Source of the DNA: a virus
Lineage: Duplodnaviria; Caudoviricetes
Direction: 5' to 3' (one strand)
IMG/VR virus record: IMGVR_UViG_3300042346_000589
Location: 1-56,072 of that record
DNA: 56,072 nt
Below the pieces are notes generated by a model. It ran no database searches and was not told the origin of the DNA. It saw only the letters and a list, made by a program, of their open reading frames with translations. Made by a program: the position numbers and the translations under genes. Below are positions 1 through 56,072 of the stretch, in pieces (position 1 is the stretch's first letter; each line of letters opens with the position of its first letter).

Positions 1-170
1 TTTCTGACGAATTTTCTCTTCTTCAAGATGTTGAACCAATAACGAAACATATACATCTCTCTCAAACGGCAACATATCATCCAATTCTGTTAAACTGTAT
101 CCATGTTGTTTCCTCAAGGAAAAATTCATTGTATAATGGTTGTACAATGAATCATTTGAGAGAAGTATTA
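1..170 (-). CDS. gp51: gp51-like baseplate hub assembly protein, running off the window edge; reached by -1 frameshift from gp26 or by an internal TTG/ATG start
   Basis: Manual translation of the minus strand: IILLSNDSLYNHYTMNFSLRKQHGYSLTELDDMLPFERDVYVSLLVQHLEEEKRIRQK, resembling the gp51 YSLTE..M.P.ER..Y motif; directly downstream of gp26. Confidence 0.75.
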
Positions 171-869
171 TAAAAAATTTTTGATCCCCTTTATTTCATA
201 TTCATTATCATGGTCACATTTTTTACACTTAAATTTGGCAACAGTGGTCACTTCTGGAATAGATTTGAACCATGCATTGATTTTGGATAAGTTTTCATCT
301 GTGAATGATTCAATATATTCAACCAGTTCTTCTCGTGTATAATCTTTTGGATAAAATACGCTTTCAGAATCATATACATAATCTATGCAAGAAATTATTA
401 CATCATTGGTTGCTTCTGTTTTATTTTCTGCATTTTGAACCAAATCTGATACATTAATGGTTGGGTATTTCATTACCACACCAATTGTATCACTCAATTT
501 GATTGTATTATTTTTAGAATCTTGGACAGGTACTGTCACATCTAATAGATTTAATGAATATGGATTTTCATGTTCACATTTACCACATTTAATAATATAG
601 TCAACAATTTCGCCATTTGATTTTGCTGAAATATTTAAAAACAAAAATTCGATATCAAACATAGGTAAAGATTCGACATCAATGTCATCTTGTACACATA
701 ATGATATAATTTGTTTTGTTGCCAATACAATTTGTTCAGTAGACTGAGATTCTGATGCCAACAAAAGGATTCTATTTTCCTTTACCGTAAACGGTCTAAA
801 TTTTATTGTTTTACCATTGGATGGAATTTTTATTTCATATAATGGTAAAGAGATTTTTGGTAAACTCAT
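168..869 (-). CDS. gp26: baseplate hub assembly protein gp26
   Basis: MSLPKI..P.Y...IPS..K.IKFRPFTVKE..ILL N-terminus, FDIEFLFL.I.AKS.GE, two CxxC pairs; T4-like synteny. Confidence 0.85.
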   Translation of the reverse strand: MSLPKISLPLYEIKIPSNGKTIKFRPFTVKENRILLLASESQSTEQIVLATKQIISLCVQDDIDVESLPMFDIEFLFLNISAKSNGEIVDYIIKCGKCEHENPYSLNLLDVTVPVQDSKNNTIKLSDTIGVVMKYPTINVSDLVQNAENKTEATNDVIISCIDYVYDSESVFYPKDYTREELVEYIESFTDENLSKINAWFKSIPEVTTVAKFKCKKCDHDNEYEIKGIKNFL

Positions 870-881
870 AGTATAATCCTA

Positions 882-1604
882 TTAAAGTGCTTTATAAATT
901 TGATACAAATTGTATCCTTCACGTACAACATCTGGCAATTGGTTCAAAATACCAAAATCCATGGATGGTTCTCTATGTATATCTACATTAATTGGTTTCC
1001 AAGTTCTGTATGCAAATTGGGTAGTTAATGTACTAATTTTGTTTTTATCTGCATAATGAACACTAATTGGTTCAATATAGGTAGGAAACATGTCGTAGAA
1101 TTCTACGCCATAAATTGGTTCCATTGCTGCATCCAATTGAAACAATCTCATTGTTGTAGAATAAGAACTTCTAAAATTTAAATGAGAAGTATTCTTATCA
1201 AAGATTGAATCAACCCATGAATCAAAAAATTGTTTTACTTTGAAATCTTGATCCAAATAGACCCCAAAATATAATCTGTCAACCAATTTGATTGTTGGTT
1301 GCCAAAATGGTGTACCATATGTGTAAATATCATTTACTTGTACATTAGTTGGGGGAAATTGAGCAAAATAACAAAATAGAGAAATTGTTTTTACAGTATC
1401 TACAAAACTTTCTTTTTCATGTACATCATAATTATATTGGTTAGAAAAGAAACCAATTTTTTCCAATAGACCACTTTTGGCTAAAAGACTATTTTGCTCA
1501 AACATGCCCAAGGGGATGTCTAAATCTATTCTAAAACGATTTGATTTTGCAAGATTTCTTACTTTTACTTGCGAGATAAATTCAGACAAATCTTTTTTGG
1601 CCAT
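882..1604 (-). CDS. gp54: baseplate tail-tube initiator gp54 (tube-protein paralog)
   Basis: LAKSNRFRI, FFDSWVDSI, QLD, FP..I..I, F.YRTW motifs; position next to gp2/gp4. Confidence 0.7.
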   Translation of the reverse strand: MAKKDLSEFISQVKVRNLAKSNRFRIDLDIPLGMFEQNSLLAKSGLLEKIGFFSNQYNYDVHEKESFVDTVKTISLFCYFAQFPPTNVQVNDIYTYGTPFWQPTIKLVDRLYFGVYLDQDFKVKQFFDSWVDSIFDKNTSHLNFRSSYSTTMRLFQLDAAMEPIYGVEFYDMFPTYIEPISVHYADKNKISTLTTQFAYRTWKPINVDIHREPSMDFGILNQLPDVVREGYNLYQIYKAL

Positions 1605-2303
1605 TTATATGTTCCACCCTAACATAGCTCGTCTATAGGATGTTGCATGAACAGCCATTTCAGACATTTTCTTAAATTTGGCATTCGGCATAACACATGC
1701 AATTTTCCATTGATCCACTGGTATTGAAATTATTTGTGATTTAACATTTTCCATTACATAATTATGTATACATGGTTTGTACATAGGATTCTTGGAAACA
1801 GCTTGTAACAATTTGTATGTTAACATTAATTTTTTATTTTTATCTGAACCAGATACTCTTCCAATTTCAAGCAAATGCGCAAAAAGAAAAAATCTTTCTC
1901 GCATATTGATATAATGTAGGTTCAAACCTTGAATATATTTGTGCCCAGATTTGGAAGTTCCTTCCCCTATGGGCAACATCAATGGATACATATCATATGC
2001 TTCCATTTCTCGTTGAGATTCTTCATATGGTAAATATGCATATTGGTACAAACCACCTAATTCAAATGATGAAACCCTTAAATCCATATTGGATTCCAAG
2101 GCTTTTTGTGTAGTTAATTTGGATAATTTTTTTACATTTGATAGAAAAAATTCATATGCATATACCGAAACCTCATTCCTAATTTTGAACCGTAATGGAT
2201 ATGGTCTGACTCCATCCAATATTTGTTGAATTTCGTCAAATATATTTTTTAGTTTGGCATTTTTTCCAGCAAATGTGCCATCACTGTTTCTAGGTTGTGC
2301 CAT
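1605..2303 (-). CDS. gp2: DNA end-protector protein gp2
   Basis: YD.YPL..P, GLNLHYI...R..L, KPCIHNY, W.IA..MP..KF motifs. Confidence 0.85.
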   Translation of the reverse strand: MAQPRNSDGTFAGKNAKLKNIFDEIQQILDGVRPYPLRFKIRNEVSVYAYEFFLSNVKKLSKLTTQKALESNMDLRVSSFELGGLYQYAYLPYEESQREMEAYDMYPLMLPIGEGTSKSGHKYIQGLNLHYINMRERFFLFAHLLEIGRVSGSDKNKKLMLTYKLLQAVSKNPMYKPCIHNYVMENVKSQIISIPVDQWKIACVMPNAKFKKMSEMAVHATSYRRAMLGWNI

Positions 2304-2316
2304 TATTGTTCACCAA

Positions 2317-2757
2317 TCATGTTATAATCTTTATGCCCATATTTTTTAAAGTTACTTCTGTCCATATTTCAAAACTGTAACCACGTTGGTCGCATATTTT
2401 TTGAGCAGCTTTCCATTTTGATGTATTTGTAATATATGTTTGACATTCTGTTATATATTTTACAGTTTTCCTTTTTGGCTCAGGTGGTGGAATAGTTTGT
2501 TTTTTTGGTTTTATTTCCACCAATTTTACTGAACCATTTGTATATAAAATATATAGGTCAACATAATATCGATGGGGTTTCCCATCCAAATCATTGATAT
2601 ATTTAATTTCTACTTCAGATGACCAATTTTTAACATCAGGATTATTTTCCAAATATTTAAAAGCGGATAATTCCCATAATGATCTAAACCAAATTTTGGA
2701 GCCATCTCCAATATATTTTTCTGGTTTTGTTAACTTATATTTACCCTTATACGCCAT
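2317..2757 (-). CDS. gp4: head completion nuclease gp4 (TnsA-like PD-(D/E)XK)
   Basis: MAYKGKY...PEKYIGD, RSLWE, WSSE, HRYYVD, LVEIKPKKQT, N..KWKAA. Confidence 0.92.
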   Translation of the reverse strand: MAYKGKYKLTKPEKYIGDGSKIWFRSLWELSAFKYLENNPDVKNWSSEVEIKYINDLDGKPHRYYVDLYILYTNGSVKLVEIKPKKQTIPPPEPKRKTVKYITECQTYITNTSKWKAAQKICDQRGYSFEIWTEVTLKNMGIKIIT

Positions 2758-2792
2758 AAATAGTATAATTCCTAATTAATCAATTATTTATA
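2755..2792. promoter_or_regulatory. divergent T4-type late promoters
   Basis: cATAAATA at 2755-2762 (+, toward gp48) and TATAAATA at 2785-2792 (-, toward gp4). Confidence 0.6.
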
Positions 2793-2796
2793 CCAA

Positions 2797-3954
2797 ATGG
2801 CAGAGACATTCACTCCCAAATATGATTTCACCCCCAAGGATTTCTTTCCTTCTGCGGATGATACTTTTGCTATATCGGATAATTTATTCGAACATACAAA
2901 TAGTGATTATTATGTTTCATCAGATTTAATATATCCATCTGATCTACAAAATAATGTAAACCAGATGAATTATATGATTTTTCATATTAATGTGAATCAG
3001 GATTCCAAATTGATTCCACCATCTGAAACAATGGATATTCCAATTAGAAAATCTAGTCAAAGATTTATGGATAATTCTCCAGATGCTGTTGGTAGAACTG
3101 TTGAAGGAATACAAGGATTGGCGAAATCTGGTGTGGAAACTGTTACAAATTGGTTTTCCTCAAAAGATGAAACAGGTAGCACAAATAATGTAAAAGATGA
3201 GATGTACAAACAAATTGATAAAGCTGCAGGCTTTGCCAAAGAAGCAGTTATGAAAACAATGAAACCTCTTAAACGGTTGAAAACATCTATTATGTTATAT
3301 ATGCCAACAAATATTGGAACAGAATATGGAATGGTATATTCTGGCCAAGAACTTGGCCTAATTGGTTCCCTTGCAGATGCTGCAGCAAAGAATAAAGATT
3401 TGGTTGAAGCTGCTCTGGATACATCTGGAAGAGTTTTGTCCAGAATTGGCGGCAATATGATTTCGCATGGAGTGCAAAATGTTGCCGGATCACTTGGTCT
3501 AAATACAAGTATTTCAGGAGATTTTGCTTCAGCAATCAATGCTGCAACTCGCTCCACTTTTAACCCTAGAAAGGAACAATTGTTCCAAGAAGTTGGGTTC
3601 AGACAATTCAAATATTTCTTCCATTTTGCCCCAAGAACTGCAGAAGAATGCGATAAGGTTGCACAAATAATTTATATGTTTAAATTTCACATGCATCCAG
3701 AAATTGATGACAGTTATTTTTTCTATATGTATCCATCAGAATTTGATATTGAATATCACATTTTTGATAAGGGAGAGAACCCATATATAAACAAAATTTC
3801 ATCATGTGCTTTGCGAGGAATGTCTGTAGAATATGGTCCAGGTGGAAATTGGGCTACATTGGTTAATGGTTGCCCAACTGAAATAAAAATGTCCCTAGAC
3901 TTCATCGAATTGCAACCATTAAACAGAAAATTGATAAAAGAAGGTGGATATTAA
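2797..3954 (+). CDS. gp48: baseplate tail-tube cap gp48
   Basis: YPSDL, IMLYMP, NPRKEQLFQ.VGFRQF...F.FAPR, YPSEFDIEY, L.F.EL motifs. Confidence 0.85.
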   Translation: MAETFTPKYDFTPKDFFPSADDTFAISDNLFEHTNSDYYVSSDLIYPSDLQNNVNQMNYMIFHINVNQDSKLIPPSETMDIPIRKSSQRFMDNSPDAVGRTVEGIQGLAKSGVETVTNWFSSKDETGSTNNVKDEMYKQIDKAAGFAKEAVMKTMKPLKRLKTSIMLYMPTNIGTEYGMVYSGQELGLIGSLADAAAKNKDLVEAALDTSGRVLSRIGGNMISHGVQNVAGSLGLNTSISGDFASAINAATRSTFNPRKEQLFQEVGFRQFKYFFHFAPRTAEECDKVAQIIYMFKFHMHPEIDDSYFFYMYPSEFDIEYHIFDKGENPYINKISSCALRGMSVEYGPGGNWATLVNGCPTEIKMSLDFIELQPLNRKLIKEGGY

Positions 3955-4523
3955 TGTATTTTAAATCTTTTCCAAAAATGTTTTATGATTTTTCTACAAA
4001 TAATACAGAAGATATAAAATATGTCACAAATATTTTTAGACGAGTTGCCATTACTGCTGAAATGGTACAGGCAACATCTGCCTATCAAAAATATATAATG
4101 AAAGATGGAGAAACTGCTGAAATTATATCTCACAAATTATATGGAACACCTTTGTACCATTGGACAATATTTTTAGCAAATGATGTAATCAACCCTTATC
4201 AAGATTTTGCGATGACGCAACTAGCATTTGATCAATATGTAGAAAAGAAATATGGTGCAATTGGTCAATATAATTCACACCATTATGAAGACAATGATGG
4301 AAACATTTTGACCCCAATGTCTATTGCCGGTATCGGCACAAATTGTTTGTATGATCCAATTGCACAAAATTGGACTGCAGTAAATTTGACAGATTACACA
4401 AATGTTACCAACTATGATTACGAATTCAAAATAAATGAAACAAAGAGAACCATTAATGTAATAAGACCACAATTTATTGCAGGAGTTGTTAGAACATTTG
4501 AAGATTTGATGAAACAACCATGA
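3954..4523 (+). CDS. gp53: baseplate wedge protein gp53
   Basis: YFKSFP, LysM-like DGETAEIISHKLYG...YHWTIFLAND, HHYE, NE.KR.I. Confidence 0.88.
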   Translation: MYFKSFPKMFYDFSTNNTEDIKYVTNIFRRVAITAEMVQATSAYQKYIMKDGETAEIISHKLYGTPLYHWTIFLANDVINPYQDFAMTQLAFDQYVEKKYGAIGQYNSHHYEDNDGNILTPMSIAGIGTNCLYDPIAQNWTAVNLTDYTNVTNYDYEFKINETKRTINVIRPQFIAGVVRTFEDLMKQP

Positions 4524-5791
4524 AAACTACATTAAATTTTGCTGGAGAATTAGATTTAGAAAAGATTGAAATTGTTTCCATGACTAGTGGCAATACTATT
4601 GATATATCTATGGTATTCATGGAAATAAATTTGTTTGAATCATTGGATTCCAGTACTTTGGGTGGATATGTTACAATAAATGATAGTTTAGATATTGTAC
4701 ACAATTTGCCAATGGTTGGTGAAGAAATGCTTATATTAAAATATAGGACACCAACTTTCCCAGATATAGATGAGGTTTCTCATACATTTGTTGTATACAA
4801 AATGTCTGATAGACAATATAATTCAAATGGTGCTCAAATATATACAATATATTTTATGAGTGTTGAATCATATGTTGATATTAATACAAAATTATCCAGA
4901 TCATACAATGGTCAATTATCATATATTGCAAATATATTATTTTCTACAAAGGATGGATTAAATTCTGACAAAGATATGTTTCTGGAAGAAACAGATAATG
5001 CATTCAGATTTGTTATTCCAATGTGGAGTCCAATTAAAACTTTGAATTATCTTGCTGCAAGAAGTGTATCAAAAGAATATAAAACAGCAAATTATCTATT
5101 TTATGAAGATACAAAGAAATTTAATTTCAGAAGTGTTTCATCATTAATTGATCAAGACCCTTTTGCATATTATCAATACAATAGCGCAAATATTAGAAAT
5201 ATTAGGGAAATGGGAAATGATATTAATGCATTCAGTATTATTACACAGTTTACAATTCCATTAGATTTTGATATAACAACTAGACAAATATCTGGTTTCT
5301 ATGCATCAAAACTTTTAAACTATGATATATTGAGCAAACGTGTAAATGTAAAGGAAATAGATTATTTTAATACATTTGATAACAGACCGCATTTGGACAA
5401 AAAGATGGGTAATCCTATTTCGTCCCAAGGGACAATGCGTGACCCCAATGTTTTTGTAAATTTTTATCCAACTAATACATATATGTTTGATGATTATGAA
5501 ACAGATAATCCATTATCTTGGGTCATACAAAGAAAAATGATGTTACAAGAATTGGAATTACATAAGATTCAAATTACTGTTCCAGGTAGGTCAGATATGA
5601 CAGTTGGAAAAGTGATTTATGTAGATTATAACACAGTACAAACACATCATGACCAACTGGATGCCAAAGAGAATCTATATACTGGAAACTATTTGGTTAC
5701 AGGTATAAACCATAGAATGTCCAGAAATGAACACCAAATGGTTATAAGTTGTGTAAAAGAAGATATTTTAAGAAATTTAGAGGCAAAATAA
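4520..5791 (+). CDS. baseplate hub protein (gp27-like)
   Basis: Lies between gp53 and gp5; NLFESL..., LPMVGEE, YLFYED, VPGRSD..VG, GNYLVT.I.H phage hub pattern. Confidence 0.7.
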   Translation: MKTTLNFAGELDLEKIEIVSMTSGNTIDISMVFMEINLFESLDSSTLGGYVTINDSLDIVHNLPMVGEEMLILKYRTPTFPDIDEVSHTFVVYKMSDRQYNSNGAQIYTIYFMSVESYVDINTKLSRSYNGQLSYIANILFSTKDGLNSDKDMFLEETDNAFRFVIPMWSPIKTLNYLAARSVSKEYKTANYLFYEDTKKFNFRSVSSLIDQDPFAYYQYNSANIRNIREMGNDINAFSIITQFTIPLDFDITTRQISGFYASKLLNYDILSKRVNVKEIDYFNTFDNRPHLDKKMGNPISSQGTMRDPNVFVNFYPTNTYMFDDYETDNPLSWVIQRKMMLQELELHKIQITVPGRSDMTVGKVIYVDYNTVQTHHDQLDAKENLYTGNYLVTGINHRMSRNEHQMVISCVKEDILRNLEAK

Positions 5792-8481
5792 TGGAACAAA
5801 TGAGATTATATTATGGAGTAATTGAGGATTCATCTACTGATCCATTAAGATTGGGGAGATGTAAAGTTCGTGTAATTGGTATTCATACCGACGACAAAAC
5901 AATTTTGCCCACAGCAGATTTGCCATGGGCTACTCCAATACAAGGCATAACATCTGCAGCATTATCTGGAATTGGTGAATCTCCAACAGGATTGTTACAA
6001 GGTTCAACAGTTGTTGTAACATTTGCCGATGGGCCAAGTGCACAAATTCCACTAATCCTGGGCACAATTGCCGGAATTCCGCAAGGCTCTGCCCAAGATT
6101 TTGTTACAGGTGATGTACCAGAACAACCAATTTATTCCACTGGTGATATAACGCCACCAGTGACCCAAGATGGCACAGAATTGAAAAATGCTGACCAAGG
6201 TGGGGGGTTTGTTGCCCCAGCCCCTGAGCCATTGGCTACGGGCGAAATTGGACCATTATCCAATGATGATTACATAAAGTATCGAGAAAAAATTGCAGAA
6301 AAGGAATCAAAAGGTTCTGGTGGATATTCTGCCATCAATACATTAAACTTTTTGGGCAAATACCAATTTGGCGCAGGAAAATTGGTTGACTATGGTTACA
6401 TGAAGAAAGGTTCTACACAAAAAGATGTGAAGAATTCTTCATATTGGTTGGGCAAAGATGGTATAAGTTCTTATACAGATTTTCTTAAAAATCATGCTGT
6501 ACAAGAAGCTTGTATGAAAAAGATGACCAAAAACAATTTCGCCATGTTGCGCAGGGCGGGAGTTTTGCGAAATGATAGTGATTCAAAACATTGTGCAGGT
6601 TTGTTGGCAGTTGCACATTTGAAAGGTGGTGGTGATGCCATCAAATTTGGACGGGGTGAACCCGTCAAGCCGGATGCATATGGTACATCTGCTACAAAAT
6701 ATTACAAAGTTGGATTTGCATCATTGGATGGAGAAGTGCCCACAATTATGCCAACAGATGATTCATCTTTACCAATTGATGAAATTAAGCAGACAACTGC
6801 AACGGGATTTTCTGATCCAAATGGAGTGTGGCCCAGAAAAAAGTACCTACGGGAACCTGATACCAATCGATTAGTTCGCGCACAAGGCATCAGTAGTACC
6901 GTTGTAGGCAAAAAAGAATCTGCCAGAGATTTGAACATAAGATTGGCCAATTCTGGCACAACATGGAGCCAACCCCATGTTCCTTATGCAACAGTATATC
7001 CATATAACAAAGTTATGTCAACTGAAAATGGACATATACAAGAATTTGATGATACTCCTGGTGCGATTAGATACCATTTATACCATCCTGCAGGAACTTT
7101 TACAGAAATTGATAATAATGGAACCAAAGTTAATAGAATAGTTGGAGACAATTATGAAATTATCGATAGAAATGGATATGTTCATATAAAAGGTGATTGC
7201 AACATTACTGTTGAAGGTAATGCAAATATCTTGGTACAAGAAAAATGTGAACTAGAAGTATATGGAGATTGTGATGCAGTATTTAAAAACAATCTGAACA
7301 CAACTGTTCATGGAACCATGAATACATTTGTTCAAGAAGATATCAATATAAAATGTAAAAGTTTTAATGTTTCCACATTTGATGGAGATATTAACATGAC
7401 TTCTGCAAAATCTTTAAAAACTATTGCAGTAAATGATACATTAATGGAAACTGGTGACAATTTTGGTGCCAAGGCAGGGAAACAATTTGGCACCGAGTCT
7501 GGGGAAGATACTTCCATGACCATTGGTGCAGGATTTTCCATGCAATCCTCTACAAATATATCATTCAAAACTTCTGCAGATATTGTTGGAGATGGAACAG
7601 GAACATATTTCCAGGCTGGAATGAGTATACCTTCTACACCTGTAAAAGATACTATTGCAAATTCTGCTGTTTCAAATTCTGGTGGATCAAGTTTATCTGA
7701 TCCAATTGAACATGGTTTAATTAGACAAGAAATAATTGATGCAAATATTTCAAAAATTGTATATCCACCAAGTTATATTGACAGTATGGGTGCAATATAT
7801 GAATCACCAGATGATGGTGAAATGAGTGATGATTATAAAAACAATCTTAAAGATATTTACCTAAGTATTGGTGATATTGATATGGCAGAAATGGTCGGCA
7901 TTGCCGAAGGTGTTGCTTCACAAACTTTTGAAGGGAGAAATTCGTTGACAGGTAAAAGAGTAGATTGTTCAATATTTTTGAACGAAGAAGAAATTCCAAT
8001 GGGCACACAGTTGAGCGATAATTATTCATTGGCTCAATTATGTGCCAGTCAAATGGCACCAAAGAAATTGGTTAAACAACATGGAGTAAGCGTTGGGGAA
8101 TTGGTGTGTAATTTGAAACATTTGGCCATAAATGTACTGGAACCAGTAAAGGATTTGTATCCAGATGTTGTTATTACAAGTTGTCTGCGCCGTGCCGGTG
8201 CAGGCCAAGAAATGGATAAAAACAAGAAATCAGTATCTGCCCATGAACTGGGCCAAGCAGTAGATTTACAATTTGGACCACAATATTCTGTAAAAGATTA
8301 TTTCAATATTGCAAAAGATTTGGCTGGAAAAATTGATTATGATTCTATTATATTGGAATATAATAATAATTTGCGTACATGCTGGGTTCATATTTCTTGG
8401 AAAACATCTGGAAACAGAAAATATTTGGGGACATATAGTAACCAGAAAAAGTATGCAAATGGATTAAAAAAATTGGTGTGA
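5791..8481 (+). CDS. gp5: baseplate spike gp5: OB fold, lysozyme-like domain, beta-helix and C-terminal peptidase M15A domain
   Basis: GVIED..DPLRLGRCKVRVIG.H...LPWA OB fold; IAEKES...N..FLGKYQFG hydrolase; YPYNKV..ENGHIQEFDDTPG; SAHELGQAVD...WVHIS. Start set at MEQMR (5791), abutting the previous stop. Confidence 0.88.
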   Translation: MEQMRLYYGVIEDSSTDPLRLGRCKVRVIGIHTDDKTILPTADLPWATPIQGITSAALSGIGESPTGLLQGSTVVVTFADGPSAQIPLILGTIAGIPQGSAQDFVTGDVPEQPIYSTGDITPPVTQDGTELKNADQGGGFVAPAPEPLATGEIGPLSNDDYIKYREKIAEKESKGSGGYSAINTLNFLGKYQFGAGKLVDYGYMKKGSTQKDVKNSSYWLGKDGISSYTDFLKNHAVQEACMKKMTKNNFAMLRRAGVLRNDSDSKHCAGLLAVAHLKGGGDAIKFGRGEPVKPDAYGTSATKYYKVGFASLDGEVPTIMPTDDSSLPIDEIKQTTATGFSDPNGVWPRKKYLREPDTNRLVRAQGISSTVVGKKESARDLNIRLANSGTTWSQPHVPYATVYPYNKVMSTENGHIQEFDDTPGAIRYHLYHPAGTFTEIDNNGTKVNRIVGDNYEIIDRNGYVHIKGDCNITVEGNANILVQEKCELEVYGDCDAVFKNNLNTTVHGTMNTFVQEDINIKCKSFNVSTFDGDINMTSAKSLKTIAVNDTLMETGDNFGAKAGKQFGTESGEDTSMTIGAGFSMQSSTNISFKTSADIVGDGTGTYFQAGMSIPSTPVKDTIANSAVSNSGGSSLSDPIEHGLIRQEIIDANISKIVYPPSYIDSMGAIYESPDDGEMSDDYKNNLKDIYLSIGDIDMAEMVGIAEGVASQTFEGRNSLTGKRVDCSIFLNEEEIPMGTQLSDNYSLAQLCASQMAPKKLVKQHGVSVGELVCNLKHLAINVLEPVKDLYPDVVITSCLRRAGAGQEMDKNKKSVSAHELGQAVDLQFGPQYSVKDYFNIAKDLAGKIDYDSIILEYNNNLRTCWVHISWKTSGNRKYLGTYSNQKKYANGLKKLV

Positions 8482-8511
8482 TAAATAATTGTTATTTAAA
8501 ATGGTATAATA

Positions 8512-9114
8512 ATGGCTGATTGTAATTGTGATTTAGAATTAAATAAGCAAATACAGGGTTTGCAGGCAAGATTATCCCAAGCTGAAAATAATATTACCAG
8601 CCATTTTTATGGTATATCAATGGCTATACAGGGATTAGCTGCAAATCCTTTGACTGCAGGTAGTGTTGCATCTGTGACAGGAATATACAATTTAGTTCCA
8701 TCTGGTTTTCAATTATTACAAAATCTGATAATGGAATTAAATCCAGTAGATTTTAAAAATTATATGATGACAATGGCGGCAAGTTTGATGGGCAACATGG
8801 CCGCAGAATTGGATACATTAGTTGATACAGCATTTAGTACATTGGATGAAACAATTGCTGCAGTAGATGCAACAATCGTGGCATTAGAAGATTCGGTAGC
8901 CAGTGCTACCACAGCTTTGAATGATGCTATTGCTGGTGGTGTTCCAGAAGATATTGCAGATGCTCAAGCATATCTGGATGATATGAATGCCAAATTGGCA
9001 AAGAGTCAACAAACTAGATCAAATTTGAATGATGTATCTGCAGGCGGAATAAGTTTTCTAACAGCACAGGCAAATATTGCCAAATGTAAATCATTATCAT
9101 TAGGATTATCATAA
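8512..9114 (+). CDS. hypothetical coiled-coil protein, probably virion-associated
   Basis: 200-aa ORF after ATAAATA (8481-8487), between gp5 and gp25. Confidence 0.6.
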   Translation: MADCNCDLELNKQIQGLQARLSQAENNITSHFYGISMAIQGLAANPLTAGSVASVTGIYNLVPSGFQLLQNLIMELNPVDFKNYMMTMAASLMGNMAAELDTLVDTAFSTLDETIAAVDATIVALEDSVASATTALNDAIAGGVPEDIADAQAYLDDMNAKLAKSQQTRSNLNDVSAGGISFLTAQANIAKCKSLSLGLS

Positions 9115-9528
9115 ATGGCAACGGTATCGGGTCAAGTAAATTTAACCAATAATTTGTTCAGTGATTTTGATTTCAATTTCACTATGTTGCCAGGGACACA
9201 AGATATTGCTAAAAAGAATAATGCTGAAGCAATTAAACAAAGTATTAGAAACATAATATTTTCAAACAATTATTGCAGACCATTTCAACCAGATTTTGGA
9301 TCACAGATTAATCAATTATTGTTTAGTTTGTGGACACCATTGAGCAAAGCTTCGTTACAACGTGTTATATCAGACGCTATAAACAATTATGAACCAAGGG
9401 TTACATTAACCTCTGTAGAAATAAATGATAGATCGACAAGTAATGCAATAGACGTTACCATTTTTTTCACAATTAATAATGTTAATACACCAATAACAAT
9501 GACCCTAACATTAAACAGAATTAGATAA
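9115..9528 (+). CDS. gp25: baseplate wedge / sheath initiator gp25
   Basis: AIKQSIRNII...RPFQPDFGSQI..LLF...INNYEPRV. Confidence 0.92.
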   Translation: MATVSGQVNLTNNLFSDFDFNFTMLPGTQDIAKKNNAEAIKQSIRNIIFSNNYCRPFQPDFGSQINQLLFSLWTPLSKASLQRVISDAINNYEPRVTLTSVEINDRSTSNAIDVTIFFTINNVNTPITMTLTLNRIR

Positions 9529-9529
9529 A

Positions 9530-11380
9530 ATGGCAAATAATAAAATACGGGTAACAGATTTAGATTTTGCAGAAATAAAAACCAATCTGGTTTCATATCT
9601 TTCTGGGCAAGATACATTAAAAGATTACAATTTTGAAGGTAGTGCTTTATCCACATTGGTAAACATTTTAGCATATAATACACATTATAATGCAGTATTG
9701 GCCAATTTAATTGGCAATGAAATGTTTTTAGATTCTGCTGTTACTAGATCAGCAATTGTATCCAAAGCAACTGAATTAAACTATGTTCCAAAATCTGTTA
9801 CCAGTGCAATGGCAACAGTTAACATTACTGTTAGAAACGTACCAGGAAATCCACAATCTGTTACATTGCCAAAGAATACAAAATTTACTACATCTATAAA
9901 TGGTAAATCATATTCTTTTATAACAAATTCTTCTTATATTGCTCCAAATATTTCAAACGTATATACATTTTCAAATGTACAATTGTTTGAAGGGGTTTTA
10001 TCTGTTGCAACATTTGCTGCAAATTCTTCTGGAATATACACATTGCCAACAGATGATATAGATGTTGGATCATTATCTGTGTTGGTACAAGAAAGTTCAT
10101 CAAATTTAAATGTTGAGCCATATTTAAGATGTATGGATATAACTGGTGTCACAGCATCGTCCCAAGTATTTTTTGTACAGGGATACAAAGAATATTCATA
10201 CCAAATATATTTTGGTGACAATGTTATTGGAAAAAGACCATCGCCAGGAAATATTGTAATAGTTGAATATATAAAATCTAGTGGTAATGCTGCAAACAAT
10301 GCAAAAGTATTTGGGCGTTTTGGTTCTACTACCATTGGTGGATCAAGCAATATAACAATCTCAACCATTACTCAATCAACTGGTGGTCAATCGGCAGAAT
10401 CATCTGAAAATGTCAAATATAATGCAGTGAAATCGTTCACAGCACAAAACAGAATGGTTACCCCAGATGATTATAAGATATTATTAAAGCAAGAACTAGA
10501 CATAATTAAATCAATTTCTGTTTGGGGTGGCGAGGATAATAATCCTCCAGATTTTGGTGCAGTGTATATATGCATTGAGCCAACAAATTCTGATTACTTA
10601 TCAGAAACTGATAAACAATATATTATAAACTATATTATACATAGTAAAAAAATTATTGGAATAAGACCAAAAATTGTAGATGCTCAATACATTTATTTGA
10701 AAATAAATTGCTCAGTATATTATAACTACAATAAAACCAATTTGACTGATACCCAATTGGCTAGTAATGTATTAACAACTATTAAAAATTATAACACAAA
10801 CAATTTAGAAAAATTTGATGGTGTATTTAGATATTCTGCGTTATCATCGTTGATCGATAATACCGATCCCAGCATTGTTAGCAATATCACGACAATGTCT
10901 ATGCACCAATATTTAATCCCAAATTATAACAAACCAACAAGTTATACAATAAATTTTTTAAATCCTATTTATCAAAACGAATTTAAAACTGCCGAAAACA
11001 GTTTTAGATCATCAAGAGGGTTTAGAATTTCTGGAGACAATAAGACATATTATTTTGAAGATGATGGCGACAAATATATCAGATTATTTTATTACAATGG
11101 AACGGAAAAAATATTTGTAAAAAACAATATTGGAACAATTGATTATATCAATGGAACTGTAAAGTTAAATACTATATCAATTTCATCCATAGATTTGGCA
11201 AATGATTCTGATGTAGGATTGGAAATTATTGCAGTACCAATGTCAAATGATGTTATTCCAGTTGGCAACATGATTATAAAAATAAATGATTCTGATATCA
11301 AAACTTCGGCTATTGTTGATACAATTTCATCTGGTTATAATGTGTCTGGTTCAAAATATATTTTTACAGAAAGTAGATAA
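9530..11380 (+). CDS. gp6: baseplate wedge subunit gp6
   Basis: LDF.EIK.NL..YL..Q..KDYNFEGS.LS.L...LAYNTHYNA, EMFLDSA..R, FGDNVIGK, QNRMVT..DY, VWGGEDN.PP. Confidence 0.95.
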   Translation: MANNKIRVTDLDFAEIKTNLVSYLSGQDTLKDYNFEGSALSTLVNILAYNTHYNAVLANLIGNEMFLDSAVTRSAIVSKATELNYVPKSVTSAMATVNITVRNVPGNPQSVTLPKNTKFTTSINGKSYSFITNSSYIAPNISNVYTFSNVQLFEGVLSVATFAANSSGIYTLPTDDIDVGSLSVLVQESSSNLNVEPYLRCMDITGVTASSQVFFVQGYKEYSYQIYFGDNVIGKRPSPGNIVIVEYIKSSGNAANNAKVFGRFGSTTIGGSSNITISTITQSTGGQSAESSENVKYNAVKSFTAQNRMVTPDDYKILLKQELDIIKSISVWGGEDNNPPDFGAVYICIEPTNSDYLSETDKQYIINYIIHSKKIIGIRPKIVDAQYIYLKINCSVYYNYNKTNLTDTQLASNVLTTIKNYNTNNLEKFDGVFRYSALSSLIDNTDPSIVSNITTMSMHQYLIPNYNKPTSYTINFLNPIYQNEFKTAENSFRSSRGFRISGDNKTYYFEDDGDKYIRLFYYNGTEKIFVKNNIGTIDYINGTVKLNTISISSIDLANDSDVGLEIIAVPMSNDVIPVGNMIIKINDSDIKTSAIVDTISSGYNVSGSKYIFTESR

Positions 11381-12006
11381 TGTCAACACAATATCATAAT
11401 ATATTAAATACAATACCTGAACATATTGTTTCCAATTATCCTTTATTCACGGATTTTATAAAGGCATATTATGAATATTTGGAACAAACTGGAAATCCTT
11501 CCGACATTATAAACAATTTATCTAAATATGCCAGCATTGATGGCACATTGGATTCATTTTTGGAATATTTCAAATTGCAATATATGAATAATATTCCAAA
11601 GGATATAATGTGTGATGAAAGATTGCTGTTGAAACATATAAAGGAGTTATACAATTCAAAGGGATCAGAAGCATCATACAGATTATTATTCAGAGCATTA
11701 TACAATAAGGAAATATCTTTTTATACTCCTGGGGATAGTGTTTTACGTCCATCTGATAGCAAATGGAAACAAGATTATTCTATTTGCGTAAAAATTCAAA
11801 AAACTGTTCCATATGAATCAATCTTAACATGTTTGAATAAAAAGGTTAAAATAACTGGAACAGATGGATTGCCGGTTTATGCATTGGTTACCAATATTAG
11901 ACAGTTAAAAGATTTGTCTGATTCTTTTGATGATGGTTATCATTATTTGGAATTCTTTGTTATAAATAATCTAACAACTATAGACAGAATAAAATCAATC
12001 AGTTAA
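11380..12006 (+). CDS. baseplate wedge gp7, N-terminal part
   Basis: YPLF..F.KAYYEYLE, LLKHIKELYNSKGSEASYRLLFR.LY...I..Y.PGD.VLRPSD.KW is the gp7-type N-terminus; follows gp6. Confidence 0.7.
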   Translation: MSTQYHNILNTIPEHIVSNYPLFTDFIKAYYEYLEQTGNPSDIINNLSKYASIDGTLDSFLEYFKLQYMNNIPKDIMCDERLLLKHIKELYNSKGSEASYRLLFRALYNKEISFYTPGDSVLRPSDSKWKQDYSICVKIQKTVPYESILTCLNKKVKITGTDGLPVYALVTNIRQLKDLSDSFDDGYHYLEFFVINNLTTIDRIKSIS

Positions 12007-12018
12007 GGTGGAATAGGA

Positions 12019-12666
12019 ATGGCCCAATTATATACAAATAATGCTGTTGGATATTTGTTATCCAGTATAACCAATACATCAACAACAATTGTGTTGCAGG
12101 CTGGGCAAGGAGCATTGTTTCCAACAATTTCTAATGTGTCTGATTTTTTTATGATAACAATTTATTCCATTGTCGATGGAGTAGAATACAATCATGAAAT
12201 TATAAAGGTGCAAGCTAGGTCAGGGGATTATCTGACATGTACAAGGGCACAAGAAGGAACTTTGGCCAGACCTTGGGCAGCAGGTGCTCCAGTTGAGTGC
12301 AGAATTACTGCACAATCTATGAGCACAATATCTGCCACAGCATTGTTTGCTACTCCACCAACAACCATTTCTACTACAACTTATACAATTCTGGCAACAG
12401 ATATTTCTTTAATATTTACCAATGCAAATTGTACAGTTACGATGCCGACTCCTGCATCAAATCGTGGTAGATTATTGTTTTTAAGAAACAAAAACTTGTA
12501 CACAGATTATGGTCCAAGTCAGGAAACATCTATTGTAAGTGCTTCGACAAATATATTAGGCATATTGGATGTAACTCCTTCAACCAATATCTTGCCAGCA
12601 TCTGCTGGAAAATTTGTTATATTGCAATCAGATGGCACCAATTGGGTTGCCATTGCTGGATCATAA
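12019..12666 (+). CDS. small fibre/adhesin-like virion protein inserted within the gp7 region
   Basis: RBS AAGGTGG/AGGA; N-terminal ~100 aa similar to the N-terminus of the fibre at 46578; C-terminal LQSDGTNW motif. Confidence 0.6.
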   Translation: MAQLYTNNAVGYLLSSITNTSTTIVLQAGQGALFPTISNVSDFFMITIYSIVDGVEYNHEIIKVQARSGDYLTCTRAQEGTLARPWAAGAPVECRITAQSMSTISATALFATPPTTISTTTYTILATDISLIFTNANCTVTMPTPASNRGRLLFLRNKNLYTDYGPSQETSIVSASTNILGILDVTPSTNILPASAGKFVILQSDGTNWVAIAGS

Positions 12667-12669
12667 TAT

Positions 12670-13923
12670 ATGATAGTTGATGGATCAATTTTAAACGGTT
12701 CCCCGTTAAATGGGTCTGGATTAGTACAATCCCAACAAAACAGTATATCAAATATTACTGTTGAATTTGAAAACGTATTTTCTGGTATATTATTACCAAC
12801 AATTTATTCCACATCTGTTCTATATGGTGGAAGTGGTTTTTATGAAGGCGTATATTCTGATATTTCCACCAATAATGGTAAAATACTTGTAAACCAATGT
12901 AAAAACACTTCTATCGTAAACATAGAAGTTATTAGATTTGGATACAATTATTACACTCCATTTAAACAAATTTTATATCCAACATCTAAAAGATATGCAA
13001 TAGCTTCAGCAATTGTGGCAAATGGTAAAATTTCATCCATTTCATTGATTGATGGCGGAAGTGGTTATACTGTTGCCCCAACTGTAAAAATAATTGGTGG
13101 TGGAGGGAAAGGCGCAAAAATAACTTGTACAGTATCTGGTGGGGCAGTAACTGCCATAACTTTGGTTCACGATGGTAACTTTTATACATCCAATCCAGTT
13201 ATAATATTTGATGCAGATGTTGCAGTGATTGAGTATTCTATTGGAAACATTAGAAAATATCCTGGTTACTATGATGATTCAAATAGTTTGGTTTCCGATG
13301 AAAGTTTTATACAAGATGGATTTTATTATCAGACATATTCATATGAAATAGAAGTGGATGAATTGTTTAACAAATATAAAAATATAGTTAAACAACTTTT
13401 ACATCCATCGGGATATAATATGTTTGGCGCAATCGCCAAATTTGATATACAGATTATTACTTCTATTGCAAATATACTCAGTCTACAAGTTGACCAATTT
13501 CCTATTGATCAAATTTTTATATCAGATAATGATCCACAAGCATTTAAGAAATATTTTTATAAAGTTTTAATAGATCAAATTGATTCATTATCTGACAGTA
13601 TGTTCTATAGTCTTCTAAAATTGCTTGAAGATAGTACATCAATTGAAGATGATGTGTTCATAAGTAGGTTATTAACCTTTGCCCATTCTGTATCAGTAAC
13701 TGATCAATTGGCAAAACAAGTTGATAAAATATTTAATGATTCTACTTCTTCAATAACTGATTCAATAAACCGTCAACAAAATTTTAAATCTGTTATATTA
13801 TTTGATTCGATTATTGCAACAAATGTTTCCATGTCTGAATCATATGGCACAACTGGCAACATAGATTATTTTGCCGAAGACTATTTACAAGATATTGATG
13901 CATTTGTATCAACCATACAATAA
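12670..13923 (+). CDS. baseplate wedge gp7, C-terminal part
   Basis: GGSGYT repeats; GYY...S..S...IQDGFYYQTYSYEI...YKNIVKQLLHPSG..MFG gp7 C-terminal motif. Confidence 0.7.
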   Translation: MIVDGSILNGSPLNGSGLVQSQQNSISNITVEFENVFSGILLPTIYSTSVLYGGSGFYEGVYSDISTNNGKILVNQCKNTSIVNIEVIRFGYNYYTPFKQILYPTSKRYAIASAIVANGKISSISLIDGGSGYTVAPTVKIIGGGGKGAKITCTVSGGAVTAITLVHDGNFYTSNPVIIFDADVAVIEYSIGNIRKYPGYYDDSNSLVSDESFIQDGFYYQTYSYEIEVDELFNKYKNIVKQLLHPSGYNMFGAIAKFDIQIITSIANILSLQVDQFPIDQIFISDNDPQAFKKYFYKVLIDQIDSLSDSMFYSLLKLLEDSTSIEDDVFISRLLTFAHSVSVTDQLAKQVDKIFNDSTSSITDSINRQQNFKSVILFDSIIATNVSMSESYGTTGNIDYFAEDYLQDIDAFVSTIQ

Positions 13924-13950
13924 ATAATACACAAATAATTAGGGGAACCA

Positions 13951-14472
13951 ATGAACAATTTTGAAACAACGTTTAAAGTATCTGGTGTAGTAGATATTAC
14001 CGTATTTGATGAATATGGTAATATAAAAGATACCAGACATATTACAAATAAAGTGGTAACATCTGGATCAGATTTCATTGCAAATCGTATGAAAGATGCA
14101 ACAATTCCAGCTATGTCATTTATGGCTGTTGGCAATGCCTCTACTGCGCCAGTTGCTGGCGATGTATGGGCACAAACAAATGGTGCAGCAGTTGGAAGCA
14201 CAACTGGTATCACTGGTGGCAATACTGCATCAATATCGCCGCCACCAATTATTGGCACATCTGGTATTAGTTATACTATTCAATATCAGGCAACATTTGC
14301 TGCTGGTGTCGGCACAGGTACTTTGCAAGAAGCTGGATTATTTAACACAAATACTTTGCCAGTATCTGGCACAGGAAAAATGTTAGCAAGAGCAGCATTT
14401 AACCCAGTATCAAAATCTTCTACAGATGCAATGGCCATTACTTGGACAATTACTATAGCAGTTACATCATAA
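13951..14472 (+). CDS. virion structural protein (fibre-attachment-like)
   Basis: ATAAATA and GGGGA RBS upstream; N.VV..G, F.AG.GTG.L.EAGLFN, MLAR..F..V.K...D...ITWTI motif. Confidence 0.65.
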   Translation: MNNFETTFKVSGVVDITVFDEYGNIKDTRHITNKVVTSGSDFIANRMKDATIPAMSFMAVGNASTAPVAGDVWAQTNGAAVGSTTGITGGNTASISPPPIIGTSGISYTIQYQATFAAGVGTGTLQEAGLFNTNTLPVSGTGKMLARAAFNPVSKSSTDAMAITWTITIAVTS

Positions 14473-14473
14473 T

Positions 14474-17242
14474 ATGTCAACATCTTCTGCAACATCTTTA
14501 TCACATACCATTATTGCAAAAACTGTATATAATGAAATAATTTCTGGAAGAGATACTTATTACTATTTCTTTGGTAGAAATCTACCATTTAGTAATAATG
14601 GTATTGAAAACATTGCAGGAAATTTGAATTATGAGAATGAAACTCGTAAAAATATGGTGTTATTTAAAAAAGTTAATTCAAGCGATATTGCGCATTGCGC
14701 AAAAAGGATTAATTGGGTAAATGGTACTGTATATGATATGTACGACGATTCGTACCATGGTGGAGAGATAACAACAATATCTGTAACAAATGGTGGATCA
14801 AATTATTCAGATGCCGCAAAAATTGTTATAGAATCTCCAATAAATGGTAACGATGCCGTTGCAGTGCCAGTTATAGTAAATGGGGAAATTGTTAGTGTAA
14901 ATATTATTTCTGTTGGTTATGGGTTTACCCATGCGCCATTGGTTACAATTGTTGATACAACTGGTTCTGGTGCAACATTTTCGTCGGTTATATCCGACAC
15001 ACATTTGGCATATTCTGGCGCAAATTCATTAGATACAGCAAATTTTTATGTTTTAACTGATGAGTACAAAGTATATAAATGTATTGGCAATAATGGAGAT
15101 TCTCCATCTACTACAATGCCAATTCATACATCTGCTGATCCATATATAACAATAGATGGATATATATGGAAATTTATGTACAGTATTCCAAATACTTTAC
15201 AAAATAAATGGCTAACATCTGCATATATGCCTGTTACCACAGAATTGACTAATTCATATTATTCAAATGGTGGTATAGATAATGTTACAATTGTTGCTCC
15301 TGGAAGTGGTTACACAAAGGGAACTGCCACAAAATTGGCGCTAATTGGTGATGGGTTTGGTGTATCATTGAATCCATATGTCGCGAATGGATCGATTATA
15401 TCAGTAGATGTTGCAAATGGTGGAACTGGTGTCAATGTTTCTACCACAAAAATAGTTAAATCTGTTTCAATTGTTGCAAATGTTGCAACAATTGAAACAT
15501 ATGATGCTCACAAATTGGTTGTTGGTACATCTATCACAATTCCAAGTGGGGCATATAGTGGCACGTATGTTGTATCAGATGTAACTTCAAATAATGTATT
15601 TAAGGCACCAATTGTAACAGGAAATGTGACAGATGATTTTGGATATATCCAATTTGTAACACCAACTAATACAGCAAAGACTATTACATCTATTGTTAGA
15701 GATAATAATATAGTAACAGTAACCACATCTGTTGCACATGGATTTGAACTTGGTATAATAGCAACAATTTCTGGTATAACTCCTGGCGGAGCAAGCACTG
15801 ATTTAAATGGATCGTTCATAATCGAACAAATAGTTAGCACAACAGTATTCAGATTTGCTCTATCTGGGGATAATTGTTCATATTCTACCGGATCAGTAAT
15901 ATTCAATAAAGTTGGAATATCTTCTGCATCTCTATCTAGCAATGTTGTAACAATTACTTGCCCAACTCCACACAAACGAGTTATTGGCAACCAAGTTACT
16001 ATTTTTTCTAATAATACCGCAATAGGTCAAAATGTTACTGCAACAGTTACTGCTATTTCTGGGGAATACACATTCACATATGCCAAAACTGCAGCAAATA
16101 CAACACGAATTTCTCATACCGTAACATATCCAACTGCTATAAAAGTTATTGGTAATGGAATAGGAAAATTTCCACCAAATTCTGTGGCAAAAGTTGCCCC
16201 AGGCATTTTAACCAATAGTATACAATATGTTGGAGTTGTTGACCCAGGTGTTGGGTACTCTAGTGGAAATAGTGTTAGCATAAGTGTATCTGGTGATGGT
16301 TCTGGTGCAAGTTTGGATGCAGTTGTGTCTCAGTCAGGACAATTAGATTCAATTATTATAAACAATCCTGGTACTGGGTATACATATACAAACATATCTG
16401 TTTCAGATTCTGGCTCCGGCACCGGAGCAAAATTGGTTGCAACTACATCTAAAGGCAATATTGACACATTACAATATTTGGTAGAAATTCAGGCAATAGA
16501 TGGCGCAATTTATTCGATAAAAATGTTAACTAGTGGAAGTGGCTATACTACTGCAACAATTGGTATTGTTGGAGATGGAAAAAATGCCGAAGCTGTTGCA
16601 ACCTTAAATTCTACTGGAGAAATTGTTAAAATTGATATAACAAATCCTGGATATGGTTATACTTTTGCAACCATTAATATAGTTGGCAATGGTGTTGGTG
16701 CAACAGCTAGAGCAATTATGTCACCAAAGGGTGGGCATGGTAGAAATGCTGTAAAAGAATTGTATGCGTCAAATTTAATATTTTTCACCAATTTAAATGA
16801 TGGCGATACCATAAATGGAACAGAAATAACCAATGATTACAGACAATATGGCTTACTGAAAAATCCAACAATATTTAATAGCACTTTGTTATACAACGAA
16901 AGACATGGAACAACCTGTTATACAGTTGGCGGAGATTTTGGTGGAATTATTTTTGCTCCAGATACCGTTCTAAGAATTATAAAAAGTTCAACAACATATT
17001 TGTTCCATGTTGTTGCATGTAAAACTAATTTAGCAATAATTATCCCATTATCTGGATATATTCCAGCCATTGGGGACACAATGGAAGATGCATCAAACCC
17101 ATCTGATGATTTTGTTGTTTCATCAATAATTGAACCAGATGTGGACAAATATTCTGGTGATTTGATATATTTAAATAACCAATTACCTTTTTCACAATCA
17201 TCTGGACAATCTATCAAATCTAGGACAGTAATTGGTTTCTAG
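14474..17242 (+). CDS. gp8: baseplate wedge gp8, expanded with inserted beta-rich repeats
   Basis: RINW..GTVYDMY.D, NFYVLTDEYKVYKCI.N, DGYIWKFMY.I, SPKGGHG.N..KEL, NDYRQ.GL.KNP, SGDLIYL.N. Confidence 0.85.
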   Translation: MSTSSATSLSHTIIAKTVYNEIISGRDTYYYFFGRNLPFSNNGIENIAGNLNYENETRKNMVLFKKVNSSDIAHCAKRINWVNGTVYDMYDDSYHGGEITTISVTNGGSNYSDAAKIVIESPINGNDAVAVPVIVNGEIVSVNIISVGYGFTHAPLVTIVDTTGSGATFSSVISDTHLAYSGANSLDTANFYVLTDEYKVYKCIGNNGDSPSTTMPIHTSADPYITIDGYIWKFMYSIPNTLQNKWLTSAYMPVTTELTNSYYSNGGIDNVTIVAPGSGYTKGTATKLALIGDGFGVSLNPYVANGSIISVDVANGGTGVNVSTTKIVKSVSIVANVATIETYDAHKLVVGTSITIPSGAYSGTYVVSDVTSNNVFKAPIVTGNVTDDFGYIQFVTPTNTAKTITSIVRDNNIVTVTTSVAHGFELGIIATISGITPGGASTDLNGSFIIEQIVSTTVFRFALSGDNCSYSTGSVIFNKVGISSASLSSNVVTITCPTPHKRVIGNQVTIFSNNTAIGQNVTATVTAISGEYTFTYAKTAANTTRISHTVTYPTAIKVIGNGIGKFPPNSVAKVAPGILTNSIQYVGVVDPGVGYSSGNSVSISVSGDGSGASLDAVVSQSGQLDSIIINNPGTGYTYTNISVSDSGSGTGAKLVATTSKGNIDTLQYLVEIQAIDGAIYSIKMLTSGSGYTTATIGIVGDGKNAEAVATLNSTGEIVKIDITNPGYGYTFATINIVGNGVGATARAIMSPKGGHGRNAVKELYASNLIFFTNLNDGDTINGTEITNDYRQYGLLKNPTIFNSTLLYNERHGTTCYTVGGDFGGIIFAPDTVLRIIKSSTTYLFHVVACKTNLAIIIPLSGYIPAIGDTMEDASNPSDDFVVSSIIEPDVDKYSGDLIYLNNQLPFSQSSGQSIKSRTVIGF

Positions 17243-17245
17243 TCA

Positions 17246-17253
17246 TATAAATA
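17246..17253 (+). promoter_or_regulatory. T4-type late promoter
   Basis: Exact TATAAATA in the intergenic gap before the 2043-aa ORF. Confidence 0.7.
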
Positions 17254-17285
17254 GTTGACATATAATAACAATTTAGGATAACACC

Positions 17286-20200
17286 GTGGCAGATTTTTCA
17301 GTTGCACCATATTTTGACGATTTTGATGAAAATGCAAAATTTTTAAAAATTTTGTTCAGACCTGGATACGGTGTTCAGGCCAGAGAATTGACCCAAGCAC
17401 AAACAATTCTTCAAAATCAAATTTCCAGATTTGGAAACCATATTTTCCGAGACGGAACCATGGTTATTCCAGGAAATATTGGAAACGATTTGGTAGAATA
17501 TGTTAAACTAAACACAACAACATCTTTAGGCGACTTAACTACAACAATTATTTCACAATTAGATAATACTGTTGTAACTGGTAAAACTTCTGGCGTAAAA
17601 GCATTGGTCATACTTTCTTCTTTGGAAGAAGGTTCTGACCCAAATACATTATATGTAAAATATCTAAATTCTGGCACAACTTCTGTATTCATTAATGGAG
17701 AAGATTTGATTTCAGATGCAGAATTTCCAATTACTGTTACAGTTGCGGCAGCATCTGCCACAGGAACTGGAAGTATTGCAACAATTCAAAATGGTATATA
17801 TTATATAAAAGGTAATTTTGTTCTAGTTGATAAACAAATTATCATATTGGACAAATACGCCTCTACACCATCATACAAAATTGGTCTTCAAATTTCAGAA
17901 GAAATCGTGACTCCAGAGGTTGATCAATCATTATATGATAATGCAATTGGTTCACCAAACCAATCTGCTCCTGGTGCCCATAGATACAAAATTGCCACAA
18001 CATTAATAAAACTGCCAATTGACTCAACCAGTGATGCAGATTTTATTGAATTATTACGATTAATAGATAATGTTGTACAATTAAAAGTTACCAAAACTGA
18101 CTATTCAGAATTGGAAAAAACATTTGCAAGAAGAACTTATGATGAATCTGGTGACTATCTTGTAAATGGATTTAACATTGAACTAAAAGAACATAGAAAC
18201 AATGATCGTGGCGAAAGAACTTCATCAACTGCTTACCTGATTGGTGATATTATTACAGTTGGGGGGAATACTTATGTTGCCAAAAGTAATGGAACATCTG
18301 CAACATCTGCCCCAAGTTTTGGGACAACTTTTGCCCTAATTACTGATGGAACAGTAACTTGGCAATATGCCCCCAAACCTGCGTATAATAATGGATTAAA
18401 TGTTTCTACAGGAAATGAGGCAAAATTTGTTGCAGCAATTTCTCCAGGTAAAGCCTATGTAAAAGGATTTGAATTAGAAAAATTCAATACCACTTATGTC
18501 GATATTGACAAATCAAGAACATTTAATAGATCAAACTCTGCAGTAATTGGCACAACTGTCGGAAATTATATCAAAGTTGAAAATTTATTTTGTATTCCTG
18601 ATACCCTTGGCACAGATTTTCCAATAGTATCTCTATATAGTTTAAGGGTTTCTACACCTGGAACAGCAAATGGTTCCAAGATTGGTGAAGCTCGTGTTAG
18701 ATGGATTGAAAAAGACGATGTAACCAATAGTTACAAAGTATTTTTGTTTGATATAAACATGAATGCTGGTAAAAATTTTGACAGACATGTTAAAAGTATT
18801 TACAAAGCAAATACTGCACCAATGGCGCATTTTACTGCAGATATTTTACCAGATTTGTATGAATTGAGTGGCTCTGTTTCATCCAATGCAACATCTGTTA
18901 CCGGAACCGGTACAAAATTTTTAACAGAACTTGTTGCAGATGATTATGTTTCAATTTCTGGGCAAATTGCCAGAGTATCTGAAGCAGTTTCAAACAATAA
19001 TACCTTAACAATAACTGGTGGGCCAACTGTTACAAATCCTGTGCCAATTTATTTGGTATATAATACATTATATGAACCAGATAATGCGAAGTTAATTTTT
19101 CCATTTCCTAATGAATATTTGCGGATGGTTAGGTCAGAAGATGATCTATCTTATGCAGATACTGTTATCAATAAAACAAAATATTTTCCAAGAAGACAGT
19201 CAACAGTTGGTGGAACAATAACCATAGATGTTGACAGCAGCTCAACAGATACATTTTTGCCGTATACGGCACAGAATTATACTGTTATCAACGATAATGG
19301 TACAATTGCATCTGGGTATACAGTATCTATTCCAAGTCCTTATACAAGTGCAACCATTTCTGGTTTAACTGCAAACACATATTATACAATTTTGGCCGGT
19401 GTCCGGCAAAAAGGGTTACAGGAAAAAACCAAAACATTGGTATTGGCAACATTAGATGTAACCACATTGGATGCAGTTAGTGCCCAACGGATATATTTGG
19501 TTCCAGATGTATATAAAGTATTAAGTATCAAACAGGCACCAGCATTTGGAACCATTAATGTGTCGAATGTTGCATCCCTAGATATATCTAATCAATTCAT
19601 GTTAGATGATGGGCAAAGAGATACCCATTATGATGCAGGCTCTGTATATTTGGCAGCAAATGCTCCAAAACCAACTGGATCAATTAGAATTGAGTATGAA
19701 TATTTTGACCATTCTGCAGGAGATTATTTCACTGTAGATTCTTACAAGAATGTTATTCCATACAATGAAATATTGCCATTGTTAAGAGATTCTATTGATT
19801 TTAGACCAAGAATTGAAGACAATAGAACTGGATATATTATTACAGATATTGGTATACCAAAACGTGGTTATACTGCTGAAGCAGATTATTCATTCTATAA
19901 TGCAAAATGGGTCAATTTGGAATTGGATATGTATGGTAATTTTTTTGCTGTAGATGGTATCCCAAGTGTTGATCCACAAATTCCGCAAAATTCTAAAAAT
20001 AGTATGCATATGGCACAGATGTATGTAGAGCCATACACATTATTTGCCAATGAAGAATCTATTGAAGTAACACCAATTGATAACAAACGATATACAATGC
20101 GTGATATTGGAAAATTGGAAAAACGAATTTCTAATATTGAATATTATACATCATTATCATTATTGGAACAAGAAACTAAATCTTTGTCCATTTTAGACAA

Positions 20201-23200
20201 TAATGGATTAGACAGATTCAAAAATGGATTTTTGGTTGATTCTTTTGAGGGGCATGGTATTGGTAATACTGAATCAATTGATTATAAATGTGCAATAGAT
20301 GCATCAAATCATGTTTTGCGCCCAATGTATAATATTGAGAACGTTGATTTGGTTGAGTACAACCAAAGATTAACTAATAATTATACTGTGACTGGCGATA
20401 TAATTTCGTTGCCATATATTAATCAAGAATTTATTTCACAAAAATTTGCATCAAGAGTAGAAAATGTAAACCCATTTGCAGTGTTTACATTTATTGGTGT
20501 AATTGAAATGAAACCATCTTCTGACAATTGGTTTGAAACCACAGAATTGCCTGCAAATGTTATTTCCAAAGAAGGAAATTTTAAATCTATGTTGGCCACT
20601 GGTAGATTTGGCACATCATGGAACGCATGGAAAACAACTTGGGTTGGAACCCCAACTGTATCGGTGGTAACCGATAAAATAAAATTGCAGGAAAAGGGTG
20701 TTGGAAAAAAAGGATACAAAGCTTTTAACGAAAAATATGGTAAAGGTAAAATAAAATCAGACCATTTTGTTGCGGGAAAAACTGGTCAAAGAGAAGTTAC
20801 AACTACCACAACATCTACCCAAACTGGTCAATCAAGAACTGGGTTAAAAACATCATTAGTAGCAAAAATTGATACACAAGAAATTGATAACAAATTGATT
20901 TCTACATCGATTATACCATATATGCGCAGCAGAAATGTATTAGTTGTTTCAAGAGGATTAAAGCCTTCTACACAATTTCATGCATTTTTTGATAATATCC
21001 CTGTTGATTCATATATTACACCAGCATCAAAATTAACTGTAACTAATATTTCAGGATTTGGTAGCACATTTGATTACAAAACAAATGTCGCCAATGATTC
21101 GGCAGTTTCTGCCAGAATGTTTGGCGGAAATGTTGATACATCTTTGACAACTGGTGATGTAATAACTGGTCAAAGTTCTGGCGCAACCGCGATTGTAGCA
21201 TATTTTGAAACACCAAATGATATCAATACTTTGCACCTAGTCAATTTGAAAGGGACTTTCCAATTGGGTGAGATTGTTGTTGGATCAATCTCAAATTCTC
21301 GTGGAGTAATTACATCATCCACTGTTAACCAAATTGGCTCACCTATTGAGACAAATTTGAATGGTGATGTGGTTTTAGTATTCAATGTCCCAAATGATGA
21401 AAAACTAAAATTTAGAACTGGCAACCATGAGTTTAAATTAACCACAAGCGCAACAAATGGTTCAGATAGCACATCACAAGCTAGGGGAAGTTATTCTGCA
21501 ACAGGGATTTTGAACACGAACCAAAAAACAATTTTGGCCACAAGAAATGCTCAAATTGTACAAGAAGCTGTATCAGAATCAAAAGTTGTAAACAATACTA
21601 GTGTTTCAGTAAAAGATACCGGATGGTATGACCCATTGGCTCAATCATTTTATGTTAGACAAAATGGTGGAGCATTTTTAACCAAAATTGATGTATATTT
21701 TGCATCAAAAGATGCCTCCATTCCTGTGCAATTAGAATTGCGAGAAATGGTTAATGGATATCCTGGTAAAAAAGTTTTACCAAATAGCAGAGTATTGTTA
21801 TTGCCAGAAGATGTTAACATTTCTACAAATACTGTAACATTATCAGATGGTAGAATATATAATTCTCCAGAAATTTTAACAAGTTTTGAATTTGAATCTC
21901 CAATTTATGTTGCAGATAATACAGAATATTGTTTTGTATTGTTATCAGATAGCAACAATTATAATGTATGGATTTCACAACTTGGTGACAAAATGGTTGG
22001 TGGAGATAGATATATTTCTGAACAACCATATGCTGGAGTATTATTCAAATCGCAAAATGCATCAACTTGGACAGCGAATCAAGACCAAGATTTAACATTT
22101 GTGATACATAGAGCAAAATTTGATACCAATGTTGTTGGTAGTGTTAAATTTAACAATTTACCAAATACTGTAACAAATTTGACAGGAAATGTGTTTCAAA
22201 CTTTGTCAGGAAACACATTGATGAGAATTTGGCATCCTGCACATGGATTTAATACTGGTGAAAGTGTTACCATATCGGGTGCCACTGGCACACATAATGG
22301 GGTAACTGCTGCAAACATGACTGGAAACTTTGTGGTATCGAATATCGATACAAATAGCTATACCATAACTTTGCCAGCAAATGCAACAGCTAGTGGATTT
22401 TTTAGTGATTCTGGTGTGCATGTATCAAGAAACATTCGTTATGAGAAATTGAAACCAAATGTTCAATATTTGACATTCACTGATACAAATATTGATTTTA
22501 ATATAAAAACTACCTCTGTTGGGGCAGGTTTAGATGTAGCATATACAAAAATTTCTGGAGAAGATGAGACAGATTTTACTACACCAAAATATATTAAATC
22601 CGATTTTAATGAAAATGGTACAAAAAGTTTTGAGTTAGTTGCAACATTATCTAGTTCGAATGATTCTGTGTCACCAATAATTGACACCCATAGATTATCT
22701 ATGATGACAATTGGTAATATTATTGATGATGTAAAACCAACAAATTTTATTAAAACTATATTAGATAAAAGAAATTTGGTTCCAGGTGGAAGTTCTGTAT
22801 TTTCTGTGGATGCAGCAAATTCAAAATTGACTACATCTGATACCGCAACAAAAGCAAAATTTAAAACTGCTACAATTGGTAAATATGTGGTAGTATCTGG
22901 ATTTATATCTGGAAATGTTGCAAATAATGGCACATTTAAAATTGTTGATGTTGATTCTGTAGATGGAACATATATAAAAATTGATGCAACTGGTGTAACA
23001 TTGGTATCTGCAACATATGCAGCATCAATTGTTGACATTTATGATTATTATATTGATGAAATTTGTGGTCTTGGTGCAAGCTCTGCTGCAAAATATTTAA
23101 CCAAAACAGTTACATTTGAGAACTCATGCACAAATTTTAATATAATGTTTGCATATAATATGCCAAATTATACTGGGATTGATGTGTATTATAAATTGGT

Positions 23201-23417
23201 TCCAGATAGTAGTTCTGTAAATGTTGATATTATACCTTTTACATTATTGACACCAGAAAAAAGTTTGGTCCAATCAAATGATGGATTATTGTATGATGCT
23301 AAATATTCACAAGAAGTTGATGAATTTACCGCAATAATAGTTAAAATTGTCCTAAAATCAATTAATACAGCATATGTGCCAACTATTAGTGATTTTAGAT
23401 TAATAGCCTGCGCATAA
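17286..23417 (+). CDS. large virion structural protein, VrlC-like (DUF4815-type)
   Basis: PYFDDFD..KF.KILFRPG..VQARELTQ.Q.ILQNQI.RFG.HIF, APGAHRYKI, ARRTYDESGDY, RYTMRDIGKLEKRI..IEYYTSL, DPLAQSF, LFKSQNASTWT. Confidence 0.85.
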   Translation: MADFSVAPYFDDFDENAKFLKILFRPGYGVQARELTQAQTILQNQISRFGNHIFRDGTMVIPGNIGNDLVEYVKLNTTTSLGDLTTTIISQLDNTVVTGKTSGVKALVILSSLEEGSDPNTLYVKYLNSGTTSVFINGEDLISDAEFPITVTVAAASATGTGSIATIQNGIYYIKGNFVLVDKQIIILDKYASTPSYKIGLQISEEIVTPEVDQSLYDNAIGSPNQSAPGAHRYKIATTLIKLPIDSTSDADFIELLRLIDNVVQLKVTKTDYSELEKTFARRTYDESGDYLVNGFNIELKEHRNNDRGERTSSTAYLIGDIITVGGNTYVAKSNGTSATSAPSFGTTFALITDGTVTWQYAPKPAYNNGLNVSTGNEAKFVAAISPGKAYVKGFELEKFNTTYVDIDKSRTFNRSNSAVIGTTVGNYIKVENLFCIPDTLGTDFPIVSLYSLRVSTPGTANGSKIGEARVRWIEKDDVTNSYKVFLFDINMNAGKNFDRHVKSIYKANTAPMAHFTADILPDLYELSGSVSSNATSVTGTGTKFLTELVADDYVSISGQIARVSEAVSNNNTLTITGGPTVTNPVPIYLVYNTLYEPDNAKLIFPFPNEYLRMVRSEDDLSYADTVINKTKYFPRRQSTVGGTITIDVDSSSTDTFLPYTAQNYTVINDNGTIASGYTVSIPSPYTSATISGLTANTYYTILAGVRQKGLQEKTKTLVLATLDVTTLDAVSAQRIYLVPDVYKVLSIKQAPAFGTINVSNVASLDISNQFMLDDGQRDTHYDAGSVYLAANAPKPTGSIRIEYEYFDHSAGDYFTVDSYKNVIPYNEILPLLRDSIDFRPRIEDNRTGYIITDIGIPKRGYTAEADYSFYNAKWVNLELDMYGNFFAVDGIPSVDPQIPQNSKNSMHMAQMYVEPYTLFANEESIEVTPIDNKRYTMRDIGKLEKRISNIEYYTSLSLLEQETKSLSILDNNGLDRFKNGFLVDSFEGHGIGNTESIDYKCAIDASNHVLRPMYNIENVDLVEYNQRLTNNYTVTGDIISLPYINQEFISQKFASRVENVNPFAVFTFIGVIEMKPSSDNWFETTELPANVISKEGNFKSMLATGRFGTSWNAWKTTWVGTPTVSVVTDKIKLQEKGVGKKGYKAFNEKYGKGKIKSDHFVAGKTGQREVTTTTTSTQTGQSRTGLKTSLVAKIDTQEIDNKLISTSIIPYMRSRNVLVVSRGLKPSTQFHAFFDNIPVDSYITPASKLTVTNISGFGSTFDYKTNVANDSAVSARMFGGNVDTSLTTGDVITGQSSGATAIVAYFETPNDINTLHLVNLKGTFQLGEIVVGSISNSRGVITSSTVNQIGSPIETNLNGDVVLVFNVPNDEKLKFRTGNHEFKLTTSATNGSDSTSQARGSYSATGILNTNQKTILATRNAQIVQEAVSESKVVNNTSVSVKDTGWYDPLAQSFYVRQNGGAFLTKIDVYFASKDASIPVQLELREMVNGYPGKKVLPNSRVLLLPEDVNISTNTVTLSDGRIYNSPEILTSFEFESPIYVADNTEYCFVLLSDSNNYNVWISQLGDKMVGGDRYISEQPYAGVLFKSQNASTWTANQDQDLTFVIHRAKFDTNVVGSVKFNNLPNTVTNLTGNVFQTLSGNTLMRIWHPAHGFNTGESVTISGATGTHNGVTAANMTGNFVVSNIDTNSYTITLPANATASGFFSDSGVHVSRNIRYEKLKPNVQYLTFTDTNIDFNIKTTSVGAGLDVAYTKISGEDETDFTTPKYIKSDFNENGTKSFELVATLSSSNDSVSPIIDTHRLSMMTIGNIIDDVKPTNFIKTILDKRNLVPGGSSVFSVDAANSKLTTSDTATKAKFKTATIGKYVVVSGFISGNVANNGTFKIVDVDSVDGTYIKIDATGVTLVSATYAASIVDIYDYYIDEICGLGASSAAKYLTKTVTFENSCTNFNIMFAYNMPNYTGIDVYYKLVPDSSSVNVDIIPFTLLTPEKSLVQSNDGLLYDAKYSQEVDEFTAIIVKIVLKSINTAYVPTISDFRLIACA

Positions 23418-23429
23418 TAGAGGTGTAAT

Positions 23430-23645
23430 ATGTTAAAACAGGTTGTAGAGAACCCAAACTTGGTTAGAAATATTTCGAATAATGCTATAGTAAATATTGA
23501 CACAGATGGGTTCAATTCTTATATAAATACCAGAAAAAGAATTTCTTCGCAAACAAATAAAATATATGGGTTAGAAGAACAGGTGTCAATTCTATCTAGC
23601 GAGATTGGTAAAATTAAATCCCTTTTGGAAAAAATAAACAAATAA
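23430..23645 (+). CDS. small conserved hypothetical protein
   Basis: RBS GAGGTG; LVR.....AI.N.D motif followed by a coiled coil. Confidence 0.7.
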   Translation: MLKQVVENPNLVRNISNNAIVNIDTDGFNSYINTRKRISSQTNKIYGLEEQVSILSSEIGKIKSLLEKINK

Positions 23646-24523
23646 TGGCAAATTATACATATAGATCATCAAAGGGATCACCATTAACAAACACAGAAAT
23701 TGATGGTAATTTTCAGTTAACTGAAAAAACTTTAAACGTTAGTTTATCGTTGAATATCACCGGAACTTATACCTTAACTCAGGATGAAGCTGATTCAAAG
23801 ACATTAGTTGTATATACATCAACAAATCCTGGGTACATAATTTTACCAACTTTAAAAGTTGGTAAATTTGTAATACAAAACCGCACACTTAGCGCATTAG
23901 TATATGTGAAAAGTACCACCCAAACAGGAAATATTGCTATTTATCCAGGGTCAACATCAACTATTATTCATGATGGGTTTACATGCGTACAAGCTGATCC
24001 AATAGTTGGAGCATTTGCTGCTGGAACAAGGTTATTATTTTCGCAGACAACTGCGCCAGTTGGATGGGTACAAGATGCCACCATGGATGACAGAATGTTA
24101 CGTGTTGTTGGAAATACTGGTGGCGGAAATACTGGTGGTACAGATTCCCCAACAGTTATGAATGTAGTGCCTAGTCATACCCATACATTCAATGGTAGTG
24201 CCATGGCATCACATACTCACATATTTACTGGGGCTACTCTTCCTGGACACACACATACCGATTCCGGGCATACACACGCATATTCGTCAGTTTCACCACA
24301 AAGCTCTATGACTGGGTTTGAATCAAATATTGAAAACATTGCTGGTTCTTCGCTGCAAACTGGTGTGGGTGTGGCACAACTATCATCCAATTCTGCAGGC
24401 ACACCATCTGGTACAAATTCTAGTGTATCCGCTGGCACCCCAACTGGGTCGATATCGACCAATAGTGGCGCAGCAAATTGGTCACCAAAATATTTAAACG
24501 TTATAGTATGCATAAAACAATAA
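23645..24523 (+). CDS. short tail fibre / collar-domain protein
   Basis: R..KGSPLTN.EID.NF N-terminus; F.QT.AP.GW collar motif; HTH (His-x-His) repeats; P.YLNVIVC.K end. Confidence 0.75.
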   Translation: MANYTYRSSKGSPLTNTEIDGNFQLTEKTLNVSLSLNITGTYTLTQDEADSKTLVVYTSTNPGYIILPTLKVGKFVIQNRTLSALVYVKSTTQTGNIAIYPGSTSTIIHDGFTCVQADPIVGAFAAGTRLLFSQTTAPVGWVQDATMDDRMLRVVGNTGGGNTGGTDSPTVMNVVPSHTHTFNGSAMASHTHIFTGATLPGHTHTDSGHTHAYSSVSPQSSMTGFESNIENIAGSSLQTGVGVAQLSSNSAGTPSGTNSSVSAGTPTGSISTNSGAANWSPKYLNVIVCIKQ

Positions 24524-24526
24524 AAT

Positions 24527-24850
24527 ATGAATAAAATTGAAACAGTATTAACATGTCCATTGGGCAGCAAATGTGAAGAAGCCAAGGATGGTAAAATATA
24601 TCGTTGCGCATGGTTCACCACATTGCGGGGAGAAAACCCCCAAACTGGTGAAGAAATGGATGAAAAAGGTTGTGCTATTGCATGGATGCCATTAATGCAA
24701 GTAGAGGTTGCAAAAACCAATAGATCAACATCTAGTTCAATTGATTCCTTAAGAAATGAAACTATTATTAGACAAGATCAATTGTTATCAATTGCTGCTA
24801 CTCCTGTTATAACTCCAGCAAAAAACATATTATTGGAACAAGAATGTTAA
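24527..24850 (+). CDS. Cys-rich hypothetical protein next to the fibre gene
   Basis: CPL..KC...CAWF..LRG.NPQTGE..DE.GCAIAWMP. Confidence 0.7.
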   Translation: MNKIETVLTCPLGSKCEEAKDGKIYRCAWFTTLRGENPQTGEEMDEKGCAIAWMPLMQVEVAKTNRSTSSSIDSLRNETIIRQDQLLSIAATPVITPAKNILLEQEC

Positions 24851-25101
24851 AAGATATCATTATAGATAAATTAGTTACAAATAGATATAAAAATATGCCA
24901 CCATTACAAGTGGCAGAATATTTTGAAAAACTTGATCCACAAGACAAATCTGATGCAACTGCTGCACTGTTGACTAATGATAACACTGTAGCAAAAATAA
25001 AAATTATGAATTTCATGAAAACAGAATTGGACCCTATTATATCAGATTATCTAATTAATGGTACATTGCCTGTACCACTTGTAGAAGAATTGATATCATG
25101 A
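24844..25101 (+). CDS. hypothetical protein
   Basis: Overlaps both neighbours in the late operon. Confidence 0.55.
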   Translation: MLKDIIIDKLVTNRYKNMPPLQVAEYFEKLDPQDKSDATAALLTNDNTVAKIKIMNFMKTELDPIISDYLINGTLPVPLVEELIS

Positions 25102-25448
25102 TTGTTTCAAAATACACAAATATTTTTGCTAAAATTGGTTCAAATTTTAGTGAAACATTCTATGTAAAAGATTTGGATAATAATCCAATTGATTTGATAT
25201 TGTATACTATTGAAGCATCCTTTTCAAATTCAATTTTGCCCCAAACTAGTGTAAATGCTTCAACAGTATCAACAACAACGTTGACTAGTAATATAACAAA
25301 TGCTGGGCAAGGTATTGTTGCAATTTCTGCTACATCCACCCAAACAACAGCATTCAAATATGGTAGATATTTTTACCAAGTAAATTTGATTGACTCATCT
25401 TTGAACAAATATAGAGCCTTTGAAGGAATTCTAACAGTTGATCCATAA
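25098..25448 (+). CDS. small Ig-like virion adaptor protein
   Basis: G..F...F...D....IDL..Y, G......T..QT....GRY.Y.V, R..EG..TV.P. Confidence 0.6.
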   Translation: MIVSKYTNIFAKIGSNFSETFYVKDLDNNPIDLILYTIEASFSNSILPQTSVNASTVSTTTLTSNITNAGQGIVAISATSTQTTAFKYGRYFYQVNLIDSSLNKYRAFEGILTVDP

Positions 25449-25501
25449 CTTGTGCCCATATTTAATAAATAGTTAGATAAAAATCTACCTTGGTATTAAA
25501 T

Positions 25502-26458
25502 ATGGCACGAATTAGCACCAGAGAACAGTTTGCAGAGCTTTGTTTACAAAAGTTGGGCAAACCCCTTATCCCAATTCAGGTAAGCCCTGAGCAGCTTGAA
25601 ATTTGTGTAGATGACGCATTAAAATTTTACACAGACTATCATGATGATGCAACTATTCGAACATTCATTCGCCGCCAAGTTGGTGCAAATCTTGTCACCA
25701 TAACAACTCCTGTTGCCAAAACTTTTCAAATTGGTGAAAAAATTATTGGTGCAACTTCAAACATAGAATTTACCATTTTTGATATACCTTCTACAACATC
25801 TATTTGTGCAGAAGAATATGTACAGGATTTAACCATTGGGGAAACCATTACTGGCCAGAATTCTGGCATAACTGCAGTTGTTGCAGCTAGTGCTGCACAG
25901 AATGATATAAACAATGGATACATCACTATTCCAGATCAAATAATTTCTTTGAATAGAATATTGAGCTTCTCTGGCAAAACAACCAATTTATCAATGTTTG
26001 ATATCAGATATCAACTTAGGTTGAATGATTTATATTCAATGGCTGATAGCACATTGGTATATTATACCCAAGTTAAACAACAATTAGAATTAATGGATCA
26101 ACTTCTTATTGGAAACAAAGGAATTAGATTCAATAGAATGATGAATAGATGTTATATTGACATGAATTGGCATACAGATGTCGAAAATGGTGACTGGTTG
26201 GTTTTTGAAGGATATGCAACAGTTAATCCAGATATGTTTCCAGATGCTTATAACGACAAAGTTTTTCAGGACATATGCACAAATTATATTAAACGCCAAT
26301 GGGGTCAAAACTTATCCCTATATGGAGAGATTTCTCTCCCAGGTGGGATAAAATTAAATTCTGACAAAATATTGATGGATGCGGAACAAAAGATTTTCGT
26401 TTACGAAAAAGAATTTCAAGACAAATATAGCGCACCACCAATTTTCATAATGGGATAA
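25502..26458 (+). CDS. gp13: neck protein gp13
   Basis: ATG at 25502 (MARISTRE); L.KLG.P.I.I.V..EQ....VDDAL, DYH.DA, MFDIRYQLRLND, IKRQWGQNL......LPGG..LN. Confidence 0.9.
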   Translation: MARISTREQFAELCLQKLGKPLIPIQVSPEQLEICVDDALKFYTDYHDDATIRTFIRRQVGANLVTITTPVAKTFQIGEKIIGATSNIEFTIFDIPSTTSICAEEYVQDLTIGETITGQNSGITAVVAASAAQNDINNGYITIPDQIISLNRILSFSGKTTNLSMFDIRYQLRLNDLYSMADSTLVYYTQVKQQLELMDQLLIGNKGIRFNRMMNRCYIDMNWHTDVENGDWLVFEGYATVNPDMFPDAYNDKVFQDICTNYIKRQWGQNLSLYGEISLPGGIKLNSDKILMDAEQKIFVYEKEFQDKYSAPPIFIMG

Positions 26459-26461
26459 CAT

Positions 26462-27193
26462 ATGGCAACTAATATGTATTTCCAAGGTGGACAAGGATAT
26501 GGCAATATCTATGAACAAGAATTAATAAGAGATTTAGTAGATTCTGCCATACAAGTAAAAGGTATTGATGTAATATATGTACCAAGAACATTGGTCAATG
26601 TTGATGAAATATTGGGCGAAGATAGTGCATCGGTATACAAACATGGAATAACCATTGAAATGTATTTTGAAAGTATTGATAAATTTTCTGGTAGAGGGGA
26701 TTTTATCAATCAGTTTGGGTTGAATATTGCAGATACATGTTTGTTACTTGTGTCAAAAAGAAGATGGCAACAAGAGATTGGCAAACTTGGTATAACAATG
26801 ACTAGTAGACCAAGTGAAGGAGATTTAATATATTTGCCTTTTAAGAATTCTACCTTATTGGAAATAAAGTATGTAGATGATAGGTACAATTTTTATAGCT
26901 TGAATGATTACTATGTATATTCTCTTACATGCGAAGCATTCCAATATGCACATGAATCTATTACAACAGGTATAAAGGTTGTTGATACTCCAATTGCAGC
27001 ATCATTGAATACAAAAGATTATGAAATATTGGATGAAAATGGTGGCGCAATTCTGACTGAAAATGGCGGATCGTTAATAAATGATGCATTCAATATTGAT
27101 ACATTGGATTTGAATGCAAATAATAACCAATTGGGGCAGGAATCTGCCACAGTTATGGATACCACGGAAACCAATGCTTTTGGATTTGAATAA
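26462..27193 (+). CDS. gp14: neck protein gp14
   Basis: EQ.L...LV...IQ..G.DV.YVPR, GED, IEMY, FG....D, RP.EGDLIY.P, Y.L.CE.F.Y..E. Confidence 0.92.
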   Translation: MATNMYFQGGQGYGNIYEQELIRDLVDSAIQVKGIDVIYVPRTLVNVDEILGEDSASVYKHGITIEMYFESIDKFSGRGDFINQFGLNIADTCLLLVSKRRWQQEIGKLGITMTSRPSEGDLIYLPFKNSTLLEIKYVDDRYNFYSLNDYYVYSLTCEAFQYAHESITTGIKVVDTPIAASLNTKDYEILDENGGAILTENGGSLINDAFNIDTLDLNANNNQLGQESATVMDTTETNAFGFE

Positions 27194-27954
27194 TGTTTGA
27201 TACATATTTTTATAATAGCTCTATTAGATCATTGATTGTATCATTTGGTCAGTTATTTTCTGACATAAAAATTGTTAGATTGGATAATACAAACAAAGAG
27301 GTTGCAAATATTCAAGTTCCCTTGAGCTATGGCAACAAAGACAAATGGTACACTAGGACAACACAAGACCCAAATTTGGAACGAAATGTTATGAATGTGT
27401 TACCAAGAATGGCTTTTTCCATTGTTGGTATGAATTATGATCCAGATAGAAAATTAAATATAAACCATAAATTAAGATTTGTTGGAAATGAATCAAACAG
27501 AGTAAATACTATTCCAACTCCTGTGCCCTATAATTTTACATTTGAATTGTATATATTGGGTAAAACGAATAATGATGTATTACAAATAGTGGAGCAAATT
27601 TTGCCGTATTTCGGCCCATTATATAACATCACAATTAAACCGTTACCAGAAACAAATGTGGTACAAGATGTGCCAGTTGAACTGACCAATGTTGGAATGG
27701 ACGACAATTATATGGCACCATGGTCAGAAGATAGACATATAATGTATACATTATCATTTGTTGCAAAATCTGTTGTATATGGTGGTATTGGTGCAAGTTC
27801 TATTATTAAAAATGTTACTGCTAATGTTGATGTTAATGGTGACATGAATAAATACAATGCATATATAACTCCATTTAGTGCGAATATTGATGATGAGTAC
27901 AACATTATTGAACTATGGTATGCACAACACAACATAGACCAATTATTTAAATGA
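27193..27954 (+). CDS. gp15: tail sheath stabilizer / terminator gp15
   Basis: YFYN.SIR.....FG.LF..I, VPL.YG.K.K, LPRMAF, YD..RK, PVPYN, QIVEQILPYF.P. Confidence 0.92.
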   Translation: MFDTYFYNSSIRSLIVSFGQLFSDIKIVRLDNTNKEVANIQVPLSYGNKDKWYTRTTQDPNLERNVMNVLPRMAFSIVGMNYDPDRKLNINHKLRFVGNESNRVNTIPTPVPYNFTFELYILGKTNNDVLQIVEQILPYFGPLYNITIKPLPETNVVQDVPVELTNVGMDDNYMAPWSEDRHIMYTLSFVAKSVVYGGIGASSIIKNVTANVDVNGDMNKYNAYITPFSANIDDEYNIIELWYAQHNIDQLFK

Positions 27955-28313
27955 ATGTAACTTATACACAAACAACTGGCACATATAGAATATATACAGG
28001 GGAATCTAATTATATAAATAGGGATGAATATGATGGAATTGCATCCATTATGTGGCTATCTCCAACAGAAGTATATTTGTATGGAGCATTAACCCATACT
28101 TCACATGGATTTAGCTTCTTGATATATATTTTAAATGATCTAATAAATCGTGATGTTATTTTTGTTAGGTTATCTAGGGCATCCAAAAGAAAAATGCCAT
28201 TTGGAAAAATGATTGCTGATCATGGGTCAGAAAAGGAATGGGAAATTGATCTTTCCGATAGTGAAACAATAAAAAAGGTGAATAAATTTTATGCAAAATT
28301 ACAAATGTCTTGA
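27951..28313 (+). CDS. hypothetical protein
   Basis: 120-aa ORF overlapping the gp15 stop. Confidence 0.55.
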   Translation: MNVTYTQTTGTYRIYTGESNYINRDEYDGIASIMWLSPTEVYLYGALTHTSHGFSFLIYILNDLINRDVIFVRLSRASKRKMPFGKMIADHGSEKEWEIDLSDSETIKKVNKFYAKLQMS

Positions 28314-28437
28314 ATGTTATAATGAATACACAATTTCATTTCCAGAATGGGTAGAAGATGCGATAGAAGATGTGGCATTTTGTCCATTTTGTGGCGAAGC
28401 ATATATCATAAAAACTTCTGAAACAGAATATGAATAA
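28291..28437 (+). CDS. small zinc-ribbon protein (48 aa, absent from the ORF track)
   Basis: Manual translation MQNYKCLECYNEYTISFPEWVEDAIEDVAFCPFCGEAYIIKTSETEYE; RBS AAGGTG; CxxC...CPFCG. Confidence 0.7.
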   Translation: MQNYKCLECYNEYTISFPEWVEDAIEDVAFCPFCGEAYIIKTSETEYE

Positions 28438-28846
28438 TGATTATGGAAATCCTTGGATTTTTAATGACACTATTTTCTATTCTAGCAGCATTTGTGATTA
28501 TAGTTCCTTTGTCTACATTATTACTAATATTCTTACTAATAGAAAATATATTGGAAAAAAATGTTTCCACTCAATCAGAAAAGTGAAAGGAAAAAGAAAA
28601 AAATGTTTCAGTGATTGGGAAAAATATTATGGATCAAATGATACATTAAAACAAGATGTAAAAGAATTTGGTGCAGACAATTTCAAAAGAGAAATTATAT
28701 ATCTTTGTTCAAATAAAGCTGAAGCAAGTTATCTGGAAGCAAAACTACAATTTGAAAATGATGTTCTACTTTCAGATAACTGGTATAATGGTTGGATAAT
28801 GTGTCGTGTAACAAAAACACATTTGAAATCACTTGTCAAGGATTGA
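28430..28846 (+). CDS. denA: GIY-YIG endonuclease II-like (host DNA degradation)
   Basis: FVYIITN...RKYIGKK, SDW..YYGS, F.REI, YLEAK.QF...VL....YNG. Confidence 0.75.
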   Translation: MNNDYGNPWIFNDTIFYSSSICDYSSFVYIITNILTNRKYIGKKCFHSIRKVKGKRKKCFSDWEKYYGSNDTLKQDVKEFGADNFKREIIYLCSNKAEASYLEAKLQFENDVLLSDNWYNGWIMCRVTKTHLKSLVKD

Positions 28847-29279
28847 TAAAATAAACTTTTATTCCACAATCTGCAAACAATTCATTTGTTATTTCAATAG
28901 ATTTTAACCAAGATGTGTCACCAGCTTGTGACAATAATGGTGAAACTACTCTAACAATTCCTGCATTAATGATTGATACAGCACATCTATGGCATGGATA
29001 AAATGTTGAATACAAAGTAGAACCAACTGTGTTACCATTGGTTCTACCAGCATTAATAATACAATTCATTTCTGCATGCACTACATAATCATATTTCTTT
29101 GGACTTTCCCAATATTCTGGATTTTCATCTTTTGAAAATCTTCTTGGTAACCCATTAAACCCAGTTGATACAATAATATCATCTTTAACAATTATTGCCC
29201 CAACTTGTCTACTTGGGTCTTTTGATGCAGTTGCAACAGATTGGGCAATACCCATATAATACAAATCACGATTTCTCAA
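28836..29279 (-). CDS. cd: dCMP deaminase
   Basis: SKDPS.QVGA, TGFNG.P, HAEMN, PC..C zinc motif. Confidence 0.92.
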   Translation of the reverse strand: MRNRDLYYMGIAQSVATASKDPSRQVGAIIVKDDIIVSTGFNGLPRRFSKDENPEYWESPKKYDYVVHAEMNCIINAGRTNGNTVGSTLYSTFYPCHRCAVSIINAGIVRVVSPLLSQAGDTSWLKSIEITNELFADCGIKVYFINP

Positions 29280-29298
29280 AATAATTTTCTCAAAAAAT

Positions 29299-30096
29299 TT
29301 AAGACTTTTTTCCAGTGGTTACCCTTGGTTTTTTTACAACTTTGGTAACAGTAGTAGAATCCTTTTTTGGTCTACCTGGAGATTTTTTTGTCGGTTCCGA
29401 CACAGATTTTTTATCAATGACTTCCACAATTTCATCTAGCACAACTTCAACAATTGCTTCAACAACGGTTGGGTCTGGGACAATTGCTTCAACATCAATG
29501 GATTTATATATTTCACCACTGAAGAAATTTTTAGCAGAAAAAATTCGTTTGTTAGATAAAAATGATTGCAAATTATCTGGTTTCATAAATTCAGCATATG
29601 CTTTATCATGTCCTTCACCAGTAACTTCTAATGCAATCCATTCACCACGTTGAAATATTCCATCCATATAAAAAATTTCTGGGAGCATTTGCATCATTTT
29701 TAATTTTTCAATGCCAGGATATCTTTTGTCGAATTTGCCATCTTTTACAGCAGTAATCAAATCTGTTTCTGTATAATGAAGTGCTTCCAACATTTCAATA
29801 AATCTTGTTTCTCTTTTAACATTGTTTTGAAGAGGACTTGGTTTAAAATAAATGTATAATGTTTTCAATTCCATTGACAGGGTTGTGTATGCCAAATCTG
29901 GTGGGACAGTTTCATCCCTTTTATGTGGTGGCATACCAGGGGGCAAATCCCATTCAATAGTTGGATTGTACACAATACTCAAGAACTTTTTTAGATAGGA
30001 GTTTGATGCAATTTTACTGATTGCAGCATCTTTTTCAAATGGTGGTGCAATAGAAACATCATGCAATAATTCATGCATATTTTTTGTATAACTCAT
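29299..30096 (-). CDS. conserved T4-like hypothetical protein with basic C-terminal tail
   Basis: W.LP.G.PP, L..E...LY.Y, KRE..FI.MLE.LH..E..L....KD; ends in a KKSPGRPKK-rich tail. Confidence 0.65.
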   Translation of the reverse strand: MSYTKNMHELLHDVSIAPPFEKDAAISKIASNSYLKKFLSIVYNPTIEWDLPPGMPPHKRDETVPPDLAYTTLSMELKTLYIYFKPSPLQNNVKRETRFIEMLEALHYTETDLITAVKDGKFDKRYPGIEKLKMMQMLPEIFYMDGIFQRGEWIALEVTGEGHDKAYAEFMKPDNLQSFLSNKRIFSAKNFFSGEIYKSIDVEAIVPDPTVVEAIVEVVLDEIVEVIDKKSVSEPTKKSPGRPKKDSTTVTKVVKKPRVTTGKKS

Positions 30097-30374
30097 ATTT
30101 TTTTACTCTTTCCTTCCCAATTAAAATTTCTAGGTGACTGTAATGCTAAACATCCGCATGATGTATTTTTTCTAAGATTTTTGTTGTCCATTGTTTTAGT
30201 TGTACCACATTTATGACAATAAATGACACATCTTTCAAATACTATATCTCTAAAAAATGCTTCTGGTTTTGGTGGATAGTCATATATATTTCCATCATGG
30301 TGAACAAACCCAACAACTTCCATATCATTATATATATCTCCAAGATTATTTCTATTTTTCTGAGTCCACACCAC
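30093..30374 (-). CDS. hypothetical Cys-containing protein (start uncertain)
   Basis: CHKCG...SCGC; the 5' extension in the track overlaps rnh and is probably not translated. Confidence 0.45.
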   Translation of the reverse strand: MVWTQKNRNNLGDIYNDMEVVGFVHHDGNIYDYPPKPEAFFRDIVFERCVIYCHKCGTTKTMDNKNLRKNTSCGCLALQSPRNFNWEGKSKKI

Positions 30375-30375
30375 A

Positions 30376-31212
30376 CTAAAAATCCCCAATATCTTGTAAC
30401 AATAATCTATATTTATTTCTTGCAAGATAATTGAACACCTTCGATCCATCTTTTGTTGGTTTATTTTTCCATTTTGAAATAATATCGGACACAATATTTT
30501 CTGGAATCATATTTAAATCAATTAATTTCTCATTTTCATAATATCTATCCAAAAACTCTTCTGGAACACCATTCTCTACACAATCTTTCAAAAATGGTTT
30601 TGAAATTGGTTTTTGTCTAATCTTGTCAACAAATGAATTTGATACAGATTTAATATTTGGAATTCCATCACCAGAATCTCCACCAACAATATGTTCCCGC
30701 AAAAATTCATCAACTGGTTTAACCAATTTAACAAATTCCTTTTTCTTTGGATCATATTGATGAACATTTTCTGATAGCAATTGGTATACATCATGATCAG
30801 TTGCGATAATTAAATGTGGATATCCAGTTGTTCTTGACAGAACAGCAATTATATCATCAGCTTCTGCGCCATCTATCTCCATTACATGATATGGGAAATA
30901 TTGGATCAAATCTGAAACCAATTCATCCTTTATTTTGAACACAAGTTCCCAATCTACTACAGAATCTTCCCTTTTCTTTTTCCTATGTTCTTTATAATAT
31001 GGGAAAATTTCTTTTCTCCAATAATTGCGCGAATCTATGGCAAATACTAATTGCCCATACTTGCGCGAATATGTTTTATTATATATTCTTAACATATTGA
31101 AGAATATATGTTTTATTAAATTTGAATTTTCTTCTGATGAATTTTTTGGTGAATATCCTGCTTCATTTAGTGCGGCAGCTATTACCATTCTGGATGTGTC
31201 AATTAGGATCAT
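30376..31212 (-). CDS. rnh: RNase H (T4-type 5'-3' exonuclease)
   Basis: MILID, YWRK.IFPYYK..RK, GAEADDIIA, D.D..QL, GD.GDGIPN. Confidence 0.92.
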   Translation of the reverse strand: MILIDTSRMVIAAALNEAGYSPKNSSEENSNLIKHIFFNMLRIYNKTYSRKYGQLVFAIDSRNYWRKEIFPYYKEHRKKKREDSVVDWELVFKIKDELVSDLIQYFPYHVMEIDGAEADDIIAVLSRTTGYPHLIIATDHDVYQLLSENVHQYDPKKKEFVKLVKPVDEFLREHIVGGDSGDGIPNIKSVSNSFVDKIRQKPISKPFLKDCVENGVPEEFLDRYYENEKLIDLNMIPENIVSDIISKWKNKPTKDGSKVFNYLARNKYRLLLQDIGDF

Positions 31213-31234
31213 ATTTATGTAATTTAAAAAAATT

Positions 31235-31360
31235 TGGTGACTGGATGTGATCCCAGCATTACGATTAGACCCTGTTATTTTGGGTTCTTCGGGTTGGCCT
31301 ATGCGCGGCCCGATTCATCATATAACCAACTTAGCATTGCGTATCACCTACGCATTCACC
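31235..31360 (-). ncRNA. candidate ~126-nt cloverleaf-like structured RNA
   Basis: Closing stem GGTGA/TCACC-A; hairpins TGCGTA-ggtga-TACGCA, TCGGG/CCCGA with inner GGCC/GGCC, ACCC/GGGT, CTGG-gatcacat-CCAG; GC-rich intergenic. Confidence 0.6.
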
Positions 31361-31372
31361 AAAAACCTTTAT

Positions 31373-31522
31373 CTATTCAGAAGCTTTAATTTTTGTACCG
31401 CATACGGTACATCTTGCTTCAGTTTTCTTTTGATTAAAATTATGAACTCTCATATTTTGTCCATATTTAGAATCTTGGTATTCATGTTTGCAACTACATC
31501 TTTTTACAGTACATCCACTCAT
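31373..31522 (-). CDS. small zinc-finger protein (49 aa, absent from the ORF track)
   Basis: MSGCTVKRCSCKHEYQDSKYGQNMRVHNFNQKKTEARCTVCGTKIKASE; ATGA overlap with the upstream stop. Confidence 0.65.
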   Translation of the reverse strand: MSGCTVKRCSCKHEYQDSKYGQNMRVHNFNQKKTEARCTVCGTKIKASE

Positions 31523-32574
31523 AATATTCTCCAAATTAAAATGTTTTCGTTCAATGAACCAACTGGTGTACTAACCTTTGTCCCAATCTCATTAAACACG
31601 TTTAGTATACCATTAATGTTAACAGCAGTCAACAACTTTTTTAGCATTTCATCAGGTTTTCTTAACACCTTCTTGAAACAATTCTCTTCATCCAAATTGT
31701 ATATAGTTGAGCCACGAATATCAAAACCAACTTTTGATTGCAATATAGTAAAAGTTTTGTAACGTATACTATACAATAATACACAATTTTTACCCAATAT
31801 ATCCTTTGGGGCAATACTTTTATATTGGGCAAATTCTTTGCAAAATTTTACTTTTGCCAATTTTTTATCCAAATCTATTGGCTTTTTCTGTCTCGGTTTC
31901 CGAGAAGATTTTGGTGCCAAAGATTTTAAACCTTCAATGAAGAAATCATACATTCCAACATATTGTCTTAAATCTTTTTTACAGAATGTTGCATAACCTT
32001 CAACATTTTCATCCAAAGCATTTCTAACTTCTTTGCTATGATCTAACAAAATTGGGCAAATTGGTTTAAATGATTTTTCCGGTATTTTGTTATTATGTAG
32101 AAATTTTTTTAGAACAGATGGTTTAACAAATGTTCTACTAAGAGATTGTTCCTCTATGTAATCTATTAGTATTCTTGCATACACCAAATGTTTATTTACT
32201 TTTGGTTGCTTTGGTGGTTTTAATTTCTGTTCAGAAATTTTTCTAGTTTTTTCATTTAATAATTCAACAATTTTTTTATGAATTGTGTTTGGGTCAGAAA
32301 AAATGCAACCACGAGATTGCATCCTACATAATGAACCAACATGTCCAACCCATTTAACCTTTTCCAATTGATCAACGATTTCTTTTGAATAAAATTGTCC
32401 AGCATGTTTCAATAATTCTGCTTTTGCATCATCTTGGTTCAATTGGACATTATAATAAGATAATGCAGTAATTATTTCAACATTTGAATGTGGTTCCAAT
32501 TTGGGGACAAATACTGGTTCATCCCCATAGAACAATTGGTTTGAATCTTTGTAACGTTTTTTTGTTTTTGCCAT
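31519..32574 (-). CDS. conserved T4-like hypothetical protein
   Basis: 351-aa basic ORF with G.EP, AL.YYN, RKPR.KK, I.G.TI, K.LRKP.E motifs. Confidence 0.7.
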   Translation of the reverse strand: MAKTKKRYKDSNQLFYGDEPVFVPKLEPHSNVEIITALSYYNVQLNQDDAKAELLKHAGQFYSKEIVDQLEKVKWVGHVGSLCRMQSRGCIFSDPNTIHKKIVELLNEKTRKISEQKLKPPKQPKVNKHLVYARILIDYIEEQSLSRTFVKPSVLKKFLHNNKIPEKSFKPICPILLDHSKEVRNALDENVEGYATFCKKDLRQYVGMYDFFIEGLKSLAPKSSRKPRQKKPIDLDKKLAKVKFCKEFAQYKSIAPKDILGKNCVLLYSIRYKTFTILQSKVGFDIRGSTIYNLDEENCFKKVLRKPDEMLKKLLTAVNINGILNVFNEIGTKVSTPVGSLNENILIWRIL

Positions 32575-32579
32575 AATTA

Positions 32580-32783
32580 TTAGAAGTCTTCAGGTTCTTC
32601 TACCTCGTCTTCAACCTCAATGATACCTTTATCCACGAGTTCATTGAATAATGAACCATATCCATGGTCAAATCCTTTTGAATATGCTTTTGTATAAGTA
32701 AACCATACACAAGCTGCAGTAAAGATGGTGGCAAAGAACATGAATTGCCAAAAGTCATACATGATTGTTACAGTTGGTTCCAC
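32580..32783 (-). CDS. small membrane protein
   Basis: One hydrophobic segment and an acidic tail. Confidence 0.55.
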   Translation of the reverse strand: MEPTVTIMYDFWQFMFFATIFTAACVWFTYTKAYSKGFDHGYGSLFNELVDKGIIEVEDEVEEPEDF

Positions 32784-33199
32784 TATGCGGTTTCCTTATA
32801 GAAAATGTGACCATCGAGTTTAAAAGTTTCTTTGATTTTTTTTCTGTTCCACCGTGGATGAACTTTTACATTATGAAACAATGTAGAACCATCCGTAAAA
32901 TCTTTTGGAACATGTTGTATAAAATTATTTGTGAATGCCAGAACATCATACCAATCCTTGGATTTTTTGTCAATCTTTAATTTTTTCCTAACATAATCAA
33001 ATTGTCCAGGCTCTTTAACAATTTTACAAATTGGCTTTTGCCTTTTGTTTTTTCTATTTAGTACAACCAATCCAACAGCTTGTTTAGATTTCTTTGATGT
33101 TCCACGAGCTTCGTGAAAAATAGTCTCAGCCAAGCAGTCACTTTCGGCATCTGCCAAAACACTGGTTGAGATTAGCAGAAGAAGAATAAATTTCTTCAT
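32783..33199 (-). CDS. SleB-like cell wall hydrolase (Hydrolase_2) with signal peptide
   Basis: RBS AGGAG before MKKFILLLLIS; CLAE.IFHEARG, AVG.VVLNR, QF, D.T.G...FH...V.PRW, GHIFY. Confidence 0.85.
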   Translation of the reverse strand: MKKFILLLLISTSVLADAESDCLAETIFHEARGTSKKSKQAVGLVVLNRKNKRQKPICKIVKEPGQFDYVRKKLKIDKKSKDWYDVLAFTNNFIQHVPKDFTDGSTLFHNVKVHPRWNRKKIKETFKLDGHIFYKETA

Positions 33200-33246
33200 C
33201 GGGTTTCTCCTTTTATTTTTTGCCAAAATATTATTTAGGCTTTTAT

Positions 33247-33270
33247 GGTAGCCCCAAAAATGGAGCCACC
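33247..33270 (-). terminator. hairpin (terminator or regulatory) downstream of the Nampt-like gene
   Basis: GGTGGCTCC-atttt-TGGGGCTACC stem with G-U pairs; no clear U-tract. Confidence 0.4.
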
Positions 33271-33282
33271 ATATTACAATAC

Positions 33283-34767
33283 TTATAAGAAACTGTCAAC
33301 AGTTTTTCTGATTTCCTCCAAAGTAGTCGATTTAACCATTTTACCATCTTCTAAAATTGTTTCCAAGCAACCATGCCTTTCTTGGTCAATTGAAACATTA
33401 TCAACCAACCTGTACTCATTTCCTACCTGTGTGACCATTAGCAGCCCCCTGGCTGACCGTTTGGTTCCATCATCTGTCTTAGGGTCTTTGAACAATGGAA
33501 TGCCCTTGTTGGCGATTTTTGCCCATGTGGATTTGATTGCCATCCCATGGGTGTCCCTTGTTACATAAGAATACTGCATACTCCCCACACCGAACAATAC
33601 ATTATTGGATGCAAATCCCTTTTTCATAAGTTGGGACAAAATTTGATCTTGTCTCGTGGTATTAATTGAGTCACCATAAATGGCACCAATATGTGGATCA
33701 AGCTCCATAAATCCTTTCCCATTAATTCTGCCACCAAATGTATCCCACAAACATTGAATCAATCCTTTGTACTCTGGGGAACCAATTGGGGCGGATTCGT
33801 CGCCACAGATGATTTTAACAGGGTCGCCACTGTCACCTCTGATGACAAGTTTCCCATCCCTTGAAAGAATAATGTCTTTCAAACGTGGGACAGTTTCTGT
33901 CACAACTTTCCAAAAGTCTAAAGTATCTGATACCAAACTAACAATACCACTTGGATATACTTCTGTCAACATTCTTTTGTATGTGAAATATTCATCAACC
34001 GAATCGAAGTTGCCAATACCCGCCGACATCGACGAATGCTCACTCGCATTGACACTGTATGCAATATGGTCTTCATCTGTGGCACCATAATAATCCTCTG
34101 CCAGCATAATAGCTGGAATAGTATCTGTGCCATAACTGCCCATAGCAATGGATGCAAATCCAGAAATTGCTGCAGCATGTCTACCTTGCATACCACGCAT
34201 AGAAAAATCATGGTTCTGAAATGGAACAAAACTATTATCTTCACAAGTTAGTTCAGAATATTTCAAAGAATTTTTTCTGTACCACATATAAGAAGTGGCA
34301 GAAGTAATTGGTAACCATAATTCATCAGAAATTACTGTTTCCAACATATTGGTTACCCAATAAAAATCATCCAAGGTATTTACAATGGTAAACATTGGAA
34401 CACCATATGGCACAAAACTTCCTTCTGGCAAACTTTTGATACGAATTGGTAGATATCCTAGATCATGTAGTTTTTCAATATGTGAAACATCTACATCATA
34501 TCCCAAACCTTTTGAGACAATTCTTTTATACTGTCTAACACATTTCTCCTTTGGTTTGGAGAAAAATGTAGTATTCCATTCTTCAATCAAATAATCCATT
34601 ACAAAAAATTGCATACCAACATACCATACACCTTTTGAATCAGGAATGTTTGCATGTTTGCCGCTTCTAGCGGTCATATTGGAATAAATGGTTTGTGTAT
34701 TGTCTGGATATTGGTGAACGTGACCAACTTTGTAAAAATCTTTTTGTAATGGTGCGAATGTTTTCAT
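33283..34767 (-). CDS. nicotinamide phosphoribosyltransferase-family enzyme (probable Namat of NARP1)
   Basis: DFYK.GH..QYP, HDFS.RG, GTDT, ASEHS.M, SLVSDT.D, VIRGDSGDP, IYGDSI, TRDT.G.A.K, KDPKTD.G.K.SA.G. Confidence 0.9.
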   Translation of the reverse strand: MKTFAPLQKDFYKVGHVHQYPDNTQTIYSNMTARSGKHANIPDSKGVWYVGMQFFVMDYLIEEWNTTFFSKPKEKCVRQYKRIVSKGLGYDVDVSHIEKLHDLGYLPIRIKSLPEGSFVPYGVPMFTIVNTLDDFYWVTNMLETVISDELWLPITSATSYMWYRKNSLKYSELTCEDNSFVPFQNHDFSMRGMQGRHAAAISGFASIAMGSYGTDTIPAIMLAEDYYGATDEDHIAYSVNASEHSSMSAGIGNFDSVDEYFTYKRMLTEVYPSGIVSLVSDTLDFWKVVTETVPRLKDIILSRDGKLVIRGDSGDPVKIICGDESAPIGSPEYKGLIQCLWDTFGGRINGKGFMELDPHIGAIYGDSINTTRQDQILSQLMKKGFASNNVLFGVGSMQYSYVTRDTHGMAIKSTWAKIANKGIPLFKDPKTDDGTKRSARGLLMVTQVGNEYRLVDNVSIDQERHGCLETILEDGKMVKSTTLEEIRKTVDSFL

Positions 34768-34779
34768 AATATAGCCCTA

Positions 34780-35637
34780 TTAAAATAATCTATCAACAAC
34801 GGGTATACAGTTTACTGTACTATTATAATTATCCCTAAATGTATCGGTGGTTATAATATTATCAATACCAGATTCATAAATACATTCCACACCTTTTGAA
34901 TATATACCATGTGTGGTAAACAATGTTACAGTTTTTGCACCAAGTTGTTTTAATTCTTTAGTAATTTCAATAAAACTGCGCCCTCCATCCGTTATATCGT
35001 CTACAATTAGACAATCTTTACCAGTAAGGTCATCTGAAAACACCTTTGTTTTAACAATGTTACCAAATTCGTCCCTGGCTTTATCAACTTGAACAAATTC
35101 ACTTGGCGATAACACTTCGCCCAATTGGTATGATTTTTTACTGGCACCATGATCTGGAATAATTAAAACCTTATTTAACAAAAGATGTGCGACATGTCTA
35201 CTTATTGCAACATAATGCACAATTGTTTTTTGTGTAATAACTTGTAAATTATTGATCAAAGCTGATGCAACATCGCTATGGGCATCATATGTGATCACTT
35301 TGGTGTAATTTTGCGAATTGAGTAAATCTGCAAAAACTTTTAGTGACAATGATTCACCATTTGCAGAAATTTTATCTTGCCGCGCATACGGCAAATATGG
35401 TATTGTGACATAGATGGGAACCAAGGTTCCAAATTTTCGACGCAAGGCATCTGTTACAAATAGTAGTTCCATTACCCCATCACTATTTGTAATCCTTGTA
35501 GTGACCCTAATTTTTGCAGTATCTGCACAATTTAGGTCAGGGATTTGAATATGGACTTCACCACCAGAGAATGTAAAATTGTTTACATTCTCTATGGTAA
35601 TCATTGGTTTATCATTGTATTCAATATAAATTTTCAT
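34780..35637 (-). CDS. ribose-phosphate pyrophosphokinase-family enzyme (probable Adps of NARP1)
   Basis: F.GGE.H, PYLPYARQD, D.HS, PD.GA.K, LIVDDI.DGG.SF, THG..SKG. Confidence 0.9.
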   Translation of the reverse strand: MKIYIEYNDKPMITIENVNNFTFSGGEVHIQIPDLNCADTAKIRVTTRITNSDGVMELLFVTDALRRKFGTLVPIYVTIPYLPYARQDKISANGESLSLKVFADLLNSQNYTKVITYDAHSDVASALINNLQVITQKTIVHYVAISRHVAHLLLNKVLIIPDHGASKKSYQLGEVLSPSEFVQVDKARDEFGNIVKTKVFSDDLTGKDCLIVDDITDGGRSFIEITKELKQLGAKTVTLFTTHGIYSKGVECIYESGIDNIITTDTFRDNYNSTVNCIPVVDRLF

Positions 35638-35742
35638 AATATAGTTCCTAATTATTTGTTATTCACACACACTTTTTTAATGTGTGTTGATATAGCATAT
35701 CACATGATAGTAAAGAATGCAGGTAAACATAAGAGCAATTTG

Positions 35743-35831
35743 TAGGCCAAATTGGATTTGAACCAATACTAAGCCTTGCAAGGGTCTTTCCGTTATGAGC
35801 GGAGGGCATTAACCAGTTATGCTATTGGCCT
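35743..35831 (-). tRNA. tRNA with CAT anticodon (Ile2 or Met), long variable arm, no encoded CCA
   Basis: Acceptor AGGCCAA/TTGGCCT+A; D arm GCAT/ATGC; anticodon TCCG-CTCATAA-CGGA; T arm ATTGG-TTCAAAT-CCAAT. Confidence 0.85.
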
Positions 35832-35853
35832 ACAAATTGCTCTTAATTAATTG

Positions 35854-36024
35854 TTAAACTTCTAAAACATCTATCTCTTCACCAGTTTGTTCATTAATTA
35901 TAGCACGAATTTCACCATTGTCAAGAACAAAATTATTTGAAATATCTGTATATGCTGGATGCAAAGTGTTTTCCAACACTTCTTTTACATATTCAATAAA
36001 ATCTTGTGAAAATCTATGTCTCAT
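35854..36024 (-). CDS. hypothetical protein (56 aa, absent from the ORF track)
   Basis: MRHRFSQDFIEYVKEVLENTLHPAY...IDVLEV; ATGA overlap with the upstream stop. Confidence 0.5.
   Translation of the reverse strand: MRHRFSQDFIEYVKEVLENTLHPAYTDISNNFVLDNGEIRAIINEQTGEEIDVLEV
35897..35924 (-). promoter_or_regulatory. consensus sigma70 (early) promoter upstream of the tRNA and NAD genes
   Basis: TTGACA-N16-TATAAT with extended -10 TGc. Confidence 0.75.
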
Positions 36025-36323
36025 ACACTTAACCCCGCATCTTCCAATAATTCTTTATATTCATCAATAGCCAATGCTGCCATATCTTTTAAATCTGATT
36101 CCATTTTTTCCCTAGCTCGTACCAAAATGGTTTCCATTTCTGTGCCCAAGATTTTATTAATTTCATATAATAAAAATTCTGGCACATCTTCTTTCGCTGT
36201 GATACCAGTCCTAAAAGATATCTTTTCAATTGGTATAAGATTTTCACCATTTCTTGTCATGGTCATAAATTGATTAAATTTTTCAATCTTTTCTTTCTGC
36301 CTAGAATATTGTGCAATGTGCAT
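36021..36323 (-). CDS. hypothetical protein
   Basis: 100-aa ORF, translationally coupled to its neighbours. Confidence 0.6.
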   Translation of the reverse strand: MHIAQYSRQKEKIEKFNQFMTMTRNGENLIPIEKISFRTGITAKEDVPEFLLYEINKILGTEMETILVRAREKMESDLKDMAALAIDEYKELLEDAGLSV

Positions 36324-37408
36324 TATATCTCCAAATATTGTTCTGTAACAACTCTATCTTGACCCTGCCTTGGTTTACCAACATCACCTGGATCATATGC
36401 ACTGATCAAAAATAGATGTTTCCTGGTATCATTTGTGGCATATTTATCTGCCCGATGTTGCATTAATACTGTTTGTTTATGTTCTTTATCAAACACCATG
36501 AATGTACCATGTTTGGGAGTATACTCCCCACTCTTGATTTTGTCAACCACCTTTCGATGGATTTTTAACAAATTCTCTTTTGGCACATGTCGTTCTATCT
36601 GTCGTTGATCAATATGGTTCGTGGGAAACAATTTCACCCCACGATGAATACTTATGTGGCCGCTTTCTAATAATGTTTCCGATATTCCAGATGTACCACT
36701 TCTACTATAGTTACCATTATTGGAAATTGCCGATTTTAAATTATTTTTGTGTAATATACCATATGTTTCATATTTCGCAGAACCAGTCCCGAAAACAGTA
36801 TCCCCCTCGTGGGAATGTATTGCATCATATCCTGCAAATTTGATTGCATTGTGTAAATGATGCGAATTATTATGAAAATGCCATACTGGTGCCATATGGT
36901 CTCCATACTCGGCCTTTCCCTTGTCTAGATGAGATATTGCCCCTTTTGCAGATTTTTCATCCAATTTTCCATCACGGTAATCATCAAGTAATCTACTTTT
37001 TACTCGTGATGCTACATCAGAAAACTTAACGTGCGTGTGTTGAGATTTAAATCCCAAGTGTATTGGGTTTTCTACCTTTGCATATAGTTTCATTACATTT
37101 GGCGATTCAGATGCATTAGATTTATCCCCACTAGCATAATCATTTGCATATGCTTTATGTGGGGTAACAAATGTTACTCGTGATCCGTGTGTATCAGAAT
37201 GTTCAGTATTCATTCCCCGATACATCACAGTTGGTCTGCCGCTAGAATCAACAGCCCTGGAGTTACCAAACCATTTATAAAAACTTCTTATTCCCGCCTC
37301 AGTTGGATGTATAAGATTGCCCTCGCTGTTATGCCGTGGGCGTTTAGTACCATCAATATCTATTGTATCGCTTGTTATTGACTCAAATAGTTGTTTAAAT
37401 GTTTTCAT
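36323..37408 (-). CDS. candidate internal head protein with polyvalent-protein ART-like domain
   Basis: MKTFKQLFE N-terminus; F.KWFG.S..VD..G.P.VMYRG, F......YA..YA, NVM.LY....NP, GYD.I, KSA..N.G.Y. Confidence 0.6.
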   Translation of the reverse strand: MKTFKQLFESITSDTIDIDGTKRPRHNSEGNLIHPTEAGIRSFYKWFGNSRAVDSSGRPTVMYRGMNTEHSDTHGSRVTFVTPHKAYANDYASGDKSNASESPNVMKLYAKVENPIHLGFKSQHTHVKFSDVASRVKSRLLDDYRDGKLDEKSAKGAISHLDKGKAEYGDHMAPVWHFHNNSHHLHNAIKFAGYDAIHSHEGDTVFGTGSAKYETYGILHKNNLKSAISNNGNYSRSGTSGISETLLESGHISIHRGVKLFPTNHIDQRQIERHVPKENLLKIHRKVVDKIKSGEYTPKHGTFMVFDKEHKQTVLMQHRADKYATNDTRKHLFLISAYDPGDVGKPRQGQDRVVTEQYLEI

Positions 37409-38145
37409 TGAAGACCTAATTTTAATTTTGTTAAAATATACTGTTTAACAAACCCTGACCTAACCACATCATCTACAGTAAATTCAACATTTGTGAAAAC
37501 TGGCATTTCCTTTACAATTTTCATAAATTCATTAAATCCACTTTGTTCATGTTTTTTCAAATCGCTTTGAACTAAATCTCCACTAAAAATTATCCTAGAA
37601 TCTTCGCCAACTCTGGTAGCAACCATATCCAATTCTTTGAAAGTGTTCTGTTGCATTTCATCGCAAATTATAACAGAATTGTTAAAGGTGATGCCTCGCA
37701 TAAAAGATGTAGTCATAAACTGAATAACACCTTGATCAACTAATTGTTGGTATGCATTTTCAATGTTTGGAAATAATTCATTGCATATTGAAATATATGG
37801 AACAACGTATTCAAACTCTTTTTCCTCTCTTGTTCCTTTTGTGAATCCTAATTCACGAGTTTGAACAGCAGATTTGATAATGATTACTTTGTGATATGGT
37901 GTTCCTTTTGTAAACACATCTTTTAATGCAAGATATAGGGACAACAGCGTTTTGCCGGTTCCGGCGCAACCATGTAATACTAAGTTTTGATCTTGTGAAT
38001 ATTCTTGGAATGCAAAGGTTTGATTTTCCGTTAACGGAACAACTGTTTTTAAATGTTCCAATCTTATTTTCGTTTTTGAAGAAGAACTTTTTGGTACAAT
38101 GCTTGGGATTTCTTCCATGGTTGTTGCACTGCGTCTTTTTCTCAT
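37405..38145 (-). CDS. phoH: PhoH family ATPase
   Basis: PLT.NQ, G.AGTGKT, LGF..G...EK, FMRG.TF, DEMQ, TRVGE.S...F.GD..QSD, DVVRSG.V. Confidence 0.93.
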   Translation of the reverse strand: MRKRRSATTMEEIPSIVPKSSSSKTKIRLEHLKTVVPLTENQTFAFQEYSQDQNLVLHGCAGTGKTLLSLYLALKDVFTKGTPYHKVIIIKSAVQTRELGFTKGTREEKEFEYVVPYISICNELFPNIENAYQQLVDQGVIQFMTTSFMRGITFNNSVIICDEMQQNTFKELDMVATRVGEDSRIIFSGDLVQSDLKKHEQSGFNEFMKIVKEMPVFTNVEFTVDDVVRSGFVKQYILTKLKLGLQ

Positions 38146-38192
38146 ATATGTAAAAGTGTGGTAGTTAATGGTATGATTATTTAGTACAATAC

Positions 38193-38420
38193 TTATTTTT
38201 TATCTGGTAACCATTTACTCAATTTTGAAAGATTATTTGACAAACACCACCATGTTTTAAAATGTGAATCCCATCTGGCACCAAATTTCTTTGCTTCCTC
38301 TTTTTCACTGTAGGGTACATCTAGGTATACCACCTTTATTCTATTATTGAATTGTTCTTCTCTAATACTTTTTAGACCTAAATCTCTTTTGTTTAATTTT
38401 TCATGGTCAAATTTTGACAT
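38193..38420 (-). CDS. small protein with DUF5710-like motif
   Basis: YLDVPYSEKEEAKKFGARWD....WW. Confidence 0.7.
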   Translation of the reverse strand: MSKFDHEKLNKRDLGLKSIREEQFNNRIKVVYLDVPYSEKEEAKKFGARWDSHFKTWWCLSNNLSKLSKWLPDKK

Positions 38421-38463
38421 AATATTTTTCCAAAATTTAAATATTGTAATTTACATGTAACAA

Positions 38464-38760
38464 ACATCGAAGATGTGCGAAGCACTGATTGTAATATATT
38501 TGTGTATTGTTACAAATATGGTATTTTTGTAAAATGATTTATTCTACACTATTTTAACCAACCAAACCAAATGTAACAATAAAAACCAAAATCACAAAGT
38601 GCTTCGCACCCGCAAAGCGGGTTTGTAATTATTGTTGGTTTCCATTTGGAGGTATTTATCAAATAGGTAACCAATTGCTCCCAATGTTCCCAAATTGCCC
38701 CAAATGTTTCAAATTTTTGACAAAACTTCCCCTTCCGAAAAGAAGAAGTTTTTAAAAAAA
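38464..38760. other. non-coding mini-hairpin / short-repeat cluster (origin candidate)
   Basis: ACATC-GAA-GATGT; GTGC-GAA-GCAC and its inverted copy at 38599-38609; ACCCGC-AAA-GCGGGT; CCAAT/CCAAAT short repeats. Confidence 0.4.
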
Positions 38761-39120
38761 TCAATGTTACAGCACTACTGAGGCGGTTGTCCTGTACCTC
38801 TCGCTGCGTATTCCCAATCAATAGATTTTACTCAATTAATTGACAACGGTACATCAATACACATACATTGACATATGCACTGATGCTCCGGGGTGGTTCT
38901 CTTTTACTTTCCAGATGCCCGGTTCTTTACCCCTTCAAAATAATTCTACATTAGCAAAGACATTTACGCTTCAACCTCTCGGTTGCATGGGGGCGTTGCC
39001 TATCATCCTTTCGGGTAGTTGCTAAGGTCGTCGTTGTTGCCCGACTAGGTGTTCCTCTCGTTCAATTGCGAAGGTTTTACCGCTGGTAACAATCCCCCCA
39101 GCTAGGTTAATCAACAATGT
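38761..39120 (-). ncRNA. candidate ~360-nt structured RNA
   Basis: GC-rich, no credible ORF, many helices incl. GNRA-capped CC-GAAA-GG and CAACC-GAGA-GGTTG; cATAAATA directly upstream at 39127-39134. Confidence 0.6.
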
Positions 39121-39196
39121 GTAATCTATTTATGCCTAACTATACTATATAGGCAAAAATTTTATTTACAAGGTATATCAACAAATAAAATTTTTC

Positions 39197-39226
39197 TTGA
39201 CAGGAACCTGTCCAAAATGGTACAGT
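39197..39226 (+). promoter_or_regulatory. possible sigma70 promoter for the HNH gene
   Basis: TTGACA-N18-TACAGT. Confidence 0.4.
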
Positions 39227-39265
39227 ATTTTAACCAATAAATAGATTTATTTATACATTGAAATT

Positions 39266-39994
39266 ATGAAGAGATGTACAGTTTGTAAAATAGAAAAGAA
39301 TTTGGATGATTTTCATCCGCATCCGAGATATAAATACGGAGTTAGGGCACAATGTAAAGAATGCCGGTCGCAACTAGGTAAAGAATATTATGAAGCAAAT
39401 AAGGAAGAATGTTTAAGTAGATGTGCAGATTATAGACAAAATAATAAAGAAAAAAGAAAACAAACATGTGATAACTATAGAAATAATAATAAACACAAAG
39501 CTAGAGAATATTATTTGCATATACGAACAACAAAGAAGTATAAAGATTACGTAAAAAAATATAGAGAAAAAAACAAGGCAATAATACAAAACATGTCAAG
39601 GCATAGGGAAAAAGTTTTGTATGACACAAACCCATTATATAGAATTAAAAAACTAATTAGATGGCATATTAGACAATCTATAAAATTATTTACTGGTGAG
39701 AAATTGACAACATCTTCATCCGTTCTTGGGTGTACATACGCAGAATTTATAATATATATAGATAACAAATTCACGGATGGAATGTCTTGGGATAATAGAC
39801 ACGAATGGCACCTAGATCACATAGTTCCTATATCTTTTGCTAAAGATGTAGACGAAGTTCTTAAATTAAATCATTATACTAATTTTAGACCTCTATGGGC
39901 TAAAGATAATTTATCAAAGGGTAATACCATTACTACCGAATCATTAAACCATCCATTATTTATTGAGATAATGGAGAATAGGATAAAAACATGA
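39266..39994 (+). CDS. HNH endonuclease with N-terminal zinc finger
   Basis: CTVC...CKEC; GMSWDN..EWHLDHIVP, NHYTN.RPLW..DN..KG. Confidence 0.85.
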   Translation: MKRCTVCKIEKNLDDFHPHPRYKYGVRAQCKECRSQLGKEYYEANKEECLSRCADYRQNNKEKRKQTCDNYRNNNKHKAREYYLHIRTTKKYKDYVKKYREKNKAIIQNMSRHREKVLYDTNPLYRIKKLIRWHIRQSIKLFTGEKLTTSSSVLGCTYAEFIIYIDNKFTDGMSWDNRHEWHLDHIVPISFAKDVDEVLKLNHYTNFRPLWAKDNLSKGNTITTESLNHPLFIEIMENRIKT

Positions 39995-40212
39995 CTGAAA
40001 AAGAATTTTGTATATGGCTAAAAGGATATATTGAAATACATCAATTTACACCAAATGCCACAGAATGGGGAGTTATTTGTAAAAAACTAGAAGAAGTATC
40101 CGATGTCAAACCAACACAAATTCCACTTGGGCAAATAAAAAGGGGAGAAATACTTGGTAATCCACAATGGGGCCAAGGTGGAATACTAATGACAAATAAT
40201 CCAACTTGTTAA
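39991..40212 (+). CDS. hypothetical protein
   Basis: MT..EF..WLKGY.E; ATGA overlap with the HNH stop. Confidence 0.65.
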   Translation: MTEKEFCIWLKGYIEIHQFTPNATEWGVICKKLEEVSDVKPTQIPLGQIKRGEILGNPQWGQGGILMTNNPTC

Positions 40213-40217
40213 CAAAA

Positions 40218-40236
40218 TGGGGGCATAATGCCCCCA
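40218..40236. terminator. hairpin between convergent genes (intrinsic terminator)
   Basis: TGGGGGCA-TAA-TGCCCCCA, with AAAA on the 5' side (U-tract on the minus strand). Confidence 0.65.
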
Positions 40237-40242
40237 AACTGT

Positions 40243-40527
40243 TTAAGGGTTCCTGCTCAATTTTTCATGCATATTTGTTCCAGGTGCTTTTTCTGCAATT
40301 CTGGACAGAACCTCTGTAAATCCTGCATCATGTTTTTTTACACCAATTTTGTGTGCATCAACCCATAATTGGGCAGAAAAAACTTTTTGTTCAACTGTTC
40401 CTATTGAACCACAATTTGGACAGGGTTCCGTTTCAGGAACTTTCATGTCCCGAATTGGGTTCAATTTTTCAAATCTGTGTTCACATTTGTTACAAGAAAA
40501 TTCGTATAATGGCATAGTATGTTTCAA
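40243..40527 (-). CDS. FmdB-family zinc-ribbon protein
   Basis: MPLYEFSC.KC.H.FE...CPNCGS; the true start is probably the internal MPLY. Confidence 0.8.
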   Translation of the reverse strand: MKHTMPLYEFSCNKCEHRFEKLNPIRDMKVPETEPCPNCGSIGTVEQKVFSAQLWVDAHKIGVKKHDAGFTEVLSRIAEKAPGTNMHEKLSRNP

Positions 40528-40545
40528 AAATAGTTTATAGTAATA

Positions 40546-40686
40546 CTATATATCTATTTTGAAAGTTGCTAAAATATACCTATTTGTATCATAAAAATTA
40601 AATAACATTTCGACAATCCAATATGAAGAACTGGTTATAGCAATTATACCAGATTCTTTTTCTTTGATACAATATTTTGTTTTCAT
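40546..40686 (-). CDS. hypothetical protein (46 aa)
   Basis: Manual translation MKTKYCIKEKESGIIAITSSSYW...; ATG abuts the upstream stop. Confidence 0.35.
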   Translation of the reverse strand: MKTKYCIKEKESGIIAITSSSYWIVEMLFNFYDTNRYILATFKIDI

Positions 40687-40890
40687 TTATCCACCATTAA
40701 CTTTAGCAAAATAGGAAAGAACTATAACAATCCATGTCAAAGGTGATGCGAGTATTGATGTAATTATATTTAATATATTGAACCATAATCCTTTAATACC
40801 ATCAATAATTGCCGCCAATACTGCTAAACCCATACTCAAAATAATTACTGGTACAAATAAAAATGCCCATCCAATTAAATCATTATACAT
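40687..40890 (-). CDS. small membrane protein (two hydrophobic segments)
   Basis: Hydrophobic 67-aa ORF. Confidence 0.55.
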   Translation of the reverse strand: MYNDLIGWAFLFVPVIILSMGLAVLAAIIDGIKGLWFNILNIITSILASPLTWIVIVLSYFAKVNGG

Positions 40891-40955
40891 AATAGTGTCT
40901 CAAATAAATAATGACATTATATTAACACACATTTTAAAAAATGTAAAGAGAATCA

Positions 40956-41384
40956 ATGGATACATTTGAGCATGGTGAATTTTTGCCCATACAGGTTGAG
41001 GATACCTCAACAGAGTTGGCCGAAATTGGATCAATAAGTGACATAGAAGAAGACTATCAAAAAACCCGCACCAATATTTATGATTTGTTGGAAAAGGGCA
41101 AGGAAGGGCTTGAGGTGGCTTTATCCATGGTTTCTGCAACAGAATCCCCAAGAAGTATCGAAGTTTTTTCAACTTTGCTCCGAACATTGGCAGATACCAA
41201 TCTACAACTGCTGGAAATCCAGAAAAAACACCATGATATGAGTGTTGCCACAAAAGTTATTCAACAAGAAAATGCCACAAATATAAATAACCAAACTATT
41301 AACCAAACTGTTTTTGCCGGAACTACTTCAGATTTGGCAAAATTACTTGCTACAATGAAGGAAAAAGACTATGAGCCAAAGTGA
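40956..41384 (+). CDS. gp16: terminase small subunit gp16
   Basis: DY...R.N.Y.L.EKG.E.L......A.ESPR..EV...L...AD...LL..QK, F.G.T.DL.K.L. Confidence 0.88.
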   Translation: MDTFEHGEFLPIQVEDTSTELAEIGSISDIEEDYQKTRTNIYDLLEKGKEGLEVALSMVSATESPRSIEVFSTLLRTLADTNLQLLEIQKKHHDMSVATKVIQQENATNINNQTINQTVFAGTTSDLAKLLATMKEKDYEPK

Positions 41385-42015
41385 ACTAGATAAATGTGCA
41401 AAAGATTTTAACTATTTTTTCGATAATTACGTTAAAATATCTACAAATGGATTAGTTGAAAATATTGAAAAAATAACTCCATTCCAAAAAATCATTATTT
41501 CGGCAACCGAAACATCTGATAAAAATATTATTGAAAAATATACCAGGGGAAGTGGCGCAACATTTGTATCTGTAGCAAAATTTCTACATATGGCTATGTT
41601 TAATGTCAATAAAACATATATCATTTTTACGACAAAATTGGATGCATTGGCCAATATCCAACATACAATAAAATTGATCCATGATCGATTCCCAAATTGG
41701 TTGAAAACTATTGCAATAGAAAATGCAAATAGAGATCATTACAAATTCTCAACCAATTCTGTAATCAAATTTTCTTTATATAAAGAGTCTGCTCTAATAT
41801 TCTGTAGAAAGATTGATTACATATATATGGATGAACCAGCCATGGCAACAGGATTTAATAAAGATTTTTGGGTAGCTTTACAAAATCTTGCAAATCAAAC
41901 CAAATGTGGGCAATTAATTGTATCAACTGAACCAACAACTGTTTCATTGTGGGACAAATTATGTAAACATGCTGTAACAAATAAAATAGATTTTACATAT
42001 TCTTGGGAACAATAA
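41371..42015 (+). CDS. truncated terminase-large-subunit ATPase paralog with degenerate Walker A
   Basis: KC.KD..YF..NYVKI, PFQ, RGSGAT in place of RQxGKT, P.WL, YIYMDE Walker B, IVST motif III; no nuclease domain. Confidence 0.65.
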   Translation: MSQSELDKCAKDFNYFFDNYVKISTNGLVENIEKITPFQKIIISATETSDKNIIEKYTRGSGATFVSVAKFLHMAMFNVNKTYIIFTTKLDALANIQHTIKLIHDRFPNWLKTIAIENANRDHYKFSTNSVIKFSLYKESALIFCRKIDYIYMDEPAMATGFNKDFWVALQNLANQTKCGQLIVSTEPTTVSLWDKLCKHAVTNKIDFTYSWEQ

Positions 42016-42041
42016 TTAAATATAACATATAGGAGTAATAT

Positions 42042-42527
42042 ATGAATAAAACGTTTAAACAATTTATTAATAAACTATATGAAGGTGTTCACCCCTATAT
42101 AGAAACCCATATTAAACAAAAATTATCCAACAATGATTTAGAACCATCAGAATTGCATCATTTAGCCAATCACCATGACAGATTGGTTAGAATTGAAGTA
42201 GCAAAACACAGAAATGTTGATCAAACTACTTTAAACAAATTACATGATGATTCAGACCATTCTGTACAATTGGCCGTTGCATCAAATCCAAAGACACATG
42301 CAAATGACTTACACAATTTGTCTATGTCAACATCATCTTATACAAAAGCCGCTGTGGCAGCAAATCCAAATACTGCATCCAGTACATTACATAATTTGTC
42401 AAAAGATTCCAATGTATTTGTTAGGGACGCAATTGCATCAAATAAAAATACTACAACAACTACCAGAAATTCAATGAAGTCTTCTTCGCATAATGATGAC
42501 ACAATTGACAGGAAATTGGCAAAATAA
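42042..42527 (+). CDS. LRV/HEAT-like repeat protein, candidate internal head protein
   Basis: RBS AGGAG; MNKTFKQFI...YE; four ~24-aa repeats L..L..D....VR.AVA.NP.T. Confidence 0.7.
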   Translation: MNKTFKQFINKLYEGVHPYIETHIKQKLSNNDLEPSELHHLANHHDRLVRIEVAKHRNVDQTTLNKLHDDSDHSVQLAVASNPKTHANDLHNLSMSTSSYTKAAVAANPNTASSTLHNLSKDSNVFVRDAIASNKNTTTTTRNSMKSSSHNDDTIDRKLAK

Positions 42528-42988
42528 TGGCATCAAAAATCAAATATTACAGAAATAATCCACTTTTAAAAGGTGTTGGTGTACAACTTGATTACACCGC
42601 TGACCAAATTGAAGAATATTTGAAATGCAAAGATGACCCAATCTATTTTATCAAAAACTACGTTAAAATCGTACATGTGGATAAAGGTTTGGTCAATTTT
42701 GAGTTATATGATTATCAAGAAGAATTTGTTAATTTATTAAATGATAACACCAAAGTTGTTGCCGCAATGGGAAGACAATTGGGTAAGTGTTTTTTGTATG
42801 TTACTGATATTACTATAAAAAATCCATCATATAATAAAGGATTGCCATTAAAAATAAAAGTTGGCGACTTTTATTTGTGGATGAAACACTGCAACACCAT
42901 GACAGATTGGAAATCGTTTTGTGATAAATACTTATGTATCCAAAACAACCCAACTATACAAAATGATAACATTACAACAAGCAATTGA
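42527..42988 (+). CDS. gp17: terminase large subunit gp17 N-terminal fragment (aa 1-87) fused to split-intein N part
   Basis: Y..NPLLK, EY.KC..DP.YF..NY.KI, Y.YQ, GRQLGK then Cys88 (CFLYVTDITIK). Confidence 0.9.
   Translation: MASKIKYYRNNPLLKGVGVQLDYTADQIEEYLKCKDDPIYFIKNYVKIVHVDKGLVNFELYDYQEEFVNLLNDNTKVVAAMGRQLGKCFLYVTDITIKNPSYNKGLPLKIKVGDFYLWMKHCNTMTDWKSFCDKYLCIQNNPTIQNDNITTSN
42788..42988 (+). mobile_element. split intein N-fragment (IntN, 66 aa)
   Basis: Block A-like CF...T.I.I...KIKVGDFY starting right after the Walker A Lys. Confidence 0.8.
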
Positions 42989-43895
42989 AGATTACTCTAC
43001 TGGCAACTATATAGAATCAAGAGGAACAAAGGCAAAACGGAAGAAAAATGAACAAATATTTGCTGACAAAGAAGAAGGAAAAGATTATTTGGTGTGCAAA
43101 ATATGTGGAATGAAAACTGGAGAATTGACTGGGCATTTATTATACTCCCACAAGATTGACCATAATGAATATAAAAAGGAATTTGGTTTAGAACAACTCA
43201 AATGCCTGACTTTAATAGAAAAAGTAGCAGGAGAAAACAATCCTGGATATAATCACGGAGGAAGATTGTCACCTTTTTCTAAAAAGTTTATAAAGGGTGA
43301 TATATCTGAACAAACAGTAAAAAAATCAATAGATACCAGAACAGCTAATAACAACAATCCAACAACAATAGAATATTGGATGAAAAAAACCAATGGGGAT
43401 GAAGAGCTGGCCAAAGAGTTATTATCAACTAGACAATCGACGTTTTCTCTTGACAAATGTATAGAAAAATTCGGCGAAATTGATGGATTAAAGAGATGGC
43501 AGGATAGACAAAATAAATGGCACACAAATTATAAAAAATCTAATTTTTCAAAAATTTCTCAGGAATTGTTTTGGAGTATATACGATGAATATGATAACAA
43601 TGATTGTGTTTATTTTGCAGAAAATCATAGAATAGATGGAAGAAAAAATTCAGAGTATATTTTAACTTTGGATGTTAATGTTATAAAGCCAGATTTTATA
43701 GATATTGATCGCAAAAAAATAATAGAATTTGATGGCACATATTGGCATGAAGTTCAACAAAACCCTAGAAGAGAATTTGAGAGAGATGCGCAAATTATTG
43801 CTGCTGGATATGATGTAATGCATGTAAAAGAATCTGATTACATGAATAATAAACAAAATGTTGTACAAGATTGTATAAAATTTTTATGCTCCTAA
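42921..43895 (+). CDS. free-standing endonuclease (zinc finger + Vsr/PD-(D/E)XK-like C-terminus), putative homing endonuclease
   Basis: CKICG...HL..H; GENNP; SKISQELF, PDF.D...K.IIEFDG.YWH, RD......GY....V.E; probable ATG at 42963. Confidence 0.75.
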   Translation: MINTYVSKTTQLYKMITLQQAIEDYSTGNYIESRGTKAKRKKNEQIFADKEEGKDYLVCKICGMKTGELTGHLLYSHKIDHNEYKKEFGLEQLKCLTLIEKVAGENNPGYNHGGRLSPFSKKFIKGDISEQTVKKSIDTRTANNNNPTTIEYWMKKTNGDEELAKELLSTRQSTFSLDKCIEKFGEIDGLKRWQDRQNKWHTNYKKSNFSKISQELFWSIYDEYDNNDCVYFAENHRIDGRKNSEYILTLDVNVIKPDFIDIDRKKIIEFDGTYWHEVQQNPRREFERDAQIIAAGYDVMHVKESDYMNNKQNVVQDCIKFLCS

Positions 43896-43900
43896 AGATG

Positions 43901-43929
43901 TTGACAACCACTATTAGTTGTTATATAAT
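43901..43929 (+). promoter_or_regulatory. perfect-consensus sigma70 promoter
   Basis: TTGACA-N17-TATAAT immediately upstream of the GIY-YIG gene. Confidence 0.75.
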
Positions 43930-43957
43930 AAACAATTTATAATTGGAGATAAGTGAA

Positions 43958-44848
43958 ATGAAATATGGTTATGTATATCTAACAACAAATACTATTAATG
44001 GTATGAGGTATATTGGTCAGCATCGCAGTAACAAATTAGACTTAAACTATATTGGTTCTGGATCAGCATTGAAATTGGCAATCAGAGAATATGGCAAGGA
44101 AGCTTTTACATGTGAAATCATAGAATGGTGCGACTCACAACAATCTTTGGATGATAGGGAAATATTTTGGTTGTTGGATACTAATGCGGCGATGTCACCA
44201 GAGTTCTATAATAGGACTGATAGAACTTCTTATACATTTAGAGGTAAAGATTATTATCCAATAATAGATATAGAAAAACCAATATTGAAAACAATGGATT
44301 GTTTGATTTTTGATGAGCATTTTTATAGTATGAATCATATTAGAACCAAATATGTATTTACCAATAAACAAATTAAATATAAATTAGGCGATCCAAATGA
44401 AAAAGATTGGATACCATTAACTGACAAAATAATCAAACAATCTATTGAACAGTATAACAAAATAACTAAATATAGAGAAGAATCTGTCACAAGATTTAGA
44501 GAGATTCAAAAAAAGCATGTGTATGATATAAATAGAAATCCAGAAAAAATTGCAAAAACTGCGGCCAAGCATACTGGAATGAAAAGAAGTGATGCAGCAA
44601 AGAAGAATATGTCTGAATCATCATGGATTAGGAAAAATGGAGCAAGGAATAAAGGAACAAAAATATATCATAATATAGAGTTAAAGATTCTTAAAGAATT
44701 TAGAGAAACAGATGTAATTCCATGTGGATGGAATATTGGCACAGGCAGAAAAATATATTATAACCCAGTTACAGGAAAAAATAAACAGTTGTTCCCATGG
44801 GAAGTAACAGAAGGGTTAATACAAGGTAGGCATGTCAAACGCGAATAA
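43958..44848 (+). CDS. Seg-like GIY-YIG homing endonuclease
   Basis: RBS GGAG before MKYGYVY (ATG 43958); GYVY.TTN..NG..YIGQH, Y.GSG, YGKE.F, E..W, FYN; NUMOD3-like G.KRS...K.NMS. Confidence 0.85.
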   Translation: MKYGYVYLTTNTINGMRYIGQHRSNKLDLNYIGSGSALKLAIREYGKEAFTCEIIEWCDSQQSLDDREIFWLLDTNAAMSPEFYNRTDRTSYTFRGKDYYPIIDIEKPILKTMDCLIFDEHFYSMNHIRTKYVFTNKQIKYKLGDPNEKDWIPLTDKIIKQSIEQYNKITKYREESVTRFREIQKKHVYDINRNPEKIAKTAAKHTGMKRSDAAKKNMSESSWIRKNGARNKGTKIYHNIELKILKEFRETDVIPCGWNIGTGRKIYYNPVTGKNKQLFPWEVTEGLIQGRHVKRE

Positions 44849-45194
44849 AAAATTTATCGATGAAATATCTTTGCCCCAAGGATGGGAAATCCTTTCCGAT
44901 GATGGGTGGCAACCAATTTCAACCATATATAAAACAATTCCATATCAAGTTTGGAGAATGGAATTGCAAAATGGGTTGTATCTGGATTGTGCAGATACTC
45001 ATATAATATTTGACGAATATTTGAATGAAATCTATGTAAAAGATGTTGTACCATTTGTTACCAAAATTTCGACCGAATTCGGTCCCAGATTGGTCACAAA
45101 ATTGGAAACATTTGATGTTACAGAAAATATGTATGATATTTCGGTGGAATCTCCCACCCATAGATTTTATTCTAATGGTATATTATCTCATAAT
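44832..45194 (+). mobile_element. split intein C-fragment (IntC, 121 aa)
   Basis: ILS.DGW, block B CADTH, block F MYDISV, block G FYSNGILSHN, followed by Thr. Confidence 0.88.
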
Positions 45195-46574
45195 ACCACA
45201 ACAGTTTCTGCATATTTCCTATGGTATTCAATATTTAATCCAGATAAAACCTGTGCAATTCTTGCCAATAAAAGGGTTACAGCATTTGAAATTTTGGACA
45301 AAGTTCAAAAAGCATATACACATTTACCAATATGGTTACAAAGTGGTGTTGTAGAATTTAATAAATCCAGGATGGTGTTAGAAAATGGATCAAGAATAAT
45401 AGCAGAGGCAACATCTTCTGCTGCAATTCGTGGATTTTCAATAAATATGCTGCTACTTGATGAATTTTCGTTTGTTCCATCAGCAATGGCGAATGAATTT
45501 TTTACTGCTGTATTTCCAACTATATCATCTGGTAAAGATACTAGAGTATATATGGTTTCAACACCATTAGGGTTAAATCATTTTTATAAATTTTACAATG
45601 ATGCTGTTTTAGGTTTAAATGGATTTGCTCACATTCATATAAAATGGGATAGGCATCCAGATCGTGACGCGAAATGGGAAGAAAATCAGCGAAAAATTCT
45701 GGGAGATTTAAAATTTTCCCAAGAGATGGAAGCAGATTTTCAAGGGTCGTCAAATACATTATTAAACTCCACTTGTATTAAAAATTTGGTCTATAAGACC
45801 CCAGTATTAATAAATGATTGTTTAAAAATATATCAACCACCGATTGAGGGAAATTTGTATGTAATGACTGTTGACGTATCTCGTGGACAAAGTTTGGACT
45901 ATTCTGCTTTCAAAATATTTGATATAACGGATAGTCCCTATAGAGTTGTAGCAAATTATAATTCAAACGAGATTCCACCAATATTATATCCAAATGTTAT
46001 TCATAAGGTAGCAAAGGATTATAACGAATGTTATGTATTGATAGAATTGAATGATATAGGTTCCCAAGTTATAGATATTTTGCATACAGATTTGGAATAT
46101 GAAAATGTATTATATTCTACAGATGGTATGATAACAGAATGGGGAAAAATGGGTAAAGCTGGGTTAAGGACTACTCAAAGATCAAAACGAATTGGATGCA
46201 GTGCATTGAAATCATTGATGGAAAATCATAAATTGATTGATAATGATTTTGATACAATTGTACAATTATCCACATTTATTGCAACAAAAACATCATTTGA
46301 GGCAGATTCTGGTTGCCATGATGATTTGGTCATGTGTTTAGTATTATTTGCATATTTAAGCACACAACAATTCTTCAAGGATGTAACAAATGTAAATATT
46401 AGGAATATGATTTATGAAAACCAAATGACCAGAATTGAAAATGAGTTGACCCCATATGGTTATATTGATAATGGTATAGACACCATAGAACCAGATTTGG
46501 ATATAGTTGGTAAAGAAGTTTGGATACCAGCAAACCAATCTTATTCAGATTTTATAAAAGACTATTGGAATTAA
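44832..46574 (+). CDS. gp17: split-intein C part (121 aa) fused to the remainder of terminase large subunit gp17
   Basis: ILSHN|TTTVSAY; ILANK, LP.WLQ, ENGS, AIRG, LLLDEF.F, STP.G.NHFY, F.QE, VDVSRG...DYS, HDDLVM. Confidence 0.92.
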   Translation: MSNANKKFIDEISLPQGWEILSDDGWQPISTIYKTIPYQVWRMELQNGLYLDCADTHIIFDEYLNEIYVKDVVPFVTKISTEFGPRLVTKLETFDVTENMYDISVESPTHRFYSNGILSHNTTTVSAYFLWYSIFNPDKTCAILANKRVTAFEILDKVQKAYTHLPIWLQSGVVEFNKSRMVLENGSRIIAEATSSAAIRGFSINMLLLDEFSFVPSAMANEFFTAVFPTISSGKDTRVYMVSTPLGLNHFYKFYNDAVLGLNGFAHIHIKWDRHPDRDAKWEENQRKILGDLKFSQEMEADFQGSSNTLLNSTCIKNLVYKTPVLINDCLKIYQPPIEGNLYVMTVDVSRGQSLDYSAFKIFDITDSPYRVVANYNSNEIPPILYPNVIHKVAKDYNECYVLIELNDIGSQVIDILHTDLEYENVLYSTDGMITEWGKMGKAGLRTTQRSKRIGCSALKSLMENHKLIDNDFDTIVQLSTFIATKTSFEADSGCHDDLVMCLVLFAYLSTQQFFKDVTNVNIRNMIYENQMTRIENELTPYGYIDNGIDTIEPDLDIVGKEVWIPANQSYSDFIKDYWN

Positions 46575-46577
46575 CAG

Positions 46578-49500
46578 ATGCCACAATTAACACCTCTTTT
46601 TGCCAGTAGTTTGCTGGCAGCAAATATTACAAAATCTACCACATCCATACAATTACAAAGTGGTGATGGGGTATTTTTTCCGAATGCTTCGCCAGCAAAT
46701 TATGCTTTAGCCACATTATATAAAATATCTGGCAACAAAGAAATAGACCATGAAATTATAAAAATTGTTGGAAAAAGTGGTGATACTTTAACGGTTAGAC
46801 GACACCAAAATGGCACCATTGCCAGAAGTTATGTTATAGGCGATGTTGTTGAATTAATGGTAACAAAGGGGGCAATTCCTGGTGGCAGTGCCACCCCAAC
46901 ACAGTTCAAATCATTTGCATTTATTCGGTCAAGTAGTGTACCAGCAACTCCAACTGGTGGATCATATAGTTCCCCAAATCCAACAACTATTGGTTGGGGT
47001 GATGGCATTCCTGTCGGTTCCGACCCAATATATGCATCAACAAGAATTTTTACCAGTGATGGGCTGGCTCCCCAGCAAGGAAGTTGGTCAACTCCAACAC
47101 TATTTGCACAAAATGGAAACAATGGGACAAACGGAAACAATGGAGTAGATGGTGCTACGGGAAATGGATCATTAGTTAGATATATATTTAGTTCTAATAC
47201 AGTTGCACCAATTTTACCAGCAAATTCTGTAACAACAGGTTGGGATACTACTCCAAGTTCCACAACAATTTGGATGAGTCAACAAATTAATATAACAAAT
47301 TCATTGGGAGTTGTTATAACGTATGGAACATGGCAGCAACCTATAAAAATAAAAGGAGAAAATGGCAACCCTGGTGACCCTGGAACCCCTGGTGACCCTG
47401 GAACCCCTGGCACAAAAAGTATAACAATAACAGCATTTAAATGGTCAAATTCTGGTACAGGAACATATAGCCAAGCATTTGTATATACATGGTCAACAGG
47501 CAATGTATCCGCATATCCAAGTGGGTGGGGTTCATCGGCTCCAGCTAGTCCAGGAACTGGATATACATTGTATATGTTATCTATAACTTTGACCGATTCG
47601 GGGACAGCAACAACTACATCAGGAAATTGGGTATCTGGTACAATTGGTCATATTGGATACAGATTGGATGGTTCTATTGGACCAGTTGGGCAAGCACAGG
47701 TAAAATCTTTGGTATTTTTGCGATCAGCAACTATGCCATCGGCTCCATCTGCTGCATCAGGTAGTTTTGCATCACCTGTTCCTGCAGGATGGAATGATGG
47801 CATTCCTGCTGGAACCAATCCTATATACGTTTCTTCGCGAATTTTTACCAGTGATGGGCTGGCTCCCCAGCAAGGAACTTGGTCAACTCCAACACTGTTT
47901 GCACAAAATGGTGTAAATGGTACAGATGCTAAAGGTGGGTCTGTTAGATATATTTTTAGTAATTCTGCAATTTCTCCAACATTGCCAGCAAATAATTCCA
48001 CATTTGGGTGGGATGCCACCCCATCAACTACAACAATTTGGATGTCACAACAGGTTAACACTGTTGATCCAACGGGTGCTGTTGTTACCTATGGTAATTG
48101 GTCAACACCAATTAAAATAAAAGGCGAAAACGGTGATCCAGGCATAGATGGTCCAAGTGGTCAAGGGCAGGTAAAAGGATTTAGTTTTATTCGTGCAACA
48201 AGTGTACCAGCAACACCAACTGGTGGATCATATGGCTCCCCAAATCCAACAACTATTGGTTGGAGTGATGGAGTCCCATCTGGTACAAATCCATTATATG
48301 TTTCAACAAGAATTTTTACTAGTGATGGGCTGGCTCCCCAGCAAGGAACTTGGTCAACACCTGTAATATTTGCGCAAAATGGATTAAATGGCACAGATGC
48401 CAATGGTGGATCAGTTAGGTATATATTTAGTTCCAATGTATCTGCGCCAGCAACACCAAGTTCAAATTCTACCACAGGATGGGATATTTCCCCATCTGAA
48501 AATACAATATGGATGAGTCAACAGGTAAATGTTGTTAATCCTTCCGGTACAGTAACATCATATGGAACATGGTCAACACCAATTAGAATAAAGGGTGAAA
48601 CTGGGCAAACTGGACAAGGACAGGTAAAGGGTTTTGGATTCATTCGTGCAACAAGTATACCAGCAACACCAACTGGTGGATCATATGGCTCCCCAAATCC
48701 AACAACTATTGGTTGGAGTGATGGAATCCCAACTGGAACAAATCCCCTATACGCTTCAACAAGAATTTTTACCAGTGATGGGCTGGCTCCCCAGCAAGGA
48801 GTTTGGTCAACACCTGTAATATTTGCGCAAAATGGTGTTGATGCTAGTGGTGGATCAGTTAGGTACATATTTAGTTCCAATGTATCATCACCAGCTACAC
48901 CATCCCCAAGTTCTACTACAGGATGGGACATTGCTCCATCTGCTGGCACAATATGGATGTCACAACAGGTAAATGTTGTTAATCCATCTGGAACAGTAAC
49001 ATCATATGGAACATGGTCAACACCAATTAAAATTAAGGGAGAAACTGGTCCAAATGGTCAAACTGGTACATCCTATAGGATAGCATATATTGTAACAAAT
49101 AGTGGCACATCTCCTGGGGCAGTTACTCCAGGGACTGGAGATGTTCCCCCAACATCTGCCGAAGGTGCGTGGTCATTTAGTGCCACATCAAATTTATCTG
49201 CTGGTCAATATATGTATCAAGTGGATGGATTGTATACAGTTGGTGGAAATATTGTTTGGGGAAATCCATATTTAAGCAATTTAAAAGTTGGAAGTCTTTC
49301 TGCAATTTCTGCCAATTTGGGTACAGTTGGTATATCTACTATAGGAAGTTTGTCCTCAACTGGAAAAACATATGGCAACTCCGTTGCAGGGTTTTTTCTA
49401 GGGTATGACTCAAGTGCCTACAAATTTGATGTTGGAAGTGCCACAAATTATTTGAGATTTGATGGTAGCTCATTGGTTGCAACTGGAATAACAATATTGG

Positions 49501-52475
49501 ATTCTGGTGGCAACACTGTGTTGACATCTGGTGGTAATATGGATTTCAGTCGCATTACTGGCTCAACTAAACCTGCCAACAATGCTACAGTTGGTGCTAC
49601 TTTTGGTGTTAATATTAATGGCCAAATCACACCAACCAATGCTGGTATATATATTCAAAATGGTGCTATTGATAATGCATTAATTGGCGAGGTAATTCAA
49701 TCCAACTCGTATAATGGTGCAAATGCTGGTTGGAAAATAGATAAGACAGGCAATATTGTTACTTATGGAAGTTTTGAAGTAAGGGATTCAACTGGAGCAT
49801 TAGTATTATCGACTGGCGGTAATATGGATTTCAGTCGTATTAACGGAGCAACTAAACCAGAGAATAATGCTACGGTTGGGGCACCAGAGGGAACTTTAGT
49901 AGCTGGGGTATCTGCTTCCACTATTGTAACAAACTCATCAAATGGCAATACTGCTTACACTGGAACTACAAAATATCGCTCATCTGGTGCTCCAACAAAT
50001 GCACCAACCCCGACAACAATAAGCGTCACAAACAACTCAAACGCCACATGCAACATTACGCTGGGCTGGGGTGCGTATACACAAGGGACTCTGCAGGCTG
50101 ATTTACTGATGCTGTTTTGGTCAAATGGTGGGTCACAACCAACCATTTCTGATTCAAGCATCGCATTTAATGTAAATACAACACTGCCGTCTTACTATGT
50201 TTTTGAGGGCGTTAGCCCATCAGACACATACTCTTTTGGAATAGCTGCCGCGAGAAGAACGGAAAATGGGATTGAAATAGGTTCGGTCATTTCGCCATCA
50301 ACATCGCCAGATTGGATTGGTGTCACTGGCGGAACCCCAAACTTTACAGCCAACATAAATGGTGTCGTCGCATCAATAGTAACAACGGCAGTTGAAAACT
50401 TTAATTCAGGTAATGATAGAAATGCATCGGCAGTTGTAGTCCCAACAATATCTTCGGATGGGATGACCATAGACCACACGCTTCAAAGCAATGGTTCTGC
50501 TGATATTTCGTTTGAATGGTCATGGGGAGGGGCTGATGGCGACATAGACGGCTTTGTTGTTTATGTTTACCAATCAAATTCGCCATCGCCTTATACATTT
50601 GGAACATCTCTGTCCGCCGAAACTGCCTATGTCATTCCTGCAAACAAACGAGCATTTATTTTGTTTGGGGTTGCTGCGGATGTCTATTATACATTCGGCG
50701 TAAAGGCGTACAGGTCTGTAGACAAGGATATAAATTCATCAGGTGTTATTTCTAGCGCAATTGTAAAACCGTCATTGACTGAAGAGAATCCATACAGACC
50801 AAGTGCGTCAATTGCGTTCGCCGGAAACATTACTGGGACAGTAAATGGCATACCAGTAGGAAATATCAATGTATGGGAACAAATATCTGGAAGTGGCAAG
50901 CCTGCCAACAACGCAACAGTTGGTGCTACTTTTGATGTTAATATTAATGGTCAAATCACACCAACAAATTCTGGTACTTACATTCAAAATGGTGCTATTA
51001 CTAATTTGCTTATTGGCAATGTAATTCAATCCAACTCGTATAATGGTGTAAATGCTGGTTGGAAAATTGATAAAACAGGCAATATTGAAACATTCGGCTC
51101 ATTAAATGTAAAGGATACAAGTGGCAATATCATTCTTTCTACTGGTGCTAATGCCGGTGTCGAATGGGCACGTGTCAATAATAAAGGTGGTGCCGCAGGA
51201 AACATGTTGAAAAACTCAACTTGGAACCAGTCGTTTGAGCATTGGGATAGCATAACAGGATGGCAGCTAAATCATCCTGATTGGAATATCAGACAAGGTG
51301 GGGCAAATGTAGAAACTGCTTGGATTTCTCAAGGAGCGCCTGACGGAATAACTAAAATATTGACATATGCCGGTATCCCAGTTATTCCAGGTAAAGCATA
51401 CGAATTCAGTGCTTATTTTGGTGCTCATAGATGCACAACTTATGTGGCTATGAACTTTTATGATGTAAATGGAGCATATATAAGTAATGGTGATTGGATA
51501 ACATATTATGACCATATAAATGCAAACGCTATGTATGGAGGAACTGCTTTATCCAATTACAAACGTTGTTATTATTTTGCTAAAGCACCTGCTAATGCAA
51601 CAAGGTGTTTTGCAGTAATTGCAAAGGACCCAACCAATGCAGGCCAAACAAGCAGTTATTGCTTCGTCACGTTGCCCTTTTTTGGAGCAATGCAAACAGG
51701 TCAAACTATTCCTTCTGATTGGAACGATGGCGGTGGTTCAACAAAGAAAATCACAAGTACTAGTGTTGGTACATATATCGAAAGTGCAGCAATTGGGTCT
51801 GCATATATTTCTGATTTATCAGCAGATAAAATCACTTCAGGCACATTATCTGCTAGTACTAATTTTCAAGTTGGAACTGCAGTAAGAAGTGGAACAACAA
51901 TGGGGTCAGGTTCCGGTGCAGTTATTAACGGAAATGGTACATTCAGTTTAGGCAATTCAAGTAAAAATATTACATTTGACGGTTCTGCATTCTATATGAA
52001 TGGTCCAGTAATAAGTACAGGAAATATAAATTCTGGTTCAGTTGGGTTAGTAGATTCTATTAAATCTACTGAACCATATACATACACTATAACATCGTCT
52101 ACTAACGGTACGGAGGCATCATTAACAATACCAACCATAACATTGCCTTTGACTGTGGTGGATGTCGCAATAAAAAGGACGGTAATATTTTGCTTTTCGA
52201 TGTATATAACAGATACTTCACCAGGACGAATGGAAGTTAGAATACGCACATCAGATAGCGCATGGAGTTATACCTACAGTATATCTCCAGATAGAACATT
52301 TGCATATAATAGTTGGACTGCAGCTTTGCCGTTACAAACAACAGCAAATCAGATTACATCTGCAATAGTTGAAATTAGATTATGGAACATGTCATCGACA
52401 GCGGGGCAATGGAATTCTAGTGCGCCACCAGTAATAACAGAATGGACTATAACCAGCATAGCGAGTAAAAGATAG
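46578..52475 (+). CDS. long tail fibre / receptor-binding protein with internal repeats
   Basis: 1965 aa, Gly/Ser/Thr-rich; collagen-like GxY linkers; LKVGSLSAISANLG; I..A.IG.A.I..LSADKIT.G; CBM-like C-terminal region. Confidence 0.85.
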   Translation: MPQLTPLFASSLLAANITKSTTSIQLQSGDGVFFPNASPANYALATLYKISGNKEIDHEIIKIVGKSGDTLTVRRHQNGTIARSYVIGDVVELMVTKGAIPGGSATPTQFKSFAFIRSSSVPATPTGGSYSSPNPTTIGWGDGIPVGSDPIYASTRIFTSDGLAPQQGSWSTPTLFAQNGNNGTNGNNGVDGATGNGSLVRYIFSSNTVAPILPANSVTTGWDTTPSSTTIWMSQQINITNSLGVVITYGTWQQPIKIKGENGNPGDPGTPGDPGTPGTKSITITAFKWSNSGTGTYSQAFVYTWSTGNVSAYPSGWGSSAPASPGTGYTLYMLSITLTDSGTATTTSGNWVSGTIGHIGYRLDGSIGPVGQAQVKSLVFLRSATMPSAPSAASGSFASPVPAGWNDGIPAGTNPIYVSSRIFTSDGLAPQQGTWSTPTLFAQNGVNGTDAKGGSVRYIFSNSAISPTLPANNSTFGWDATPSTTTIWMSQQVNTVDPTGAVVTYGNWSTPIKIKGENGDPGIDGPSGQGQVKGFSFIRATSVPATPTGGSYGSPNPTTIGWSDGVPSGTNPLYVSTRIFTSDGLAPQQGTWSTPVIFAQNGLNGTDANGGSVRYIFSSNVSAPATPSSNSTTGWDISPSENTIWMSQQVNVVNPSGTVTSYGTWSTPIRIKGETGQTGQGQVKGFGFIRATSIPATPTGGSYGSPNPTTIGWSDGIPTGTNPLYASTRIFTSDGLAPQQGVWSTPVIFAQNGVDASGGSVRYIFSSNVSSPATPSPSSTTGWDIAPSAGTIWMSQQVNVVNPSGTVTSYGTWSTPIKIKGETGPNGQTGTSYRIAYIVTNSGTSPGAVTPGTGDVPPTSAEGAWSFSATSNLSAGQYMYQVDGLYTVGGNIVWGNPYLSNLKVGSLSAISANLGTVGISTIGSLSSTGKTYGNSVAGFFLGYDSSAYKFDVGSATNYLRFDGSSLVATGITILDSGGNTVLTSGGNMDFSRITGSTKPANNATVGATFGVNINGQITPTNAGIYIQNGAIDNALIGEVIQSNSYNGANAGWKIDKTGNIVTYGSFEVRDSTGALVLSTGGNMDFSRINGATKPENNATVGAPEGTLVAGVSASTIVTNSSNGNTAYTGTTKYRSSGAPTNAPTPTTISVTNNSNATCNITLGWGAYTQGTLQADLLMLFWSNGGSQPTISDSSIAFNVNTTLPSYYVFEGVSPSDTYSFGIAAARRTENGIEIGSVISPSTSPDWIGVTGGTPNFTANINGVVASIVTTAVENFNSGNDRNASAVVVPTISSDGMTIDHTLQSNGSADISFEWSWGGADGDIDGFVVYVYQSNSPSPYTFGTSLSAETAYVIPANKRAFILFGVAADVYYTFGVKAYRSVDKDINSSGVISSAIVKPSLTEENPYRPSASIAFAGNITGTVNGIPVGNINVWEQISGSGKPANNATVGATFDVNINGQITPTNSGTYIQNGAITNLLIGNVIQSNSYNGVNAGWKIDKTGNIETFGSLNVKDTSGNIILSTGANAGVEWARVNNKGGAAGNMLKNSTWNQSFEHWDSITGWQLNHPDWNIRQGGANVETAWISQGAPDGITKILTYAGIPVIPGKAYEFSAYFGAHRCTTYVAMNFYDVNGAYISNGDWITYYDHINANAMYGGTALSNYKRCYYFAKAPANATRCFAVIAKDPTNAGQTSSYCFVTLPFFGAMQTGQTIPSDWNDGGGSTKKITSTSVGTYIESAAIGSAYISDLSADKITSGTLSASTNFQVGTAVRSGTTMGSGSGAVINGNGTFSLGNSSKNITFDGSAFYMNGPVISTGNINSGSVGLVDSIKSTEPYTYTITSSTNGTEASLTIPTITLPLTVVDVAIKRTVIFCFSMYITDTSPGRMEVRIRTSDSAWSYTYSISPDRTFAYNSWTAALPLQTTANQITSAIVEIRLWNMSSTAGQWNSSAPPVITEWTITSIASKR
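46900..49050 (+). repeat. four ~150-aa module repeats within the fibre gene
   Basis: GAATTTTTAC(C/T)AGTGATGGGCTGGCTCCCCAGCAAGGA at 47044, 47839, 48310, 48763. Confidence 0.9.
47369..47410 (+). repeat. 18-bp tandem repeat (2.3 copies) encoding collagen-like PGDPGT
   Basis: CCCTGGTGACCCTGGAAC x2 + CCCTGG. Confidence 0.9.
49569..51086 (+). repeat. ~190-bp direct repeats (49569-49757 and 50898-51086) flanking an inserted block
   Basis: Both encode KPANNATVGATF.VNINGQITPTN.G.YIQNGAI.N.LIG.VIQSNSYNG.NAGWKIDKTGNI. Confidence 0.85.
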
Positions 52476-53099
52476 ATGAATTATACAATATTTGACACCA
52501 ATGGTAATATAATTTGCAATTATTCAGGTGGTAGATTGGATTCTGTTATTGATGATTATGCGGCGTTTGGATACGTTGAGGGTACATATTCTGCCGACAC
52601 TCATTACTATAACGTATTAAATGATTCTATGGAAGAAAAACCACCAAGACCATCGGTACATCACACCCATAATACAACAACAAATGAATGGAATGTCTCT
52701 GCAGAAAGTTTACTATTTGCGAAAAATATAAAAAAACTTGATATAAAAAAACTAGCTACTGATATTCATTTTAATAATATTGTCTATGATAATAAGTTAT
52801 TGGATTCCGATAAAGTATCTCAAGAAAATATATCAGGAAAAATAGAGCAATTAAAATCTGAAATAGAATTTGGTGTTATTCCCGATAATCTATTCTGGAA
52901 GGATGCTAATAATATTTTGCATACGTGGGAAACCCATCAAGAATATTTGCGTTGGTTACAAGGATTGTTAATTGCTATATCAAATAGAAGAACATTATTA
53001 TATCAATTATCATGGCAAGCTAGTTCTGATATAGACTCAATGGAGTCTATTGAAGATGTTTTGAATTATGACCCTGAGCAAGTATTTCAAAATATATAA
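52476..53099 (+). CDS. tail fibre assembly chaperone-like protein (DUF4376-type)
   Basis: Abuts the fibre stop; KPPRPS..H......W, D.D..SQ.NI, W.DA.N. Confidence 0.7.
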   Translation: MNYTIFDTNGNIICNYSGGRLDSVIDDYAAFGYVEGTYSADTHYYNVLNDSMEEKPPRPSVHHTHNTTTNEWNVSAESLLFAKNIKKLDIKKLATDIHFNNIVYDNKLLDSDKVSQENISGKIEQLKSEIEFGVIPDNLFWKDANNILHTWETHQEYLRWLQGLLIAISNRRTLLYQLSWQASSDIDSMESIEDVLNYDPEQVFQNI

Positions 53100-53124
53100 A
53101 TATGAGTCCAACTTTTTATAAATA
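53095..53124 (+). promoter_or_regulatory. tandem T4-type late promoters for gp18
   Basis: TATAAATA at 53095-53102 and 53117-53124. Confidence 0.7.
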
Positions 53125-53172
53125 GTATTATCTTAAAGGTAAAAATTTTATAATAATTTTGGAGAAAATATA

Positions 53173-55281
53173 ATGAGTGGATCGTTCCTAGTATCACCAG
53201 GAGTCGCATTAAAAGAACAAGATTTAACTAATGTAATTCCAACACTCGCATCAAGCCCTGCAGCAACATGTGGAGATTTTGATTGGGGACCAGTTATGGA
53301 CCCAATTACTGTTGACACTGAAAATAATTTGGTTAGATATTTTGGTAGTCCAAGTGCGACATCTGCAAATGCATTTTTCACAGCAGCAAACTTTTTGGCA
53401 TATTCTGGTAACATTATGGTTAACAGAGCATATTCAACCTGGATGTTTAATGCAAACAATGCTGTAGCAGATTCTGTTGGTGCTGGAACAATTTCTGTAA
53501 CAATTGGTACAAAAAATGTTTCTGGTATTAGTACGGCATTTGATTCCACATTTGTTGGAAAATATTTGTTAACCCAAACTGGTACAGTTGTTGGACAAAT
53601 TTCCGAAGTAACTGATTCGACTACTGTTGTATTGGTTGCAAATGCAAAACAAACTTTTTCTGATGTTAACTTCAATGTTGGTATTAGATCACTGATTAAA
53701 AATAAATCTGATTACGAAGATGGTGGCCTAAGTTTTACCTCTTTTGGTGGGTTTGTTGCAAAATATCCTGGCGCAATTGGTTCAAGTTTATCTGTTTCTA
53801 TTGTAGATAGCGCAACTTGGTTAAAAGTTGGTGCCGGAACAATTTCTGTAACCAGTGGATCGAAAGCTGTTACTGGTGGTGGTTCCCCTGATTTTGTTAC
53901 AAATTTAGTGGTTGGCTCCTATTTGGTAGTTGCTGGTGAAGTAATCGGTCAAATATCTACTATAGATAGTGCTACAACATTGACACTTGTATCCGGTGCA
54001 ACAAAAACAGTTTCAGCCTCTGCATACTCAGTGAAATGGCAATATGCGGATTTGTTTGATTATGCCCCAGAGGAATCAACATTTGGCGCAAGTTTAAATG
54101 CAACATCTGACGAATTACATATTGTAGTTGTTGATGAAAATGGTTTGTTTAGTGGCCAAGTTGGTACAGTATTAGAAGTATATAAAGGTGTGTCAAAAGC
54201 ATCTGATGCCAAAAAACCAGATGGTACAAAAAATTATTACAAATCTGTAATCAATGATAATTCTCAATATGTGTATTGGGCAAATCATCCAACTGGCACA
54301 ACAAATTGGGGCACATCTGCTTCTGGAAAATCTTTTAATACATTATCAAAAATTAACCACGTTTCATTATCAAATGGATCAAATGGTATTGGTGTAGATA
54401 TCGGTGATATGAAATCTGCATATCAAATGTTTCAAAATGATATGTTATATGACGTTGCCCTAATCCCTGTTGGCAAAGCCAACTATGAATTGGCAAATTA
54501 TGTTATACAAAATATTGCAGAAGTTCGTAAAGATTGTGTTGTATTTGTTTCACCAGAAAATACTGTAACAGGCGATCCAATTATTGGTACAACATCTACA
54601 CAAGCAGATTTGATCAAAACTTATGCAGATTTAATTACATCCTCTTCCTATGGCATCATCGATTCTGGATACAAATATCAATACGATATTTATAATGATG
54701 TTTACAGATGGATTCCATTGAATGGTGATATCGCTGGTTTGGCTGCAAGAACAGATTCCACAAATGATCCATGGTGGTCGCCTGCTGGTTTCAATCGTGG
54801 TCAAATTAAGAATATTGTAAAATTGGCATTCAATCCTGGTCAAACTGATAGAGACACATTGTATAAAGCTCGTGTGAACCCAGTTGTACAATTTCCTGGT
54901 CAGGGTGTTGTATTATATGGAGACAAAACTGCTTTGTCAAGACCTTCTGCATTTGATCGAATCAATGTTCGCAGATTGTTTATTATCTTGGAAAAAGCTA
55001 TTGCAACTGCTGCAAAATATCAATTGTTTGAATTTAATGACCAATTTACTCGCGGAAGATTCCGCGCAATGATTGAACCATTTTTGCGTGATGTTCAGGG
55101 CAGAAGAGGTATCCAACAATATCAAATTATTTGTGATTCTAGTAATAATACTTCACAAATAATTAGTACAAATCAATTTGTTGCAGATATCAAAATTATG
55201 CCAACATATTCAATCAATTTTATTACATTGAATTTTGTTGCAACAAACAATTCTGCATCATTTACAGAAACTGGTGGCTAA
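53173..55281 (+). CDS. gp18: tail sheath protein gp18
   Basis: SPGV...E.DLT, F.WGP, FFTAANFL.Y, RKDC..F.SP, DSGYKY.YD.YND..RW.P.NGD.AGL, PW.SPAG.NRG, FDRINVRRLF. Confidence 0.97.
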   Translation: MSGSFLVSPGVALKEQDLTNVIPTLASSPAATCGDFDWGPVMDPITVDTENNLVRYFGSPSATSANAFFTAANFLAYSGNIMVNRAYSTWMFNANNAVADSVGAGTISVTIGTKNVSGISTAFDSTFVGKYLLTQTGTVVGQISEVTDSTTVVLVANAKQTFSDVNFNVGIRSLIKNKSDYEDGGLSFTSFGGFVAKYPGAIGSSLSVSIVDSATWLKVGAGTISVTSGSKAVTGGGSPDFVTNLVVGSYLVVAGEVIGQISTIDSATTLTLVSGATKTVSASAYSVKWQYADLFDYAPEESTFGASLNATSDELHIVVVDENGLFSGQVGTVLEVYKGVSKASDAKKPDGTKNYYKSVINDNSQYVYWANHPTGTTNWGTSASGKSFNTLSKINHVSLSNGSNGIGVDIGDMKSAYQMFQNDMLYDVALIPVGKANYELANYVIQNIAEVRKDCVVFVSPENTVTGDPIIGTTSTQADLIKTYADLITSSSYGIIDSGYKYQYDIYNDVYRWIPLNGDIAGLAARTDSTNDPWWSPAGFNRGQIKNIVKLAFNPGQTDRDTLYKARVNPVVQFPGQGVVLYGDKTALSRPSAFDRINVRRLFIILEKAIATAAKYQLFEFNDQFTRGRFRAMIEPFLRDVQGRRGIQQYQIICDSSNNTSQIISTNQFVADIKIMPTYSINFITLNFVATNNSASFTETGG

Positions 55282-55293
55282 TTGAACACATTT

Positions 55294-55316
55294 TGGGCAA
55301 TGGATTGCCCATTTTT
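55294..55316 (+). terminator. intrinsic terminator after gp18
   Basis: TGGGCAA-tgga-TTGCCCA followed by TTTTT; cATAAATA late motif at 55321. Confidence 0.75.
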
Positions 55317-55361
55317 GTTACATAAATAATACAATTATTATAATATTATAGGATTATACAA

Positions 55362-55961
55362 ATGGCAATAGCATCTATTTCGGCTATGAAATCATTCTTA
55401 TCTGGCGGTGGTGTCCGTGCCAATCAATTCACTGTTGAATTGAGTTTTCCGTCTACCATTTTATCAGGAAACACGGCATTTGCTCCATTACAAGCTCAAT
55501 TTTTATGTAATGCGGCAGCATTGCCTGAGTCAAGCGTTGACCCAACACCTGTAGAATATCGTGGAAGAACTATTTTTCTAGCTGGTGAAAGACGATTCAA
55601 ACCTTGGACAGTTCGTATCATTAATGATACAAATTTCAATATTAGAGATAGTTTTGAAATTTGGTCAAATTATATGAACAACAATATTAACAATACTGGT
55701 GCAGTAAATCCATCCCAATATGTTGCAGATTTGGCTGTTACACAGATGGATCGCAACAACAATGTAATCAAAACTTACAAATTTGTTGATGCATGGCCAG
55801 CAGAAGTTTCTGACATTTCTTTGGATTATGGCGACAATAATACAGTAGAAACATTTACTGTAACATTCTTGTATCAATATTGGGTATCTAATACCACAAA
55901 TAATGCAAATGGTTTGGGATTAGAATTATCTACACCAATTGGTATCTTCCCATTAATTTAA
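55362..55961 (+). CDS. gp19: tail tube protein gp19
   Basis: GG.RANQF.V, FLC.AA.LP, YRGR...AG.R.F..WT....ND..F..R..FE.W, Q.DR, WP......L, E.F.VTF.Y.YW. Confidence 0.95.
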   Translation: MAIASISAMKSFLSGGGVRANQFTVELSFPSTILSGNTAFAPLQAQFLCNAAALPESSVDPTPVEYRGRTIFLAGERRFKPWTVRIINDTNFNIRDSFEIWSNYMNNNINNTGAVNPSQYVADLAVTQMDRNNNVIKTYKFVDAWPAEVSDISLDYGDNNTVETFTVTFLYQYWVSNTTNNANGLGLELSTPIGIFPLI

Positions 55962-55979
55962 TATAATTGATACAATATT

Positions 55980-56072
55980 ATGGCATTTGATTTTTTTGGA
56001 ATAAGTTTTGGCAAAAAATCTGCACCAAATGTGGTGCAGAACTTGCCCAGTCCTGTTGCACCTGTAACAGAA
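55980..56072 (+). CDS. probable start of portal protein gp20 (runs off the window)
   Basis: MAFDFFGISFG...SPVAP; follows gp19 in T4 gene order. Confidence 0.65.
   Translation, partial: MAFDFFGISFGKKSAPNVVQNLPSPVAPVTE

What the first reader, a model, noticed from the sequence alone, without database searches (positions are those of the whole stretch)
38761..39134. Unannotated ~360-nt GC-rich structured RNA candidate with a probable pseudoknot behind a late-promoter motif
Seen: a markedly GC-rich, ORF-free stretch. Paired segments: GCTGG/CCAGC (39082-86, 39098-102); TTAGCAA/TTGCTAA (38951-57, 39019-25) enclosing GNRA hairpins CC-GAAA-GG (39007-14) and CAACC-GAGA-GGTTG (38972-85); CCGGG/CCCGG (38888-92, 38918-22); GAGG/CCTC (38780-800). 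The loops read GNRA only on the minus strand. GTACC-GTTGTC (38842-52) can pair with GGTAC and GACAAC (38786-98) in non-nested order, i.e. a pseudoknot. cATAAATA lies just upstream and a U-run just downstream. It does not match tRNA, tmRNA or RNase P hallmarks that I can recognise. Inference: a novel phage ncRNA, possibly a ribozyme-like RNA, a replication primer or a partner of the adjacent HNH protein.
Basis: partly seen in the sequence, partly recalled or inferred. Interest (0 to 1): 0.8.

Follow-up and report, generated by a model that had tools for sequence, protein, structure and literature searches.

The report
Large pseudoknotted phage RNA, partly known
This stretch of a T4-like lake phage encodes a real, intricately folded RNA of about 360 bases whose first third matches a catalogued RNA motif of unknown function, while the rest, with two further pseudoknots, is not in the RNA catalogue.

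Summary
The minus strand at 39117-38761 encodes a structured RNA. The RNA is not fully novel. Its 5' domain is a divergent copy of the Rfam motif Polynucleobacter-1 (RF01718): the window scores 21.6 bits against a threshold of 37, while 13 of 13 homologous loci score 43.8-121 bits. The 3' domain of about 190 nt matches no Rfam family above threshold. A model of it built without the window hits the window at 45.8 bits, E about 1e-10. It shares a core with cow-rumen-2 (RF02947). On 104 sequences with mean identity of about 64%, 77 proposed pairs including four pseudoknots are 89% paired, against 35-43% for slid controls, and 64 of 77 show changes on both sides. More than 100 distinct copies lie in uncultured viral contigs, usually just after a small GIY-YIG gene. 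In the window the RNA stands alone, behind a late-promoter-like motif. The gene downstream differs from locus to locus, which argues against a cis-regulatory role. Function is unknown. My best guess is a trans-acting, compactly folded RNA that binds a partner or catalyses a reaction.

The parts
38761..39117 (-). Core of the structured RNA (357 nt), from the 5' strand of pseudoknot PK0 to the 3' strand of PK2
   Evidence: End-to-end alignment with homologs. Covariation on 104 sequences. Window helices read from the ruler.
39127..39134 (-). CATAAATA, resembling a T4-type late promoter, about 10 nt upstream of the first paired base
   Evidence: Sequence. ATAAATA is not enriched in the window: 32 copies against 42.6 expected. 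About 8 copies sit 25-52 nt upstream of ORF starts on the same strand. The motif is absent upstream of the RNA in the other 103 loci. The consensus TATAAATA is from general knowledge.
38951..39117 (-). 5' domain, a divergent form of Polynucleobacter-1 (RF01718)
   Evidence: Window 39107-38983 scores 21.6 bits, E 0.028, against a threshold of 37. 13 of 13 homologs score 43.8-121.3 bits.
39034..39117 (-). PK0: leader TTGTTG (39117-39112) pairs with CAACAA (39039-39034) in the P3 loop
   Evidence: 6 of 6 pairs in the window. In the family, columns 37/166 read GC44/AU30 and columns 35/171 read AU30/GC21/GU11/UA9.
39082..39106 (-). P1 hairpin (39102-39098 with 39086-39082) plus PKa (CCT 39106-39104 with GGG 39097-39095 in the P1 loop)
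   Evidence: P1 columns 57-59/77-79 are 95.1% paired and all covary. PKa columns 51/62 read GC72/AU25/CG2.
39054..39074 (-). P2 hairpin: CCT-TCG (39074-39069) with CGA-g-AGG (39060-39054); bulged G at 39057
   Evidence: Same layout as in homologs, with a bulge on the 3' strand. Family helices 7-9 are 80-91% paired and covary.
39030..39045 (-). P3 hairpin: GTCG (39045-39042) with CGAC (39033-39030); its loop carries the 3' strand of PK0
   Evidence: Family helix 10 is 91.5% paired.
38951..39025 (-). Three-way junction. P4: 39025-39019 with 38957-38951. P5: CC-GAAA-GG, 39014-39007. P6: 39001-38997 with 38962-38958, extended in the window by ACGC/GCGT (38996-93 with 38969-66) and the hairpin CAACC-GAGA-GGTTG (38985-38972).
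   Evidence: P4 is 94.2% paired, 4 of 6 pairs changing on both sides. P6 is 96.1% paired. The extension appears only in the window row of the 104-sequence alignment.
38761..38950 (-). 3' domain with two pseudoknots; not covered by any Rfam family above threshold
   Evidence: Model R1, built from 75 homologs without the window, hits 38877-38751 (-) at 45.8 bits, E 1.4e-10. An Rfam E-value scan lists no family over the core of this domain; the only hits touching it (mir-186, RAGATH-32) lie at its 3' edge and are far below threshold.
38888..38922 (-). H1: CCGGG (38922-38918) with CCCGG (38892-38888), with a larger loop than in homologs
   Evidence: The family stem varies in length. The MAFFT alignment is poor here, at 61% paired. 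The covarying stem sequences are visible.
38851..38886 (-). H2: 14-bp hairpin (38886-38873 with 38864-38851) whose loop carries the 5' strand of PK2
   Evidence: Family helices 16-17 are 86.5% and 93.6% paired, and all 12 pairs change on both sides.
38761..38871 (-). PK2: TCAATGT (38871-38865, H2 loop) pairs with ACATTGA (38767-38761, 3' tail)
   Evidence: 7 of 7 pairs in the window. The family helix is 96.9% paired and all 7 pairs change on both sides.
38786..38847 (-). PK1: GTTGTC (38847-38842) pairs with GACAAC (38791-38786, Hp loop)
Evidence: 99.4% paired, with 3 of 5 pairs changing on both sides.
38815..38842 (-). Insertion hairpin (38842-38835 with 38822-38815), seen only in the window among the aligned sequences
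   Evidence: It forms a gap block in all but a few rows of the alignment.
38770..38806 (-). S stem (CAGC 38806-38803 with GCTG 38773-38770) enclosing the Hp hairpin (GAGG 38800-38797 with CCTC 38783-38780; 13-nt loop)
   Evidence: S is 97.4% paired and 4 of 4 pairs change on both sides. Hp is invariant, but my search pattern fixed those letters.
38729..38760 (-). Probable 3' end: U7 (38760-38754), then a terminator-like hairpin (38748-38729) followed by a U-rich tail
   Evidence: Terminator scan and sequence. The end itself is not shown experimentally.

Best explanation
The locus is a free-standing RNA gene on the minus strand. The core runs 39117-38761. The transcript probably runs from about 39120 to 38754 or about 38725.

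It encodes a divergent, full-length member of a large family of phage RNAs of about 340 nt. This is shown. The 5' domain is the Rfam motif Polynucleobacter-1. It consists of three hairpins, a three-way junction and two pseudoknots. The 3' domain is not modelled in Rfam. Two hairpins and a short stem are locked together there by two further pseudoknots around an invariant GAGG-loop-CCTC hairpin. Its core is shared with the cow-rumen-2 motif.

The following is inferred. The RNA is transcribed late from its own CATAAATA-type promoter. It folds into one compact body held by four pseudoknots. It acts in trans during infection as a specific binding or catalytic RNA, that is, a protein- or ligand-binding scaffold or a ribozyme. 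It does not act as a leader controlling the next gene.

My odds: it is a real structured RNA of this family, about 0.95. It acts in trans rather than in cis, about 0.65. The biochemical activity is unknown.
For: Homology:
- Patterns taken from the window retrieved 8 true homologs through the 5' motif.
These give 113 distinct cores, counting the window and the earlier loci.
- The homologs align with the window from end to end.
- 13 of 13 tested loci pass the RF01718 threshold.
- Model R1, built without the window, hits it at 45.8 bits, E about 1.4e-10.

Structure:
- 77 pairs are 89.0% paired, against 34.8-42.9% when slid by 1-3 columns.
- 64 of 77 pairs change on both sides.
- The covariation score is 0.440, against 0.052-0.091 slid and 0.182 shuffled (0 of 500 shuffles reach it).
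- By hand count, all pairs of the P, H, S, Hp and PK helices listed under parts (103 in all) form in the window, some with compensating letters. For example PKa reads CCU/GGG where most homologs read GGCU/GGCU.

Against cis regulation: of 115 loci, the next ORF is on the same strand in 58, on the opposite strand in 44, and absent in 13. It belongs to at least 10 unrelated clusters.

Independence from neighbours:
- The window has no upstream gene on this strand.
- It has a CATAAATA motif and a terminator-like hairpin.
- L237 has a tRNA upstream rather than a GIY-YIG gene.
- L136 has a sigma-70-like promoter.

The RNA region is present in contigs of two metatranscriptome runs from one sample and one study. 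This is consistent with transcription but does not prove it.
Against: - No experiment or read-level data shows the transcript, its ends or its strand. The RNA-library contigs may derive from DNA, and one extends upstream of the presumed start.
- The window scores below the Rfam threshold. It also lacks two elements that are well conserved in the family: the junction CAGGGAYGGAA, and the 3' tail motif CTYRGATRA, which is present in 93 of 115 loci.
- In 90 of the 104 loci that have an upstream ORF, the RNA directly follows a GIY-YIG gene and has no late-promoter motif of its own. In most members it may therefore be a 3'-UTR element or a processed product.
- In the window, same-strand genes (DUF5710, PhoH) lie about 300 nt downstream, so a leader role cannot be excluded there.
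- ATAAATA is not enriched in the window.
- The family was collected with patterns taken from the window. The structure was derived from the same sequences it was then counted on. Both inflate the apparent conservation and favour the structure in the slid control.
Confidence: 0.6

Rival explanations
1. It is a cis-regulatory leader or riboswitch. The fold senses a ligand or protein and controls read-through of the terminator-like hairpin (38748-38729) into the downstream DUF5710-PhoH-ADP-ribosyltransferase genes.
For: The 2010 paper that defined Polynucleobacter-1 rated it 'y' (probably) for cis-regulatory and '?' for riboswitch (Table 1, passages seen). In the window, same-strand genes follow about 300 nt downstream. 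A terminator-like hairpin lies in between.
Against: The downstream ORF is on the opposite strand in 44 of the 102 loci that have one, and it falls in at least 10 unrelated clusters. In most loci the RNA lies at the 3' end of a gene. At about 340 nt with four pseudoknots, it is much larger than typical aptamers.
Confidence: 0.12
2. It is a partner RNA or 3'-UTR element of the small SegE-like GIY-YIG protein. It would form an RNA-protein complex, or control or stabilise that gene's mRNA.
For: A GIY-YIG ORF (PF19835, 1e-32) lies directly upstream on the same strand in 90 of the 104 loci that have an upstream ORF. Its stop codon usually lies 4-26 nt before P1, and the ORF sometimes runs into the 5' strand of PK0 (33 of 90 pass it, 7 end inside it).
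Against: The window's own GIY-YIG homolog (28430-28846, 49.6% identical; phrog_447) lies 10 kb away and is followed by a convergent gene with no RNA. L237 has a tRNA upstream instead. The protein occurs in 344 cultured-phage records. The two checked whole, Melnitz-3 and ACP17, have no RF01718 match (0 of 2). Adjacency may simply reflect shared gene order in one clade (gp47-gp46-x-GIY-YIG).
Confidence: 0.1
3. It is a self-processing ribozyme or a remnant of an intron-like mobile element that travels with homing endonuclease genes.
For: Endonuclease genes lie next to it: an HNH/EndoVII-like gene in the window (phrog_1035) and GIY-YIG genes elsewhere. The density of pseudoknots and invariant junction bases is typical of catalytic RNAs.
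Against: No group I or group II intron family appears even at E up to 10. There are no flanking exon halves. The small GIY-YIG protein is a widely conserved phage gene rather than a sporadic homing gene.
Confidence: 0.08
4. It is an origin-associated primer RNA. The folded transcript would form a persistent RNA-DNA hybrid that starts replication, as structured pre-primer RNAs do in some plasmids.
For: The locus sits at a point of divergent transcription and at the cumulative GC-skew minimum of the scanned 6-kb stretch. Homologs lie beside recombination and replication genes (gp46/gp47). Cow-rumen-2 copies lie near UvsY-like genes in 5 loci.
Against: The strand switch of the genes explains the skew change by itself. 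No repeats or unwinding element were examined. The genomic position differs between the window and the other loci. Conservation follows RNA pairing rather than DNA sequence.
Confidence: 0.05

Closest known systems
Polynucleobacter-1 RNA motif (Rfam RF01718; Weinberg et al. 2010, PMC2864571)
   Same: The window's 5' domain has the same order of elements: P1 hairpin with an 11-nt loop, P2, P3, and a three-way junction with the conserved ACTAYCC...GGAYGA box. Homologs that align with the window from end to end pass the family threshold (13 of 13; L005 at 43.8 bits). The habitat also matches: lake water against 'fresh water/estuary' in the paper's table.
   Different: The window itself scores 21.6 bits, below the threshold of 37. 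It lacks the conserved CAGGGAYGGAA junction and has an enlarged P6. The Rfam model has 141 positions and no pseudoknots. The RNA described here is about 340-360 nt, with a 3' domain and four pseudoknots that the model does not contain. The paper rated the motif as probably cis-regulatory, which my gene-context counts do not support.
cow-rumen-2 RNA motif (Rfam RF02947)
   Same: The two share a core: a hairpin with a YUAGC loop, then GCCGCC, then a stem enclosing a hairpin whose loop reads UACMGGAUGACC, then GUAA (alignment, sequences). There are weak hits in both directions. RF02947 on homolog L087 gives 19.9 bits, E 0.25. My 3'-domain model on genuine cow-rumen-2 RNAs gives at best 22.6 bits, E 7e-4. 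Both occur in large T4-like viral contigs.
   Different: Nothing reaches the family threshold of 66 bits. Cow-rumen-2 has a long outer stem of about 13 bp where this RNA has the 4-bp S stem. It shows no evident counterpart of PK2 and no Polynucleobacter-1 domain in front. It can occur in 2-3 copies per contig. Homology is likely but not proven.
Large 'ornate' phage-borne RNAs of unknown function (GOLLD, ROOL)
   Same: The same kind of object: a large, highly structured RNA with many conserved bases. It is carried by phages, is sometimes near tRNA genes (L237; a tRNA lies about 3 kb away in the window), and has no known function. That GOLLD and ROOL are phage-borne and lie near tRNAs is recalled. 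That they form RNA-only assemblies was seen only in an abstract in the listing.
   Different: No sequence or model similarity: no Rfam hit. This RNA is smaller, about 350 nt against roughly 600-800 nt (recalled). Oligomerisation was not tested here.
HEARO / omega RNA of IscB (an RNA associated with an HNH nuclease)
   Same: Only the theme: a structured RNA next to a nuclease gene.
   Different: There is no Rfam match. The HNH gene in the window is divergent, is 242 aa with EndoVII-like matches only, and is not a conserved neighbour. The GIY-YIG neighbour also occurs without the RNA.

Membership tests
Polynucleobacter-1 (RF01718) | Score at or above Rfam's gathering threshold (37 bits) | tested here: not met
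   The window scores 21.6 bits, E 0.028, in a 1.1-kb E-value scan. There is no hit in gathering mode.
Polynucleobacter-1 (RF01718) | Helices of the model in the right order: P1, P2, P3, closing stem, 2-bp hairpin, P6 | tested here: met
   All six form in the window at 39102-38951 (read). They align with the homologs' helices and covary in the family.
Polynucleobacter-1 (RF01718) | Conserved single-stranded boxes: CAGGGAYGGAA and ACUAYCC...GGAYGA | tested here: inconclusive
   The second box is present (39018-39003). The first is not recognisable in the window or in L005.
Polynucleobacter-1 (RF01718) | Homology through intermediates that do pass the threshold | tested here: met
   L005 (43.8 bits) and 12 others (69-121 bits) pass and align with the window over both domains. 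The 3'-domain model built without the window hits it at E about 1.4e-10.
cow-rumen-2 (RF02947) | Score at or above the gathering threshold (66 bits) | tested here: not met
   RF02947 is not among the window's matches at E up to 10. Homolog L087 scores 19.9 bits. Genuine members score 90-110 bits.
cow-rumen-2 (RF02947) | Shared core: UAGC-loop hairpin, GCCGCC, UACMGGNNGACC loop, GUAA | tested here: inconclusive
   The core is visible. Model hits in both directions are only marginal (E 0.25; E 7e-4).
Riboswitch or cis-regulatory leader | Consistent position in the 5' UTR of a recurring gene or pathway | tested here: not met
   The next ORF is on the same strand in 58 loci, on the opposite strand in 44 and absent in 13 of 115, and it falls in at least 10 unrelated clusters.
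Group I / group II introns | Match to an intron model, and flanking exon halves of one gene | tested here: not met
   No intron family appears at E up to 10 in 38300-39400. No split gene flanks the RNA.
tRNA / tmRNA / RNase P / 6S / SRP RNA | Match to the family model | tested here: not met
   ARAGORN finds only the tRNA at 35742-35831. Rfam lists none of these families at the locus.
Self-cleaving ribozymes | Site-specific cleavage activity | not testable with these tools
   No known ribozyme family matched. Activity needs a bench assay.

The most novel reading that the evidence does not exclude
The Polynucleobacter-1 motif and the 3' domain described here, together with the related cow-rumen-2 module, form one previously unrecognised class of large phage RNA locked by four pseudoknots. 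On this reading the class has a biochemical activity of its own, for example a new ribozyme, or an RNA that captures a host or phage factor, or an RNA that self-assembles as ROOL and GOLLD do. It would be carried by many uncultured T4-like and jumbo phages of lakes and rumen.
Probability: 0.3. Interest if true: 0.85.

Novelty: new variant of a known kind. Interest (0 to 1): 0.6.

Why it matters
The motif has sat in Rfam since 2010 as a 141-nt candidate, rated as probably cis-regulatory. On this evidence it is the front part of a much larger RNA with four covariation-supported pseudoknots. The RNA occurs in more than 100 distinct viral contigs, some of 230-345 kb. Its gene context argues against a leader role.

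RNAs of this size and this density of tertiary contacts have often turned out to be catalysts or cores of RNA-protein machines. HEARO and OLE are precedents, recalled rather than checked here. The family is therefore a good candidate for structural and biochemical study.

The link between two orphan Rfam families, RF01718 and RF02947, would simplify the catalogue. The practical outcome is a full-length model that would annotate these loci in phage metagenomes. Rfam's gathering threshold misses the window's copy altogether.

Tried and rejected
- Folding the single sequence gives z -1.52, with 6 of 100 shuffles folding as well. It is not significant alone and I did not use it as support.
- blastn of the window's region and of a canonical homolog against 50,697 cultured phage records found no match. 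I therefore know of no cultured carrier. blastn at this sensitivity could miss divergent copies.
- Looking for relatives through the PhoH neighbour found none. An exact 20-mer from the window had 0 matches.
118 are chance matches in GC-rich DNA, 1 is a clear member (L237, a 4.4-kb contig binned with a Methylococcaceae MAG), and 1 is possible (L255; 22.4 bits, E 4e-4). This gives no evidence of a cellular home.
- Lead recalled from memory: the 3' domain might mimic the L11-binding centre of 23S rRNA. I tested a profile of the 3' domain against three real 23S rRNA loci. The best E was 1.1, and that hit does not lie in the L11-binding region. Rejected.
- I looked for pairing partners of the conserved 3' tail motif. 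No canonical covarying column was found.
- An RNA-guided GIY-YIG nuclease was considered. It is weakened; see the rival explanations.
- Metatranscriptome contigs of runs X11 and X19 (one sample, one study) cover the RNA. They cannot show strand, ends or level. The uncovered stretch 38727-38753 in X11 and the adapter-like loose end at 39095 in X19 are not evidence of anything.
- ATAAATA is not enriched in the window, so the promoter reading rests on position alone.
Supplements of papers are closed. Three sets could bear on novelty and context and were not seen: the additional files of PMC2864571 (motif alignment and flanking genes), those of the 2017 motif paper that named cow-rumen-2 (that paper is recalled, not seen), and the tables of PMC10690425, which lists 8,495 viral RNA candidates of 29-151 nt and could include part of the 3' domain.
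- That the extended RNA is not in print rests on the searches and 89 of the held library only.
Full report
**Setting.** The window is an IMG/VR virus record of 56,072 bases, estimated 33% complete. It is T4-like. It carries a T4-type small terminase and large-terminase pieces, NAD salvage genes, PhoH and an ART-PolyVal protein. Near-identical DNA is found in lake-water and freshwater metagenome runs from 16 studies. The finding lies in an 850-nt gap between two blocks of genes. Genes on the minus strand end with a DUF5710 protein (38193-38420) and PhoH (37405-38145). Genes on the plus strand begin with a 242-aa HNH/EndoVII-like protein at 39266-39994.

**Check of the observation.** GC rises to 0.39-0.475 between 38600 and 39099, against 0.245-0.33 to the left and 0.25 to the right. 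Only two TTG-start ORFs of 90 and 61 aa overlap the stretch, and neither matches a PHROG family. The CATAAATA (39134-39127) and the run of seven U (38760-38754) are there. ARAGORN finds no tRNA or tmRNA at the locus. Rfam's gathering thresholds give nothing there. The minus strand folds to -101.9 kcal/mol, but 6 of 100 shuffles fold as well. The plus strand is no better than its shuffles. The single sequence therefore proves nothing, and the case rests on relatives.

**Finding relatives.** An E-value scan of 38300-39400 gave a weak hit to Polynucleobacter-1 (RF01718): 21.6 bits against a threshold of 37, E 0.028, at 39107-38983 on the minus strand. A degenerate pattern from the box shared by the window and the Rfam consensus found 25 viral loci. 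Of these, 8 (5 distinct sequences) are plainly homologous over hundreds of bases, and 17 are chance matches. Their alignment with the window showed that similarity continues about 200 nt beyond the 3' end of the Rfam model.

Together with the window and the earlier loci these give 113 distinct cores. Three loci (L032, L037, L054) share only the motif.

All 13 loci that I passed to Rfam hit RF01718 above threshold in their 5' part, at 43.8-121.3 bits. All 8 loci found through the 5' box also carry the 3' motif. The two parts therefore belong to one RNA.

A covariance model of the 3' part (R1: 128 positions, 75 sequences, window excluded) hits the window at 38877-38751 on the minus strand with 45.8 bits and a rough E of 1.4e-10. 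The window's RNA is thus a divergent but full-length member.

**Structure.** I aligned 104 distinct sequences with MAFFT. Mean pairwise identity was 64% in an earlier alignment of 102 sequences. I derived helices from a mutual-information scan and from one reference sequence. The count was then made on that alignment.
- 77 pairs in 21 helix segments are 89.0% paired, against 34.8-42.9% when the 3' partners are slid by 1-3 columns.
- 64 of 77 pairs show changes on both sides.
- The covariation score is 0.440, against 0.052-0.091 slid and 0.182 shuffled. None of 500 shuffles reaches it.

Caveats:
- The structure came from these same sequences, which favours it in the slid control.
- The Hp stem is invariant because my search pattern fixed it.
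- MAFFT misaligns H1 and parts of the 5' domain in outliers, including the window's row.

The fold has a 5' domain and a 3' domain.
- **5' domain.** P1, P2 and P3 are followed by a three-way junction of P4, P5 and P6. There are two pseudoknots. PK0 pairs the leader with the P3 loop. PKa pairs the bases just 5' of P1 with the P1 loop.
- **3' domain.** H1 and H2 are followed by a short stem S that encloses the hairpin Hp. There are two more pseudoknots. PK1 pairs the bases after H2 with the Hp loop. It is 99.4% paired, and 3 of 5 pairs change on both sides. PK2 pairs the H2 loop with the 3' tail. It is 96.9% paired, and all 7 pairs change on both sides.

In the window every one of these helices forms, as listed under parts. 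Some use compensating letters. The window also has three peculiarities: an enlarged P6 ending in a GAGA hairpin, a larger H1 loop, and a 28-nt hairpin inserted after PK1.

GTTGTC/GACAAC is PK1. The GTAC/GGTAC pairing has no counterpart in the homologs.

**Context and what it says about function.** In the other loci the gene order is SbcD-like (gp47), SbcC-like (gp46), a small ORF, a small SegE-like GIY-YIG protein, then the RNA. The GIY-YIG ORF is the nearest upstream ORF in 90 of the 104 loci that have one. Its stop codon usually lies 4-26 nt before P1.

The region downstream is variable. The next ORF is on the same strand in 58 loci, on the opposite strand in 44 and absent in 13 of 115, and it falls in at least 10 unrelated clusters. 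That speaks against the 'probably cis-regulatory' rating in the 2010 table.

The GIY-YIG link is not obligatory.
- The window's homolog of that protein (28430-28846; 49.6% identical) lies 10 kb away with no RNA behind it.
- L237 has a tRNA upstream instead.
- The protein is found in 344 cultured-phage records.
- The two genomes I searched whole, Melnitz-3 and ACP17, lack RF01718, whereas 3 of 3 viral contigs searched the same way have exactly one copy.

Only the window has a late-promoter-like motif in front of the RNA (1 of 104 loci). The motif is not enriched in the window overall (32 copies against 42.6 expected). About 8 copies lie 25-52 nt before ORF starts on the same strand. A sigma-70-like site also lies at 39171-39144.

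A conserved tail motif, CTYRGATRA, follows PK2 in 93 of 115 loci and occurs elsewhere only at chance level. It has no detectable pairing partner and is absent from the window.

Contigs of two metatranscriptome runs from one sample cover the RNA. That is compatible with expression and nothing more.

**Relation to cow-rumen-2.** Scanning the 3' domain of a canonical member against Rfam gave cow-rumen-2 (RF02947) as the best, sub-threshold hit at 19.9 bits, E 0.25. The aligned parts were the UAGC-loop hairpin, GCCGCC, the loop ACAGGAUGACC and GUAA. Of 13 loci tested, 11 are genuine RF02947 at 90-110 bits, and one (L350) is a Polynucleobacter-1-type variant. My 3'-domain model hits genuine cow-rumen-2 RNAs only weakly, at best 22.6 bits, E 7e-4. 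I read this as probable shared ancestry of a core module. It is not membership.

**Explanation and its limits.**
- Shown: this is a real RNA of a large phage family, with four pseudoknots. It is partly catalogued, and in the window it is free-standing.
- Inferred: it is transcribed late and acts in trans as a compact binding or catalytic RNA.
- Rivals: a leader or riboswitch, a partner or 3'-UTR element of the GIY-YIG gene, a ribozyme or intron remnant, and an origin primer. None is excluded, and each is given odds above.
- A recalled resemblance to the L11-binding region of 23S rRNA failed a direct test.

**Novelty.** The held literature mentions Polynucleobacter-1 and cow-rumen-2 only in tables. 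A 2023 survey of viral RNA candidates discarded regions that overlap Rfam families and reported elements of 29-151 nt (passages). Its supplementary lists, which I could not open, might contain part of the 3' domain. On what I could see, three things are new: the full-length architecture, the four pseudoknots and the link between the two Rfam families. The window's copy is a new, divergent, stand-alone variant of a known but uncharacterised kind.

Noticed in passing
window 41371-46574: The large terminase appears split. A 214-aa ORF with the N-terminal domain (41371-42015) and a 580-aa ORF with N- and C-terminal domains (44832-46574) are separated by about 2.8 kb. That gap holds unrelated ORFs and a full-length GIY-YIG homing-endonuclease-like gene (43943-44848; phrog_314, 2.4e-25). 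It could be a duplication, an insertion or an intron/intein-like arrangement.
   Followed up: partly
window 38475-38622: About 150-290 nt downstream of the RNA lie inverted copies of an 11-base GC-rich palindrome-like box, near 38476-38486 and 38590-38600. They can form a hairpin of about 135 nt, which gives only weak miRNA-like Rfam hits. A terminator-like hairpin readable on both strands lies at 38601-38622. Similar short GC hairpins follow the RNA in homologs.
   Followed up: no
window 35742-35831 (-): A tRNA with anticodon CAT is 90 nt long because of a 17-nt insertion in the variable region. This is unusual for a Met/Ile2-type tRNA.
   Followed up: no
window 33283-37408 (-): A cluster of NAD-related genes lies on the same strand as the RNA and downstream of it: nicotinamide phosphoribosyltransferase (33283-34767), a ribose-phosphate pyrophosphokinase-like gene (34780-35637) and an ADP-ribosyltransferase of the ART-PolyVal type (36323-37408, below the Pfam cut-off), next to PhoH.
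   Followed up: no
loci L027-L145, about 40-60 nt after the Hp motif: A conserved tail motif, CTYRGATRA, follows the RNA in 93 of 115 loci. It occurs elsewhere at chance level (67 copies in 1.05 Mb, both strands) and has no detectable pairing partner. It is absent from the window.
   Followed up: partly
L284, L312, L347 (one 411-kb contig); L292, L299 (424 kb); L298, L339 (230 kb): Cow-rumen-2 RNAs occur in 2-3 copies in very large viral contigs. Their neighbours include RegA-like, UvsY-like and DHH-phosphoesterase genes.
   Followed up: partly
L326 4366-4722 (-): A viral contig of 136 kb carries a full tmRNA gene (RF00023, 133.5 bits), about 3 kb from a cow-rumen-2 RNA.
   Followed up: no
L255 2947-3088 (+): A 23-kb contig of 67% GC, binned with a Kiloniellaceae MAG, has a possible copy of the 3' domain alone. 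It scores 22.4 bits, E 4e-4, and PK1 and the S stem can be formed. There is no RF01718 hit.
   Followed up: partly
window 28430-28846 (+) and 344 cultured-phage records: The small domain-only GIY-YIG protein (phrog_447) is labelled 'NAD synthetase' in many phage records. It matches the SegE GIY-YIG nuclease domain (PF19835), so the label looks like a propagated misannotation.
   Followed up: partly
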